This document shows positions 1-64,000 of a DNA stretch of 64,000 nucleotides, in pieces. Position numbers and translations under genes: made by a program. The stretch is taken from positions 62,682,001-62,746,000 of the forward strand of contig OX597817.1 in assembly GCA_951406725.2 (NCBI GenBank). The letters are read 5' to 3'. This DNA is from Octopus vulgaris. Its lineage: Eukaryota. Position 1 is the first letter of the stretch. Each line of letters opens with the position of its first letter. The notes beneath the pieces are model-generated. The model did no database searches. It had not been told where the DNA came from and worked only from the letters and a program-made list of their open reading frames with translations.

Positions 1-466
1 TACGTACTTATGTCAGTAAAAAGAGAGTTTTAAGTAGGTGTCTATATAATATATTTGAAAATGCATATTTTTACTACATATTAAATATATATATATATAT
101 AACGATGTCGACGTCATATAAAAATAGACATATTAAAAGTAGAACATAATTTTTTTTCTTTGTGTCAAAAATGTATCACATATACTGGGGCAATTTGCTT
201 TATTTTCTTTAGCTTAGCTTTGTCTCTAGGGGTTTTTTGTGCTTTTATGTTGTTTTTTGTTATTTTGTGTTGTTGTTGTTTTCTTGTTTGTTTTGTTTTG
301 TTTTTTTGCCACACCCTTCATGGTTCTTTTTTTTATATGAAACATGTATCGAAACAGTAACTGTTGCGTTATTTTGTTATTTGCAGAATGACATACTTTA
401 ATACAATAGTGTATATATGGAGATATATAACAGTACATATGCACGCATTCGCACGCAGATAAATCC

Positions 467-533
<67 letters not shown>

Positions 534-623
534 CGCATATAAATGCATACAAATATATACATAAATACATACATACATCTCTCTCTCTAGATATATATAT
601 ATACATATATATATATGTATATA

Positions 624-1862
624 TTGTGTCATCCCATAAATAATGCGGTTTTTTTATACTTCTTTTATCTTTCAAAATTAAGGTAAACAATGCCTTTTTA
701 AATCTAAAATTTACTCTCCTTCATTTTCTACAATGCTCTACCATCTATGTGGTAGACGTGCAAGGCCCCTCTTCCAAAATTCACTTGTCCATGATGAAAA
801 ATATTCCCCCAGAACTGTTCTGACCTCGTCTATTTCTTCCGTCCAAATGATTTTCGAGACTGCAGAATAAATGATAATCAGATGGAGCAATGTCCGATGA
901 ATATTGTGGGTGGGGCAAGGTTTCCTATTCCAACTGCTCCAGCTTTTGGAATGACATCCTCGCTGCATGTGACCGAGCATAATCCTGATAGAAAAACACC
1001 TTTCGTCTTGAAACCAAAGATGGTCGTTTTTCTTCTAGTGCTGACTTAAACCACTCAAGCTATCTGCAGTAGATCTCCATTACTATATTTTGGTTTGGGC
1101 TTAAAAGTACAACGTGGATTAAACCTTTCATATCCCACCAAACAGATAGCAACACCTTACGTGGGTGACAACCTTCTTTAGCTTCGGGTGTCAGTGTTTC
1201 TCCTTTCCCTACCCACTGTCTTTGGCGCTTGACATTTTTATAGAGAACCCATTTGTCGTCGCCAGTCACTATTCGGTCCAAGAAGGTTCATTTGTGAGAC
1301 GTGCCAGCAAAGGAGAGAACACATTCACTCCCTGCGCGCAATTAGACTCGGAAAGTTTGTGAGGAACACATTGATCCAATTTGCAGACAATTCCGATGAC
1401 ACCCATGTGTCGATGAATGATTGAATGACCAAATGCAAGCTTCTCTGCTAGTTCCTCAACAGTTACAATGGAATTTTGTTCCACCAGGATTTGCAGGACA
1501 TCTTCATCGAACTCTACAGATCTTCCAGGACGAAGCGGCTCTTCTTGTTGGCTGTGGTTTCCGGCACTTACTTACGCTTATTGTCAGATCCCCATATACT
1601 GCATTAATATTCTTCTCATTTTCCGTTGCGTTGTTTCCTTTATTGAACTCATAAAGTAAAATATGCCGAATATGCTTCTTTATCACTTCCATTATAGCTC
1701 TTTCAAAATCGAACTGCACTCTTCAAAACTTACACTAAGAATAAGGACAAAGTAAAATTACTGCCTGCTTTTAAAATGAGTTGATGCAGGTAGTTTATCC
1801 CATCCTCCTCCGACTTTTAGTTTATGCAACTGAAAAAATGCATTATTTATGGGATGATACAA
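624..1862 (-). mobile_element. Full-length but decayed mariner (Tc1/mariner) DNA transposon
   Basis: TIRs ttgtgtcatcccataaataatgc (624) and gcattatttatgggatgatacaa (ends 1862). Frameshifted transposase pieces: HIRHILLYEFNKGNNATE, VTVEELAEKL..CVPHKLSE, DRIVTGDDKWVLYKN..HPRKVLLSVWWD. Confidence 0.92.
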
Positions 1863-1867
1863 CATAT

Positions 1868-2135
1868 ATAGGTTGCGGTGAATATAATGTCGTCTAAATT
1901 ACGCAAAAATGAAAATAACACTCACATTTCATTTTAACATATATATTCAACAACATTATATAAAAATATCGTGAAATACTAAAGAGTAAATCTATTCAAT
2001 AAAATTGCCATTGGCCTCAGCCACGGCCTCCAGACGACTCCGGAATCTCTTGCAACTCTTCTGGATGCTCTCCTTGTTGAAGTTGGTGAATATGGTCACA
2101 ATACTTGTCTTCAGTTCATCTTTGGTATTACAACG
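1868..2135 (-). mobile_element. 3' fragment of a Tc1/mariner-superfamily transposase
   Basis: Minus strand reads ..CNTKDELKTSIVTIFTNFNKESIQKSCKRFRSRLEAVAEANGNFIE*, a typical transposase C-terminus. Confidence 0.7.
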
Positions 2136-2305
2136 GCCACATTAAGGGACACAAACGCATTCGACATATTTCTTGAGAAGGGATGGTTTAAAGTTTATAG
2201 CTGAACATGACCAATTGAATAAAATAATATTTTAATTTTGTTTTGTTTCATTTTGTTTATTTTATTTGAAGTTGTATAAATTTCATTTCTGTAATCCCTT
2301 ATAAA

Positions 2306-2645
2306 ATGGCGATGCCACAAGAAAAGTATTTTATGTGCTGCAGTTTGAGAAATGCGAATCGATTGTGCAAATGCAACGTTAATTTCGCCGCTAATTCCAT
2401 AAAAAAACCACCTCGTCACTAGAAGATTTATAAATGGCATAAATATTTCACAGAAAAAGGTTGCATTTGTAAAGAAAAAAGCACCGATGCTCATGGTGTT
2501 CATGGTTCTCATGTTGACTGTATACTGCTATAAAATAAACTTAAAACCTTCTCCTGTCAAGAAATATATAAAATCTGTTTGTGTCTCTAACCATTTGTTT
2601 TAAAAATAAATTTAAAGTATGCTCTTTCTTTTTGAATAACCCCGT
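2306..2645 (+). mobile_element. Internally deleted Tc1-like (DUF4817-type N-terminal HTH) element
   Basis: Degenerate MAMPQEK..VLQFEKCESIVQMQR*FRR*FHKKPP..IYKWHKYFTEKGCICKEKS. Ends in a TIR-like ttttgaataaccccg followed by ta. Confidence 0.65.
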
Positions 2646-2889
2646 AAATATATATATATATACAAAATATGGGGGTTTAGTTCACAAGTGATCTAAATGA
2701 TTAGGTACGCTAAGTAAGTGGGGTAATGGATTACTAGGGCTCCAAGGTTATAACCGAGACGGTAGTTATGGAGCCTTTGCAGATTTTCCGATATAGCAGA
2801 TATATAATTGTTAAAGAGGACAATAAACGCTAAGTCAAGGCAAACATATCAAGTCATATACATTACTGTCATTGGAAAAAAATTCAAAT

Positions 2890-2943
2890 TCTTACAGCTG
2901 TTTCTGGGATATCCCAGAGTATGGGGTATTTCGTCATCAGAGA
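2890..2943 (-). ncRNA. Minimal type-I hammerhead ribozyme with degenerate stem II
   Basis: Reverse complement: tct CTGATGA c gaaatac-ccca tactc tggg-atatccc a GAAA cagctg TA aga. Confidence 0.65.
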
Positions 2944-3135
2944 CAAATATGGAAATGAGAAATTTATATCGTGACTTTTGAATATGGCCATTTGAATATG
3001 GCTAACCCCTAAGGGTGGATGCTACTGTATTTTGTAGCCCCAGGAAGATATCTCCTCCAGCTGGCTATAGACACACTATCTGTGCCCTATCAGTATGTGA
3101 AGGGAAGTCATCCTTCCCGTCTTCAACTTATGATA

Positions 3136-3180
3136 CACACGGACTCGAGTTTCAAGGTGTTTACCTTTCATCAGCGTGTG
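3136..3180 (-). ncRNA. Canonical minimal type-I hammerhead ribozyme
   Basis: Reverse complement: cacacg CTGATGA aaggt aaac acctt GAAA ctcgag TC cgtgtg. 6-bp stem I, 5-bp stem II, palindromic stem III, GUC cleavage triplet. Confidence 0.92.
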
Positions 3181-3247
3181 ACAATCATAGTTGTCGACGA
3201 GTAATAGTTGTGAAGGGAGCTGACTTCTCGTCGACAACTATGATTGT

Positions 3248-3292
3248 CACACGCTGATGAATGGTAAACACCTTGAAACTCGAGTCCGTGTG
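3248..3292 (+). ncRNA. Minimal type-I hammerhead ribozyme (mirror copy)
   Basis: cacacg CTGATGA atggt aaac acctt GAAA ctcgag TC cgtgtg. One stem II mismatch. Predicted cut after 3286. Confidence 0.88.
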
Positions 3293-3604
3293 TATCATAA
3301 GTTGAAGACGGGAAGGATGAATTCCCTTCACAAATACTGATAGGACACAGATAGTGTGTCTATAGCAAGCTGGAGGAGTTATCTTCCTGGGGCTACAAAC
3401 TACAGTAGCATCCACCCTTAGGGGTTAGCCATATTCAAATGGCAAATATGCGTCACGATGTGTTACCGCTACTGTTTATAACTCGCTCTGAGATTTATCA
3501 TTGAGAAATTTATAGATTAATGAAAAGACGACGTAGAGAACAGTAGTAAGGAAATAAGGAGAAGAAAAAAGAGAAGAAAAAAGAAGCATATATTTACGTT
3601 TTAG

Positions 3605-3662
<58 letters not shown>

Positions 3663-3699
3663 AATCGACCTGGCCTTCAGATGCTGTTACACATTGCTG

Positions 3700-3890
3700 G
3701 TCAAAATGCGCTTCCAATTTTGTCATAATTGCGCATTTCTCCATCACTCTGGAGCGTTCTTGAATTATCACATTTCGAATGTGCTTTCTTAGTGATATTT
3801 CTAGCATGGATCTAGTCACAGTCCTTCGCTTTGTAGCCAACAGATTTTCTGTCCTCTTCGTAACAGCCAGTTAGGACGGTGCTAAAACAA
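3700..3890 (-). mobile_element. RTE-clade LINE C-terminal fragment
   Basis: ..TVTRSMLEISLRKHIRNVIIQERSRV resembles the RTE ORF C-terminal MERSMLGISLRDHIRNE motif. Confidence 0.6.
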
Positions 3891-3937
3891 TACAGGTGTG
3901 TGTGTGCGTGTGTGTTATGTATGTATGTATATGTATG

Positions 3938-3996
<59 letters not shown>

Positions 3997-3997
3997 G

Positions 3998-4042
<45 letters not shown>

Positions 4043-4626
4043 GTATGTGTGTGTGTGTGTGAGTGTAATAAGTGAATAATTAATATATATGTTTAACAGG
4101 CACCCTTGTAGCTGTTTAATCATCCTTCAAGTTGTTGCTTTTACAATAGAATACCGTTCGATATCCTTCATTAAACGTGTGCCTAGATCGATAAATCCAT
4201 AATAAAAGACGTTTTCTTCGTGACCATATCATATTTCTTTTTGGCATTGAAGCTAGAGACTAAATTATGCAAAAGACCCTTCCATTTATGGAATGATATG
4301 GTGTCAATGTATCAGATATATTTTTTTATTTATTATGGTCCAACGTTCATTCGTTATTGTCTTCTTTAGTAATTAGTATTTCTTGTTTTCGTTTTTACTT
4401 TCTTTTGTGTATTAATTTATCTCTTCAAGATGTATTGTTCCGCTCCACAAAACAACGGTGAGTACATTTTGGGCGTTACTGCAATTTTCGCACCAGTGTT
4501 AATTGCATATATGTGTTTGTGTGTGCGTGCGTGTGCGTGTGCGTGTGTGAATGTGAGTGCGTGTGAGTGTGAGTGTGTGAGTATCTATACGTAAATGTAT
4601 ATAAATATGTGTATATATGTGTATCA

Positions 4627-4657
<31 letters not shown>

Positions 4658-4811
4658 CATGAAATGTATTTTAACTAGTTTTCGTCAAGATAAGTCTTGG
4701 TTTTGCTTTATATTAATATTGTAAAATTTTATTGAATTATTTACTGTTAATATACATATATTTGTATTTTTATTGTTTTATTATAATATCTAAATTTATT
4801 TTAGTTATTTT

Positions 4812-4929
4812 TTACCTGAATAGTGGCTAAATGTTTTCAAATTGAATTAATATTGAATTTTAAATTTTTAAAGATTAAATTTTAATATTATCGATTTATA
4901 TAAATAGTCATGAAACACGCGTGGTCAAT
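4812..4929 (+). ncRNA. Degenerate hammerhead-like motif in a (TA)n-flanked island
   Basis: ttac CTGAATA gtggcta..long AT-rich loop..tagtcat GAAA cacgcgtg. Stem II is 7 bp, but core G8 and the cleavage site are mutated. Confidence 0.4.
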
Positions 4930-4991
4930 TTAATATTTGATTTGTTATGAGATTTTTAGAATAATAATTATAAGATATTTAATTTGTCTCT

Positions 4992-5047
<56 letters not shown>

Positions 5048-5639
5048 TAGCAACAATACACGTCGTTGATCGGGTAATTACTTTTACTTTTTCTCGGGAG
5101 CAACATTTAAAGTGTTATTGTACAGAGAACTTTATTCCTCTTGTATGTGTATTTTATAAGAAAAGCACATGTAATAATTTAAGTAGAAAAAAGATCAATT
5201 TCATACACGAACTTCTGTTTGTTTATTATATGACAATAATATGTTAGTTGTATGTGTTATTTTATATATCAATATAGTAATGGCAGCACGGAGCTGTTAT
5301 GAAAGAGAACTGCCCAACGTGCCGCACAGTGGGACTGAACCCAAGGCGACATTGTTGGAAAGTGAGCTTCTCAACCACACGGCCAGGCCTTTTTGAAGAG
5401 AGATACATTTTGGATAATATATTCCTTTTTCAATAAACGTTTGACGTAAGATTTATAAATCTATTTGTTTTGGTAATAAACATAAAATTCTGTCAGTTTT
5501 TTAAAAAAATTGCCCAATTTCGTTGAAACAGATAGTTAATCCTGTATGGTGTAGGGTTCTTAGTTGTTGCGTTACTCGAGTAAATATTAAAATTAAAGGT
5601 GTTCTCGCCGTAAACATCCCATATTTTTGTTAAACATAG

Positions 5640-5973
5640 CGTATCCCTGCATACTTCAAATCTCTCTTTAGCGTTGTGAAACACATTTTGAAGCATTTCA
5701 GGAGTTAGCTTCTGCACTGCTAATTGAATGTATCCTTCCAGCTCAGCTAAACGATTGCTCCATCTTGGAGATGGAGGTAAAGAAAATGATTGGTGCCAAA
5801 TTGGAAAAAAAAGAGCTGTCATGGATAAATAAGAAGGGTCCAACAGGAATGAAAATGAAATAAGTTATACACTTATAACACATATTAAACATGATAAACA
5901 TAAATAAAAGTGAGTTTTTTTTTAAATGCATCCGATTTCACTCAAATCATCATTAATTCTGGGACACTCTGTA
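5640..5973 (-). mobile_element. Tc1/mariner-like transposase C-terminal remnant
   Basis: LAELEGYIQLAVQKLTPEMLQNVFHNAKERFEVCRD, with a TIR-like end ctgggacactctg followed by ta. Confidence 0.55.
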
Positions 5974-6796
5974 TTTACTCGTCCGACTAAAAGGGGGAAG
6001 GAACACAGGGGGTGACTAATTGCAGGTGCCGAGCGTAGCTTCCGGAAGTGGTCACGCGGTCAAAGACAAATGGCTATGAGTCACAACTGCAGTTTGTTTT
6101 TCTTTTTTTTTTTTTTTGTATGAACATCTTGCATTAGATAGTTTAGACATGGGTGACATAGAAAAAAGACATGCTACTGGGCCATGATGCGTTGCGCAGG
6201 ATTCGAAACGTGAAACATCAACAGGGCACTTCTGAAGACTAGAGGAACGGGTTTGTTGTGCCTTTACCCAGCCGCACACACGCGCACATGACCCGGTTGT
6301 GCGCGGGATGGTAACAGGGCGCTGACACAACTGTTTGTTCTTCTCATTTCCTCTGCCAAAGTGGACAAAAGGTTTTTGTGAAATATCGTATGATACTTAT
6401 AATGCATAAGTAGTGTCAATATTTTATCGTCGGAAAATGGCCTAAAACAAAGATAAAATCCAGTGCAGTATACTCAAATCATTTTGTGTAAGGGCCCACA
6501 GTCGGCATCGGAAATCTTTTTTAGTCAGCATCAATTCGAGGAGCCTGATTAATGTTTGTTGCAAATTTGGAGGAAAGCGACTGGATACTATTCAAGTTAT
6601 GGGCCTTAACACTGCGAAAATGCTTTAAAAATGCGGTTTATCTGCACCTGGGCCCGCATTAGGCAAGAATTTGGCCCAAGATACTCCGTGGACTATATAT
6701 AATGCATGTGTAAAATTTCTTTTAAATCGGTCGGGTGGTTGTCAAGTTACAACGATATGACAAACGCACAGATAGACACACATTCTGTGTTTTATA

Positions 6797-6859
<63 letters not shown>

Positions 6860-6981
6860 AAAAAATGGAGTTACCTTTATAAACAAGGAGTTACAACACG
6901 TTTACTTGTGAGATTTTTGCTGCCCTGGTAACTATTTATTTTTTTTTCCCTGTTAATTGTTAACAAGGTAAAAATACACTC

Positions 6982-7002
<21 letters not shown>

Positions 7003-7025
<23 letters not shown>

Positions 7026-7395
7026 GGCAGTTTGTCTCTGTGTGTGTCTGTGTGTCTGTCAGGTTGTACTCTCACCCTGACCACGGCTTTCAACCGATTC
7101 TGATGAAACTTGACACACACATAGCCCAATGTCATAATTCAAAACTAACGCAGCGAAAATTTTGAAAAGTTCCCCCAGTTCTGAAAAAGATCGATAAATT
7201 CGACATGGGGTCGACAATCAGAAACACAAACCACCGATGGTCTAGGGGACGCAACTCGACCTTTTTAACTATCGAAAAAAAAATTTACTATCATTTTTCT
7301 TTTCCATTTTTTTGCTATTTTTTGGCTATAAGTCTCTAAAAATGCTTTATAGTTATTTCCCTTACAAACCCGAGCAATGCCGGGCGATACTGCTA

Positions 7396-7396
<1 letters not shown>
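7003..7396 (+). mobile_element. Non-autonomous Helitron-like element, copy 1
   Basis: Near-identical to 58526-58889. Ends in a cccg..cggg hairpin followed by CTAG|T. The 5' end is blurred by (TA)n. Confidence 0.7.
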
Positions 7397-7429
<33 letters not shown>

Positions 7430-7472
7430 GTGAATCTGTGTTTGTGTGTATATGTGTGTGGGCGTGTGTGTG

Positions 7473-7503
<31 letters not shown>

Positions 7504-8498
7504 ATGTGTGTGTGTGTGTACTAGATTACCCGTGACATGTTGGATCACTGACAATTCAGGTTATAAAACACTGAGGCTGATTTCAATATTGCTTTGAAAT
7601 GAAAGTTAATTTTATGATGATTCAATTCGTTCATGTCATCATAGGTCTGGTTTACAGGTTCATGCTTAAGGTTTTATTGATTATTTACAGCATCCAGTAG
7701 AAATAGAACTTCCGGGAGAAAACTGAACTCTAGTAACAGCATTTATTTATGGTATATGTGCACACTACTACAAAACTGGAAAAAGAAATTGTTATATAAC
7801 ATAAACATAAAATTGATAGAAACAATTTTACCATTTCAGGGCTATGTTACATTCGGAGTATTTTTCCATTATTAGATTACGTTTATAAAGAAATTTGTGG
7901 GAAAAATTTTTTCCGAGGGGTGGGGAGAAGAGTTTCGATAGACGGAGTTTGGGATCAGGAAATACCAAATAACATTTTTTTTTCCTTTTTTAAAAACCAC
8001 AGCTTTAGAAATTATGTGGGCAGGGAACATCTTTTTATGAAAATAAAGTTTAAAACAATTGTTTTTTTTGTACACCCTCATCATTCCACTCCAGACCGAT
8101 TTTGGCCAATTTTTATTGCGCTTCAAAACCATGGGACGATGAATAAAATATTATAAATAATGGATCAGAGGAAATTGAATGTGATAGTGACCACTTGACA
8201 TTGACCTAGTTCTCTCATCAAATAGTAGTAATTGGCATTTAGTAGTGACAATTGTTGTCTTCAACATGAATTCCTTTTATGGAGTTCTGAAACCCTCTTT
8301 ACCCCATTTCTACAATCAGAAAATCTTTATAGCTTACTTCTCCCTCTGGAACAACCAAATCTTAGTCAGTCAGTGGAGCGACTCCACTACCTCATATGTT
8401 CTTAAAATTTAAATCCACATCTTTGTCTATATATCTACCTTCTCTATAATGTTGCCACTTGATTTGAAAATTTTTGTATTAATGGAAAACCTCTATAA

Positions 8499-8584
8499 TT
8501 GGCTGATGAGTACTCAGCATCTTAAATCTGTTGTAATACTTACGACATTTAATAAAATGATGTAGTACGAAACGATCGTACCAA
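8499..8584 (+). ncRNA. Type-I hammerhead ribozyme with extended stem II
   Basis: ttgg CTGATGA gtact(ca)gcatc..gatgt agtac GAAA cgatcg TA ccaa. Core intact, palindromic stem III, GUA site, cut after 8580. Confidence 0.85.
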
Positions 8585-8725
8585 ATTACCGGAATCATTC
8601 TTGTTGCTTATTCTGATTATAATCACCCCACGGATTTTTATGGATAACACTATACAAGATTCTGGTGCATCTAAATTAAGTACCATATTCATTTGAATCT
8701 AAATTTTTGCTGAACATATATATAT

Positions 8726-8789
<64 letters not shown>

Positions 8790-8896
8790 CAGATACCAAT
8801 TATTAGATAAATCAATGTATTAGACGGTGTCCAATAAGTGTCATCAAATAAATGGAAGCGGTTTTGATGCTAAAATGGATTATTTATTTACTTTAA

Positions 8897-9010
8897 CCAG
8901 ACAGCTGTTTCTGTCGTAAAGACCATATTTCGGGTATGCAATTGAAGAATAGGTACTTCAACAAAAGTAATACACGTTATCATATTATATCATTTGGAAG
9001 TCATCAGTGG
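8897..9010 (-). ncRNA. Hammerhead-like motif with long stem II insertion
   Basis: Reverse complement: cca CTGATGA c..~85 nt..a GAAA cagctg TC tgg. The base of stem II is poorly paired. Confidence 0.55.
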
Positions 9011-9180
9011 ATAATAATTAAATATTTGAATATTTAAAAGTAGTTTTAAATATTAGTTTTCTTCTTTGTGATCATTTATGCTTACTGTTCGTTTTTCGAC
9101 ATCAGTGGCAGACGCCACTAGAAAAACTCATATATATTTGCAAAGCAGCCTTCACTTTCATCGCGACCTGGTGGTTACCG

Positions 9181-9219
9181 CCCGTTGACGAGGGACAACA
9201 ATCCCGAAACTAGTTCGAG
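9181..9219 (+). ncRNA. Minimal hammerhead variant (C3->U)
   Basis: cccg TTGACGA ggga caacaa tccc GAAA ctag TT cgag. Downstream 9310-9380 resembles 3380-3443, so it is a related pLTR family. Confidence 0.6.
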
Positions 9220-9893
9220 CGTATCACTCAGGCTTGCGAGGAAGGGATGGCCTCCCTTTGCAAATGCTCCAAGGACACTGATATTGTGTCTAAAGCCAGC
9301 TAGAGACGACGATCTCTTGGGGCTATAAAGCTACAGTAACACCCCCTCCCCAATGTGGTTAGCCATGATAAGATGGCTTCTATACTTTACATTATCGAGC
9401 GATTACTGTTTCAATCTCATTTTGAGATTTAATTATGCTATATTAATTTCGTTTTCCAAGTAATTTATATTCCTTTCGTTCGTATTATTATCTACTCATT
9501 ACTCACTCCCTGTATATCTAAGTAAATATTGCCCTCCATTCTCCCTTATTTGTTGGTAAAAAAAAAAGCACGTATATGTACATCTTGAAATACCCTATAA
9601 GAGGTTATATATTTTAAAAAAAACAATATCCTATTTAACATTTTAGTAATTGTGTGTCTATCATAACTCATACATTTTTAACCCTGTTTTTAGTTAGAAA
9701 CAATAATATATGAGGAATCGATAATTTTTCCTCTTCTTTATAATACCTTAAACGGAAGAGATATATTCACCTGGAAAAATATAATATATATATATATATA
9801 TTACATACACAAACACACACACACACATATATATACATATATATATAGGTATACATGGACATAAATATATATACATATACAAATAGATACATG

Positions 9894-9976
<83 letters not shown>

Positions 9977-10084
9977 TTATATATACACACATATATAAAT
10001 ATATTTACATATATATATATACACACATATATACACGCATATATACATGCATATGCATACACAGGCATATACAAGCGCATATTG

Positions 10085-10134
<50 letters not shown>

Positions 10135-10672
10135 GTCTGTGAGTGTGTGTGTGTGTGAGTGTGTGTGCGTGCGTGCGTGCGTGAGTATATATGTTCTTTT
10201 ACTCAAATGGATTAGAATTTGTTTTCAAATATGTATATTTATGTTTTAATATTCGCTGCAATGATTTAAAAACTTATAGTTTAATTACATTATATGTATC
10301 TTCGATACAAGTACACTCCCATTTCATAATTAATGCTTTCTGATTATTTACAAATACCGCTGTCCAAAGCACTCTACGTAAATTAATTCAGTCATCAACA
10401 CGAAGGACTATTTTCCATTTCATTTAACCCTACGTTTGAGTAATGTATTTTCATAATTTTGTCTGAAACGTTCGTCTGTATAATTAGAAACTTAGTTCTT
10501 GATTCATACGTTCTGAGTAATGTAAATCTTTCTTTTCATAAATTTAAAGTTACTCCTGTTGAAAAATAAACTGCAAATATTTATCATATATGATGCATTG
10601 AAAATATATCCTGTGCATCACATGTGCCATACAGGATAAATAAAGGGTTAAATACTGTGATTCAAAAAATAT

Positions 10673-10897
10673 ATATTTCTTTACTACCCACAAGGGGCTA
10701 AACACAGAGGGGACAAGCAAGGACAGACAAACGGATTAAGTCGATCCCAGTGCGTAACTGGTACTTAATTTATCGACCCCGAAAGGGTTGAAAGGCAAAG
10801 TCGACCTCGACGGAATTTGAACTCAGAACGTAACGGCAGACGAAATACGGCTACGTATTTCGCCCGGCGTGCTAACGTTTCTGCCAGCTCGCCGCCT
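10673..10897 (-). mobile_element. tRNA-derived SINE family A
   Basis: Reverse complement has the ggcggcgagctggcagaaacgttagc head, a ttctgagttcaaattcc B-box-like motif and the gcctttca..ggggtcgataaattaagtaccag core. Many copies in the window. Confidence 0.85.
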
Positions 10898-10986
10898 TTC
10901 AAAATATATAGCTAGCTTTATGCTTATGGTAAAATCACTTTTAGGGTTGTGGAGTGGCAGAATCGGATGAGTGATGAACTAAACTT

Positions 10987-11286
10987 CAATGGTTCCCAAA
11001 GCGTGTAGTGCTGCCCGTCTGGGGACGGTAGAAAGATCTACGGGTGCATTGAAAAAGAGTGGAGCGATAATGGGGTAGCCAAAACAGGGTGATGGATATA
11101 AAACGAAGAAAATTAATGGGTTAATTAGTTTAAGATTTATTTGTGAAATACAGTTGTTTTGAATTTGCTACAGAAAGTGGCCTATGCTGATGGCGTTGTG
11201 GGGGAGGAGCACTAGGAACTTTTAGGGGTGGCCTGGGTTTCAAGGGAGCGGCACCCAGCCCACCCCTAAAAGTTTGGGAACCACTA
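10987..11286. mobile_element. hAT-like MITE
   Basis: TIRs caatggttcccaaa and tttgggaaccacta, about 300 bp, non-coding. No clean TSD seen. Confidence 0.55.
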
Positions 11287-11594
11287 GACTAAAGTGTATT
11301 ACACTATTTCTTTCACTGCTTCTTTCTGATTTCAGTTCAAATCGTTCCGGGATCCATTTAACATTTCAAATTTCCATGTCGGATGACATAAAACCCTCTT
11401 TCAAAAAACATGTGTGACCTTGGATCTATATTGCAAAATACTATTGGTATTGGCGTATGATCAAATATTTCATTTTTGATTTATTCCAAAAATGTCACAA
11501 AGTTAATTCTCACTGTGACATTTAAAGAAGTCATAAAGGATTTCAGTAAAGGAAAATGACGGAGCGGAATTACCTAGTTTCGTTATTGAATCTA

Positions 11595-11607
11595 CTTCGA
11601 CTACGCA

Positions 11608-11660
<53 letters not shown>

Positions 11661-11664
11661 ATAC

Positions 11665-11702
<38 letters not shown>

Positions 11703-11996
11703 TTACTAGTACTACTACTACTGCTGCTGAGCTGCTACTACTACTACTATGTCGACGACTTCGACGACTATGACTAGTACTCCTGCTCCTATATAATATT
11801 ATTATTATTCCTGATCTTACTACTACTACTGCCTCTACTACTACTACTATCCCTACTACTACTACTACCACTACTACTACTACTATCCCTACTACTACTA
11901 CCACTACTACTACTGTTATCCCTACTACTACTACCACTACTACTACTACTATCCCTACTACTACTACCACTACTACTACTACTATCCCTACTACTA

Positions 11997-12040
<44 letters not shown>

Positions 12041-12180
12041 GACACTACTGGTACTATCATTCCACTGCTGCAGCTTATACTACTATTATTGCTGCGTTTG
12101 TTATTACGATTGCTACACCATCGCCTCTTCTTACGACTACGACTACTACTACTACTAAAATCATTACTACAAACTACTTC
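11595..12180. repeat. Compound (TAC)n/(TAA)n microsatellite with higher-order units (atccc-tactactactaccac)
   Basis: Direct reading. Explains the poly-V and poly-L ORFs. Confidence 0.95.
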
Positions 12181-12523
12181 TGCTACAACTAATTTATGGG
12201 CCTCCTGTGTCTAATTATTGGTAATTAAGAGGAATATTTTCCTATAAATTACCTTACTGGAATTAATTGATTTCTTGAGAAACTTGTAATCATATCAACA
12301 AAATTAATTTATATTGCATATTGATCAAAGTTATATAAACAACACAGCATTTTGGAAAATCTCGTCCCATCTATAAAACATACTAACAGTAGGAAGTTGA
12401 TCTCACGTCATATAAATTAATGGCGTACCCGTTTGTATAACTGACCGACCAACGAATAAATTAGTCGTTCTGTACCCTTTGTTAACATCTGAGGTAGGCA
12501 ATTTCAGAAATTGAGTGTTTTTA

Positions 12524-12880
12524 AGGTGGACAGCTGGTAGAACCGTTAGCACGCCCGGCAAAATGCGTAGCCATATTTCGTCTGCCGTTACGTTCTGAGT
12601 TCAAATTCCGCCGAGGTCGATATAATCGACGTAATCCATTTGTCTGTCCTTGTTTGTCCTCTCTGCATTTAGCCCTTTGTGGGTAGTAAAGAAATAGGTA
12701 TTTCGTCTGCCGCTAAGTTCTGAGTTCAAATTCCGCCGTGGTCGTCTTTGCCTTTTATCCTTTCGGAGTCAATAAATTAAGTACCAGTTACGCACTGGGC
12801 TCGATGTAATCGACTTAATCCCTCTGTTTTCCCTTTTTGTCCCCTCTATGTTTAGCCCCTTGTGGGCAATAAGGAAATAA
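12524..12880 (+). mobile_element. SINE family A with internal tandem duplication
   Basis: Head followed by two copies of the gtatttcgtctgcc..gtgggtagtaaagaaata unit. Confidence 0.85.
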
Positions 12881-13520
12881 GAAATGGAGTGTTTCAGTCA
12901 CATAATAAATATGGGTGTACAGGTGATTGTGATTGTGCGTGTGGAGGGGCGCGTGTACAGTGCACGGCTAAGTGACCCTGTACCTATGCATATGTTGCCA
13001 TAGGTTAAATTATTGAATTTGCAAGGTTACAGTTTCCTTTCAGTGTATGTTTCATATCAATACATCCCAGGGACAAATCTTACATAGGCTTGAATTACAG
13101 CTCATGCAGGTCTTCCTTTCCCAAGGACAATATATATCCAGCTGCGTCTCGACTTTTATGTATATAGAATGTTCTTTGTTTTCCACAGCGGAAAACAAAG
13201 ACCTTTGTTTAGAAAGAAGCCATAATATATTACAGACATTCATTCACGAAGAACATCCATGCCAATATTGTATGCATATACATATATCTATGTGAATATA
13301 TATATACACACATACACACACGCCCATACACGCACACACATGCACACACGTACACACATACACACATATATATATATACGCACACATAGATGTATATATG
13401 AATATGTACATGTGTATATATATATATATAAGCATAACAAATGCGCAACCGGTAAAAAGAACTTTCACCTAATTAAATTACTTAAATTACTTCAATTATT
13501 TGTCAGCATTTTCTTCATTT

Positions 13521-13560
<40 letters not shown>

Positions 13561-13589
13561 ATATATATATATATATCTGTATTTGTTTA

Positions 13590-13643
<54 letters not shown>

Positions 13644-14091
13644 AGAACTTTCACTATATATATCTGTATTTCTGTATATATATATTTCTGTGTGTGTGTG
13701 TGTATCTATATACATATTCATATACATATACAATGGCGGTGCCCCAGCATGGCCACAGCTCATGAGCTGAAACTGGAAAAATCAAAAATTAAATAAAAAA
13801 AACACACATACAGAGTATATAATAGATTTTCTATCAAATTTGATGACAACCTAGCAGGTACTATAGGAAAGAAAGAAAGAAAGAAAGCACAAGTTATTTT
13901 AAGTTGTCAATGCTAGTTCTTGCCTATAGGTTCAATCCCTCAGCGCGGCACGTTGGGCAAGAGCCTTCTTCTATAGTTTCTAGCCGATCTCGTGAGTGAA
14001 TTTGGTTGACGGAAACTGGGTGAAATCCCATTTTGTGAGGGTCTATCTATCTATCTATATATCTACATATAGATATATATATAAATATATC

Positions 14092-14129
<38 letters not shown>

Positions 14130-14924
14130 CATATGCGTGTGTGTCCTTTTATCTGTGTTGGTCTCCCATTACTGCTTGACAACCGGTACTAACCGACAAA
14201 TAAAAGAATGATGGACTACTTACCAGACATAAACATAAGTATTTGGAATGATCTGTTCGACTAAAACTCTTGAAAACGCAGCCATCATTATGACCACACT
14301 CAAATGACCCGAGCACGTAAAAGTTAAAAGTTTGAAGATATATACATACACGTTGTTTCGGACATATTACCTGATATATTTATACAGATTATAAAGTTAC
14401 ATATTTGAGAAGCTGTATGCGTTTGAATAGCCTTATACCTGAGATTTGGCATCAGCTCTTTCCTCTTGATTAAACGATTTCAGACATTTTCTCTAACTGA
14501 TATTGTTGGAATATACTGCGATCTTATACAATTAGATATAAACATTTCCATTAAATCTTTAAAATATAATTGCGGCCTATCTTAGGTATCAGGTAGTTTA
14601 CCCAGCTGACTATAATCGAACATTGACATACATACATACATACATACATACATACATACATACATACATACATACATACATACATACATGTTTAAGGAGT
14701 TCATGACAGTTAAGATGCTCAGAACATTTAAGGCCGGTTCTCTTACATGTTGCAAAAATAAATCTATGTAAATACAGCTTTTGGCTTGAAGCCAACGTTT
14801 TCATTCCGTATATATAGAATGTTCCTGGCAACGGAAACACCGACTAAATTATTCTATTTACATTTGAATTTAAATTCTACTTTCAGCTGTAACCATTCGC
14901 AAAAACACTTATTTATTCAATTAA

Positions 14925-15215
14925 ACCGCATCGTAACATTTCTATCACACTTACGCTCTCTATTAACATTTCAATCACTCCCACTCTGTCTGTAAACATA
15001 TCTATCTCACCAATGCTCTCTATTAACATTTCTGTCACACCCACCTATTCTCTCTATATTCTCTCTCTATCATTTCATTTTTACTCTCTATATATTCTCT
15101 CTCTATCATTTACACTATATCTATATTCTCTCTCTATCATGTTCACTCTCTCTATATTCTCTCTCTATCATTTACACTCTCTCTATATTCTCTCTCTATC
15201 ATTTACACCCTTTGT
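14925..15215. repeat. ~30-bp minisatellite grading into a polypyrimidine tract
   Basis: Repeated ctctctatattctctctctatcattt(a/t)ca units, with CT-rich sequence to ~15555. Confidence 0.85.
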
Positions 15216-18200
15216 ATATTCTCTGTATATTTCCTTTTTCCTTCTCTCATTTTCCTTTCTTCTTCCCTTTTGTCTTTATTTTTTCCTTCATTTTATTCTT
15301 TCTTTATCTTTTCTTTCTTCCTAGCTCTATTCTTTTCTTTTTCTTTCTTATCTGCTTTTTTCTTTCTTTCTTTCCCCTCTTCTCTCTTTCTTCTCTTTTC
15401 AATATTTCTTCCTTCGTTTCCCCTTAATTCTTTCTTTCTTCTGTCCTTTTTCTTTCTTAGACTTTTCTTTCTTTACTTCTTTTCTTGTTTTTCTTTTTCA
15501 TTAGTTTATTATTTTATTATTTTCCGCCTTTCTGTCTTCATTCCTTTCTTTCTTCATCTGATGTATGTCCGTTCGTCTGAACGCCTGTTGCCTGCATAAT
15601 AAAAAACGATACAGTGCACACCTGATTTTTATTTTATTTGTTTATTCGTAAACCTCTTAATGAACAAGGAAATAAAAAATAAAATGTCGACATAGTATTT
15701 AGTTATGTGTAGTTGTTGGCAGAATCCATAAAATGTCAGGCTCACAACTACAAAGACAGTTGTTGGTTACTTATTAAGCGCAATGTGCTGTGTTCATAAT
15801 TAGCGAAGACATTTCGGAATCAACATCTCAAACTGGAGATCCGTTATAGTTAAATGGATGCTAGCGTATTTGATGTAGTTAACCGAGGAATTTGTATTAA
15901 TTAAAATTAATTATGAAAATGGGTTGTTTTGATTTTAAAAAGTACATAATTTGGGGGTTCATAACAAGTTACGATCAAGAGCCAGGCAGCTTATATCCAA
16001 AAATTGTTGACACTTACGTCTGAAGACATTTTGAAAAGTTTTGTACAAAGCAATGAAGATTTAAGTCAATCACAATATTCTTCCATTTTTTTTTTGTCTC
16101 CTAACTACACCACTACTACTAACTACGCCACTACTACCCTATACATAAAATCAGTTGTTACGCAAATCCCGCAATGTTTTCTTCAGGGTCGGCATCGTAT
16201 GCATTGTGAGTCAGTGAACTTCATATGCTACATAGTCATTTAGCATTTCTTATGAACATGTCATATTCACAAATTCATAGAAACCTGGCAAACAGGTGCT
16301 TACGTGTTTCCAAATCCAGGAAGAATTTCAAAACAGGCTTTCAGGAATAAGGAAGGCGACAATACTAGAAGTAACTGGAATAGCAGTGTTTCAACAAGCA
16401 AAAGACTGGTCAAGAATGTCTTTCCAGTAACAGTATGAACATGAGGAAACAAGTTCCAACTTCTTGTTGTCGAATCTTGTAAGAACAGCAGAATAGACCG
16501 TTCACTTATACATAGAAAGTTTTTGGCTCATTCTCATTGATATCTGCTATTAATTTGTCAATACATATGTTATCTGTCAAAATAGACTTTTCCCTGGTCT
16601 CGGGAGATTAGGTTTCATTGTCATTGACATCTGTCATTAATATGTCAATACATAGTATCTCAGAAGTTTTGTTGACATAATAGAATACACTGTAGTTACA
16701 TACATCGAGGACATATATTCAAGGTTCTTGGCTATTTATACTCTTCAGCTAATAGATGAGGGCGGCAATATCATTTGAGTATCATTACATTTTTGGCAGG
16801 CTGACACCTTAGTTAGCAGAATATTGTTATTACTTCCTAAGAGATGTTCGTAACGCCAAACCCATACCTGCGACTGATTTTTTACAAGCATAATTTTTAT
16901 GTTCTCCAAATTTCTTTCAACTTGATTGAATCGTTCATCCTTCTCGCTCCACCCCTAAATATCCCCATCGACACTCAAATTCATTGGGATGACTAATTAC
17001 TTGCAACCGTATTTCATTAGTCAAAGTTAAAGCTGTCATTAGGTCTAGAGACATCGCTATTATGTTAGTTTAAATGCATCAAAGATGTAATGAATTAAAG
17101 GTACGAGTAATATTAAATCTAATTAGTTTTAACTATCGATTTTATCAAACCTGCAATAGATTTTAATTTCTCTCTTCTTAAATATCCATATAACCAAAGC
17201 TAAATGTCAAATAAATAAGTGTATTTATAAAAGACAGGTACCATTTTCTTCTCTTATTAATTTCAGACATTCATTTATGGCCATCGCTAGTCTCGATATA
17301 AGTACTATGTTAATAAAATGCAATTATTACTACTTTAACTATAGTATTAATGATTTAATATATTGAGCATATCCTTAACTTAAGCTACAAGGCTATAGAT
17401 GGCATAAACAATAAAAAGCACAAATATGCAGTGTAAGATATCTGGTTCGTGTTTCCCAACCGTGAATTCGTATCTTCAGAATGAATATTTTTCGTTCAAT
17501 AAAATGTTGAAAATTATATTTCTTTGGCTCATACCACACAGGGCGCATGAACATGATTGGTTGCCCTACACTTAATCTTGAGAAGTCAGCGCTGCGGAAA
17601 CAATCATTCGACAGTATAACCACAAGATGAAATTAACTCAGCCTATTTTAACCCATGATATGATTTAAATATCATTTACATGTATATATAATAATATGAT
17701 CTGTTGTCACTTTACTACTGATATATTGCAGGGTTAGTTTGGAGAGACCTGCACCCACTGTTCACATTTTAATTCATAATATCTCTTACTATAGTTTGTG
17801 CCAACTGACGTACGCAAATGTTAATAGTACACCAGGCATAATATTGTTATTAATCATAGTTTTTAAATAATGGTACCCACGTCATAGATATACATCATTG
17901 ACCACGATCCTGGATCATGAAGATCAGAAATATGCAAATAATAAATACAACTTCGATTGCACACATAACCCAGAGACAGAAATATATATGTTTAAAGCGA
18001 AAATGGCGGTGGGTGAAGTACGAAATAGAAAAGGAAAGAGAGGTGAGAGAGAGATAAAGAGAGAGAAAATAAATATTGTGTAACGCAACGAAAATTAGAA
18101 CATCCAAACGAATCAATATATATTTGTATTTCCGTGAGCGGTTACAGCCGAAACGAGAACTTATATCCAAATGCGTGGGAGATAAAAACAAAATTAGTCT

Positions 18201-18296
18201 GCGTTCGTGTTGCTAGGATCATTCTAACTCTGTGGAGTGGAATTATTGGCTCCAAACCAACAGCGTTATTTATGTTCTTTTAATGAGCCTGCTTTA

Positions 18297-18341
<45 letters not shown>

Positions 18342-18373
18342 TACATGCATACACACATATATATATGTATATG

Positions 18374-18413
<40 letters not shown>

Positions 18414-18427
18414 TTATATATGTATAT

Positions 18428-18520
<93 letters not shown>

Positions 18521-18541
18521 TGTGTGTGTATGTATGTATGC

Positions 18542-18573
<32 letters not shown>

Positions 18574-18607
18574 AATATACTTGTACATATATATGTATGT
18601 GTATGTA

Positions 18608-18643
<36 letters not shown>

Positions 18644-18949
18644 GTACATATGTATATATATATATATGTACATATATCTTTACAATATAAGGGCAAAAGA
18701 AAAATTCTAATGCCAAGTATACCGAAAAAAAGACAAAAATTGTCTATTAACCATTATAATTTATGCGTCTTGTAACAAACTGATAGCAATTTCTATCGGT
18801 TTTATAAACAATTATAAAGTTTTATAGTTTTGTAACCAACAGCTATGTAACAGTGTATGAATGAGTACAGTGAACGTTCAAGACAACCCGAAATTAAAAT
18901 TTTTAAGCGAAATAGATTCCTTTGACTAACTAAACAGAGCAATTATTTG

Positions 18950-19260
18950 AAACTTTAGGACTTTATTACAAAAATTTGGGTACTTAATCCTAATTACGCA
19001 TATAAACCAGGATACATAAAGCTTAGTACTTAATACATATTACATAAAACTGGATATTTAATCCAAATCACATCAAACCGGATATTTAATTCAATTCGCA
19101 TAAAATTGGGTACTTAATGCAAATTATAAGAATCTGGGTACATAATTCAACCTATCAAAAACTTCTGGGTGCTTAACTGAAATGGCAAGAATCTACGTAC
19201 TTAAGCAAATCATATAAAATTGGTTAATTAACCAAAATTACCAATAGCTGTCTACTTAAT
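18950..19260. repeat. Degenerate ~30-bp minisatellite
   Basis: About 10 units resembling aaaa(c/t)tgg(g/a)ta(c/t)ttaat..aaat. Confidence 0.75.
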
Positions 19261-19356
19261 ATAGATTAGTTAAAGCTGTTTAACGAAATATTTATTATGG
19301 TTTTCGTTTTGGGATTTGGTTTGCAAGATTCTTTATTTGAGTTCGTGTGTTGAAGC

Positions 19357-19522
19357 ATATTCTGTTGTGTCTGGGGAGAGTCATTTTCTTTTTGTGCTTT
19401 ATAATGTAACACACTCACCGGTAAAATTTCCACTTATTTCTTATTTTTAGTTTCCTACTGGTGAATGTGTTACATTATAAGACACAAAAAGAAAATGGCT
19501 CTCCCCAAACACAACAGGATAT
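19357..19522. repeat. Short inverted repeat (~66-bp arms)
   Basis: atattctgttgtgtctggggagag..caccggta versus tactggtg..ctctccccaaacacaacaggatat. Confidence 0.85.
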
Positions 19523-20605
19523 TATGGTTTTGTTAGAGGAGAAAGAGCGAACTTATGACTTTTATATAGAGCGTCCTAGATTTTTAGGAGAGCCAGAGGA
19601 AAATTTTAATTTCCTTGAGTGAAAAACACTTGCAAGAGAATGGAATCTTATAGAGGTACCCGAGTGTCATAAGTATAATTTTATAGATGTACCGAGTGTA
19701 AAACAACAAAAAAGATTTTGCACGACAGAAGCTGCACAGTTAATTTGATCGGCTTATTCAAAGTGTCCGACCACCAAAATTATACTTACAAAACTTTGGA
19801 TTAACCCTATGTTGGAGAACTGAACTCCAAATCATGTGATTAAGAAGTGAATTTCTAAACCACATGGTCATATTTGAATGCATTAACCCCAAACGTGTGA
19901 AGCACACGAAATAGATTTAGAAATTTCTAGCTACATATAAAGAATTTTGTACGATGAACGACAATTTCCCAGCACAACGAACGACATCTCATCTACTATA
20001 ATTTCTATATCAACATAACGTCCATAAGCTTTCATATAAAACACCAGTCTAAAGAGCAGCAATTCTAACCTACACTGTATTCTCACAACAATTCTAAAAC
20101 GGAATAAGGGTCATACAAGAAGAAAGTGTCAGACCAAAGTTAAATAAACTGCTGTGAAACATTAAGAAAAAAGCCAATATTACTTCAGAAAATAATGTGG
20201 TTCAGCCTCGATATAACAGTTTCCCACCAAGAATTGCAATGTGAGATATAAGAACCTGACACTAAATCTTCAGCCAAAGCTTATCTCTCTTTCTAGTTAG
20301 TGTATTTTATTTTATTTTATTCAGTCTTCGTTACAGTAGTGAGTAAATATTGGATTACTCACTGCACCTTGGTAAATTTAGCCAATCAATGTATTGGGAC
20401 TGGAGACTGGACAAAAAATTTGGTGACTCTGCATCTGTTTCATGGCATCCACAACTAAATAGAATACACGAACACATACAATTGGAGAAATCATCCAACC
20501 AGCCAACCAACATTTTTATGAACTATTATATACATATACATTCACACAAACACACACTCACATATGTATAGATATATATATATATGTGTGTGTGTGTGTA
20601 CGTAA

Positions 20606-20656
<51 letters not shown>

Positions 20657-20697
20657 TAAGAAAGTTGGTATGTGAAAGCACGTGGTTGAATATATAG

Positions 20698-21434
20698 AAA
20701 ATAGTAAAAAGTGAAAAAACTACAGAAGGCTTGTTTTAAAAGGTTAAAATATATATATTTGAGTCAATATGTCTGAAGAATGTTATAAATCTTTTTCTTC
20801 ATACAATGACATAGTATAGAAGAAATGACCGGTTTCGCGTTCAGCTTTTCAAATTTCTTAAAACGTTATGTTTACGTTGAGCGGTGATCTAGATAATAAG
20901 TGATTTCTTCCGGTATAAGGGAGATAATCCACGGGACTATCACTCAGACGTAGATGCACATTGCATCGACAACAGATTGCATTCCCAGAATACAGAATGA
21001 TACCCTTTAGTGAGCACATTGAGAAATGCGCAAAGCAACTACTACCACAATTTCTAATCTTTCCATTCTACCAATGTGCTATCGGAACACCAACACAAAT
21101 TAGACTAAACAAGGAAACATTCTTCCTTGAAAAATACAAGCCCAAACTTAACCATTCCAACATACTTATACAGAGAAACTCAATCCAAAAGAAAGGCAAA
21201 TAATTTTAAGCGATTATCTCCCTTACACCGGAAGGAATCACTTATTATCTAGATCACCGCTCAACGTAAACATAACGTTTTAAGAAATTTGAAAAGCTGA
21301 ACGCGAAACCGGTCATTTCTTCTATATTATGTCATTGTAGGAAAAAGATTTATAACATTCTTCAGACATATTGACTCAAATATATATTTTTTAACATTTT
21401 AAAACAAGCCTTCTGTAGTTTTTTCCCTTTTTAC

Positions 21435-21440
<6 letters not shown>
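20698..21440 (+). mobile_element. 5'-truncated Penelope-like element: inverted pLTR, GIY-YIG C-terminus, pLTR
   Basis: Inverted arms 20698-20929 and 21212-21440 enclose a GIY-YIG-type coding remnant. (TA)n tracts lie on both sides. Confidence 0.85.
20931..21203 (+). pseudogene. Penelope-type GIY-YIG endonuclease C-terminal fragment
   Basis: TGLSLRRRCTLHRQQI..FSEHIEKC..RLNKETFFLEKYKPKLN matches the TG.sL..R...H / E...I....P.LN pattern of PLE endonucleases. Confidence 0.8.
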
Positions 21441-21479
<39 letters not shown>

Positions 21480-21575
21480 TAATCCAAACAAGAAAGCACA
21501 AAAAAACACAACAATGCGAGGACGTGGAACAAATATAGTATCATTGGACGCTCAGGAAAGAAGAAAAGAAGGAGG

Positions 21576-21610
21576 GTTTAACGTTTCGAGCGGAGCTCTT
21601 CGTCGGAAAC
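21576..21610 (-). ncRNA. Ultra-minimal hammerhead variant
   Basis: Reverse complement: gttt CCGACGA a gagc tcc gctc GAAA cg TT aaac, with U4->C. Same repeat family as 51300-51460. Confidence 0.6.
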
Positions 21611-21754
21611 ATAGGAGAAGGAAAGATCCAGAGAAGGGAAGACAGAGGAAAAATAATTGCCAACGGTACACACGAGGTCACATTGGAGATAGAGAGAGAG
21701 AGTGTGTGTGTGTGTGTGTGTAAGAGAGAGACGCAGAGAAGTTGTGGAAACATG

Positions 21755-21884
<130 letters not shown>

Positions 21885-21897
21885 AATAATATATTTA

Positions 21898-22275
21898 TTT
21901 ACTTGTTTCAGTCATTTGACTGCGGCCATGCTGGTGCACCGCCTTTAATCGAGCAACTCGACCCCGGGACTTATTCTTTTTTGTAAGCCCAGTACTTATT
22001 CTATCAGTCTCTTTTGCCGAACCGCTAAGTGACGGGGACATAAACACACCAGCATCGGTTGTCAAACAATGCTAGGGGGACAAACACACAAACACATACA
22101 CATACATATATATACATATATACGACAGGCTTCTTTCAGTTTCCGTCTACCAGATCCACTCACAAGGCATTGGTCGGCCCGGGGCTATAGCAGAAGACAC
22201 TTGCCCAAGGTGCCACGCAGTGGACTGAACCTTGAACCATGTGGTCGGTAAGCACGCTACTTACCACACAGCCAC
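21898..22275 (-). mobile_element. SINE family B with internal microsatellite
   Basis: tttacttgtttcagtcatttgactgcggccatgctgg..ccacacagccac. Related copies at ~13920-14335(+), 27680-28045(+), 34567-34970, 40560-40740, 48460-48790, 54625-54790 and 58905-59050. Confidence 0.85.
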
Positions 22276-22290
22276 TCGTATATATATATA

Positions 22291-22712
22291 TATATGTACA
22301 TACCTACATATATATGTATATAAACATGCATATATGGGCACAGGACATTAAAAAAACGTTGAACACAATGAGAAACGAAAACTTAAAACGAAAACATAGA
22401 AATGAACTTTTTTCGAACAATGAAAAACAAACAGAGAAACGAGACATGCAACATAAAGAATATTCCCTTTCTTCAGTTGTCCCTGTTGCCTTCGAGACAC
22501 GGAGTAGAAGAAACAGGGACAACTGAAGAAGGATAATACTCTTTATGTTGTATGTCTCGTTTCTCTGTTTGTTTTTTTCATTGTTCGCAAAAAAGTTCGT
22601 TTCCATGTTTTTGTTTTTATGTTTTCGTTTCTCATTGTGTTCAACGTTTTCTTTTATTCCTGTACGCATATATGCACGTATATATACATATATATGTAGG
22701 TGTGTACATATA
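22291..22712. repeat. Long inverted repeat (arms ~22291-22487 and 22512-22712, 24-nt spacer)
   Basis: Arms are reverse complements with a few mismatches. A third single copy lies at ~32620-32810. Confidence 0.9.
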
Positions 22713-22963
22713 TGTATGTACCTATGCATATATCTATAAATTATTTATATTATTATATGATCGAACGCCACTCATCCTTTTCCAAGTAAGTTTTATCTAT
22801 CTATCTATCTCTATGTGTATATATATTTATATATATATATATGTATGTATATATATATATATATATAATCCAAAAATCGAAGAAAAAACTAACATGTTCC
22901 ATATATATAATCATATGAGTGTGTATGTGTGTATATATATACGCGTGTGTGTATACATGTATG

Positions 22964-23014
<51 letters not shown>

Positions 23015-23541
23015 CACATACACATATGCGTATGTATAGAGAGATAGGACAGAGGGAGAGGGGAGAGGGGAGATAGAGAAAGAGAGAGAAAGAGAAAGAT
23101 ACAAGATACCTGATGAACTCATCCTAGCGTGTCTTTTTTTAATAAACAGATTTTTCTGTCTCGCTTCGAATGATACATATAGAATCAAATGGTTCTTTCC
23201 TCGGCATCCAGAATACGAATGACATAAGCGCTTTCACCATTTTTTTGTATTTTACTTTTTTTTCAGGATTACTATTTGGTAAGATTAACTCTAGTCAAGT
23301 AGTAATGCAGTTGTTAACAAAACGAGACAAAATCATGAAAGTACTATACAGCATTTACGATGTAAAGTAAACTTATGAGTCTGTGTTTTTAACAATGAAT
23401 ACAACCATTTTGCCTCCCTCTAAATATTATAATCTGGGCGGCGAGATGGCAAAATCGTTAGCATGCCAGCAAAATTCCAAGCAACATTTCGACGTCCTTA
23501 CATCTGGGTTCAAATTCTGCCGAGATCGACTTCTATCGTTG

Positions 23542-23850
23542 AGGTGCAATGGCCCAGTGGTTAGGGCAGCGGACTCGCGGTCGGAGGATCGCGGTTTCGA
23601 TTCCCAGACCGGGCGTTGTGTGTGTTTATTAAGTGAAAACACCCAAAGCTCCACGATGCTCCGGCAGGGGGTGGTAACGACCTCTTGTATACTCTTTCGC
23701 CCCAACTTTCTCTCATTCTTTCTTCCTGTTTCTTGAGTAACGCTGTGATGGACTGGCGTTCCGTCCAGCTGGTGGGAACACATACACCACAGAAACCGGG
23801 AAACCGGGCTCATGAGCCTGGCTAGGCTTGAAAAGGGCGCATAAAAAAAA
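23542..23850 (+). mobile_element. tRNA-derived SINE family C nested inside a family A SINE
   Basis: tggcccagtggttagggcagcggactcgcg..ggtttcgattccc head with A/B boxes and an A-rich tail. Family A halves lie at 23438-23540 and 23855-23970. Confidence 0.75.
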
Positions 23851-24554
23851 TAAAATTTCCTTCCTTCGGGGTTGATAAAACAGGTACCAGTTTAACACTG
23901 GTGTCGGTGTAATCAACTTTGCCTCTTCCTTCAAAGTTGCTGACCTTGTGCCAAAATTTGAAATCAATATTAGTTATGGTAATCAAATCAAAAGAAATTC
24001 ACTCTCTCTGATCCGAAATATTCAAGTCCCTTGCAACTGCGTAATCAAATCACGGTTACTCATTGATGTTAATCAAATCATATCATGGTTACTGATTACA
24101 GAGAGAATAGTAGCTTACAGCTATTAATTAATTAAGTAGTTAATTAATGAATACGCTTTCTAAATTATTTCCATGTCACGTAAATTAGGGCTGCCCGTTT
24201 TTGTAGTACTAAAGTTTCTGTATAATGAAATAGAGGTAAAAGCTCGTATTGCCCCCCACCCCACAACGATTACCAAAAATAGTAAACGATCTCTGATGAA
24301 GCGCTGCGAAACAATGATGAACCTAGCATGAACTCCTTTATTTTTCTGGCCCCAAAAGGGAGACAGAAACGTATTGTAACAATGACATCTATTATTGTCA
24401 GCGAAACGGAAATTCTTTTGTTTAATCCGTTCGTTACATAGTACATCTCACTCTCTTTCTCTCTCACTCTCTCTCTTTCTTTCTCTCTCTCTCTCTTTTT
24501 CTCTCTCTCTCTTTTTCTCTCTCACCTCTGACACAACTAATATACACCCATATA

Positions 24555-24950
24555 AGGCGGCGAGCTGGCAGAAACGTTAGCGCGCCGGGCGAAATGCTTA
24601 GCGGTATTTCGTCTGCCGCTACGTTCTGAGTTCAAGTTCCATCGAGGTCGACTTTGCCTTTCATCCTTTCGGGGTCGATTAAATGAGTACCAGTTACGCA
24701 CTGGGATCGAAATAATCGACTTAATCTGTTTGTCTGTCCTTGTTTGCCCTCTCTGTGTTTAGCCCCTTGTGGGTAGTAAAGAAATAGGTATTTCGTTTGT
24801 CTTTATGTTCTGAGTTCAAATTCCGCCGAGGTCGACTTTGCTTTTCATCCACTCGGGGTCGATCAATTAAGCACCAATTGCATTCTGGGGTCGAACTAAT
24901 CGACCGACCCCATACCCCAAAATTTCGGGTCTTATACCTAGAGTAGAAAA
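24555..24950 (+). mobile_element. SINE family A with internal duplication
   Basis: Full head plus a duplicated core. Confidence 0.85.
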
Positions 24951-26114
24951 GAATATACACCCATATAAATTATATATATATATATATACATATATAAGTG
25001 AATTGAAGAAATGGAGTTGAACGAAGATTGAACAGAATTCCCTTTATTGCATTCTACACATGTTTCAAAAGCCACAATTTTCCAAATTCTAATTAAATAA
25101 GGATACCATATTGTGGCTTTCTCTTCAGGAAAAAAATAGGGATTCCGTTGGCAGAACAAAACTGAACAGAGGCGCAGCAAAGCAATTTGAACGAGGAGGC
25201 TCTTTAAGAGCCCATGGCTGAACTGATTATCAATGTACGTTGAAATCGGGTGGTGGGTGCGTTGAAGATATTTACAGGTCAGGCGGCGGTCAAATCCAGT
25301 AGGTGAGAGCAAGGGGTGTGGAGATGTTCTGTGTGACCAAAACTAAAATTCTGAATATTTTAAGAATACTGGGTGTAATTTTTGGGGGCGAGACAAAAAC
25401 TACCTAGAAGCATGTATGTGTGTACTGGCCTATGTGTGCGCGGCCGTATGTTGGTAAAAGGCGCTACATAATGGTCACTGCTGAAAAATTCGTCAGGCGG
25501 CAGAAAATATTTTTTGTGTCCGTGTGTTCGTCTAGGCCTGCTTGTCAAAAAATTAACGTCGTCAAAGAATCCTAAGGGTATATAAAATTCCTGCGTTTGC
25601 TTCCAAAACAAACCACCATTCGCCTAATGGGAGTAATTTCCCCTTGCAAGGGTTATTCATATATTTCTTAAAAAGCTTTTTCAAAAATTATTTCCAAGGA
25701 TTATTGGTGCTAATTATCTTAGGTATCATTTATAAGCAAGATAAGTATAACGCCGCCAATGGGGACATCGAAAAGCCGACTGTAAAAGTCCGTTTACCAA
25801 CCGGTCTCTGGCGAACAATATGTGGAAAAGCTCAGAGACACAAAGATTGCACTTCCTTCTGCCCCTATCAAATGGGAGGGCCACTGACAAAATCGACCAT
25901 TCCAGCCTGAAACCTGAGTTCGCGTTCTTCAAACCCCATATAAAATTCAATTATCCGCACCAACGCACGGTTGCAACACCAAATGGTTTTATCTCCAACC
26001 GTGCTTTCTTCTGCTGTGATTTTTGCTACCAAGGTATCGGTTAAACTTTTGATTAATCTGCAACAAGATTATTCATCTTTCTATTTTACCAAATATATAC
26101 ATATATATATATAT

Positions 26115-26979
26115 ATCTTATAATTAAGGGCTAAAGAAGGTTATTCTAAAGCCAATACACTGATTTATCCACTTATAATCCACTTGTTACAAGAAAATTG
26201 AACTGAAAGCGGGCAACTAACCTTTAGAAAATTTAAATTCCGAAATTGATTCAATATAGAGATAACGAAATTTAAATTTTCTAAAGGTTAGTTGCCCGCT
26301 TTCAGTTCAATTTTCTTGTAACAAGTGGATTATAAGTGGATAAATCAGTGTATTGGCTTTAGAATAACCTTCTTTAGCCCTTATTTATAAGATGTTTATA
26401 CTTCAACCGTAAAGGTTTTTTTAATATACTGCCACGCTTTTTGATGGAATCCTTTTCTGTAGAGAAAGGGACTTCATCCTATATTGTTAGTAGTAAACTC
26501 ACTGCTTGTTACAAGGGGACCGGTAACCATTACAATATGTAACGGCGATAGGTCAACACGTTGTTCTGAGACTGACCAAGGAATTTTTATTTTTAGATAT
26601 AAATGATGTACTTAAGTGTTGTTGTGTTTTTAGCTTCTGCTTTTTCCATGATCACATGTGAGTATTTTATTTATATTCCCTCGTAAACTCTACTGAAGAA
26701 GAATGTATCCTTTATAGGGATTAATCCCGAAATTGATTCAATATAGAGATAACGAAATTTAAATTTTCTAAAGGTTAGTTGCCCGCTTTCAGTTCAATTT
26801 TCCTGTAACAAGTGGATTATAAGTGGATAAATCAGTGTATTGGCTTTAGAATAACCTTCTTTAGCCCTTATTTATAAGATGTCTATACTTCAACCGTAAA
26901 AGTTTTTTTAATATACTGCTACGCTTTTTGATGGAATCCTTTTCTGTAGAGAAAGGGACTTCATCCTATATTGTTGGTA

Positions 26980-26980
<1 letters not shown>
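26115..26980 (+). mobile_element. Non-coding Penelope/retrozyme-like insertion: inverted arm plus 487-nt-period tandem repeat, within (TA)n
   Basis: 26115-26239 is the reverse complement of 26269-26393. 26239-26493 is directly repeated at 26726-26980. Contains an HHR. Confidence 0.85.
26688..26748 (+). ncRNA. Type-I hammerhead ribozyme
   Basis: ctcta CTGAAGA a gaatgtatcctttatagggattaatccc GAAA ttgattcaa TA tagag. 5-bp stem I, near-palindromic stem III, imperfect stem II base. Confidence 0.75.
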
Positions 26981-27071
<91 letters not shown>

Positions 27072-27094
27072 AGGTAGGTAGCTAGCTAGCTAGC

Positions 27095-27175
<81 letters not shown>

Positions 27176-28465
27176 TGTGTGTGTTGGTGCATGTGTATGT
27201 GTGGTGTATGAAGGCAGGCATGACTAAGAGATTAAGAATTTTGCTTTGAAAACTTGAGATCTGGATTCGATCCGACTATATGGTATCTTGAACAGGTTTC
27301 TTTTACTATTTCCTGGAGTCGATCCAAACCTTGCTACTCAAACTGAGTTGAGAGAAACATTGCAGCAGCCTATGAGGTGGACTGTATTCGTAATTCGAAG
27401 GTCCGTCCCTTTTGTACTGTGTTAGGCTGGTCCTGTTAGAGAATTTCTCTAAGGTTTAACGTCGCCTTAGTAAGCATTGCTTCACCATACACATTGAATG
27501 CGTTGAAATCGAGTGGCCATCATAGTGTAAATAATCTATAACGAACTTAATACAAGGCGGTAGAACGTATTATAAATTTTATTTTGAGCAGAAATTATAC
27601 CGATGCGAATAAGCGTTCCACGTTTTATTGATTTTCATATAATCAATAACATTTAGAGAAAAACAAAATTGCATTTATAAAGGCGCAGGCTTTGCTGTGT
27701 AATAAGAAGTGAGCTTCCCAGCTACATGGCTCTGTGTTCGGTCCCACTGTGTGGAAACATGGGCAAGTGTCTTCAACTGTAGCCTCGTATTCGGTAGATT
27801 TGGTAGACGGAAACAGAAAAATACCCGTTGTGTGTGTGTGTAGGGGGGTGTTCTTCTAACGGCTGACAACCGCAGTTGGCTTGCTTAAGTCTCTATAAGT
27901 TAGCGGCTCGGCAAAAAGACACCAATAGAATAAGGATCATACTTCCAAAATACGAGTAATCGGGTTGATTCGTTCGACTAAAATTCTTCAAGACATTATC
28001 TCAGCATAGCTGATGTCTACCGACTGAAACAACTACAAAATAAAAGATATATGGTAGAAATTATTAAAAGAAAACATAAACATCCACATTAAAAATTCAA
28101 AACTTTTGTAACTTTTCCAGTATATGCCCCACACGTGTTACTTTTTATCATTGGTGCTCTTCACATCACCTAATGCGTATTGCCTCTTCGCTTTGGCTCT
28201 GTTGACAACTGGGTATAAACAATACGTGTATTTACATGCCTTTTGCTGAGTTTGGGAATGGCTCATGTTTGTCTTCGACACGTTTTTAAAAAGGCGTTTC
28301 AACCGTTGCTAATCGTCGCTATTTGAAAAGCTTTACATCTGTAACAATCCAGTCTTCTTAAAAACATTTCAAATCTACGATCTAGTTTTCTTTCTAAAGC
28401 AAAATCTCTCTCATCACGCGTTAACGTTTTACTTTACCCCAGATGATTCAGAGAACAAATAGTCC

Positions 28466-28562
<97 letters not shown>

Positions 28563-29206
28563 GATAGATAGATTGTGTGTGTTGGTGTGTGTGTATGGTG
28601 TATGAAGGCAGGCATGGCTAAGATTTTAAGAATTTTGCTTTGCAAACTTGAGATCTGGTTTTGATCCGACTATATGGTATCTTGAACAGGCGTCTTTTAC
28701 TATTGCCTGAAGTTCGCTATGCCTGAAAACTAAATTATGGGATGGACAAAGGTGAGGTGCATTTGATCACCGTTCTATTGGATCTGAGCTGAGCTGTGAT
28801 ATAATAACATAAACAATTACCGGCATGTTTATACGTGTATGTTTGCGTGTGTATGCTTTTGTGTATGTGAATGTTGTTTGTGTATGTGAATGTTGTTTGT
28901 GCTTGTGTATGTGTGTGTGTGTGCACGCGCGTATGCAAGCTGCTGCTGCTATCACACTGCATACTAGAAATATCACTCGTTGTCAACATAAATTGCATGG
29001 CTGAAATCCCACGGCAATATTGAGAAAACGATTATTATAAATTATGTTTTGCAAACAGAAATATTATGATTTATCTTTTGCACATTATGCCGGTGGAACA
29101 CACATATGCACGAGAAGAGACGAACCTAGTATTACAATTTAACGCCACGTTTACCAATTATATTAGTGTTTACAAAGAACTATACTACCTCATATACATG
29201 CTTACG

Positions 29207-29634
29207 TATTTCTTTACTACCCACAAGGGGCTAAACACAGAGAGGACAAACAAGGACAGACAAACGGATTAAGTCGGTTATATCGACCCCAGTGCGTAAC
29301 TGGTACTTATTTAATCGACCCCGAAAAGGATGAAAGGCAAAGTCAACCTCGGCGGAATTTGAACTCAGAACGTAACGGCAGACGAAATACATATTTCTTT
29401 TCTACCCACAAAGAGCTAAACACAGAGAGTTCAAACAAGGACAGACAAACGGATTAAGTCGGTTATATCGATCCCAGTGCGTAACTGGTACTTAATTAAT
29501 CGACCCCGAAAAGGATGAAAGGCAAAGTCGACCTCGTCGGACCGCGGCGGAATTTGAAATCAGAACGTAGCGGCAGACGAAATACTGCTAAGCATTTCGC
29601 CCAGCGTGCTAACGATTCTGCCAGCTCGCCGCCT
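29207..29634 (-). mobile_element. SINE family A with internal tandem duplication
   Basis: Two copies of the core/tail unit, then the head ending ccagctcgccgcc. Confidence 0.85.
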
Positions 29635-30274
29635 TTTAGTACATGCTTACAATGACATAAAACACACCATTGAGTGTTAAGTAACTCTTGTACCTATGCA
29701 CTATTGTGTGTCGTAGAAAATACAAACCGCCTATATTTCGTGTAACATTTCGCACGTTTTTATTTATTTCTCTCATTCGCTAAATAAATAATCGAAAATG
29801 TTCATGACGAAAAGTTTTTATGTCGAGTAGTGTAGAGCAAGAATTAAATTCACAGTAGGCCGAGTAACCTGATGAGAATTCGATTCCAAGCGGAAGCAAT
29901 TTTATTGAATTTGAGCCGCTAATGATCTCCAGAAAAAAGTTGAAAATTACAGTTTCCTATTTTATCCTTCTCCAGTTAAATTCAATCAATAGGAAAAAAA
30001 AATATTTTAAGATCAGCGAATTTGCGAAAGCAGTTCAACACTGGTGTAGATAAATGCATTGCAGTGCTTAGTCGTTGCTCTCGATGAATCGGTTTCGAAA
30101 TCACACTGGGATCAAGTGTTTTCCTCATTTACATATAGTAATCATTGAATGTGTTCTAGAGTTTCCTTTCTCACGACCTCATTAACACTGTACAAATATA
30201 TATATATGCCTCAGTATTAAACTGTTTACCTTAGTCAATGCACAGTGATCGCTTATGAATCTTAAGCCTATAAA

Positions 30275-30318
<44 letters not shown>

Positions 30319-30502
30319 TTGTTGTTACTGTTGTTGTTGTTGCTGTTGTTGTTGCTGTTGTTGTTGTTATTGTTGTTGTTGTTGTTAGTATTATTATTAT
30401 TATTATTATTATTATCATCATTACTAATATTTACAAAATTGTAAAATTGGACAACGTGTACGAAATAATCGCATGCGTGTGCGCGTGCGTGCGTGCGTGT
30501 GT

Positions 30503-30554
<52 letters not shown>

Positions 30555-30999
30555 GCATTTATGTATGTTATGAGGATTAGTGTTGTTAAGGATATCAATT
30601 GGTGTTTTGGATTTATGTGCGTGGAGCTGGGTGCTATATTGAGTTAATTTATCAGGGTGGAGGTTAGCTGGTCGTGGATTTCTGAGTTTCTTGCTGTTAA
30701 GATGTCGGATAACTCCAGCGATGTTAGTGGTGGTGGTGGTGGTGGAGTAGAACAAGTTTGTAGATTGGGGGTTAAATATATTTCTAAGGGTGCTAGATTT
30801 AGGGAGAATTTTTTCAAGTAGGATGAAAAGAGTTTAGTTACTCGAGTCTGAGCGAAGGTGAGTAGGTCTAGATAACGTCCCAGGTTCTGGATCGTTTAAT
30901 CTGATTGTGTGCGTAGGGGGTTAACCGAGTGGGGATAGGGTTTGGGAGGTTTATGGTGGAGTTTGTTTCGGTGAGTTGTGAGGTATATAGGATTTGGTG

Positions 31000-31620
31000 T
31001 CATCTGGTAAGAGGGTTGTTTGTTAAGTCGCCTGTTACTCTGAAATTTGGATATGCATTGAAGAGATGGGATGGGGGATTTTACGTTTACTATATGGGGA
31101 TGCGTAACCGGTTTCAGTTCCAGGTTTAGTGGAGACGAGAATATCCCTCATGGAGATGTATTCGATTGAGTTTTTATATCCGGCACGTTGTAGGGCACAA
31201 TTGTAATATTCGGCATATTGATCGAATAAACCATTATTAGTAGACGGTGAGGAAATTCGGTAGGAAATACTTTCCATAATAGATTTAATGATGGAGGAGG
31301 TGGTTGGAGGAGAAGTTCACGTAGTGAAGGTTTCCCCCAAGTTTGTAGTATTGATGGTTTGGTTTTGCAAGTTCAGGGTTACATCCAAGAAATTAGCAGT
31401 TTTAACGTTGTTACAGAAGGAGATGCTAAGGCCGACGTTTTTTTTTTTCTTTTAAAAACTTGTAAATGTTTTTCTAGTCCGATTTTCCGGTTGCTAGAAT
31501 TTTTTATTGCGAAAAGAGCGTCTTCTCTGTATAGACCACCAGAGATGTTAGGGAGTTGTTCATGGAGACCGTTAAGTAGCTAATGCCCTACAAGGTCCGT
31601 AACTGGTTCTTATTCGCACA
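31000..31620 (-). pseudogene. Decayed Penelope-like reverse transcriptase
   Basis: Minus-strand pieces: GLYREDAL (YxDD region), NVKTANFLDVTLNL, LHYVNFSSNH, SISYRISSPSTNNGLFDQYAEYYNCALQRAGY (PLE thumb/linker). Confidence 0.8.
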
Positions 31621-32402
31621 CCCGGCAAGCCTAAAAGATAGGGAGTATCAGTAGATTCCCTATAAACAGAACAAGAACAATGTCCAGTCACACAGAAAGG
31701 CAATAGACAAATAATCCTGCCTTAATAGTAAGTGTCAATTTGTCCTGAGCCAAGACTCCATCCAAGGATGGTACCGAAAAGAATTATGTCACGCTGCAAG
31801 AAACGGTATGTCCAAAGCAAATATTTAGGGTAATCAATTCAGGCGGGAAACGAAATAACTATAAAATATATAATGCATTAAATCAGAAATTTTAAGGAAA
31901 CTATCAATAAGTAGGCCTTTGGTCTAAATATCTATTTCTTTACTACCCACAAGGGGCTAAACACAGAGAGGACAAACACGGACAGACAAACGGATTAAGT
32001 CGATTATATCGACCCCATTGTGTTCTCGAAAGACAAATATAGCACTGTTATGCATCTCTATGGTATATATGATTAAAAAAAAAAGGTAGAAATAAAAGGT
32101 GCTGATATGCAGATAAGATAACATCGTCGAAAATGTTGGATTATAATAGGGTTTATTTGCTGGGACTGCTTGATTTCAGTTTAACGTTGTAACAAACACT
32201 TAATTGAGCAAAATATATTAACTCTAATTTGACTATGATATAACAGGCGGTTTTTCATTATTCAATCACATTGATACAATTAAGTATGAGACACTTATCC
32301 AAAAGAGACAGAAAAATTTACAGCAAAGGAGAATTGAGGTAAAGGCATGAAGGTGATTTGACTTCACACTCACACACACACACGCACACACATATATACA
32401 TA

Positions 32403-32473
<71 letters not shown>

Positions 32474-32549
32474 AATATATATATAAGTGTTGAGTGAATT
32501 TCAGGTTTGAAATTTCCATGTGACGATAAACATAGGATAATTATTCATA

Positions 32550-32597
<48 letters not shown>

Positions 32598-34776
32598 TAT
32601 TACATACATATATGTACATACCTACATATGTATATATACATATACAAAAAAAAAAAACGTTGAACACAATGAGAAACGAAAACATAAAAACGAAAACTTA
32701 GAAACGAACTTTTTTTCTAACAACGAAAGAACAGAGAAACGAGACATACAACATAAAGAATATTCTCCTTCTTCGGTTGTCCCTGCTTCCTCTACTCCAC
32801 GTTTAAAATATACATACATACATACATACATACATACACACACACAGACAGAAAGACAGACAGAAAGACAGACTGACTGACTGACAGTGAATTCCCTGCT
32901 TAGTGCTGATCTGTTATTGTGCTCTTCATTCCCGGATGTAAAGTTTTCCAGTAGGACCGCTACAAACTTATATTTTTATATTAACTCAGAAAATAATTCA
33001 TACTTTGCATACTTCCAAATGCACGCAAATATTACCCGCAATCTGTTACTGACTATGAGTGGAATAGAACCTGTAACGCGATGTACTGACATTTCGTCTA
33101 AAGTGATTAAGAAGAGTCATACTGGATATAAAACTGCCAGCGTCGAAACAGTTTGAAGCAAGTGACACGTATGTTTTATGTGTTATTCATTAAGGAATGA
33201 TCTTTTTTAATGAATTTCTAAGGAATATTACAGAAATTAGAGTTAAGTTTAACGTGAATTATCCTGCTAATGACTACAGGAACAAAGGAAGGTGTTCTGG
33301 TCATAGCATTTCGTTATATGAATTACTTCAGACCTGAACACGCAAGAAAGCAAATAAAGAATTATAATAAACAATCAGTGAGCGACAACTGGCAACAGCT
33401 TGAACCTTATCTATCCTTAGTGTTTTTTAATCGAATTTAAATTGACTAAGGTTATATTCCTTCATTAAACTTGATTATTTTAACTTGTTTCATTAGCCCA
33501 TAACAATATTGGATCTTAAATCATTCAATTTATTTTCTAATTAGATTAAAGCATTTTATGTGGCGTTATCTATGATATTACGCTTTTAGCGGTGTAACGT
33601 CCTCATGTCTCTGAATGTTTTCTGTCCCTTGGTGATGTGATTAAATTTCATTTGTTGTTCGTATTACTGCTCATCGAATTTTATAGCCCTATGCTGTTAT
33701 AATTCACCCGATTAACGAGACAACTTTTAGGGACGTATCACGGAGATCAGCCAATGTATTAAGGTAGTTCGTTATTTGCAGGTTGTTGGAGCAAAATTTG
33801 ACGATTATTTATGTCTCTTTCTTTCTGGAACAGTTTGATGAACTAGTGAATAGTCAACAGCGTTGTAGAGCATAAAAATTAAAGTTGTAGCCGAGAAGCC
33901 ATCTGAATATTACCTGCGTAATTATGATTGAAGCCAGGTCTCAAAATGCCGATATCATGGCTACTGGTATGCTATGCAAAGCTCATCCATAGGTATTGGC
34001 CACCTGATGTCATCATACACTATACATTCTCCGCTTACTAGATTCCATTGTATAAGTAGAGCTTATATAATCTTACACATTGGCTGGATGATAGTGATTC
34101 CATGCACAGCCTATTATCATCTTACCAATATAGTACGCGCTTAAAAAAACTATATATGAGTTAAAATTAAAGTTTAAATTTAAAATGACAGCAGGGTATG
34201 TACATGAGTAACCGACCAACAGCGGGTTAGGTACTGACACGCTTAATTGTGTGTTATATTTACCTTATTCTTGGTATTGTATTGTTTTTCTTAGTTACTT
34301 CCTATTTGTATCCACAGCTTCGCAACATAATCGGTTTTTTGCCGTTCCCTTACAATGTATTTTAGCTACGACTGCTATCAACATGCTCTAGTTTATCTTA
34401 AGAGCAAAACATTACTAAATGCAACGAGAAACTGTATTACAGAAATCCATTGTATAGTTTCCCACCCGCAAAGATGTGTTGAAACGATCGTTGTGATAAA
34501 TAAAGGTTCCAATATATTTTATCTTCCGTATCCATTGTCTCTATTTAATTCTTTTATTCTTATATTCTTTTACTTGTTTCAGTCATTTGACTGCAGCCAT
34601 GCTGGAGCACCGCATTTTGTCAAACAAATCGACCCCGGGACTTATTTTTTTGTAAGCCTAGCGCTTATTCTATCGGTCTCTTTTGCCGAACTGCTACGTT
34701 ACGGAGACGTAAACACACCAACATGGGTTGCCAAGCGATGGTGGTGGGGTGCAAACACAGACACACACACACATAC

Positions 34777-34812
<36 letters not shown>

Positions 34813-35096
34813 GACGGTTTCTTTCAGTTTCTGTCTACCAAATCCATTCACAAGGATTTTGGTCTGCCAGAGGCTATAGTAGAAGACACTTGCTCAACGC
34901 GGCCCGCAGTGGGACGGAACCAGGAACCATGTGGTTGGAAAGCAAGCTTCCTGCCACACAGCCACTCCTACACCTATATATATATATTTTATATATATAC
35001 ATATATATATATATATATACATATATAAGAATTTTTTTGCGTAACGAGATAAAAAAACCAAGGCTGTATAGATATTAGAGCGTTTATAGATAGAAG

Positions 35097-35148
35097 GTCT
35101 TACAGCTTTTTCTAGGATATTAATTAATAATATCCCTTCATCAGAGAC
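35097..35148 (-). ncRNA. Type-I hammerhead ribozyme
   Basis: Reverse complement: gtct CTGATGA a gggatatt attaatt aatatcct a GAAA aagctg TA agac. Related to 2890-2943. Confidence 0.75.
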
Positions 35149-35861
35149 GCTGTGAAAAATTTAGTCATAGTTAAGACATGAGTTACAATCATTCATATAA
35201 TCTGAATGTCAGCCAATAATTTTTAGTTTTATCAGTAGTTATGGGTGTGTAATTGAGTTGTCAGGAGCTGATTGCTTTTGATTCTAATTTTATGGCGTTT
35301 TTATTTCAAACGTTTAACACGGCAAGATTTTTCAAATTATAGAATAATGAACACACAGAGAAATAGATACTCGTATATAGATTCATTCATACGTGGTCTT
35401 GTGTAGGTGTGCATGTTCGCGTGCTCGTGCGTGTGGTTGTTTGTTGTGGAAGACAGAAAGTCTGTGATTGCATATATGTGTTTCTTTGTATATTTGCGAG
35501 TGTTTAACATCGCATTGTATGAATAATATATCTATGCATAAATGCATAGATACATACGGGGCATGATACCATAGATAAGTACATACGTACCCGATATTTC
35601 TCCCTTTTCTCTTTTAAGTCACACGTTTTCTAGAAAGAACAAATAAACACACACATAAACATACACACAAACCAACACACAACACACACACATACACACA
35701 CACACACATATAAATAGTTAGAAAGGAAGAAAAAAAGAATCAAAGATAGAAAGAAAGGGTAATATAAAGAAATAGGTGTAAACGTTGATATGTATATGTT
35801 ACCGATTGTGTCTGTGTATATACATATGTGTGTGTAAGTATATATACATATATATGTATAG

Positions 35862-35871
35862 AGTAGTAGTT

Positions 35872-35924
<53 letters not shown>

Positions 35925-35982
35925 TCTGATGGTGATGGTCGTGGTGGTCGTAGTGGTGGTCGTCGTGATCGTCGTGGTCGTG

Positions 35983-36055
<73 letters not shown>

Positions 36056-36056
36056 C
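35862..36056. repeat. (TAG)n/(GTC/GTG)n microsatellite
   Basis: Direct reading. Confidence 0.95.
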
Positions 36057-36254
36057 CATTTAAGTATGCGTGGATTTATATATGTGTGTATTGGCGGGTG
36101 ATTGTGGTGTGTGTGTGTGCGTGTGCATTTAAGCATCCAAACTCATATATATGTATGTATGTGTGTATGTGCTACCATACATTTTTAAGATTATCTAAAT
36201 CTTCCCCCACCCCCTTTTACAAAATACAAGCTTCTTAGTCAACGGAACAGCATT

Positions 36255-36535
36255 CAGTCAGTTACAACGACGAGGGTTCCAGTTGATTCGATCAGTTGAA
36301 CAGCCTACCCATGAAACTAACGTGCAAGTGGCTGAGCAATCCACAGACATATGTACCCTTCATGTAGTTCTCAGGAAGATTCAGCGTGACACAAAGCGTG
36401 GCAAGGTTGGTTCCTTGACATACAGGTACTAATTTATGCTGACTGACTGCATCAAGGACACAACGCATCGCCGGGAATTGAACTCACGAAATTGCAATCG
36501 TGAGCCGAATACTCTAACCAATACCCCACGTGCCT
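36255..36535 (-). mobile_element. SINE family D
   Basis: gttacaacgacgagggttccagt..gtgcaagtggctgagc..attcagcgtgacac. Second copy at 37620-37920, related tail at ~62380-62430. Confidence 0.7.
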
Positions 36536-36759
36536 TCACTTGCATATTAGGAGGCCAGGGTAGTTGATTCCATGCAAAAAATCCGATTTTCTTTTTCTTA
36601 GTGAAAATCGTGCAAGTGTTCATCTAAAACTTTTCCATCCTTTTTTCCATTCATTTCTGTTTATGAAATCCTCCGTACGTAATTTTGCTTTCTCGATGGT
36701 CAAGGCAAATGATGACTGGCAAGGCAACAGTGCCTTAATGCTGACATTGGATACAATGA

Positions 36760-37362
36760 TCTGATCTACAATAATGCGCTGATTGAAATCGAGGATGCTC
36801 TGCTCAAAATGGGTGGGGCGGTGTTGAAAACATTCGGTTTGCCATCCTCATTGCGACAGGACGTTAACACACTCCCACCAAAGTTACTTCTGGAGTTATA
36901 TGACGCTGATGGCCTTGCGGAGTACTTGAGACCTGATCAGAGTCTAGTGTACGAAACTGTCGTCAGTGTCGTTGAAAAACAAGCGGGTGGCATTTTTCCC
37001 TCGATGCTGCTAGAGGTACCGGCAAATCCTTAGTAACACAATTAATGCTTGCTAATATTCATCGCGAGAAACAAATTGCGCTAGCCGTTGCTTCCTCGGG
37101 AATCAGGGGGTAGGACGGCGCACTCGGTATTCAAGCTGCCTTTACATTTGGTGAGAGCCGAGGTAACTACTTGGAACAATGGCAAAAATTCAGAGGAAGC
37201 TGAAGTTCTTAGACAATGCCGTCTCATTGTATGGGAGGAACGCACAATGACAAAAAAGGGTGCCCTTGAGGCACTAGACCGGTCACTGAAAGGTATCAGG
37301 GATTCTACAGCTTCTATGGGTGGTGTAACTCTATTGCTTTCAGGAGATTGCTTTAACTCCTG
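36760..37362 (+). pseudogene. Helitron PIF1-family helicase fragment
   Basis: Frameshifted LDAARGTGKS (Walker A), AVASSG, GGRTAHSVFKLPL, CRLIVWEERTM, ALEALDRSLKGIR, MGGVTLLLSGD. Confidence 0.88.
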
Positions 37363-37949
37363 AGTGTTGTTGTTATTAGAATGTTCCACCAGCTTTGGGA
37401 GTATTTTTATTTTAAAAGAGATGGATATATTCAGGTTCTGATGTACCATTTGTAAGGCTATCAAAACAATCGTTTCTGCTAAAATCATCTACAATATGTA
37501 GATGGTTTTACTGACAATGTCATGTCTTATTGGTTGATGTTTTTATTAAAATGTTCCACCTGTATTCTTTATTTCTCAACGTATGAATATATTCTGCTTC
37601 TGGTGAGCCTTTAGTTATAACTGGCACTCCGTCGGTTACAACGATGAGGGTTCCAGTACAACCGCTAAACGGAATAGCGTGCTTGTGAAATTACCGCGCA
37701 AGTGGCAGAGCTCTCCACAGGCACGCATACCGTTAACATAATTCTAAAGGAGATTCAGCATGACACAAAATGTAACGAGGCTGAACCTTTGATGTACGGG
37801 TACAACTAATTTTTTACAACTGACTGGGCTGGATCAACGTGAAAAAAATGTCTTGCTCAATGACACAACGCGCCGCCATGTATCGACTTTACGTTTTGGA
37901 GGCGAATACCTTAATCACTGAGCATCAGAACAGTCTTTTCTGTGGATAT

Positions 37950-38300
37950 TATTGCAGATGGTTTTAGCGATAATTCCGTGTCTTACGGTAAGATTTTATC
38001 TTCCAAATATTTTTTAGATCGTTGCTGGTCATGTGGATGAAATATTCATGTTATTGCACAATCGATATTTTTTATTACAACGATGAAGTTTGGTAGTATC
38101 TTTATCAATCTTGTTGATCAGAAATTTATTAGCTGTCTCCTGTTTCTGCACAGCTAAAACGTATCCTTCTAGACGAGATGTGATATGTTTCTCGCGGATC
38201 CATGGGAGATTGCTATGCCTGTCAATGTTGTAGTTATTCTCTAGCTTGCAGTTTTTATCCAACCATAATCTTCTGTTCTTATATGATTATCTTGTCGTCA
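37950..38300 (-). mobile_element. R4/Dong-like non-LTR retrotransposon fragment
   Basis: WIREKHITSRLEGYVLAVQKQE..KKYRLC resembles the pre-CCHC region (EG.i.AaQdQ..CRLC) of REL-endonuclease LINEs. Confidence 0.55.
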
Positions 38301-38574
38301 AGTTTCTATTTCAAACACATCAGTACACCTACAGTTCGTTCAGAAGGGACAGATTTAGATTCAGAGTAACTATAAATGGATTCTTCAGATAACCTCCTAG
38401 CGTTATTATTTTCGCTATGGAATATAACCGTGATATCTTCACTTCAATCTTTGCTGTTCAAAAGATTTGCCTGAATGATACGATGCGACATCGAAAAGCT
38501 ACCTGAACCGATCATATGCCTCTGCCTCTATCCAAATGTTTAACATAGATGCTGAAAGCACAAATATTAAGATG

Positions 38575-39634
38575 GGCGTTAGCAATCGACTTTAGTGCCT
38601 TGGAAGAGGATCTCAAGCATAGTCGGAGTATCCTTACGCACAGTTTATAACATAAAAAAGAGAAAGGACATGAGCAACAGCATTCAGAGGAAGTCTGGCA
38701 GCAGTGGAGCCAACAAGAAACGAAATCAAGACTTCAACACCCTCAAGTCCAAAATTTCAACAGATACAACCACAACCATGAGGAAGCTGGCTTCTGAATT
38801 TGAAGCGGACCCCAAGACCATAAGAACAGCTGTGAATGATGACTACTCCAGGACACCAGGACACCGGCTGATAGAGGCAATGAAAGCCTGGAGACTGGAG
38901 AGATGCAAAAAGGTTCTCATATACTTAAAGAAGAACAGTTTCACTGAAAGTTTTCTGACGAAAAGATCTTCACAGTGGATGCTGTTCTGAACCACAGAAA
39001 TGATCAGTACATTGCGGAGTTAACAGCAGACGTCAGGAGCACCTTCAGAACAAAACTGGTCATGGATTTTGGTTTTGTGACCTCTGGCGGAAGAAAGATG
39101 CCCATCTGCTTATACAAGCCCGGAGAAAGAGTGGGTGCTGACGCCTACTACAAGACGCTGAGGTACCATGTCTTGCCGTGGCTCCAGACCGACTACCTAG
39201 AGGTCAACTATGTGTGGACCGAGGCTGGTACTTCCAGCCATATTGCCAAGAAGGTTAAGAATTTCTGCAAATCCAACTTTTCTGCTTTCTGGTCCGCGGA
39301 CTTCTGGCTTTCTTCCAGCCCGGATCTCAAGCCTCCGGACTATTCCGTGTGAGGCATTTTGGAGCATGCCACAACAAAATCTGACATTCCAACATCAACT
39401 CTCTGCAGGTTATCATCAATGAGGTGTGGGCCAGGATGTCCAGTGACTTTGTGGTGAAGAGTTGTGCAAGGTTCTGTGGAGGGTGTAATTGCAAACAATG
39501 GAAGCCACATAGATTACATTATTTATTTAGTAATTATATGCGAATGTTAACATAGTTATAAATTACTAAGCACGTTGAACAATAAGAGATTTCCAAGTGT
39601 TACAGCAATTTTGAATGTTTTCTTTCCCCACCCC

Positions 39635-39637
<3 letters not shown>
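38575..39637 (+). mobile_element. Decayed Tc1/mariner (maT/rosa-like) transposon
   Basis: HTH ISSIVGVSLRTVYNIKKR, SDEKIFTVDAVLNHRND, VGADAYYKTL, FWLSSSPDLKPPDYSV. Terminal ccccaccccctg followed by (TA)n. Confidence 0.88.
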
Positions 39638-39731
<94 letters not shown>

Positions 39732-39865
39732 TAAATGTAAAAAAATACAAACTAGGACAAGAACGTGAAACATTTAGAAGACGATACAAAAAACACGGAC
39801 GGGACATTCGAAGCCTTCAATCTTCAGTCAAGATCCGGATCATCTTCGAATTTCGGCTGATTAAT

Positions 39866-40010
<145 letters not shown>

Positions 40011-40121
40011 GATAGATACATAAAGAGATGTAGATATATAGATATGTGTGCGATTGTGTGTACTTATATATGTATGTAATATGCATATATATAGAGAGAT
40101 CAATATAATTTTATATATTGC

Positions 40122-40179
<58 letters not shown>

Positions 40180-40356
40180 GTTAATACGGAGATTGAGATT
40201 GGTGTACTTAGTACTAAGGTCTCTGGTATTAATATGTCATGTCATGGAATTAAAGATTCCGAAGTTGACACTTCTGACTTACCGCTGGCAGCAGCCTTAA
40301 GTTTTAGATTCCCCATGAAAAGAAAGTCATAGAATAACATAATGTGTGATTAAGAA

Positions 40357-40464
<108 letters not shown>

Positions 40465-40519
40465 ATTATATATATATATATATACATACAATATATATAT
40501 GTGTGTGTGATGTATGTAT

Positions 40520-40555
<36 letters not shown>

Positions 40556-40829
40556 CGATTTATTCTTTCAAGCATTAGACTGGTCATGCCAGTGGTTCAC
40601 CGCCTTTAGTTGAACAAATCGAGCACCGTATATACTTCTTTTAAATATGGTATTTATCAGGCTCATTTCTCGAAACACAGAATTACTAGGACGGAGACAG
40701 GTTAACCCCGGCTGTCAAGCGTGGATGGGTGAAAACACAATTTTTAAACACAACTCACACACACATACACACACACACACACATTCATACATACGTACAT
40801 AATTAAAAATTAGAAGATACATACACATA

Positions 40830-43800
40830 TTTTTTTAAGGATTGCGGGTATTCTGGGTCACCACCGTTTTATTTTATTACACTTTATCTAAACCTCTCCT
40901 GATATGTGACATTTCGTGGATGAGGGAGTTTGATGCTGCTGCCCTCATCTGTGTTGCTTGTCATCCAGAAATTTTGACAAACAAAGATCTTAGTTTTGTT
41001 TTGAATAAACCTACATCCATGCCATGCAGGACTCAGACTTTGAAGGTTTGTGGATCTTTGAAGCTCAAGCTGTTGCAGTATCTGGTCCTGTATCCTGATG
41101 GAAATGTTGGGACATTTGGTATCATGCAGTGGCGACCCATCCCGCTCTTTGTATAAGTAACAATACCAAAGTTTGGAACAAGTTCTTCTGGGATTTTCCA
41201 AATGTATATTACAGTATATTTTAACTGCCTATATCCCAGTAGCTGTTTGGTGACCACAGTTGGGAGTAGTACTCGAGATGGATGAGAACGACAGTCCTGC
41301 AGAGGACCATCATGGTTTCCTTTTCTCGTGTTTTAAAGTTCGAAGGATGCTCCCGGCCACGCGTCTGCAACTTATTAAAGTGCACTTGGAGAAATGCATT
41401 ATTACTCATGTCGATGCCCAGGTCACAGACTAATTTCGCTTCAGGTATAGGAATCTTTCTTGGTCCAGTGTATCCTATTTACTTTTCATTGCGCTTCCTA
41501 TGTTAGTAGTGCAGGGCTTGGAATTAATTAGCATTAAGCTGCATGTCATTTTCCTCAGCCCACCTATATATTGCGTCCAACTCACGATGTGAGGATCTGT
41601 ATCCTCTGAGAGACTTTTGTATCGTCTGCATGGCTAGCAAGGTTAGCTACTTGAGCAGCTGAGGGCATGTCAGAGAGGGCCACTATGAATAGCAGTGGCC
41701 CCAGGACAATGCTCTGTGGAACACCACTCATTATTTTCTTGGAGGTGACCCCATTGACCACCACTACCTGACTTCTCTCTTTTAGAAAGTCACGTAGCCA
41801 TTCGCCAAATTTTCCAGATATGTCAAGATTTCGGAGCTTCTGACAAATCATACCATGGTCTATTTGGTCAAAAGCTTTGCAAAGTCGAGGTATATCACTT
41901 CCACATTTGAGTTTTTGAGCAGCTGATTTAGCACCCAATCGTAATGCTGCAAGAGCTATGTCAGACAGTTTCTACTTGAAATGCTTGGTGTCCGTCAACA
42001 CGTTATTCTCTTCAAGGAATGCAATAAATTTCCTTCGGACTATTCATTCTATGATTTTGCTGATGTGTGAGATCAGAGAGATAGATTTTAGCATCTACTC
42101 TGCTTCCTCCTTTATGGATAGGACATATCGTTCCCTCCTATAGTTTGTTCTGGAGCTCACCATTTGCGAGGAAGCTCTAAAAAAAGTAGCTGCAATGGTT
42201 TTGCAAGGACTCGTTTGCATGATTGAGTAAAATTGCTGGGAATCCATCAGAGCCAGCAGCTGAGTTTGCATCTATATAATCTTTTGCAAGCATTACATCC
42301 TTTTCTTCGATGTTGGTGTAACCAATTCTTATTGCCTTCCGTTCAGCTTTTGTAGCAATAAAGAATTCTACAGGTTTGCTAATTAGCATGTGCCGTAGGG
42401 ATGACGTGAAGACAATTTAGAACTGTTCATTCAGTGTTTCACTTATCCTCATTAGGTTTCCCGTGAAGGAGCCATCTTTTTGGAGGAGTGGCCCTACCTT
42501 GCAATGCACAGATGCAGTCTCCTTGGCGTACCTAAAGAAGCCATTAGGATCTGATTTTATATTTCATATGACACAGGCTTCTCTCTCTGATCTTTCTTTC
42601 TCATGGAAGTGCTTCAGTTATTTCTCAATCTCCAACAGTGCTGTTTCCAGGTAGGGTTTCCCACTGCCGTTGCGTTCTTTTTTTTAGGCGGTTTGCAATC
42701 TTTGTACACTGTCTCATAAGAACTTTCCTCTCCGTATTTTTATGTGCCTTGGCCCTTGTCTCTGGGACAAACTCTAGCATTATGGCTTGCATTACAGACA
42801 TGAAAGTTTTCAATGTCATGTCTATGTCAGGTGTAGAGAGACATTGGGACTAGTCCTGTTTGGTGATCTCTCTCTCCATTAGTTTCGGGTCTGCTTTGTA
42901 GTAGTTCAGACTGGTTAGGTTGTGGGTGATTCTCATAGGCTGCATATATGTGGGTTGATCCATACATGGTCAGCTCTATTATGTTGTGATCCGAGATTAG
43001 CATCGGTGTCACTTTCACATTATAGATGAGATCCACATTTTTGTGAAGCACAGATCAAGTACATTGTTTGCTCTGATTGGTTGGAGTATTATTTGCTCCA
43101 TACATAAATTGTTGGTGTGGTTGAGTAGGGATTAGACCTGACTTCATTGTGTCCTTCCTCAGAGGAAAAGACCTTCGGGCCATTTCATATTGGATAGGTT
43201 GAAGTCTCACATGAGAAGTACACTGATGTGCTTTTCTATTGTGGTTAAGACCTCTTCTATTCTTGCAAGGCAGTCTATGAATACGCCCATGGGATTTGGG
43301 GCATCTGGTGAGCGATATTTTTACATATAATTATGTCAAGTTGTCTTATATGTACAATTAGTATGTCACACACTGAGTTTGAGTGGAACAAAAGGATCTG
43401 GTGTGTGGGATCTTCACGGTGGTACATGGAACTCTACCATGGCCCCTGTCTTTTCTATAGCTTCACAATATCACGTACTTTGGTATGTGTATTTCTGCAT
43501 CTGCGATGTCGGATGTTAAGTGTGTTTTAGTGAGTACTATTCATAAGGCTTGATTACATGTCACTAGATCTCTAAGGAAGGTAATTTTAGTTCTGTTACT
43601 GAGTTGTAACAGTTCTCCTCTTACATTTGCTAATATATTGGTGTGACTTCTGTGCTGGCGCAAGCGATGGCCACCCTAGATCCATTGGTTGTTGCAGTCT
43701 TGCGTATTGGTGGGGATGTGAGGAAGCCAATACTGTGGAATTGATGAAGCCAAGTTAATTGTTGCACAATCTTTTGAGCCATGCATAAAAAGAGACTTTT

Positions 43801-44600
43801 GCTCAGCTGCAACCCTTTTAATGGCTTCTGGGTAGGACTGGAGTTTTGAGGTAGTGTGCACTACATAGGCATATTTTAACTTTGATGCAGTTGATGCACG
43901 ACTTATTACTCTGAACAGTCTTCCTGTGTCTTTTGGCGAAAGGCATTTGCTTTTGGTCTGCCTGGTGTATGGTTCTGGATGCAGGAAGCGGCAGTTTGCA
44001 CCATCATGTCTATGCAAGCTGTCACCACGCAGGAATAATTTAGACACTTGTGTGCGATTCCTTACTGTTTGTGACTTTGCATATTGATTGTATAACGTTT
44101 GCACTTTACTTAGAGTCGCTCTTGTTTTTTACTTCTAACGTCATCTTTTTTCTTCTTTTATCTTTATTTTTTAAACTTTTATTGGTTCTTTCGTACTTTT
44201 GTATGTTGATATTGGTTGTGATAGGGCCATCAGTGCTGGTGTCTTCTTCCTTGTCAGGTCTCTCAATTTAGCGTTTTCATTTCAGGTGCGTTCCCTTGTA
44301 GATCAATGGGGCTAGGGGAATATCTATCACTCACATAAGGGTCTCCAATCTTGTCATCCTTTTTTAGTTCCTGCTTAAATATAGTGACCAACGTGCTAAT
44401 GTGAGGTCTGGTGAGAGCATAGGAGCTGGGGTTTTTTCGCTCTATCTGAGCTGTGGTCCTTATATAGCCATTGCTTATTAGAGCTGCTGTTATGTTATTT
44501 GGATTGGCCCCTTCGGCTATTTACCATCCTTTCAGTAAGAGTTACAGTTCTTCACTGACACAGTTCTGAGACATCCTTAGCCTGCCGTTTCCTTCTGTAT
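40830..44600 (-). mobile_element. Near full-length decayed CR1/L2-group LINE (ORF1 with Cys/His motif, APE endonuclease, RT)
   Basis: KAFDQIDHG..WLRDFLKERSQVVVVNG..SGVPQSIVLGPLLFI..HADDTK. Also SAAGSDGFPAILL, ISDHNII (APE), LEYYSQLWSP, and ORF1 DGANCRFLHP. Confidence 0.92.
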
Positions 44601-44778
44601 ATATTTAAAGAAAGGTTTAGATCAGGAGAGATAGGGAGAAAGAAAGAGAGGTGCAAGTTGTATTGATGTATGCGTACACAGATGGAAGAGGTATTAGTTG
44701 GGACAGGGGAAAACGATCTGTCTTTGAGTATATATCTATAAACTTTATATAGGCATATTCCCGTATACACACATGTTC

Positions 44779-44824
<46 letters not shown>

Positions 44825-45721
44825 GCGATGTATGAGTGCACACGTGAGAGGTATTAGTTGATTTAGTGAAGAAAAATCTGTCTTTGAGTGTATAGCTATA
44901 ATCATTTTATAATCATATTCCCATATGCACACATGTTCAATAGATAAGTATAGAAGGAGGAATGGAGAGAGAGAGAGTGAGAGTGTGTATATGTGCTTGC
45001 GCGCGCGTGCTAGAGAGAGAAATTGTGTGTATGTGCTACAGAGAGAGAGTCATGGGAGAGAAAGAAACCGAAAGGAATTCAGAAATTAATCAATTAATCA
45101 TTGTAGAATCTTATATTCTGGGGTCGTGAGTGTAAAGGAAAATGGAATTTAAATAGAATTTATTTCTCTTCGTAAAATTTCAGTTGATTGAAGCATTAAT
45201 TCAAAGCTCAGATTCTAAAATGATTTCTATATAAAGACCCGTGTTGTTAAATAATTAAGTACGCAACTGGTTTTTGCCTGGAAATCTAAAGGCCCCTTTA
45301 TGTTTATATATAAAGAAAATAAGGCCGCGTAAGATGTTGATTAGTTTAGTGTTATAAATAAATCCACTACTTGTAAACAAAGGCGTACTTAATTGAAAAT
45401 TGTTGAGTTTCGATAAATTGTAATGACCAAATAGCAAAAATTGTGTATATCCGGGAGGGTTTACTTCACTTATTTTCTAAGAGAATCCAGTTTTTAAGTG
45501 TGTAAGTTGGGAAATTTCGACCTTTGGTTTAATTTCCACAGCAGTTTTAATAAACGTGGTTGTATAATATAATACACGTGGTAATATAAGAGTTTTTATG
45601 CAAACAAACACAAAGACTTCGTAATTTTCACACTTTATACACACACACACAGATATCATATATATATATATATAAATAAATGTGTGAATTTTTCCCTTGT
45701 TAACAACTAACACGGAAAAAA

Positions 45722-45786
<65 letters not shown>

Positions 45787-46125
45787 ACAATTGAGGGTAA
45801 AATTAATTAATTAATCAATTTCACCAAGTGTTCAGTATGTAAAAGGACCATTTAAGGCGAATTCAAAATATTACATTATATAATTAGGGCTTAGTAAAAT
45901 AAATTACTTTGCCACATACTGAACTTAGTAGAAATAGCAGCCAAAAATTTTCTTAGCATTTCTACTACTTAAAGAAAATTTCTCTCAGATAATGTTTACT
46001 CCAGACAGTTCACGAAGGTTTGGGGGTAAATACAGAAAAATATCGGAGTGGTTCATCTGAAGCGACAACTTCGCTGATAGGTAAAGTTCCTTCTTTTTAG
46101 TGTTTCCAAATCCAAATTAAGAAAT

Positions 46126-46188
46126 TTTGAGCTGACGAAAGAAATGCTAATTTTATTTGGCTAATCTTGAAACGTTAACGTACTCAAA
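46126..46188 (+). ncRNA. Canonical type-I hammerhead ribozyme, tandem copy 1
   Basis: tttgag CTGACGA aaga aatgctaattttatttggctaa tctt GAAA cgttaacg TA ctcaaa. Predicted cut after 46182. Confidence 0.92.
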
Positions 46189-46688
46189 CGATCTATGTAC
46201 TTGTGATATTTTTCTGTATTTACCCCCAAACCTTCGTGAGCTGTCTGGAGTAAACATTATCTGAGAGAAATTTTCTTTAAGTAGTAGAAATGCTAAGAAA
46301 ATTTTTTGGCTGCTATTTCTACTAAGTTCAGTATGTGGCAAAGTAATTTATTTTACTAAGCCCTAATTATATAATGTAATATTTTGAATTCGCCTTAAAT
46401 GGTCCTTTTACATACTGAACACTTGGTGAAATTGATTAATTAATTAATTTTACCCTCAATTGTTGATATTATAATTCATTTCTCTCGGTCATACTGCCTC
46501 GGTTCTCGCGGTTAAAATATAATGTTTGCTGGATAGACCACGTGGGTGGAATGGGGAGTGCAGAATTTTACGCCTGCGCATTTTGAATTTGTTGACACTG
46601 TTTAGTCGGAGTGGTTCATCTGAAGCGACAACTTCGCTGATAGGTAAAGTTCCTTCTTTTTAGTGTTTCCAAATCCAAATTAAGAAAT

Positions 46689-46751
46689 TTTGAGCTGACG
46701 AAAGAAATGCTGATTTTATTTGGCTAATCTTGAAACGTTAACGTACTCAAA
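46689..46751 (+). ncRNA. Canonical type-I hammerhead ribozyme, tandem copy 2
   Basis: Same as copy 1 with one loop substitution. Predicted cut after 46745. Confidence 0.92.
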
Positions 46752-46936
46752 CGATCTATGTACTTGTGATATTTTTCTGTATTTACCCCCAAACCTTCGT
46801 GAGCTGTCTGGAGTAAACATTATCTGAGAGAAATTTTCTTTAAGTAGTAGAAATGCTAAGAAAATTTTTTGGCTGCTATTTCTACTAAGTTCAGTATGTG
46901 GCAAAGTAATTTATTTTACTAAGCCCTAATTATATA

Positions 46937-46985
<49 letters not shown>

Positions 46986-47042
46986 CATGCATACATGTAC
47001 ATACTCACTCATATATGTATACTTTCACACATGCGCGCACAC

Positions 47043-47118
<76 letters not shown>

Positions 47119-47289
47119 GGGGGTATTTGTATAGGGTACAATTATACTTAAGGCTACAGAAGATACCATGTCTATATATTGAATGTAGACGCCAAGAACG
47201 TTGAACCACTGTAGATATTCACTCCACGCATGTACAATTGTTGAAAGCGGAAAGCAAACTGACTAATAATTCATAAAATAATTCAGACA

Positions 47290-47346
47290 GTTTTGGATCG
47301 ATTAATTTCTGGGTTAGTTTGATAACTTTTCCTTCATCAGCAAAAC
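47290..47346 (-). ncRNA. Hammerhead-like motif inside a small inverted-repeat element (arms ~47212-47278 and 47523-47589)
   Basis: Reverse complement: gttttg CTGATGA a ggaaaagttatcaaactaaccc a GAAA ttaatcga TC caaaac. 6-bp stem I, stems II and III partly decayed. Confidence 0.6.
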
Positions 47347-47714
47347 ATACAGAGTGAAATAAATGAAAATATTTATACATACCCACAGAAAAGCACACGC
47401 AAAATGAGAGTACATACAAACATTCACAAATATATAAGCATCGAATTTCGCAGTCCACCTCAACACATGTGTACTTCGTCAGAATACTACAGAAGTAAAT
47501 AAACTGACCCGAAGTGAATTAATTTATGAATTTTTAGTCAGTCTGCTTTCCCGCTTTCAACCTATGTATATAAGTGGAGTCAATATCTGCAACACACACA
47601 CACAAACACAATTCAATTAGATGTTAAATTGGCTTCATTTTTTATTAAATTAGATATTCCAGTTTCTTACTTTCCTTTGAATAACCTTGGTTTGTACATA
47701 ACTCTATTGTTTTA

Positions 47715-47781
<67 letters not shown>

Positions 47782-47784
<3 letters not shown>

Positions 47785-48455
47785 GGGTTGGACAAAATAA
47801 TGGAAACATTAAAAATTCAATCGAATTTATTTTAATATGGGTAGGACACCCTTTGACGGTAATTACAGCTTGAATTCTATGAGGTATGGACTCATACAAA
47901 GTTTTAATTATTTCCAAAGCAATATTTGTCCATTCTTCAGCTAAAACAGTCTCCAGTTCTTGTAGTGATGATGGTGGTGGATATCGACTCCTTACTTGTT
48001 TTTCTAAAATGCACCATAAATGTTCAATAATATTGAGATCTGGGGACTGTGGTGGCCAGATAAGATGTTCAACTTTACTAGAATTTTACTAGCGCCATTC
48101 AGTAACAATTTTAGCTGTGTGAATTGGTGCATTATCATCCTGAAAGATTGCGTTTCACTCCGGAAACAGTTCCGCGACCATAAGATAAATCTGATCAGAT
48201 GAAATGCTTAAATAGTCCTGACTATTAATTTTGCCATGAAGGGAAACCATTGGGCCGGCGGATTTCCAAGATATAGCCCTCACCCACCCCAGATCATCAC
48301 AGATCCTCCTCCATGTTTAACAGTCGGAAAAAGGCAGTCTGGGTCAAATGCTTCTTTTGGCTGTCTCCACACGTATACTCGACCGGTGGTCGGAAATATG
48401 GTAAAGGATGACACGTCCGAAAAAATAACATTCTTCCACTGCTCTAGAGACCAAT
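47782..48455 (-). mobile_element. Tc1 transposon 3' half
   Basis: TIR caggggttggacaaaataatggaaaca after TA. Minus strand reads WPPQSPDLNIIEHLWC and LYESIPHRIQAVITVKGCPT. Truncated by a family B SINE. Confidence 0.88.
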
Positions 48456-48571
48456 TAGTACTTATTCTATCGATAACTTTGCCGAACCCCTAATTCACGG
48501 GGATATAAGCACACCAACATCGGTTGTCAAGCGATGATGGTGGGACAAACACAGACACACACAGACACACA

Positions 48572-48633
<62 letters not shown>

Positions 48634-48878
48634 CATGACTGGCTTCTTTCAGCTTCCATCTACCAAATTATTCACAAGGTTTTGGTCATCGCGAGGCTAT
48701 AGTTGAATACACTTGCAAAATGTGCTACGTTGTGGGACTGAACTCGTAATCATGTGATTGGGAAGCAAGCTTCTTACCACATAGCCATGTCTATACAACG
48801 AGCTCTTCTCAGTTTCTATCAACAAAACTACTTAAAAGGGTCTGGTTGACCCCACGACTTATTGTACTTATGCGTGAC

Positions 48879-48929
<51 letters not shown>

Positions 48930-49518
48930 TTATCAATATAAAATTACACGGGTTTTCCTCAACAGCTGTTACACAAACTGTAGTCAGTAAGCGGAACTCC
49001 ATACAGCCAGTATGGTAATTACAATATGTCTGCTATCTGCGTAATTTCATAATAGTGCAGAACTAAATTAATTAATTTGCAGAAATATATAAGTATTTAT
49101 GACCAATTTATTGTTCATGCGTGTAACGAAAATAATATTTAATATTTTCCATAGCATTTAGTTAACGAGCAAGATATACATGCTTCCAATCCTACGTGGG
49201 TGATGTACGGGAATCCAAACCTACATAGAAAGATAATACACACCATTATGTGAGTAATGATATTTTAATGACAATTACATAATAGCAATTTATTGAATAC
49301 AGATATGCTGACGTTATTGTTGTAGTCCTTAGCATGGCTCTTAAAACAAACGTTGCTTGAAATTGTTTTATAGACAATTAAACCTCAGATAATATATCAT
49401 TATTTCAGAACTTTAACTCTAAAATATTCGCCAAACATTAATTGCTAGGTTAATTATGCATCAGAACCTATGTTTTATTGATAATAAAACCTTGTATGGT
49501 GAAATATATAAACTTATA

Positions 49519-49933
49519 AGGCGGCGAACTGACAGAATCGTCAGCACGCCGGACGAAATGCGTAACCGTATTTCGTCTGCCGTTACGTTCTGAGTTCAAA
49601 TTCCGCTGAGGTCGACTTTGCTTTTCATCCTTTCGGGGTCGATAAATTAAGTACCAGGTACGCACTGGGGTCGATGTAATCGACTTAATCCGTTTGTCTG
49701 TCCTTGTTTGTCCTCTCCGTGTTTAGCCCCTTGTGGGTAATAAAGAAATAAGTATTTCGTCTGCCGTTACGTTCTGAGTTCAAATTCCGCTGAGGTCGAC
49801 TTTGCCTTTCATCCTTTTGGGGTCGATAAATTAAGTACCAGTTACGCACTGGGGTCGATATAATCGACTTAATCCGTCTGTCTCTCCTTGTTTGTCTCCT
49901 CTGTGTTTAGCCCCTTGTGGGTAGTAAAGAAAT
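49519..49933 (+). mobile_element. SINE family A with internal tandem duplication
   Basis: Head plus two ~180-bp core/tail units. Confidence 0.88.
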
Positions 49934-51333
49934 AGAAATATAAAAGCTTATATATTTATGGTATTTAAATTCTTAGGGTAAATACTGTTCACCCTCTTGT
50001 CCAAAGAAATCGGTTTATAGATCTGAGTCAATGGAAGCTCCGGGGAATTCTTCGGAATCATCCTTGATTTCTGAAACAGGCACAAATGCCTCAAACTGAG
50101 GGGAGGGAACAACTGATTACATCGACTTATTTTAACGATCTCCGAAGGAATGAAAAATGAAGTTAACATCAACGGTAAATGAAAGCAGATCCTAAAGAGC
50201 TAGAATTAAAGAATTCGGAATATTCTCTACAATTCACTTGTGAAACAGTAAAGTTATTTTATGCTCACCATCAACAACATGCAAGCGCCATGCGATGTCA
50301 ATCGCGTTCTTCTCATTCCACCTGCCTGTTCAGATGAAAGTTAACCTTACTCTAACTTTTGATTTGATAAGGGACTTTTTGAGCCGAAATATCATTATAT
50401 AAGGAAGTGTAATCTTTTGAGTTTGGTTGCGTTTTCACTTCTTTATTGCTCGGAAAAAGTTAGATAAACAGACTGGCGAAGAATTAAAAAGATAGATATA
50501 GATATAGATATATGCAAACGCACATACACACACACACATACTCATACACACACACACACACACACACACACTCATACACACACATGTATACATATATGTA
50601 TATATACATATATACATGTGTATATACGTATGTGATTTCTCATTATTGCGAGGTGAATGGACTGGAGCAACGTGAAATGAAGTGTTTTGCTTGCTCAAGA
50701 AGACAACACATAACACAGTCCAGAAATCGAAGTCACAATCTTACATTCAAGAGAACAACAAACAAAAGACAGGTCCACGCACCTCCAATCACACATACGT
50801 ACATGCATACATATATACATATGTATTTATGTATATATATATATATATATGTGTGTGTATGTATGTATGTATGTATGTATATATATGCATATATTCACAC
50901 ACACATAGAGTACCTTCGATCTACATTCCAAGAGGAAGATTAATTTCATTCCGATATTTGGAAAATCTCAAATGCTGAATAACACTGCTTAAAAACTTGG
51001 AACTTTCTCTGTGTGTGTGTGTGTGTGTGTGTGTCTGTGTGAATGTGTGTGTGCGCGTGTGTGTGTGTGCATGTGTGTGTGCATGTGTGTGTGCATGTGT
51101 GTGTATGTTTCTCTGAGTATGATCGTGTATGTGTGCGTTTTCGCGTTTGTGTGTGTATGTGTGTGTCTGTATATATTTATTCATATATGCATAAATATAT
51201 ATATATATATGTATTTACACATACATATACATATAGGTGTTTGTACGTATGTATGTATGTATGTATCTATTACGTATGTATGTATGTATATTAGACCCCT
51301 TTTTGTATCTCCTTCGCTTCCCAAATTCTCTAA

Positions 51334-51366
51334 TATCTGAAGACGAACTCTGTCCGAAACGTAATA
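51334..51366 (+). ncRNA. Ultra-minimal hammerhead motif
   Basis: tat CTGAAGA c gaac tct gtcc GAAA cg TA ata. One stem II mismatch. Same family as 21576-21610. Confidence 0.6.
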
Positions 51367-53745
51367 CATTATGCTCTTTCCATACTTCCTTGAGCATCAA
51401 ACACAAAACATTGACAAAGAATGCTTCTTGTACTTCTTTTGGGATTTTGTATTTTCTTAATATATTTGATAGACAGACAGATAGACATACTCAAGCACGC
51501 ATTATAGCGGTAACTTGGTATAATCCCGAATAATGTTAGATCCTCTCCTTAATGTAATCAGCCGGTTAATATAATCTAACAGAATTGCTGGCAAAATGAT
51601 CACAAGAAGCGTCTTCCAGTTTTTGTGCGTCCATATATTTTAAAGCGCCCATATGTATGGATAGCAATAATTTTCAGTTTGGTATTCTGTCGTATGCAAT
51701 TAGTTTCTATGAATGCCACAGACTATTATGGATGAGTTTTACTTGAGAGAAGATAACATATGAACTTTTCTACATAAGTATACAAACATTACCTTTACTT
51801 TAACATTCTCTAACATACATACGTAACTGAATGAACCAGACATGATTTCCGTGCAGTCTAGCTTACTTGCATGCGATCAAATTATGCACACTTTGACAGA
51901 ATTGTAAAACTGAACAAACGCATGACAAAATAGATTTCAAGCTGTGAATAACATTAAATTTAATCACGACGAAATGTTTCGAAACATTTAATAACAATCA
52001 TTGTCCACCGAAAATTAGATATTAATTAATTAGTGCATAGAAAAATTTATCATGGCTAAGAATATAGGTTTCTCATCACCCATTGTTATTTGATAGTATA
52101 AAATGAGACACGCTCTGTTTTGGAGGTCAGCCACCCATTTGAGGTCACTCTGGAATGCAGTTACTGCAGGTAAACAGTATTTGAACCACAATATCTGAAA
52201 TATATCATGTAGTTATTGTTGCTGCGGTTGTGTTCAGTTTAAGGGATTGTTGTTTTTTTATTCCCATAGCATCCTTATGATGTAGTGTGCATCTCGTTAT
52301 ATTTGGGGCAGTGTGCATCAACAAGGACATCACCTAGTGTATCGTTGCTCTTATAAAAGAAGATATGATTATGTAACAACTATATCTAGTATGTCAAGCC
52401 GCCACGTAAAGGCCTTTAAAGTGTTCACACACCATTGATAAACAGATATGATGTCGGCATTTTTGACATGCGGGATGACTAATGATGATTCAAGAAACTA
52501 TTTTCCAATATCCAGGTGGCTTCCAGTTCTCCATTTCAGCCAACTTTTTTCTCAACTGCAACTTTAATCTTTATGCGCTCCAACGTCGGTGACCGGTTAC
52601 CGATACACGAAGCTGCTCCTGACAAAAGAACACCTAAAAATGTATCAAATTTTGTCAAAACACTCTGTATGTTAGAAACAAAAAAAGAAGAAATTAGGAC
52701 CTCAAGCCAACCAATATTTTCTTAATTTGCATTTTACTCAACATATGAAAACTGGCTCCTGGTAAAGTATTCAGTGAAAATTTTCACAAAGCTGTCAGGG
52801 AGAAGCGTTCAATATTATTGATAGTTATTCAATAAGGTGTGAGAAAGGATCAGAGAAAGAATTATGTTTGGGAAACCTCTCAAAACAACAAGAAATATAA
52901 CTGTTGACAAAGCAGTTAAATATTTGACAAATACGCGATAAAAGCTTGACACATACTCCTGGGGAAAGGTGAGGAATTCAGGAAAAAGATATACTTGACA
53001 AAACAGCAGCATATTTGCTTGCGGTTACCATAAAAATATTTCAGACTTTGAGCGAAAACTTTGAGAAATGACAGTATCTGCATGAATACATACATACATA
53101 CATACATACATACATACATACATACATACATACATACATACATACGTACGTATGTATGTATGTATGTATGTATGTATGTATGTATGTATGTATGTATGTA
53201 TGTATATATGCATACATATATTGATTGTTCTGTAAATAGGCTATATCTTTAATGTGAATAATGGCGTGTTCGATTTGAAGGAGTCATATCCACACGCGTT
53301 CCATGTCCAATACCGTCTCACACACACATGCGTATACACACATGTATATGCACACACGTATGCACACACACAGACACGTTTACATACGCACATACGTACA
53401 TACACACTAATATATATATACATATATATATAAATATATTCATATATGTATATATTTATATATATACATGTACATACATATATTAATGTATATATATATG
53501 TACACACACAGATACACACACAGATACACACACAGACACACACACACGCACACAAATATATGTCTCGAGCGTGCGTGCGTTTGAGCATGTGTGTGAGGCG
53601 CAAACGTATCCGCATTTAGCATGCATAACATTCCTGACAGGTATTTGTCTTTGCCCTGTTGTTCACATTCATAATCCACATCACTAACTTTTGTGCACAT
53701 ATATACATACACACACACGCTCGCACACACGCACATACACACACA

Positions 53746-53857
<112 letters not shown>

Positions 53858-54200
53858 CATATTGATATTGATATTTATATATATATATACACGCATCTTT
53901 TATGCGTGCGTTTGAGTATGTTTGTTGCTGTATCCTTATATCTAATAAGTGTACCCTGAACTCATATCAAGTTTTCACGCCGAAATGCAGTTTTCGACGT
54001 TAATCCAAGTGGATTGAAATATTTTTAACAAAGGCGAAGAAAACTTAATGGAATCGTCACAGATTACTATCTACATGGATAACAGCACTAAACATGGATT
54101 TATTGATATGGTTCTGAAAGGAATTTAGAATAATAATAATATCAACAGTAATAACAATAGTAATAATAATAATAACAACAACAACAACAACAACATCAAC

Positions 54201-54240
<40 letters not shown>

Positions 54241-54299
54241 TATACATAGCTCCTAAAATTGCTCAACACCCAATGGCTTCTTACGTAATAGACACAAAT

Positions 54300-54563
54300 G
54301 TATTTATGTATGTATATATATACATACATATGCATACATACATGCATACATACATACATATATACATACATACATACATACATACATACATAGATACATA
54401 CATACATAGATACATACATACATACATACATACATACATAGATACATACATACATACATACATACATACATACATACATACATACATACATACATACATA
54501 CATACATACATACATACATACATACATACATACATACATACATACATACATACATACATACAT
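54300..54563. repeat. (TACA)n microsatellite
   Basis: Direct reading. Confidence 0.95.
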
Positions 54564-57500
54564 AGAGGAAGAGAGAAAGAGAGATAATAATGTAAGAGAT
54601 ATGAACGATATTAAAATATACGTTTTACCTTTTACTTTTTTAAATCATTGTTCTGCAGTCATGCTGAGGCATCGTCTTGAAAGGTTTAGCCGAGCAAATC
54701 GAAGCCCATTCCATATTTTCAAACTTGGTACTTATTCTATTGGTACTTTTTTCCCGAACTGTTGACATATGAAGATGTAAACAAGCCAACACCATGTGAT
54801 TGGGAAACCTGTCTGAGACAGAACAAAATGTGTTGGGAATAATGAATAGATGTGTTTCTCTTTATATATCAAAGATTGACATTCTGCATGCTGGTAACTG
54901 ATATATTCACTTGTTGAAGTGAAATTGTAGCATTCACCAGGTCACTAGACACTCTATTTTCGTAAAAACGCATTGATATTTCGGATGGGAGGCACGAATC
55001 TGTGAAGACTTACAGATAGTGAGACTATTTTCTTGAAAACAATATCAGAATTTATTTCTCCCTGAAAAATGAACTGTAATTTCATTAGTGTCTGGTTTTG
55101 GCATTTCTTCAGTAAATCGGTTCCTGATGGTTGAGGAGGCTTCTTGTGTCTGCTGATCAAGTTTATAAGGAGTAAATTACTTAATCTTTAGCGCGGACAT
55201 TGAATCATCAGAAGAAAAATCCGTGTTTATATTGGGAGCATGTTGTGGTGAATAAAATAGTAATAACTGTTTCGATGGTAATATTCTTCAAAAGAATTGC
55301 AGAGGGTATTTGACTAGTGTATTTTCTGTCAGATGTTTCGTTGGCAGAGATTTCATATTAATTTCGCTTGCAGTCGTAAACACATAGTTGTGTCTGTGAT
55401 CTGCGTAAACTTTTATTAATTTCTGTGCTTGTTTTTTTCTGCAAATATTAGATCAAACAGATCTAGTAGTTGTGGAAATTTATAAAGCAAGTCATAAAGG
55501 TCCGCTAAATGCAGATGAAAATTGAATGATAACCTGTGACACTAACACAGCAAATATTATCTGAAAATAAGTGTAAGAAACAACATGACTACTAGATTTA
55601 ACCTTTGATTTAGAAAAGATTATATCTAGTCTCCTTAATATGTGCTCTGTGTATACTAAAATGCGTCTATCCAGGAAAGCCTCCAGGTTATGGAAAGTGT
55701 AAGTATGGTTGATCTTTGTTTGTGAAATAAATGAATTTTGATGTTTTATTATCAAGTTAATCAGGTCTTTCTTTCTTAATTTGGCTGTCTTGTAGATAAT
55801 TCTTTTCATATTTTTATATTTAACATTATCGCTTTGAAACTATAAAATTATTAGAAAATAGCCAAAATTGCGGCATTTGACTAAAGGTGTTTGTTATTGA
55901 TAGGAGCGGCAGAGAGGGTAAAATATTTTGCTTTTAGATATAGAAGTCAGATCACTTCTTGGAGCATTATATCACGTAATTTATCAAGGTGTATGTACCA
56001 ATCTTTAAAATTTTCCGCAGTAGTTTTTATTATCGATTCTACAATTGTTTTAACATCCACAAAACTCAGAAAAAGTTCATCTACATTTTCACAATTGACA
56101 ACCTAACGTAGGCAGCGTGTTGTGATTTCGTAGACACATTCTATAAGTTACTGGTAATCACTGACCAAATCCTGATTTCCTTTATGGCAGATACAAATAT
56201 TGATCTGATTTGTTCTCTATAAACTTTTTTGGCATTTGTGGTAAGAGATGTGTCATTTCTCCTTACATTTCTCTTTAAATGTTTTCTAAAGAAATCTTAC
56301 AAAAAACACAGAAAGTCACCTCAATCATATTTGCCTAGATGGTGTAATACTCGTAAACGGCTCCTTATTTTTGGCGATCCGTATTATTACGCCAGTTATT
56401 GAGTGCATTATTTCCTTGGTTTATTTTATAAACTAATGGTATGAAGTAGACACTTTTCCTCGTCTATATAGCATCTTTTCATTTAAATTGATGAAGGTTT
56501 TGAACATTATAAATTGCACTGATTTTTCTTTTAATTCTTTGTGCATAGTTATTAATCATGTCATGTTTATCACTTAAGGCTTTTTCCAATCACAGAATGG
56601 AACATTTGCAAATACCATTGATATGTAGAATCTGATAAATGATCAAGATATATAATACAATATATACAATGCACTCCATTAATTTCTAGTGAATATCTTA
56701 ACAACTGGAACTAAATTTCCAATGATTGCAAGTATCTACATTTACTGCTATTCTTCGGAAACAGGAGAATATTTGAAGGAGGTGTATATTTGATAAAACA
56801 AGATAGTTATTTTTGTTGACTGTGTTTAGTTGAGCATAACTAATGAAGACAACAGGGACAATGCACCCGTTGAACGATTATTGATGATTAAATTTAGAAG
56901 TAACTTCTGCTTCGTCCTCATCCTAATATTTAACAACCTGACTTACTGATGCAACTACACATTATCAGTAGTCACATAACCAGTAAGAATAATGAAATTG
57001 TCAAGGGGAAAATTCGAACAGAGGCGTTTTATCAGCATACGATTTGTGGGGAGATGGTTAAACTTGGAGTGTTTTCAATAATACATTATTTTGAAGACAG
57101 GAGGATTTAGTTGAATTGCCTTGACCAGTGGATATATACCGAGCGCTTTAGACAGACTGCCTTCATCAAGAGAGTCATGGAGTTAGGCAGATTTAGAGAA
57201 CGTAAGCATCTTCGTTATACGATTTGTAAACAAAATACAAAAAATACTTCAACAAGTACCTGAATTTTGTCTTCCGATTCTCAACTCCGGAATTTCTGTA
57301 TTGGGCTGAAAGTAAAATATATAACTAATCTTGGCTAAATTTATACTGCCCCATGGGGGATTTATTTAAGGGTTTTCATTTGAATTTTCACAAATCACAA
57401 ATAACTTTAAGAATTGGTGATTAATTAAAGTTGTCTGTTTCTAATACAATATATATACAGGCATTGTTGGGGTTTTAGCTAGAACTTGTTTAGTATAGAT

Positions 57501-58525
57501 CTTAGATATTACGTTATTATCTGTACAAAACTTTCATATCTACTATCCGATGCTGTGACCAGTCCACAAACAGAAACCATATAAATTATCTGATTATATT
57601 TTCGCTTCCTTTAGAAATAGTTTCTAATGATAATCTAAGACGATATTATGATATGGTTAAATTCTAGAGATTCTGTGCTTTAGAAAATTATACGCAAGTG
57701 TGATTTAATATATGAAATAACAATAAATTCAACTAAGTTTTGTCTATAACAAAAATGACAACGATTATAATTGAAACAACGTCAGAAACAAGTTAGGTCA
57801 AGAAAATAATTCTACTAATTATAGTAAACGAAATTAGATTTAATTTATGACTTTACACACCTGCGAAAGTCATCTTTACTTTACTGAACTAAGTAAGGCG
57901 ACAAGCTGGCAGAATCGTTACCGCGCTGACTAAGCGGTATTTCCTCCACCTTTACGACTTAAGTTAAAATTCTGCTGAGGTCGACTTTGCATTCCATCCT
58001 TTGAGCATTTCGACCGGTGTGCTAACGGCTCTGCCAAGTCGCCGCCTCGGCAAAAGATATAATAATAATAATAATAATATGTCCTGTGGACTTGTGAAAA
58101 TTACATCCAAAGATTATTGTTATGATGTGTGTGTGTGTGTGTGTGTGTGTTTGTGTTTGTATTGCAGACAAGAAAGTAAATTTCAAATTCAGTGAAGATG
58201 TAATGATACCAGAAAAAGATTGAGCGTCTACCCCTTATGAGACGGAAAAAAAAAGAAAGTTACCAGGAGGTGGTTATGCGACTCGAACGTTATGCGACTT
58301 GAGATAACGACCGAGTACTTTACCATTATGCTACATGGGCCTCTCAGAACACTCAGTATCAAATTTAAAGTTATTAATAAATTATAGCTATTCGAATGCA
58401 GCAACATTTTATAAACAAACTTTGGAAGGGTCGAATATGTTTGGAATTTTGCAGACAAGACAATAAATTTCGAAAGCAGTAAAGTTGTAAATGCAGCAGA
58501 GAAAATTGGGTATCTATCCATAATA

Positions 58526-58889
58526 TCTCTCTATATATAAACGGCATTTTGTCTGTCTGCGTGTCTGTGTGTCTGTTAGGTTGTACCCTCACCCTGACCA
58601 CGGCTTTCAACCAATTCTGATGAAACTTGACACACACATAGCCCAATGTCATAATTCAAAACTAACGCAGCGAAAATTTTGAAAAGTTCCCCCAGTTCTG
58701 AAAAAAATCGATAAATTCGACATGGGGTCGAGAATCAGAAACACAAACCACAGACTGTCTAGGGGACGCAACTCGACCTTTTTAACTCTCAAAAAAAAAT
58801 TTACCATCATTTTTTCCCCATTTTTTTGCTATTTTTTGGCTATAGCTCTCTAAAAATGCTTTATAGTTATTTCCCGGCGATACTGCTAG
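58526..58889 (+). mobile_element. Non-autonomous Helitron-like element, copy 2
   Basis: A|TC..CTAG|T termini. Near-identical to 7003-7396 but with a deletion that removes part of the 3' hairpin. Confidence 0.72.
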
Positions 58890-59553
58890 TATACATATAT
58901 ACACGACAGACTTCTGTTAATTTACGTCTACTAATTCCACTCTCAAATTTTTGCTCGGCCGCGGCTATAGTAGAAGACACTTGCCCGAGGTGTCGCTCAG
59001 CGGGACGGAAGCCATGAGTAGATGATTGGGAAGCAAACCTCTTAAACACACCTCACCTAAAATTGCTGGCGTTGTGCTAAATTTAGGGAGGAAAGAATTA
59101 TCCCACTTTTTGTAAATATGAACATTTGTAATTATAAACTACCTTCATCACCTCATCATCGCCCTCCTCATCATAATCTTCAACATCATTCATCATCATC
59201 ATCATTATTACACCTCTATTACCATCCGCATTACCAACAACAACATCATCACCATCGTCACCACTGTTGTCACTATCATCAACACATGTCCTTTTTACAG
59301 TTGTATTCATCCATTTTAATTGTGTAGAATCCATCATCATCATCATCATTTTTATCACCATCATCTTTATCATCATTATCTCTACTATTACCACCACCAC
59401 CATTATCATAATTAATTCCATTGTCGTCGTCACATCATCATCGCCGTCACATCATCACCATCACCACCACCATCAGCATCATCATTATCACGCTCATCAT
59501 GATCGTCGTCGTCCTCGTCGTCGTCATCATTTATCATCATCATCATCATTATT

Positions 59554-59593
<40 letters not shown>

Positions 59594-60770
59594 CTATTAA
59601 CATGTTCATCATTATTATCATTACATCTCATTTTACATAGCTCTCTTTCTATTTATATATTTGAAGTTTAGTTTTAGTGACACCATTTTATTACTCCCCA
59701 GTATTAGTAGCAACAATTCCCTGTCCCATTATCTATATTCCCTTGTGAAAAAAAAAGAAAACGAACTGAACATGTATTTTCCAAATTTTACGCAATAAAA
59801 TTCTGTATTTATTTCATTTCAAACGATTATTTGATCCAAAAGTTGCAATACTTTCCCCAAATGATCTTAAAGAGATTTTTCAGGATTTAGGAAAGGAAAA
59901 AAAAACGTGTTCATAAAGTTTCGTATGAAAAAATATATCTGAAAATTTCTTGACTTTCTTCATTAACCCTTAAGGGCCAATTTCTCAGATAAAACAGTAG
60001 AGGTTAAAATTTTACGATAAGAGAATGTTTGATAGAGTTGTTTTGAAATTTTGTTCGTGATAAGAATTTCGATATCGGAAAGTATCTAAACTGCCATGAA
60101 AGGTACAATTAGATGCCATTTAAAAGGAAGTGTACAAGGAGTTTCTTTTAATATTTAAATCAAAAGCTGTGTAAGTAAGCAGCTTTCATTCCAGTGTGAA
60201 TAGATAACTTAACTCCTGATCTTTTATTTCCTTTCAGCTCGATAGGTCTTCAAAGAAAAAAAAATATTTCGCACAGATATGTATACAAAAACCCAAATTG
60301 CTGTTCTTAGTAGAATAGGGCTACACCATGTTCTGAAATCCATATGCTACCACAGAAAAATATCCCTGTTTCTTAACATCCCATAAAGAGAATACTTTTA
60401 AGCACCAGATAACTACTTCTACTGCAACAGAGTAAGCACCTGGAGCGCCTAGAACTGTTACAAGTACAATGAAATGTTTCTCTCTGAAATACATCTAAAA
60501 AGTTACAAGTTATACCATACTGAAGATTTCTAAAGCGAATGGAATAGTGGTCTGCATGATTACTCCGACCAAAAATCATATGAAGTTCGTAAAAACGGTA
60601 TACTAGGAAGCATCAGTTAACAAGGAAAACCTGAATATAAATAGAAAATTTTTGCGCGTGAAGTTTAGAGGTCTAATATTACCACGGTTATACCTCCCGT
60701 GCTCACACAATCCTCCTGTGTTCGCAACACCTCCCATACTCACACTACTTCCAATACTATAACATGAGTA

Positions 60771-60824
<54 letters not shown>

Positions 60825-60851
60825 TACATATATACATATATACATTATGTA

Positions 60852-60894
<43 letters not shown>

Positions 60895-61045
60895 ATAAGC
60901 ATATATATAAACGAATATATATGTATATATATATAACTATATATGTGTGTGTATGTTATATATGTATATATAAAAGTGTATACATATATATATGTATATA
61001 CATATATATATATATACTTATATATACATACGTACATATATATTA

Positions 61046-61104
<59 letters not shown>

Positions 61105-62144
61105 AATGCATATATATATGTCAAGTCGCCACATGTACGTGTGTGTGCGTATGTTTGTGAAAGTGTGTGTACGTATGTATGTATGTATGTATGTATGTAT
61201 GTATATTGCTCTCCCTATTATTTTTTGTTTCGATCTCTTTGCAATTAGGAAACAAAACATACCGAAGGAAGACAACCATGAATAATTTACGTTTTAAAAT
61301 AGTGATTTGTAAGACAAAGAAGAGGAAAATGATGATGATGATGTTGATGATGACGACGACGACGACGACGAAATTAACAATAATAATGATAATAATAATC
61401 ATTAATATTAGTGTCTTTGCTGCCGCTGTTGTTTTTGTTATTGCTACTGCTGTTGTTCACGTTATTATTTTATTATTACCATTATTGTTGTTGCTGTTCT
61501 AGTCGTTGTTAGTATAGATTTACGAGGGTTATACGTTGTTATAAAGACGCGGATTAGAAAAATACGCCAAGGCAACCTTGAAGAAAGGAAAATTAATTAA
61601 GAACACTAATATCTGAGTAGATAACGAAACGGAGATAAGAGTAGAAGACCAAATACAAACTTATAAATAGTTTAGAATCAATGAACTACATATTGCGTAA
61701 CATACACGAATGAAGAAAAGATTAATAAGGACTATAACAAACAGAATATTATATCAATTACAACAAAGTTATATACAAAAATAAATTCTAAGATATTAGG
61801 CGTCCGTACAGAGGCTGCGTTAGACATATATTAAGACATATAATTCTCAATTGGATGCTGGGCAATGAAAAATAATAACAGTACTATGTGTACACTACCG
61901 AAAATTTCTTATACACACGCACTATTTACTAAGAATACAGAGAAGAGGGATTAAACAACACGAAACTGTTACGAAATATCGACTATGTGACCCGGCACGC
62001 ATAAACCCATGCACAGATACACCTACACTCACATACACACACACACTCACACATAGTCATAGATATATAGATATAGATTTTTATATGTATCAGTGAATAT
62101 ATACGTACATGCATACATAGGTACATACATACATATATACATAT

Positions 62145-62176
<32 letters not shown>

Positions 62177-62545
62177 GCTGAGACCCCCTTCGGTCATGAC
62201 TGACCATGGGATTGCACCTAGAAAGTTACCCTCCCAGGCACAAGTCCGGTCAAGGTTGTTTATGGAAGACCAGCATTTGTCGTTGTATACCGGCCTCCCC
62301 TCTCCAAGCCACCAGTGTTATCCAAGGGAAAGGCAAAGGCCGATACAGCTTGGCACCTATGACATCGCAACTCATTTCTACAGCTGAGTGAACTGAAGCA
62401 ACGTGAAATAATGTGTCTTGCTCAAGAATACAATAAGAGGTGTCACCTTAGTTTACTGGTAGTGAACAGCTGACACCGTAGTACATCTCCAGCGTTTGAA
62501 GTTGTGCAAAAACAATAAAATAATAATAATAATAATAATAATAAT

Positions 62546-62631
<86 letters not shown>

Positions 62632-62632
<1 letters not shown>

Positions 62633-63180
62633 TGCCAACACTATGGAATAACAACAGAAAGAAGACGGTATAGGCACACCCCACAAAAAGTATTAGAAAA
62701 TGACAAGGCAACCATACTCTGAGATAAGCCAATACATACAGGTAGTGAAATCAATACTAACAGACCCGATATAGTTATCAGATATGACCAAGAAAAATCT
62801 GTGATCTATTCAATGTATCTATCCCAACAGATGACAATGTATCTCTAAAGGAAACGGAGAAACTCTCAAAATACAAAGATATGGAGATAGAGATAACCCT
62901 ATTTTGGAGCCTAAAAACAGAAACAGTTCCAATAATAATAGGTGCATTAGGTATGATTAGAAAGCATTCAGACAAATACATAACCAAAACATCAGGACTA
63001 ACAAATATATATAACAAATGGAAAATAGCATTACTATCCAGCGCACACATCCTACGTAAAGCACTTTGGAAACATTGAAAATAACAGCACCAAAAACAAA
63101 CTGCAGCACATACCTAAAGCAAACAGAGCTGCGCTCGGCAGTGCGGTGGAAGCACGTGATAAAAATAAGACTACTGAATA
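62632..63180 (+). mobile_element. 3' end of an R4/Dong-like LINE (restriction-like endonuclease) inserted in (TAA)n
   Basis: NRPDIVI..KETEKLSKYKDMEIEITLFWSLKTETVPIIIGALGMI..ALLSSAHILRKAL, with (TAA)n on both sides. Confidence 0.85.
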
Positions 63181-63215
63181 ATGATAATAACAACAACAAC
63201 AACAACAACAACAAC

Positions 63216-63246
<31 letters not shown>

Positions 63247-63699
63247 GGACTTCCGTTATAATTATTCAGAGCTTAGGGATTTATACTTCCGTTTTTGTTA
63301 TTTATTTTCCTTTAATTTCCGTTATTGCAACACGGAAGCATGATTTTCACATATATGTAAATACGAAAAAATTAATCCTATGTGTGAGTTTCGTCTCAAA
63401 ATATAATTACGTGTCATTAAAAAAAATTATATATTATTTGTGCTCTAACGCCTAGGAACGGTATAACAGTAATTTAAACCTTTAACGTAATCCGGTCATT
63501 GCAACTATTGAATTTCCATATCAGGTCACGAATGAGTACAGCGGAAGTGACAGTCGATTGTAAAGATCTGCACCAATTTTATCAAACCTTATATACAGAA
63601 ATTTCTTGTTTTTTAAACCAGGCCTGCAGTCTTAATAACAATAACAATACTTTTTTATACTATAGGCACTAAGCCTTGGTTATTTTAGTGTGTGTAGAT

Positions 63700-63860
63700 G
63701 GAGAGTCGATCACGTTGATACCAGTCTTTATTTTATTGGCTGCAAAATGATGAAAGGCAAAGTCGACATCGGCTGAATTTGAACGCGGAACGTACGGCTG
63801 GAGAAATACTGCTGAGCATTTTCTCCAGCGTGCTAGCGGTTCCGCCAGCTAACCGCCTAA
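63700..63860 (-). mobile_element. Diverged SINE family A
   Basis: atgaaaggcaaagtcgac..aatttgaac..ccgccagctaaccgcc. Confidence 0.7.
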
Positions 63861-64000
63861 ATAACAATGGCTTCAAATTTTGGCACATAGCCAGCAATTT
63901 TAGTGGGAGAAGATTAGTCGATTACCTCAGTCCCATTTCTCATCTGTTATTTATTTTGTAGACCCTGAAACGATGGAGAGGAAAGTCAACCTCAATGGTA

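Follow-up and report, generated by a model that had tools for sequence, protein, structure and literature searches.

Positions 2969-3501 of the window (the whole 64,000-nt stretch of DNA that we analysed) are one copy of a high-copy hammerhead ribozyme (HHR) repeat, here called family A, and this copy very probably arrived in a single insertion by the reverse transcriptase and endonuclease of a Penelope-like element (PLE). The layout of the copy, its target-site duplication, the two ends of the family, the nesting within an older HHR repeat (family B) and the high copy number are directly demonstrated. Because we did not find an ORF of the family, its membership in the PLEs rests on structure. 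The window as a whole is AT-rich, dense in microsatellites and scattered with transposon fragments, and it looks like non-coding animal DNA. The relevant features are these:

1063-1722, 38583-39349, 47648-48085, 41585-41971 and 37085-37360: fragments of mariner/Tc1 transposase, non-LTR-type reverse transcriptase and PIF1 helicase, from Pfam
2648-2955, minus strand: family B, an older HHR repeat and the insertion target, with its 3' end in a TA tract near 2648-2661
2890-2943, minus strand: third HHR, decayed, family B, with helix III palindrome ACAGCUGU and predicted cut after 2893
2956-2968, plus strand: left copy of the target-site duplication, TGAGAAATTTATA, 13 bp, the longest direct repeat shared by both flanks; family boundaries in sequencing contigs coincide with this position
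2969-3201, minus strand: left arm, an inverted, 5'-truncated copy of family A without tail, identical to 3227-3458 at 221 of 236 columns
3136-3180, minus strand: left-arm type I HHR, with predicted cut after 3142 and helix III palindrome ACUCGAGU
3202-3207, no strand: junction filler, 6 nt; upstream of 3208, other copies of the family no longer match the window
3208-3458, plus strand: right arm, a direct, 5'-truncated copy of family A
3248-3292, plus strand: right-arm type I HHR, in which a U-U mismatch at 3262 interrupts helix II; predicted cut after 3286
3459-3501, plus strand: tail, 43 nt, on the right arm only; loose ends of the family lie at 3456-3459 and 3494-3503, and the copy near 9100 ends here too
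3502-3514, plus strand: right copy of the target-site duplication, 13 bp (TGAGAAATTTATA)
3515-3580 (end approximate), minus strand: continuation of family B past the insertion, from joints of 2930-2955 to 3515-3556 in contigs of other copies
9133-9432, plus strand: diverged single-arm copy of family A, with the tail and a decayed HHR at about 9190-9225, without inverted partner

A first-pass annotation had described a palindrome at 2987-3443, with arms of about 215 bp around a 25-nt spacer, and both self-BLAST and an alignment of the arms bear this out. The stretch matches its own reverse complement, the arms (2987-3201 and 3227-3443) have 209 identical columns out of 217, the others being 6 mismatches and a single 2-nt indel, and the centre is 3202-3226. 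The insertion is larger than this palindrome: the homology of the arms extends outward to 2969 and 3458, and the 13-bp duplication bounds 533 bp. Although any common 13-mer turned up between such flanks in 60 of 3000 random tries, this one sits at boundaries that were found independently. At the centre, an 8-nt direct repeat (ATAGTTGT) occurs at 3187-3194 and at 3204-3211, beside the filler, and the head-to-head join was likely made via slippage or microhomology.

Contigs from four sequencing runs show what the rest of the family looks like. In each of the four, between 5,750 and 7,673 contigs match 2300-3600, mostly at 90-99% identity, so this region consists of high-copy repeats, although summed contig depth is not copy number. 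Behind 3503, other copies leave the window sequence and continue in flanks of mixed sequence (30 contigs in one run, 33 and 35 in two others), and family A contigs also depart behind 3456-3459 in four runs (among the 18 of 52 loose ends listed). Because the loose ends cluster at these two places, copies of family A naturally stop at either of two 3' ends, which are separated by about 43 nt. Both are present in this insertion: the left arm terminates at the position that corresponds to 3458, and the right arm does so at 3501-3503. At the other side, each of the 4 runs has 8-11 contigs that extend past 3208 in the upstream direction, and the sequence that they have in common there resembles the upstream part of the diverged copy at 9133-9432. 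So 19 of the 25 spacer bases (3208-3226) are ordinary family A, and only 3202-3207 is filler. We also note a contig in run X3 in which 3204, at the inner end of the left arm, is joined to the opposite strand at 3441. This would amount to a head-to-tail arrangement of family A elsewhere, with the caveat that mapping is ambiguous inside the palindrome.

The target is also a repeat. Loose ends of family B lie before 2648 (35 contigs in run X1) and behind 2955 (39, 39 and 50 contigs in X2-X4). The consensus behind 2955 resembles 2955-2968 and then 3515 onward, and copies of family B without family A span from the left flank to the right flank. There are several joints between 2930-2955 and 3515-3556, with sides of 28-41 letters and the letters between mostly unread. 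Because contigs of family B bridge 2955 to 3515 onward, family A was inserted in family B, about 13 nt upstream of that family's HHR. And because contigs of family B cover the third HHR, this motif belongs to the target element rather than to the palindrome.

We considered whether the palindrome could be an assembly or library fold-back artefact. No contig lies over the centre or the left junction among the listed pieces (32 of 1,214), and none of these matches bridges the window copy's own junctions. Also, 2928-2979 is without cover at 98% identity in X3 and X4, but such a hole proves nothing. A fold-back artefact would give identical arms and no duplication. Instead, 8 of 217 columns are different between the arms, and each arm has letters that are in the minority within the family (3030 on the left; 3321 and 3367 on the right). 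The 13-bp duplication makes the target element whole again, and the arm ends fit two natural ends of the family. Because of these differences, minority letters and duplication, we view an artefact as extremely unlikely.

Similarly, we see hardly any chance that the arms come from two independent insertions of family A or from a later local inverted duplication. A single target-site duplication encloses both arms, and the arms have a family-minority letter in common (3381). They are also 96% alike, as compared to 90-95% between most family contigs and the window. What two events might explain is that the outer 18 bp of the left arm, which include a short local duplication, are more diverged than the rest.

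Long inverted arms, a target-site duplication, a high copy number and the lack of an ORF would also be expected of a foldback DNA transposon or MITE, whose long terminal inverted repeats would then hold HHR motifs by chance. We think that this is highly improbable, as the termini are asymmetric, with the 43-nt tail at one end, and are thus not exact inverted repeats. Furthermore, a copy with a single arm is known (9133-9432), and other copies run upstream past the centre and do not fold back. Contig cover is far thinner at the centre than at the outer ends, but this is only suggestive since depth is not copy number. The single-arm copy lies in a stretch (9120-9480) that the first-pass annotation had proposed to check for the family, and by alignment it is a genuine, diverged relative, with matches at 219 of 326 columns. 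Head-to-tail tandem monomers, which are a feature of retrozymes, are absent at both of the window's copies of family A.

By analogy with described insertions, an inverted 5'-truncated copy, a one-sided tail, a duplication and nesting together are the published signature of Penelope-like retroelements. In published accounts, PLE insertions have a 5'-truncated copy in inverted orientation and, optionally, a tail of 30-40 bp on one side (Craig et al., PMC8557442), and head-to-head is given as the commonest arrangement (Arkhipova et al., PMC3846280). The tail has been shown to be the distance between two internal start sites of the reverse transcriptase, and the targets are AT-rich (Frangieh et al., PMC11167929). 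At 2969-3501, the inverted 5'-truncated copy is joined to the 5' end of the direct copy, there is a short target-site duplication as in EN+ Penelope-like insertions, and an HHR lies near the 3' end, as in a pLTR, its cut site being 172 nt away from one of the two 3' ends and 215 nt away from the other. Against a PLE, both the tail (43 nt) and the duplication (13 bp) slightly exceed the lengths in the literature, which are 30-40 nt and 8-10 bp, respectively.

If a PLE was responsible, then its endonuclease would have made a staggered cut in the AT-rich DNA of family B, and cDNA synthesis would have begun at the two internal start sites by which the tail is defined. Having passed the HHR cut site, each cDNA would have broken off prematurely, at a point about 60-80 nt upstream of it, and microhomology would have joined the two head to head, with the 6-nt filler. 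Both arms would then contain an HHR only because both cDNAs ran past it. Family A may be either the pLTR of a protein-coding PLE or a non-coding passenger of the retrozyme type.

The three HHR motifs listed above were found with an HHR descriptor. The window contains 6 motifs with a strict core, as compared to 0 in all 30 local shuffles, among which there was 1 relaxed match. Rfam reports no family of any kind at the gathering score across the window, and no HHR at E<=5 within 2600-3700. At the palindrome centre, mir-181 and other generic hairpins matched (Rfam, E<=5), but these matches were below threshold and we rejected them.

The arms had been thought to carry perfect mirror-image hammerheads. 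Both motifs are present, but only the left one has an intact 5-bp helix II. Similarly, the elements of a type I HHR (the core CUGANGA, GAAA and UH plus three helices) are intact in the left arm, while the right arm has one helix II mismatch. In the left-arm fold, helix I has 6 bp and a 10-bp extension past an internal loop, and helix II has 5 bp (z = -3.46); by itself, this HHR is predicted to form helix I with a probability of 0.85-0.88. In the arm HHRs, helix III consists of just 2 bp, capped by a palindromic loop. The left arm is predicted to fold as a canonical type I HHR, as expected for retrozymes, and it appears to have the canonical metazoan build, with self-cleavage as a prediction only. 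The third HHR, which had been placed just outside the palindrome, does exist as a motif, but it is decayed and it is part of a different, older repeat. It lacks the helices I and II of a type I HHR: its helix I has 3 bp, and no HHR fold is predicted. Position 2889 is a G in most of the family B depth, which would give a fourth helix I pair that is absent from the window's copy. An HHR akin to this motif lies at about 35090-35150 on the minus strand. There, helix I has 4 bp, helix II is clean and the helix III palindrome has a single change.

What would RNA from the palindrome do? All of our folds are predicted at equilibrium and for RNA alone, and protein assistance has been found for the HHR of a PLE (PMC11167929). 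The first-pass annotation had pointed out that a read-through RNA from either strand would contain an HHR as well as its antisense, and this is correct: a hairpin of about 230 bp is predicted, with perfect runs of 35, 58 and 43 bp (-420 kcal/mol for the plus strand). Perfect double-stranded runs of these lengths would suit ADAR or Dicer, and it is plausible that the hairpin is a substrate for either if it is transcribed. It had also been suggested that the ribozyme fold would compete with the hairpin, but the predicted folds give the ribozyme no real chance. The probabilities of helix I and helix II are 0.000 for the whole palindrome and for all six prefixes that end 0-30 nt past the HHR, and forcing helix I costs 77.6 kcal/mol on the plus strand and 74.8 kcal/mol on the minus strand, while in isolated arms helix I has a probability of 0.82-0.88. 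Because the HHRs point outwards, the antisense arm is transcribed first on both strands. Also, the arm HHRs are never both sense on one RNA and therefore cannot dimerise in cis.

A further suggestion was that two cuts on the minus strand, about 250 nt apart, could release a small RNA. The spacing holds, as we measure 249 nt between 2893 and 3142. Nevertheless, release of this RNA is unlikely because the hairpin sequesters the left HHR, the third HHR has decayed, and the helix III palindromes of families A and B do not pair with each other (-1.0 kcal/mol, as compared to -10.7 kcal/mol for like with like).

More generally, one could imagine that the locus is a functional RNA device that has been kept because it alternates between ribozyme and hairpin folds or because it releases the 249-nt RNA. 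An intact left HHR that folds by itself, with helix I at 0.85-0.88, the spacing of the minus-strand cuts and the 96% similarity of the arms would fit this idea. But the antisense arm precedes the HHR on both strands, with helix I at 0.000 and a penalty of 75-78 kcal/mol, and both the right and the third HHR bear helix-breaking changes. The third HHR is the target element's, there is no pairing between its helix III and the helix III of family A, and there are three such fold-backs in 64 kb. So we consider a functional device very unlikely.

A variant that we rate as improbable is that a promoter at the junction, active outwards on both sides, gives two arm RNAs that are free of antisense. These RNAs would pair via the ACUCGAGU helix III, which is identical in both, and cleave each other, while the read-through hairpin would be edited or diced to yield small RNAs that act against all of the high-copy family. 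If outward transcription were true, then fold-backs would be self-made silencing loci for families of the Penelope type, and they would provide a natural test of how the inverted arm and the tail arise. Two presumed RNA runs, X10 and X16, have 24 and 22 contigs that match, and the 16 pieces listed are 35-71 nt, with none over the centre; but these contigs are uninformative about expression, as the family has many copies and a contig reveals neither the strand nor the ends of an RNA. Returning to insertion by a PLE, read-through RNA would form the hairpin of about 230 bp that silences both HHRs, and we predict that the locus is passive debris, or a source of double-stranded RNA at most.

As for coding capacity, we found no ORF for a reverse transcriptase or a GIY-YIG endonuclease beside family A among 134 ORFs of the window that we compared to Pfam (133 filtered ORFs of at least 62 amino acids plus one). 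The Pfam matches in the window are to mariner/Tc1, to RVT_1 (once, at 41585-41971) and to PIF1 (fragments), with nothing PLE-like beside the element. A frame of 21 codons starts with an ATG at 3439 and stays open until the tail ends, and in the copy near 9100 the frame from the aligned ATG has 19 codons, which may be chance. The 21-codon frame resembles the start of an ORF inside the pLTRs of A. vaga, but it is too short to weigh.

Searches beyond the window did not find relatives. A pattern specific to the family had 0 matches in a metagenome scan, and a looser pattern matched 46 metagenome loci, none of which is homologous to family A or family B (blastn, E<=0.01). At 18 of these loci, 85 ORFs lie near HHRs; 46 of them were compared to Pfam, and none had a PLE domain. 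The scan did yield an unrelated HHR repeat at 18 metagenome loci (L005, L006, L008, L009, L016-L018, L022, L025, L027, L030, L032, L036, L037, L041 and L043-L045). These have the same helix III palindrome and at least about 640 nt of common sequence downstream, and L008, L041 and L045 have inverted partial copies nearby. Another locus, L001 (1-1275), has a perfect direct repeat in which identical HHRs recur once, at a spacing of 662 nt, with 52% GC and no long ORF. It resembles a circular RNA or a retrozyme monomer that was assembled almost twice.

The window contains two further, unrelated HHR fold-backs with an inverted-plus-tandem layout (26117-26980 and 45781-46937). In both of these, the inverted arm stops before the HHR, so whether a palindrome ends up with two HHRs is a matter of where truncation fell. 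Each of the three fold-backs has one short and one long end, and the inverted arm is the short one in family A and at 26 kb and the long one at 46 kb. The fold-back at 26117-26980 has tandem copies with a period of 487 bp and an HHR at about 26690-26750 on the plus strand, with the core CUGAAGA and a near-palindromic helix III; TA tracts lie on either side of the fold-back. The one at 45781-46937 is a young HHR repeat, with an inverted arm at 45781-46044 and direct copies with a period of 563 bp that are identical at 338 of 341 positions. Its HHRs (46126-46188 and 46689-46751, plus strand) have a 10-nt helix III palindrome, and TA tracts lie on either side of the repeat. As the two HHRs are on the same strand, they could dimerise, and they are stronger candidates for cleavage than the HHRs of the palindrome.

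Two more sites deserve mention. First, HHRs at 8499-8584 (plus strand) and about 8897-9011 (minus strand) have a very long helix II (59 and about 90 nt, respectively), and both HHRs point to one TA tract at about 8715-8790; the relative of family A at 9133-9432 lies just beyond this pair. We considered whether the HHR at about 8897-9011 is another family B, which would imply that family A targets family B, but the alignment (which has no significance value) is mostly AT-rich noise and does not support this. Second, 22399-22603 is an imperfect palindrome of 205 bp (85%) in which our scan found no HHR core, and part of it recurs at 32709-32798.

By itself, the insertion at 2969-3501 matters little, as it is a clean instance of a known insertion pattern. 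Nevertheless, the duplication, both cDNA starts, the filler and the interrupted target are all readable, which makes it a useful worked case. In the cited portions of the literature, self-priming was proposed for the origin of the inverted arm (PMC3846280), and the later steps were left unvalidated (PMC11167929). Sets of copies like this one could test models of how the inverted arm forms, a step that those portions leave unexplained. And if such fold-backs are transcribed, then they would be a large pool of double-stranded RNA for editing and small-RNA silencing in the host genome.

In the literature that we covered (mostly open-access main texts), we found nothing about family A or about PLE hammerheads in cephalopods. 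The closest likeness is to Pen2a_Av from Adineta vaga, which is nested in Pen3 and has an inverted pLTR, a 31-bp tail and a 9-bp target-site duplication (Arkhipova et al., PMC3846280; the scheme is in Fig. 2 of PMC8557442). Both insertions are head to head, with a tail, a duplication, nesting and an HHR near the 3' end. Unlike Pen2a_Av, our insertion has no ORF between the arms, which leaves a stub of the size of a pLTR, and both its tail (43 nt) and its duplication (13 bp) are longer.

Pairs of HHRs on opposite strands, about 100-700 bp apart, were reported in 2014 (Cervera and De la Pena, PMC4209133). As in the truncated PLE HHRs of Schistosoma mansoni from that paper, the palindrome has two type I HHRs on opposite strands within this range of distances, and helix III is short and palindromic, which is described there as needing a dimer. 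In contrast to the minimal form in S. mansoni, the HHR here has the canonical metazoan build (a 6-bp helix I with an extension, a 5-bp helix II and a 2-bp helix III with a palindromic loop), and there is an A-U pair where that paper describes a conserved G10.1-C11.1 pair.

Finally, family A resembles the non-LTR retrozymes of metazoans (PMC7229834) in that it is high-copy, non-coding and a few hundred bases long, with a canonical type I HHR, but its copies are inverted instead of being tandem monomers. Retrozymes have been proposed to be mobilised by PLE enzymes (PMC7229834; bioRxiv 10.64898/2026.07.22.740005), and the latter, a 2026 preprint, derives non-LTR retrozymes from the pLTRs of PLEs. 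Going by these sources, both opposite-strand pairs of HHRs and the fold-back layout of the insertion are already known.

Follow-up and report, generated by a model that had tools for sequence, protein, structure and literature searches.

Positions 26115–26980 of the window, by which we mean the whole stretch of 64,000 nucleotides of Octopus vulgaris DNA analysed here (assembly GCA_951406725.2, contig OX597817.1, forward-strand positions 62,682,001 to 62,746,000), carry a compact insert, E3, that consists of an inverted arm and a tandem repeat between (TA)n tracts. Four inserts of the window combine a hammerhead ribozyme (HHR) with an inverted arm, namely E1, E2, E3 and E4, the last lying at 46 kb. 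Their features are as follows, with unit positions given relative to the predicted hammerhead cut.

2987–3443, no strand: E1, an inverted pair whose arms each hold a whole hammerhead, with a 25-nt spacer and the arm edge at −60
20656–21448, + strand: E2, a 5′-truncated coding Penelope-like element (PLE) with a GIY-YIG C-terminus at 20928–21179, an inverted arm, a tail of ~35 nt on one end, (TA)n flanks and the arm edge at −103
26093–26116, no strand: left (TA)n target tract of E3, interrupted; its final bases could equally belong to the arm end
26115–26239, − strand: inverted arm of E3, a copy of unit positions +13 to +137; its outer end is site A
26240–26268, + strand: 29-nt spacer of E3, in which the sense copy starts at −17; it holds the hammerhead 3′ half (GAAA to the stem I 3′ strand), with the cut-equivalent after 26256
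26257–26743, + strand: complete 487-nt unit of E3, cut to cut, 33% GC, non-coding and strongly self-paired
26314–26328/26502–26516, + strand: 15-bp long-range helix closing the four-helix domain, mean pair probability 0.97; its 3′ strand begins just past site B
26344–26495, + strand: four-helix domain, common to the 46-kb element (P1 26346–26354/26423–26431, P2 26355–26379, P3 26405–26417, P4 26443–26478), with site A at ~26393 and site B at ~26493
26596–26677, + strand: long hairpin immediately 5′ of the ribozyme, 28 pairs, mean probability 0.97
26688–26748, + strand: type I hammerhead with palindromic stem III (dimer type), predicted cut after 26743
26744–26980, + strand: partial second copy of the unit (+1 to +237) up to site B, a pseudo-LTR plus putative tail
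26981–27015, no strand: right (TA)17 target tract of E3, then (TG)n and (GATA)n
45780–46938, + strand: E4, sister element with a 563-nt unit and two full hammerheads; arm outer end at site B, sense end at site A

The arm of E3 is the reverse complement of 26269–26393 over 125 nt with 1 mismatch, and reaches 135 nt at 97% when the AT extension is included. Its direct copies, 26240–26495 and 26727–26982, repeat with a period of 487 nt and differ by 5 substitutions in 256 nt; the sense part thus comprises 1.5 units and contains a full type I hammerhead and half of another. At the sole position within the arm span that distinguishes the two copies, the arm agrees with copy 1. The 125-bp arm, the 487-nt period and the (TA)n tracts on both sides (the left one interrupted) had been described in the initial annotation and are all present. 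E3 is inserted amid unstable microsatellites; its flanks have no non-AT 6-mer in common, and a target-site duplication is unreadable in (TA)n. Inverted repeats at both termini, which would mark a MITE or TIR element, are not what E3 carries, as its right end extends 100 nt beyond the inverted part. Just to the right of E3 lies a 250-nt repeat anchored in (GATA)n (27068–27319 and 28467–28713, 90% identity).

The window is animal DNA rich in microsatellites, in which fragments of LINE and Tc1-like elements occur. A LINE reverse transcriptase (RT) fragment (RVT_1 E 3e-8), plus Tc1-like DDE_3 and HTH fragments, lie at 41585–41971 (−), 47648–48085 (−) and 38583–38987 (+), and an abundant SINE-like repeat occurs at 29203–29638, 49503–49939, 24539–24904, 12519–12885 and 10667–10899, two copies having internal tandem units of 184–185 nt. 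The commonest SINE of the window is, we presume, octopus-like. An isolated long hairpin of ~175 nt at 19353–19529, perhaps a small TIR element, has no hammerhead, and its Rfam miRNA match, among those listed, is far under threshold. A GTDB scan with a 24-nt pattern returned 0 matches, as expected of an animal repeat, and a sigma-70 promoter scan, irrelevant for a eukaryote, stayed at chance (4 vs 4.2).

The unit of E3 was said to be non-coding, which is borne out: its longest stop-free frame measures 54 aa, and no open reading frame with a telomerase-like RT and a GIY-YIG endonuclease, expected of an autonomous PLE, is present. A PLE protein profile, built from the 61 of 152 fetched PLE-like proteins that are 690–830 aa long, finds no match in E3 (best i-E 1) or E4 (best i-E across both 0.8), and in the window scores E2 alone, the control, at i-E 4e-18. 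The possibility, also raised earlier, that the unit is part of the 3′ region of a coding PLE is therefore not borne out by the profile. We also considered an endonuclease remnant at 26536–26598, where tblastn gives a weak match to an endonuclease C-terminus (21 aa at 38%; E 0.16 against a database of six sequences, and 2.6 against the window), and rejected it: the PLE profile gives no score there and a homolog search with the 44-aa frame found none. The frame at 30594–30833 (−), which we take to resemble the post-RT region of a PLE, has no Pfam match and is unscored by the profile.

As RNA, the ribozyme strand of the E3 unit is strongly self-paired. Folded as a circle it has a minimum free energy of −123.4 kcal/mol (z −4.7, with 0 of 100 shuffles as low), independently of the arm. 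The antisense unit gives z −2.2, and the 563-nt unit of E4 behaves in the same manner (−5.7 sense vs −2.7 antisense); the lowest z among ordinary window slices is −3.4 (46 run of 59 candidates, 12 shuffles each). A reading of E3 as a miRNA precursor was rejected: among the Rfam matches listed (best 150 of 226), MIR4208 attains 75 of the 140 bits of its gathering threshold, a generic hairpin match.

The hammerhead of E3 possesses the core CUGAAGA/GAAA/UA, a stem I with 5 of 5 pairs and a near-palindromic 9-nt stem III. The lower 4 bp of stem II contain two A-C mismatches, one at 10.1–11.1 and the second two pairs up; if a base is bulged, a G-C pair forms, but the following pairs fail. In E4 the lower stem II is intact (4 of 4 pairs). 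The hammerhead fold of E3 comes to −4.2 kcal/mol, and an alternative fold is more stable at −9.1 kcal/mol. A scan with a strict descriptor failed to pick up this ribozyme owing to the mismatch in stem II, and Rfam yields no hammerhead match up to E 10 in 26400–26980. A relaxed descriptor, composed after the candidates were known, gives 9 matches in the 64-kb window against a mean of 0.16 (maximum 2) in 100 shuffles. The full hammerhead previously announced at 26688–26748 thus has its core, stem I and cut site there, but "full" overstates a ribozyme that has two stem II mismatches and is passed over by the strict descriptor and Rfam; the hammerhead 3′ half placed in the hairpin spacer does lie in the 29 nt at 26240–26268. 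The core-to-cut distance is 50 nt in the ribozymes of E3 and E4 alike, and their direct global alignment scores −9, so their likeness is architectural.

A-C mismatches are favoured sites of A-to-I editing, and cephalopods edit heavily. Both stem II defects of E3 (26700–26728) are of the A-C type, and we speculate that A-to-I editing would restore pairing. Metazoan PLE hammerheads are described as cleaving poorly, and as dimers (PMC4209133). Two further hammerhead-like sites were noted in the window. At 8499–8584, ~135 nt before a (TA)n tract, lies a clean type I hammerhead whose stem II region measures 59 nt and whose stem III is palindromic; no arm or repeat was found there. Among the Rfam matches listed, Hammerhead_HH9 scores weakly at 9167–9237 (31.2 of 52 bits), a site with a damaged core that is related to the 3-kb family; E1 is 73% similar over 139 nt to the region 9240–9377.

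The protein fragment of E2 is 74% identical over 76 aa (E 5e-30) to P0003, an RT plus GIY-YIG protein; by Pfam, P0003 has an RT match and a sub-cutoff GIY-YIG match, and its close relative P0002 reaches the GIY-YIG cutoff. The peptide was identified via these homologs, Pfam reporting 0 families for the E2 peptide alone. Both arms of E2 carry a hammerhead variant with a U3-A8 core. As a coding PLE with the layout and flanks of E3, E2 serves as a positive control, indicating that PLE machinery makes such a layout. The two share no meaningful DNA similarity (best E 0.45), and the E3-only covariance model described below (R3) does not match E2.

The initial annotation had called E3 and the 46-kb element unrelated, without evident sequence similarity. 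For blastn this holds: searches against the window and among six candidate inserts returned no further copy of E3 and no link between E3 and E4. Whole-unit local alignment is borderline: with four scoring schemes, 12, 70, 11 and 22 of 500 shuffles attain its score, and 7 of 444 window slices exceed it. Structure-aware comparison gives a different answer. Folded separately, both units adopt a common layout, in which P1 encloses P2 and P3, P4 follows, and a long helix closes off all four, with a long hairpin and then the ribozyme downstream; the E4 analogues of the closing helix and of the pre-ribozyme hairpin are 46261–46271/46478–46488 and 46582–46679. The four-helix domain spans ~150 nt with ~58% identity between the elements. 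The independent folds have 16 exact pairs in common (mean 0.6, maximum 13 in 1000 column shuffles), and P1 and P4 show one- or two-sided pair changes. An RNAalifold consensus of the two-sequence alignment misses P2 because of misregistration.

The covariance model R3, built from the two copies of E3 alone, finds as its best non-self matches the two copies of E4, both full-length (34.4 bits, E 1.2e-5; 30.2 bits, E 1.1e-4), and its next match reaches 19.9 bits (E 0.019); these E-values are rough, and the limits of the domain segment were picked after the likeness had been noticed. Modelled without structure, the same E3 alignment matches E4 only at E 0.13, which explains why no similarity was seen at first. 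Matches of another model, R1, were left out of the evidence because R1 contained E4, making them circular. The 19.9-bit match, 30141–30285, has its end at a motif resembling site B, next to an (ATT)n tract, with CTGATGA at 29869 and no whole hammerhead; it is possibly a decayed third relative. The lack of evident similarity therefore stands for blastn and falls for the covariance model, the 16 exact pairs and the end-anchored alignment given next, and "unrelated" has to be abandoned for two elements that have the four-helix domain and both insertion ends in common.

In E3 the arm ends at site A (+137) and the sense copy at site B (+237); in E4 the arm ends at site B (+287) and the sense copy at site A (+193). 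The distance from A to B is ~100 nt in E3 and ~94 nt in E4, with the order swapped between the elements. When E3 and E4 are aligned from their junctions, the score is 30, and the best of 2000 shuffles reaches 22; of 17,932 slices, the two E4 copies rank highest. For the 30 nt before B alone, 2 of 2000 shuffles do as well, and before A alone 386 of 2000 (not significant); over 50 nt the pattern flips (B 407, A 26 of 2000). Crossed controls for the A and B alignments are not significant. One copy per family was seen, so sites A and B rest on four ends. One end of E3 extends 100 nt past the other, and the arrangement is swapped in E4; such use of A and B in either order would be the behaviour of a PLE tail, here ~100 nt rather than the published 30–40 bp. 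Since the elements have both the domain and the ends in common, they are not two independent lineages that converged on one breakpoint.

Relative to the predicted cut, the inner arm edges lie at −60 (E1), −103 (E2), +13 (E3) and +23 (E4). The arms of E1 and E2 contain a whole ribozyme because their inner edges lie well before the cut, and neither the E3 nor the E4 arm reaches into the ribozyme. The earlier statement that inversion begins 13–23 nt past the cut is accurate for E3 and E4 and fails as a general rule for E1 and E2. Under a rough uniform null, and for a range chosen post hoc, landing within +1 to +25 has P ~0.16 in E3 and 0.06 in E4. The sense copies start at −17 (E3) and −140 (E4), so the main cDNA would have crossed two cut sites on a template that was uncut or religated. 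In vitro, HHR mutants left PLE insertion unchanged, and RNA-seq gave no reads beginning or ending at the HHR cut (PMC11167929).

PLE insertions are characterized by a partial tandem, an adjacent inverted 5′-truncated copy, an optional tail of 30–40 bp on either end and a bias for (TA)n and other microsatellites (PMC8557442; PMC3846280; PMC8969392). In vitro, a purified PLE protein both cuts and extends each of the two strands; it begins copying at two positions inside the RNA, which delimit the tail (PMC11167929). E3 displays the corresponding marks: a partial-tandem pseudo-LTR, a head-to-head inverted 5′-truncated copy, a type I hammerhead in the repeat and a (TA)n target. A parent autonomous PLE with an E3-like pseudo-LTR was not found in the window, whose sole coding PLE is dissimilar. 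We regard it as likely that E3 is a single insertion of a non-autonomous PLE, with a retrozyme-like 487-nt unit moved in trans by the RT and GIY-YIG endonuclease of an autonomous PLE; that E3 is non-autonomous and PLE-mobilised at all we hold to be highly probable. The integration mechanism proposed earlier as shared by E3 and E4 is thereby supported, and is the known PLE mechanism, whose layout matches.

In this model, a PLE protein acting in trans would bind the four-helix domain of the E3 RNA and nick AT-rich (TA)n DNA. Reverse transcription may then be primed internally at B on one nick, with 1.5 units copied across two hammerhead junctions from an uncut multimer or a religated circle, and a second priming at A on the other nick would produce the short inverted arm. 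The two cDNA 3′ ends would finally join head-to-head with 0–2 nt of microhomology. We lean towards such twin priming, in which case A and B would be the pair of start sites from which the PLE tail, here ~100 nt, arises. The hammerhead likely serves to release unit-length RNA as a dimer and to allow circularisation, and would not be needed to place the inversion. We further entertain, as a doubtful extension, that E3 and E4 form an undescribed retrozyme-like subfamily whose conserved four-helix domain is a cis signal for recruiting the PLE protein, which then primes at both A and B, one cDNA coming from circular or uncut RNA and the other from ribozyme-cut RNA.

The main rival for the origin of the E3 arm is fold-back self-priming, which we consider rather unlikely: a cDNA running from B to −17 would fold, prime itself at +13 and copy to A, so that the edge is set by the truncation point and the loop rather than by the ribozyme. 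The short spacers of E3 (29 nt) and E1 (25 nt) suit this reading, as does the proposal of self-priming from PLE junction palindromes (PMC3846280), but the remaining two inserts have long spacers (160 and 282 nt) and the junction homology is only ~2 nt. The agreement of the E3 arm with copy 1 at the one informative site also suits self-priming; however, that site has a 1-in-3 chance pattern, and the E4 arm offers none. Fold-back gives no reason for the outer ends of the arms to match the two 3′-end sites of the sense copies. A role of the cut, as the initial annotation envisaged in suggesting that the HHR-defined RNA 5′ end influences where the inversion falls, can be narrowed to the statement that the arm of E3 or E4 is a cDNA of hammerhead-cut RNA that ran off at +1, with 12–22 nt trimmed on joining, the cut thereby setting the inversion. 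This is compatible with twin priming and agrees with the edges at +13 and +23 (the rough P of 0.16 and 0.06 given above), with arms that stay outside the ribozyme and with the intact 4-bp stem II of E4. However, the two fitting cases are related families, the other two of the four inserts have edges at −60 and −103, no edge is exactly at +1, the sense copies of E3 and E4 read across two cut sites, stem II of E3 is mismatched, and both the in vitro mutants and the RNA-seq ends cited above speak against an effect of the cut. Placement of the inversion by the HHR-defined 5′ end is thus weakly supported at best and, even in its narrowed form, seems improbable to us; a subfamily-specific run-off at the cut in E3 and E4, with E1 and E2 as other families, is possible.

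Two readings would dispense with a self-propagating family or with transposition altogether. E3 could be what remains of a coding PLE after truncation or internal deletion, and the weak endonuclease likeness at 26536–26598 does lie at a plausible distance from the ribozyme; but the PLE profile scores nothing, the 44-aa frame has no homologs, the unit folds as one self-paired RNA and E4 has the same non-coding architecture, which leaves this reading with little probability. The placement of E3 between unstable microsatellites could likewise be cited for local DNA repair, replication slippage or an assembly artefact having produced the duplication and inversion. We regard this as very improbable, given the 5 differences between the copies in 256 positions, a period that includes a hammerhead, the presence of arms in four separate hammerhead inserts, and ends that fall on the corresponding sites of E4.

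If PLE mobilisation of a retrozyme-like unit is accepted as the preferred reading, its significance lies in several questions that the sources consulted call open or answer only with proposals, namely the route of inverted and tandem PLE insertion, the role of the PLE hammerhead and the enzyme that mobilises animal retrozymes (PMC8557442, PMC11167929, PMC7229834). Animal retrozymes are described as self-paired units of low GC content that encode no protein and carry type I hammerheads, and it has been proposed that they derive from PLEs or are moved by them (PMC7229834; bioRxiv 10.64898/2026.07.22.740005). A retrozyme-like unit with PLE insertion marks would offer direct structural support for PLE mobilisation, and a conserved fold of 150 nt on which both insertion ends have been located makes a compact, testable candidate for a protein-binding and priming signal. 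Should the subfamily reading be true, genomic copies of E3 and E4 would directly record retrozyme insertion by PLEs and show at what stage of the PLE cycle the hammerhead is active. In the open literature searched, by title and abstract opening, we found neither a cephalopod hammerhead element nor a conserved start-site domain in non-autonomous PLEs. A study of Octopus vulgaris repeats lists 31 recently active Penelope-like families, with "ribozyme" absent from its main text in the version consulted (PMC13282606); the E3 family may thus be present in a repeat library already. The layout and ribozyme of E3 are already known, the fresh feature is the shared domain carrying both ends, and the gain is incremental.

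Compared with known systems, E3 resembles the PAc in vitro system (Poseidon, Anolis) in having two putative internal start sites downstream of the hammerhead that bound a putative tail, and in its AT-rich target. PAc, however, starts in an AC-rich stem-loop inside the open reading frame and makes a tail of 30–40 bp, whereas the ends of E3 and E4 lie ~100 nt apart in an AU-rich multi-helix domain (PMC11167929). With non-autonomous Chlamys PLEs such as MRC1, E3 shares a non-coding nature, pseudo-LTRs and head-to-tail insertion; those elements, in contrast, are without canonical hammerheads, belong to an algal host and have a demonstrated similarity to their parents, which is not shown for E3 (PMC8557442). 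Like metazoan non-LTR retrozymes, E3 is non-coding, has 33% GC (criterion <45%), is highly self-paired and is delimited by a type I hammerhead (PMC7229834; bioRxiv 10.64898/2026.07.22.740005). Unlike them it measures 487 nt, against ~170–400 nt reported for invertebrates (the discussion of that paper allows 150 to >1000 nt), and has an inverted arm and a tail; the word "inverted" occurs 0 times in PMC7229834. It also has 1.5 units with one whole and one half ribozyme (two in E4), with predicted cleavage and circular RNA, and by the preprint's rule of two whole ribozymes for activity the E3 copy would not count as active (bioRxiv 10.64898/2026.07.22.740005). From endonuclease PLEs (Penelope/Poseidon, Neptune, Nematis) E3 departs by having no RT/endonuclease reading frame, a unit of only 487 nt and a putative tail of ~100 vs 30–40 nt; it shares with them the pseudo-LTR tandem, the head-to-head inverted truncated copy, a putative one-ended tail, the type I hammerhead with palindromic stem III and the AT-rich target (PMC8557442, PMC3846280, PMC4209133).

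Follow-up and report, generated by a model that had tools for sequence, protein, structure and literature searches.

Organization of the element

The element under study occupies positions 45781 to 46938 of the window (the whole analysed stretch of 64,000 nucleotides from Octopus vulgaris, contig OX597817.1) and lies between two (TA)n target microsatellites, at 45725-45784 on the left, where TA-like bases blur the element boundary, and at 46939-46981 on the right; no target-site duplication is readable inside the repeat. It consists of two arms in head-to-head orientation, for which a common numbering is used, with unit position 1 placed at window position 46183, the nucleotide immediately downstream of the first predicted cut, and position 563 at 46745. 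The direct arm (46043-46938, plus strand) comprises 1.6 tandem units, running from a 5' truncation at unit position 424 to start site I (position 193) at its 3' end, and it appears as a direct repeat of 333 bp (46043-46375 and 46606-46938) with a spacing of 563 and one mismatch (46149/46712). The inverted arm (45781-46044, minus strand) is the reverse complement of 46205-46469 apart from one substitution and one 1-nt gap; it copies unit positions 23-287, and its outer end corresponds to start site II and carries a 94-nt tail. The two arms overlap by a 2-nt TC microhomology at their junction (46043-46044). Near-identical direct copies, a 264-bp inverted upstream copy with a TC junction and (TA)n on both flanks had all been described in the original prediction, and all are present.

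The 563-nt monomer between the predicted cut sites (46183-46745, plus strand) is non-coding with 34% GC, and the longest stop-free run of the unit, read as a circle, extends over 46 codons on the plus strand and 64 on the minus strand, which agrees with the earlier reading that there is no meaningful ORF. As a circle the monomer is predicted to be 66% paired, with a folding energy of -152.6 kcal/mol and a z score of -5.9 relative to 40 shuffles. Its conserved structured 3' domain (46280-46469) includes start site I (46375) and start site II (46469), which are separated by the 94-nt tail (46376-46469), and contains a helix between 46327-46336 and 46410-46419 as well as a hairpin at 46425-46454. 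The window element is a recent insertion of a 563-base repeat that is both abundant and non-coding. An origin from a Pol III transcript or tRNA-derived SINE was considered and rejected, as no tRNA gene was found; moreover, runs of T terminate transcription by Pol III, and the presence of three runs of five or more T within the unit makes a Pol III promoter unlikely.

Hammerhead motifs

Two type-I hammerheads exactly 563 nt apart were predicted originally, and both full layouts were found on the plus strand, at 46126-46188 with a predicted cut after 46182 and at 46689-46751 with a predicted cut after 46745. In each 63-nt motif stem I is 6 bp long, the core reads CUGACGA, stem II is bulged, GAAA is present, stem III is palindromic, and the cut triplet is GUA. 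The palindromic stem III claimed for both motifs is therefore real, but the Rfam search that was suggested along with it detects neither of them: nothing in the window reached the gathering score, and no hammerhead family was reported even at E<=10, so that the assignment rests on the core and on covariation. The perfect stem III palindrome CGTTAACG, present in both window units, is a minority allele seen in 10 of 148 junctions, a count that includes copies deliberately picked for this palindrome, and CGTTGACG, which is still self-complementary by means of G-U pairs, is found in 129 of the 148.

For stems I and II, 9 of the 12 counted pairs vary on both sides among 11 sequences across families. 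The whole hammerhead structure is 95.5% paired in these sequences, compared with 30-45% in slid controls and with none of 500 shuffles reaching this value; the latter figure is not a probability, given the kinship of the sequences and the fact that one of them supplied the structure. In the core, C3-G8 is replaced by U3-A8 in distant families (L236, L253), a covariation already known in hammerheads of Penelope-like elements (PLEs; PMC4209133). Stem III is wholly self-complementary, barring G-U pairs, in families A, A2, C and D and imperfect in some distant copies, and stem II contains a conserved internal loop. Judging from these patterns of substitution, the hammerhead is under selection.

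An isolated hammerhead is predicted to favour an inactive fold (-10.9 versus -7.2 kcal/mol), and a stem III duplex is predicted at -11.6; the misfolding of the single motif together with the stability of the duplex would fit cleavage as a dimer. The minimal PLE hammerheads described in PMC4209133 are similar in that their short palindromic stem III suits dimer cleavage and in the C3-G8 to U3-A8 swap, but the motifs studied here differ from that description in having a 6-bp stem I, a long stem II with the conserved internal loop and a first stem II pair that is often not G-C. Dimers of Xenopus retrozymes showed no cleavage in vitro in 8 of 9 cases, as reported in the available part of a recent preprint (bioRxiv 10.64898/2026.07.22.740005). 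Five genomic copies begin within 3 nt of the cut site and two at a control site, an excess that is not significant (p=0.23), and the genomic ends accordingly give no sign of in vivo cutting.

Other hammerheads were noticed in the same window. A 460-bp near-perfect palindrome at 2987-3443 has at its centre a head-to-head pair of hammerhead motifs, each with a palindromic stem III, and probably represents the short insertion of a further PLE-type family. At 8497-8720 there is a solo hammerhead with a long stem II and a palindromic stem III, ending shortly before a (TA)n tract; similar solo motifs occur at L237:3140 (-), L253:1488 (-) and L147:2607 (+), and they represent additional hammerhead families without sequence kinship to the 563-nt element.

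Distribution of the family in the genome

Three exact patterns gave 8, 409 and 7,920 genomic matches, and their reversed controls gave 0. The 409 are exact 18-mer matches to unit positions 1-18, and such hundreds of dispersed copies exclude the one-off local duplication that had been named as a possible refutation. A similarity search of the genome (G000, 2.8 Gb) returned at least 146 matches to the unit, with 40 of 2,035 candidates scored. Sixty loci, sampled in the order of listing among the first 100 18-mer matches and excluding those sampled before, are 92-98% identical to the window unit; a (TA)n tract adjoins 58 of 59 loci and is found on both sides in 48. Overlapping entries were left out, namely L044, a segmental duplicate of L043, and L015-L017, L032, L033 and L037, which overlap other loci. 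DNA contigs from three organisms carry the family at a depth far above that of the flank, and contigs examined for empty insertion sites break at the TA tracts. Contigs from four runs that we guess to be RNA also cover the unit, with a depth profile like that of the DNA runs and hence uninformative on level, strand or circles.

Relaxed searches revealed sister families, designated B (with GUU as the cut triplet), A2 (unit of ~545 nt), C (~595 nt) and D, and beyond these there are more families that were seen only as partial copies. Family C is collinear with the window unit along its entire length, unit periods range from 545 to 597 nt in A2, B and C, and arms in family A reach 3.6 units. The families have diverged widely, and those read across a whole unit are non-coding, with covarying hammerhead stems. 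Positions ~95 to 287 are best conserved, with ~90% identity between A and A2 and far lower values in other regions, and they fold into helices with some covariation; this structured 3' domain is likely to serve as a handle for the PLE protein. A motif common to most families accounts for the 7,920 matches, and a superfamily of this size that is invisible to Rfam is easily misfiled in repeat annotations. Ribozymes and retrozymes are not mentioned in the available text of an octopus repeat-annotation paper (PMC13282606).

A long array was found in family A2 at L254 (G000:C1:33098500-33108400), where 11 hammerheads are present, ten units form an unbroken tandem, and eight of nine full units are identical. 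An 807-bp duplication at this locus takes in the 5' flank as well, which together with the array itself points to expansion at the DNA level there; the array represents either a local expansion or an assembly effect.

Insertion ends and pairing of the arms

The 5' ends of the copies are scattered, and their 3' ends fall at two fixed sites 94 nt apart, position 193 being used in 31 of 62 site-I ends and position 287 in 51 of 62 site-II ends. As both start sites are TA-like, the exact end base is blurred by a few nucleotides. Freely circularly permuted copies, which had been anticipated, are thus replaced by copies with two fixed 3' ends. Inverted insertions account for 34 of the 59 unselected loci, with 26 pairing one end at site I and the other at site II, one having both ends at site II and seven having one end elsewhere; 16 of the 32 selected loci are inverted as well, 12 of them with the I+II pairing and four with one end elsewhere. 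The I+II combination is consequently seen in 38 of 39 classifiable inverted loci (26/27 unselected and 12/12 selected), for which p is about 7e-11 under the assumption of independent and equally likely ends, and one outer end lies at neither start site in 11 of all 50 inverted family-A loci. The same pairing holds for 9/9, 7/7 and 9/9 inverted loci in families B, C and D (among 22, 30 and 20 loci, respectively), counting only loci where the pattern recognised both arms. Furthermore, a short site-II stub is present on the far flank in 7 of 23 loci classified as direct with a site-I end, as is predicted if both DNA ends act as primers.

These observations suggest that each cut DNA end primes reverse transcription, one per start site. 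Both cDNAs would be antisense and inward-pointing and could be joined by microhomology, which gives exactly the layout of the window element. The inverted arm had originally been ascribed to a reverse transcriptase (RT) running past one monomer, but priming from the second DNA end explains it better. According to the part of the anole PLE study available to us (PMC11167929), the PLE tail marks two internal RT start sites, and the protein, a predicted dimer, extends both DNA strands; a tail confined to one end is already known from PLEs (PMC8557442, PMC3846280).

Head-to-head PLE inversions have previously been attributed to self-priming on antisense RNA (PMC3846280, in the text available). The near-strict assignment of one arm to each start site, which a coding PLE likewise displays, would provide a simple account of them from a sense template, and it predicts precisely what the existing in vitro assay for PLEs should give. 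A broader proposal, which we put forward tentatively and do not hold to be the likelier outcome, is that PLE integration is an obligate twin priming, in which an enzyme dimer would cut the (TA)n tract and the two ends would start cDNA synthesis from a single circular RNA, each at a separate fixed site, with the consequence that inverted arms, one-sided tails and tandem pLTRs would be products of a single reaction; the superfamily would then be a long-lived parasite that keeps the structural handle only, with no sequence match to any PLE. If this were true, the 563-nt element would constitute a minimal substrate for testing the entire PLE cycle.

Coding Penelope-like elements

A coding PLE is present in the genome, with a product of 781 aa that contains RT and GIY-YIG domains and a Neptune-like cysteine linker; it is inserted in (TA)n, its two 3' ends lie about 39 nt apart, and all 8 inverted insertions found among the first 100 of 801 listed matches have one tailed arm. 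As its frame is complete in many copies, this family looks active. Its members have a second open frame, 333-359 codons long between stops, which begins just after the tail and precedes the RT ORF (L130:406-1482, where the 781-aa ORF lies at 1745-4087, and L131:744-1742), and upstream frames resembling it were noticed at L132, L140 and L143. An inverted PLE remnant also lies within the window (20690-21450), with a GIY-YIG fragment at 20931-21152 and a U3-A8 hammerhead in each arm (20852 on the minus strand and 21289 on the plus strand); a tail of ~40 nt is found on its left arm only, the same asymmetry as in the 563-nt element.

An autonomous PLE sharing the pLTR, for which a genome search had been suggested, was not found, with no partner sharing the 3' domain or pLTR among 50 stretches selected for GIY-YIG (L099-L148, partly overlapping) and 35 further superfamily loci; the GIY-YIG survey was shallow, with 150 of 6,136 candidates scored. 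Comparison of the unit with the 50 PLE stretches (blastn, word 7, E<0.01) gave no PLE-linked DNA similarity, tblastn of PLE proteins against 98, 30, 50 and 35 superfamily loci gave no coding element with a matching 3' domain, and neither relaxed hammerhead patterns nor DNA searches with the distant families C and D yielded a coding partner. Remnants of PLE ORFs were detected inside six of the 98 family loci; they derive from several families that are unrelated to one another and have no sequence in common with the unit, and in none of these 98 loci does a PLE ORF run into the unit. One hammerhead element on the minus strand of L102 (near 690) has short 3' motifs resembling those of the superfamily 3' domain and an end ~203 nt past the cut site; it is a possible distant relative and a lead to the partner.

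Mode of propagation and nature of the template

The locus is probably best explained as a recent insertion of a non-coding hammerhead repeat that is dispersed in the genome, is arranged in tandem and ends at either of two fixed 3' sites. It is likely to be a non-LTR retrozyme dependent on the RT/endonuclease of a Penelope-like element acting in trans, and the template would probably be a 563-nt RNA that has cut itself and closed into a circle. In the proposed cycle, a plus-strand transcript would be made from an insertion carrying two hammerheads, and these would cut the transcript, likely as a dimer held by the palindromic stem III, after which a host ligase may close the monomer, as it does in known retrozymes. 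The PLE protein would then bind the structured 3' domain and cut a (TA)n tract; the target bias is observed, and the enzyme is the presumed agent. Each of the two DNA 3' ends would prime a cDNA, one at site I (193) and the other at site II (287), matching the observed pattern of ends. The RT may pass the cut-site junction for a variable length, and joining of the two cDNAs by microhomology would produce head-to-head arms; where one cDNA is very short, the insertion would appear direct.

As regards the template, 147 of 148 cut-site junctions are without an indel. Copies read through the cut site and few start there, so that a cut linear monomer with RT fall-off is not the main template. Within 309 indel-free columns from 91 loci, a common variant was carried by every overlapping unit of its locus in 79 instances and by only some of the units in 5, and private variants were found in all units of a locus in 16 cases (9 loci, 3 across both arms) and in some units in 75; without the indel-free filter the shared private variants numbered 34, from 15 loci. 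At position 451, what seemed to be an inherited difference between units in L008-L010 proved to be an alignment artefact and was discarded. Seven long loci from A2 and close relatives have 0-4 differing positions within a locus and 6-60 between loci. This sharing of variants by the units of a locus indicates that one sequence was copied repeatedly per insertion, as a circle would give, but the same pattern could arise from a homogeneous array transcribed without cutting, from exact template jumps or from gene conversion. Given the rest of the explanation, we consider the circle step itself reasonably probable; circles are known to be formed by retrozymes (PMC7229834).

It is also conceivable, albeit unlikely in our judgement, that the same element is copied by the same PLE enzyme from a linear template, either an uncut multimer or a monomer with exact template jumps, and that cutting is rare or late and circles are irrelevant to its spread. 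The cut site is read through in nearly all copies, with 5 starting within 3 nt of it as against about 409 that contain positions 1-18, arrays of identical units such as that at L254 exist, stem III is weak as a monomer, and the anole PLE, the only one studied in vitro, mainly used uncut RNA as its template (PMC11167929). However, with random 5' truncation a daughter copy would be no longer than its source, and many lineages would therefore need a step that rereads one unit in order to persist. Every unit of each long locus carries the haplotype of that locus, with few differences within loci and many between them, and the catalytic core is conserved, with covariation. Template jumps often leave indels at junctions, and the junctions here are without them.

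Propagation as a satellite-like repeat at the DNA level, through unequal exchange, extrachromosomal circles or a Helitron-like rolling circle and with a relic hammerhead, is very improbable: the L254 array with its duplicated 5' flank does indicate local expansion, but the dispersed copies, fixed 3' ends, random 5' ends, head-to-head arms and a tail asymmetry as in the coding PLE largely refute such a mechanism for dispersal, and the hammerhead stems covary. Least credible of all is that the copies are 5'-truncated ends (pLTRs) of a coding PLE with the 563-nt spacing as a mere local partial tandem, since, despite an anatomy of PLE ends and the PLE ORF remnants in six of the family loci, these remnants come from unrelated families with nothing in common with the unit, all long copies re-enter the same non-coding unit upstream of the hammerhead, and no copy was seen in which hammerhead and 3' domain lead upstream into an RT/GIY-YIG ORF. 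The tandem copies thereby also answer the earlier concern that the unit might be simply the 3' end of a coding PLE, and the original proposal of a non-autonomous, microsatellite-associated PLE parasite of the retrozyme type is supported by the family and by its insertion anatomy.

Relation to known retrozymes and Penelope-like elements

The retrozyme reading, in which a circular RNA is the probable source of the copies, can be compared with several known systems. Like metazoan non-LTR retrozymes (PMC7229834), the element is organised as non-coding, low-GC (34%, below 50%) head-to-tail units, each with one type-I hammerhead and at least two intact ones in tandem, and its small monomer is predicted to be highly self-paired; PLEs coexist in the genome. 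In that study, as far as its text was available, PLEs were proposed as the mobiliser of retrozymes (Cervera and de la Pena 2020, PMC7229834). The retrozymes described there have units of 150-450 nt, whereas that of the octopus element measures 563 nt, inside the range of 51-972 bp given elsewhere (bioRxiv 10.64898/2026.07.22.740005), and most of its copies are short insertions, dispersed and with inverted arms, that have two fixed 3' ends and lie in (TA)n targets, features that were not encountered in the available text of the 2020 study; in addition, cleavage and circles were demonstrated for those retrozymes and are predicted for the 563-nt element. The same overall conclusion, that retrozymes are non-autonomous PLE derivatives, was reached by Li, Clavereau and Pollet (bioRxiv 10.64898/2026.07.22.740005), whose argument, in the text available, is based on co-occurrence and pLTR homology, mainly in vertebrates, in contrast to the insertion anatomy used here, where no homologous pLTR was found.

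With EN+ PLEs (Craig et al. 2021, PMC8557442; Arkhipova et al. 2013, PMC3846280; Frangieh et al. 2024, PMC11167929) the element has in common partial tandems, 5' truncation, a head-to-head inverted arm, a one-ended tail, an AT-rich target, here (TA)n, and a hammerhead upstream of two 3' ends. Unlike the elements described in those sources, and unlike any autonomous PLE, it has no RT/GIY-YIG ORF, and its tail measures 94 nt rather than 30-40. Its start sites, 193 and 287 nt past the cut site, are TA-like, so that pairing with the primer may help, whereas those of the anole PLE are non-homologous to the target (PMC11167929). MRC1 and other non-autonomous Chlamys PLEs (PMC8557442) resemble it in being non-autonomous, in having pLTRs and in forming multicopy head-to-tail insertions; these non-autonomous Chlamys PLEs, however, generally match an autonomous family at the 3' end, for which no counterpart was found among the PLE stretches surveyed here, and their clade is described, in the portion of that paper available, as lacking canonical hammerheads.

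The element is therefore likely a non-LTR retrozyme behaving as a non-autonomous PLE, with self-cleavage and a circle as predicted properties. Its insertion anatomy is unusually clear, but the class is known, as a link between retrozymes and PLEs was already proposed (PMC7229834; bioRxiv 10.64898/2026.07.22.740005, both from available text); what appears to be new is a direct anatomical sign of PLE mobilisation, the 94-nt tail, the conserved structured handle and the arm-pairing rule. In the literature searched, neither the tail, the handle, the arm-pairing rule and this family nor a twin-priming model for PLEs was found; subscription papers, Repbase/Dfam and preprint supplements lay outside that search, and the family may be catalogued there. 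The movement of retrozymes has so far been argued through co-occurrence and pLTR homology, and hundreds of young insertions with a PLE integration signature tie the two directly.

Several other repeats were noticed in the window. A repeated, MITE-like element with 77-bp imperfect terminal inverted repeats lies at 47210-47591. Broken frames at 38583-39352 and 47645-48493 look like Tc1/mariner transposases when their motifs are judged by eye. A related repeat of 184-185 bp, SINE-like in appearance, forms two tandem dimers, at 29203-29541 and 49568-49934.
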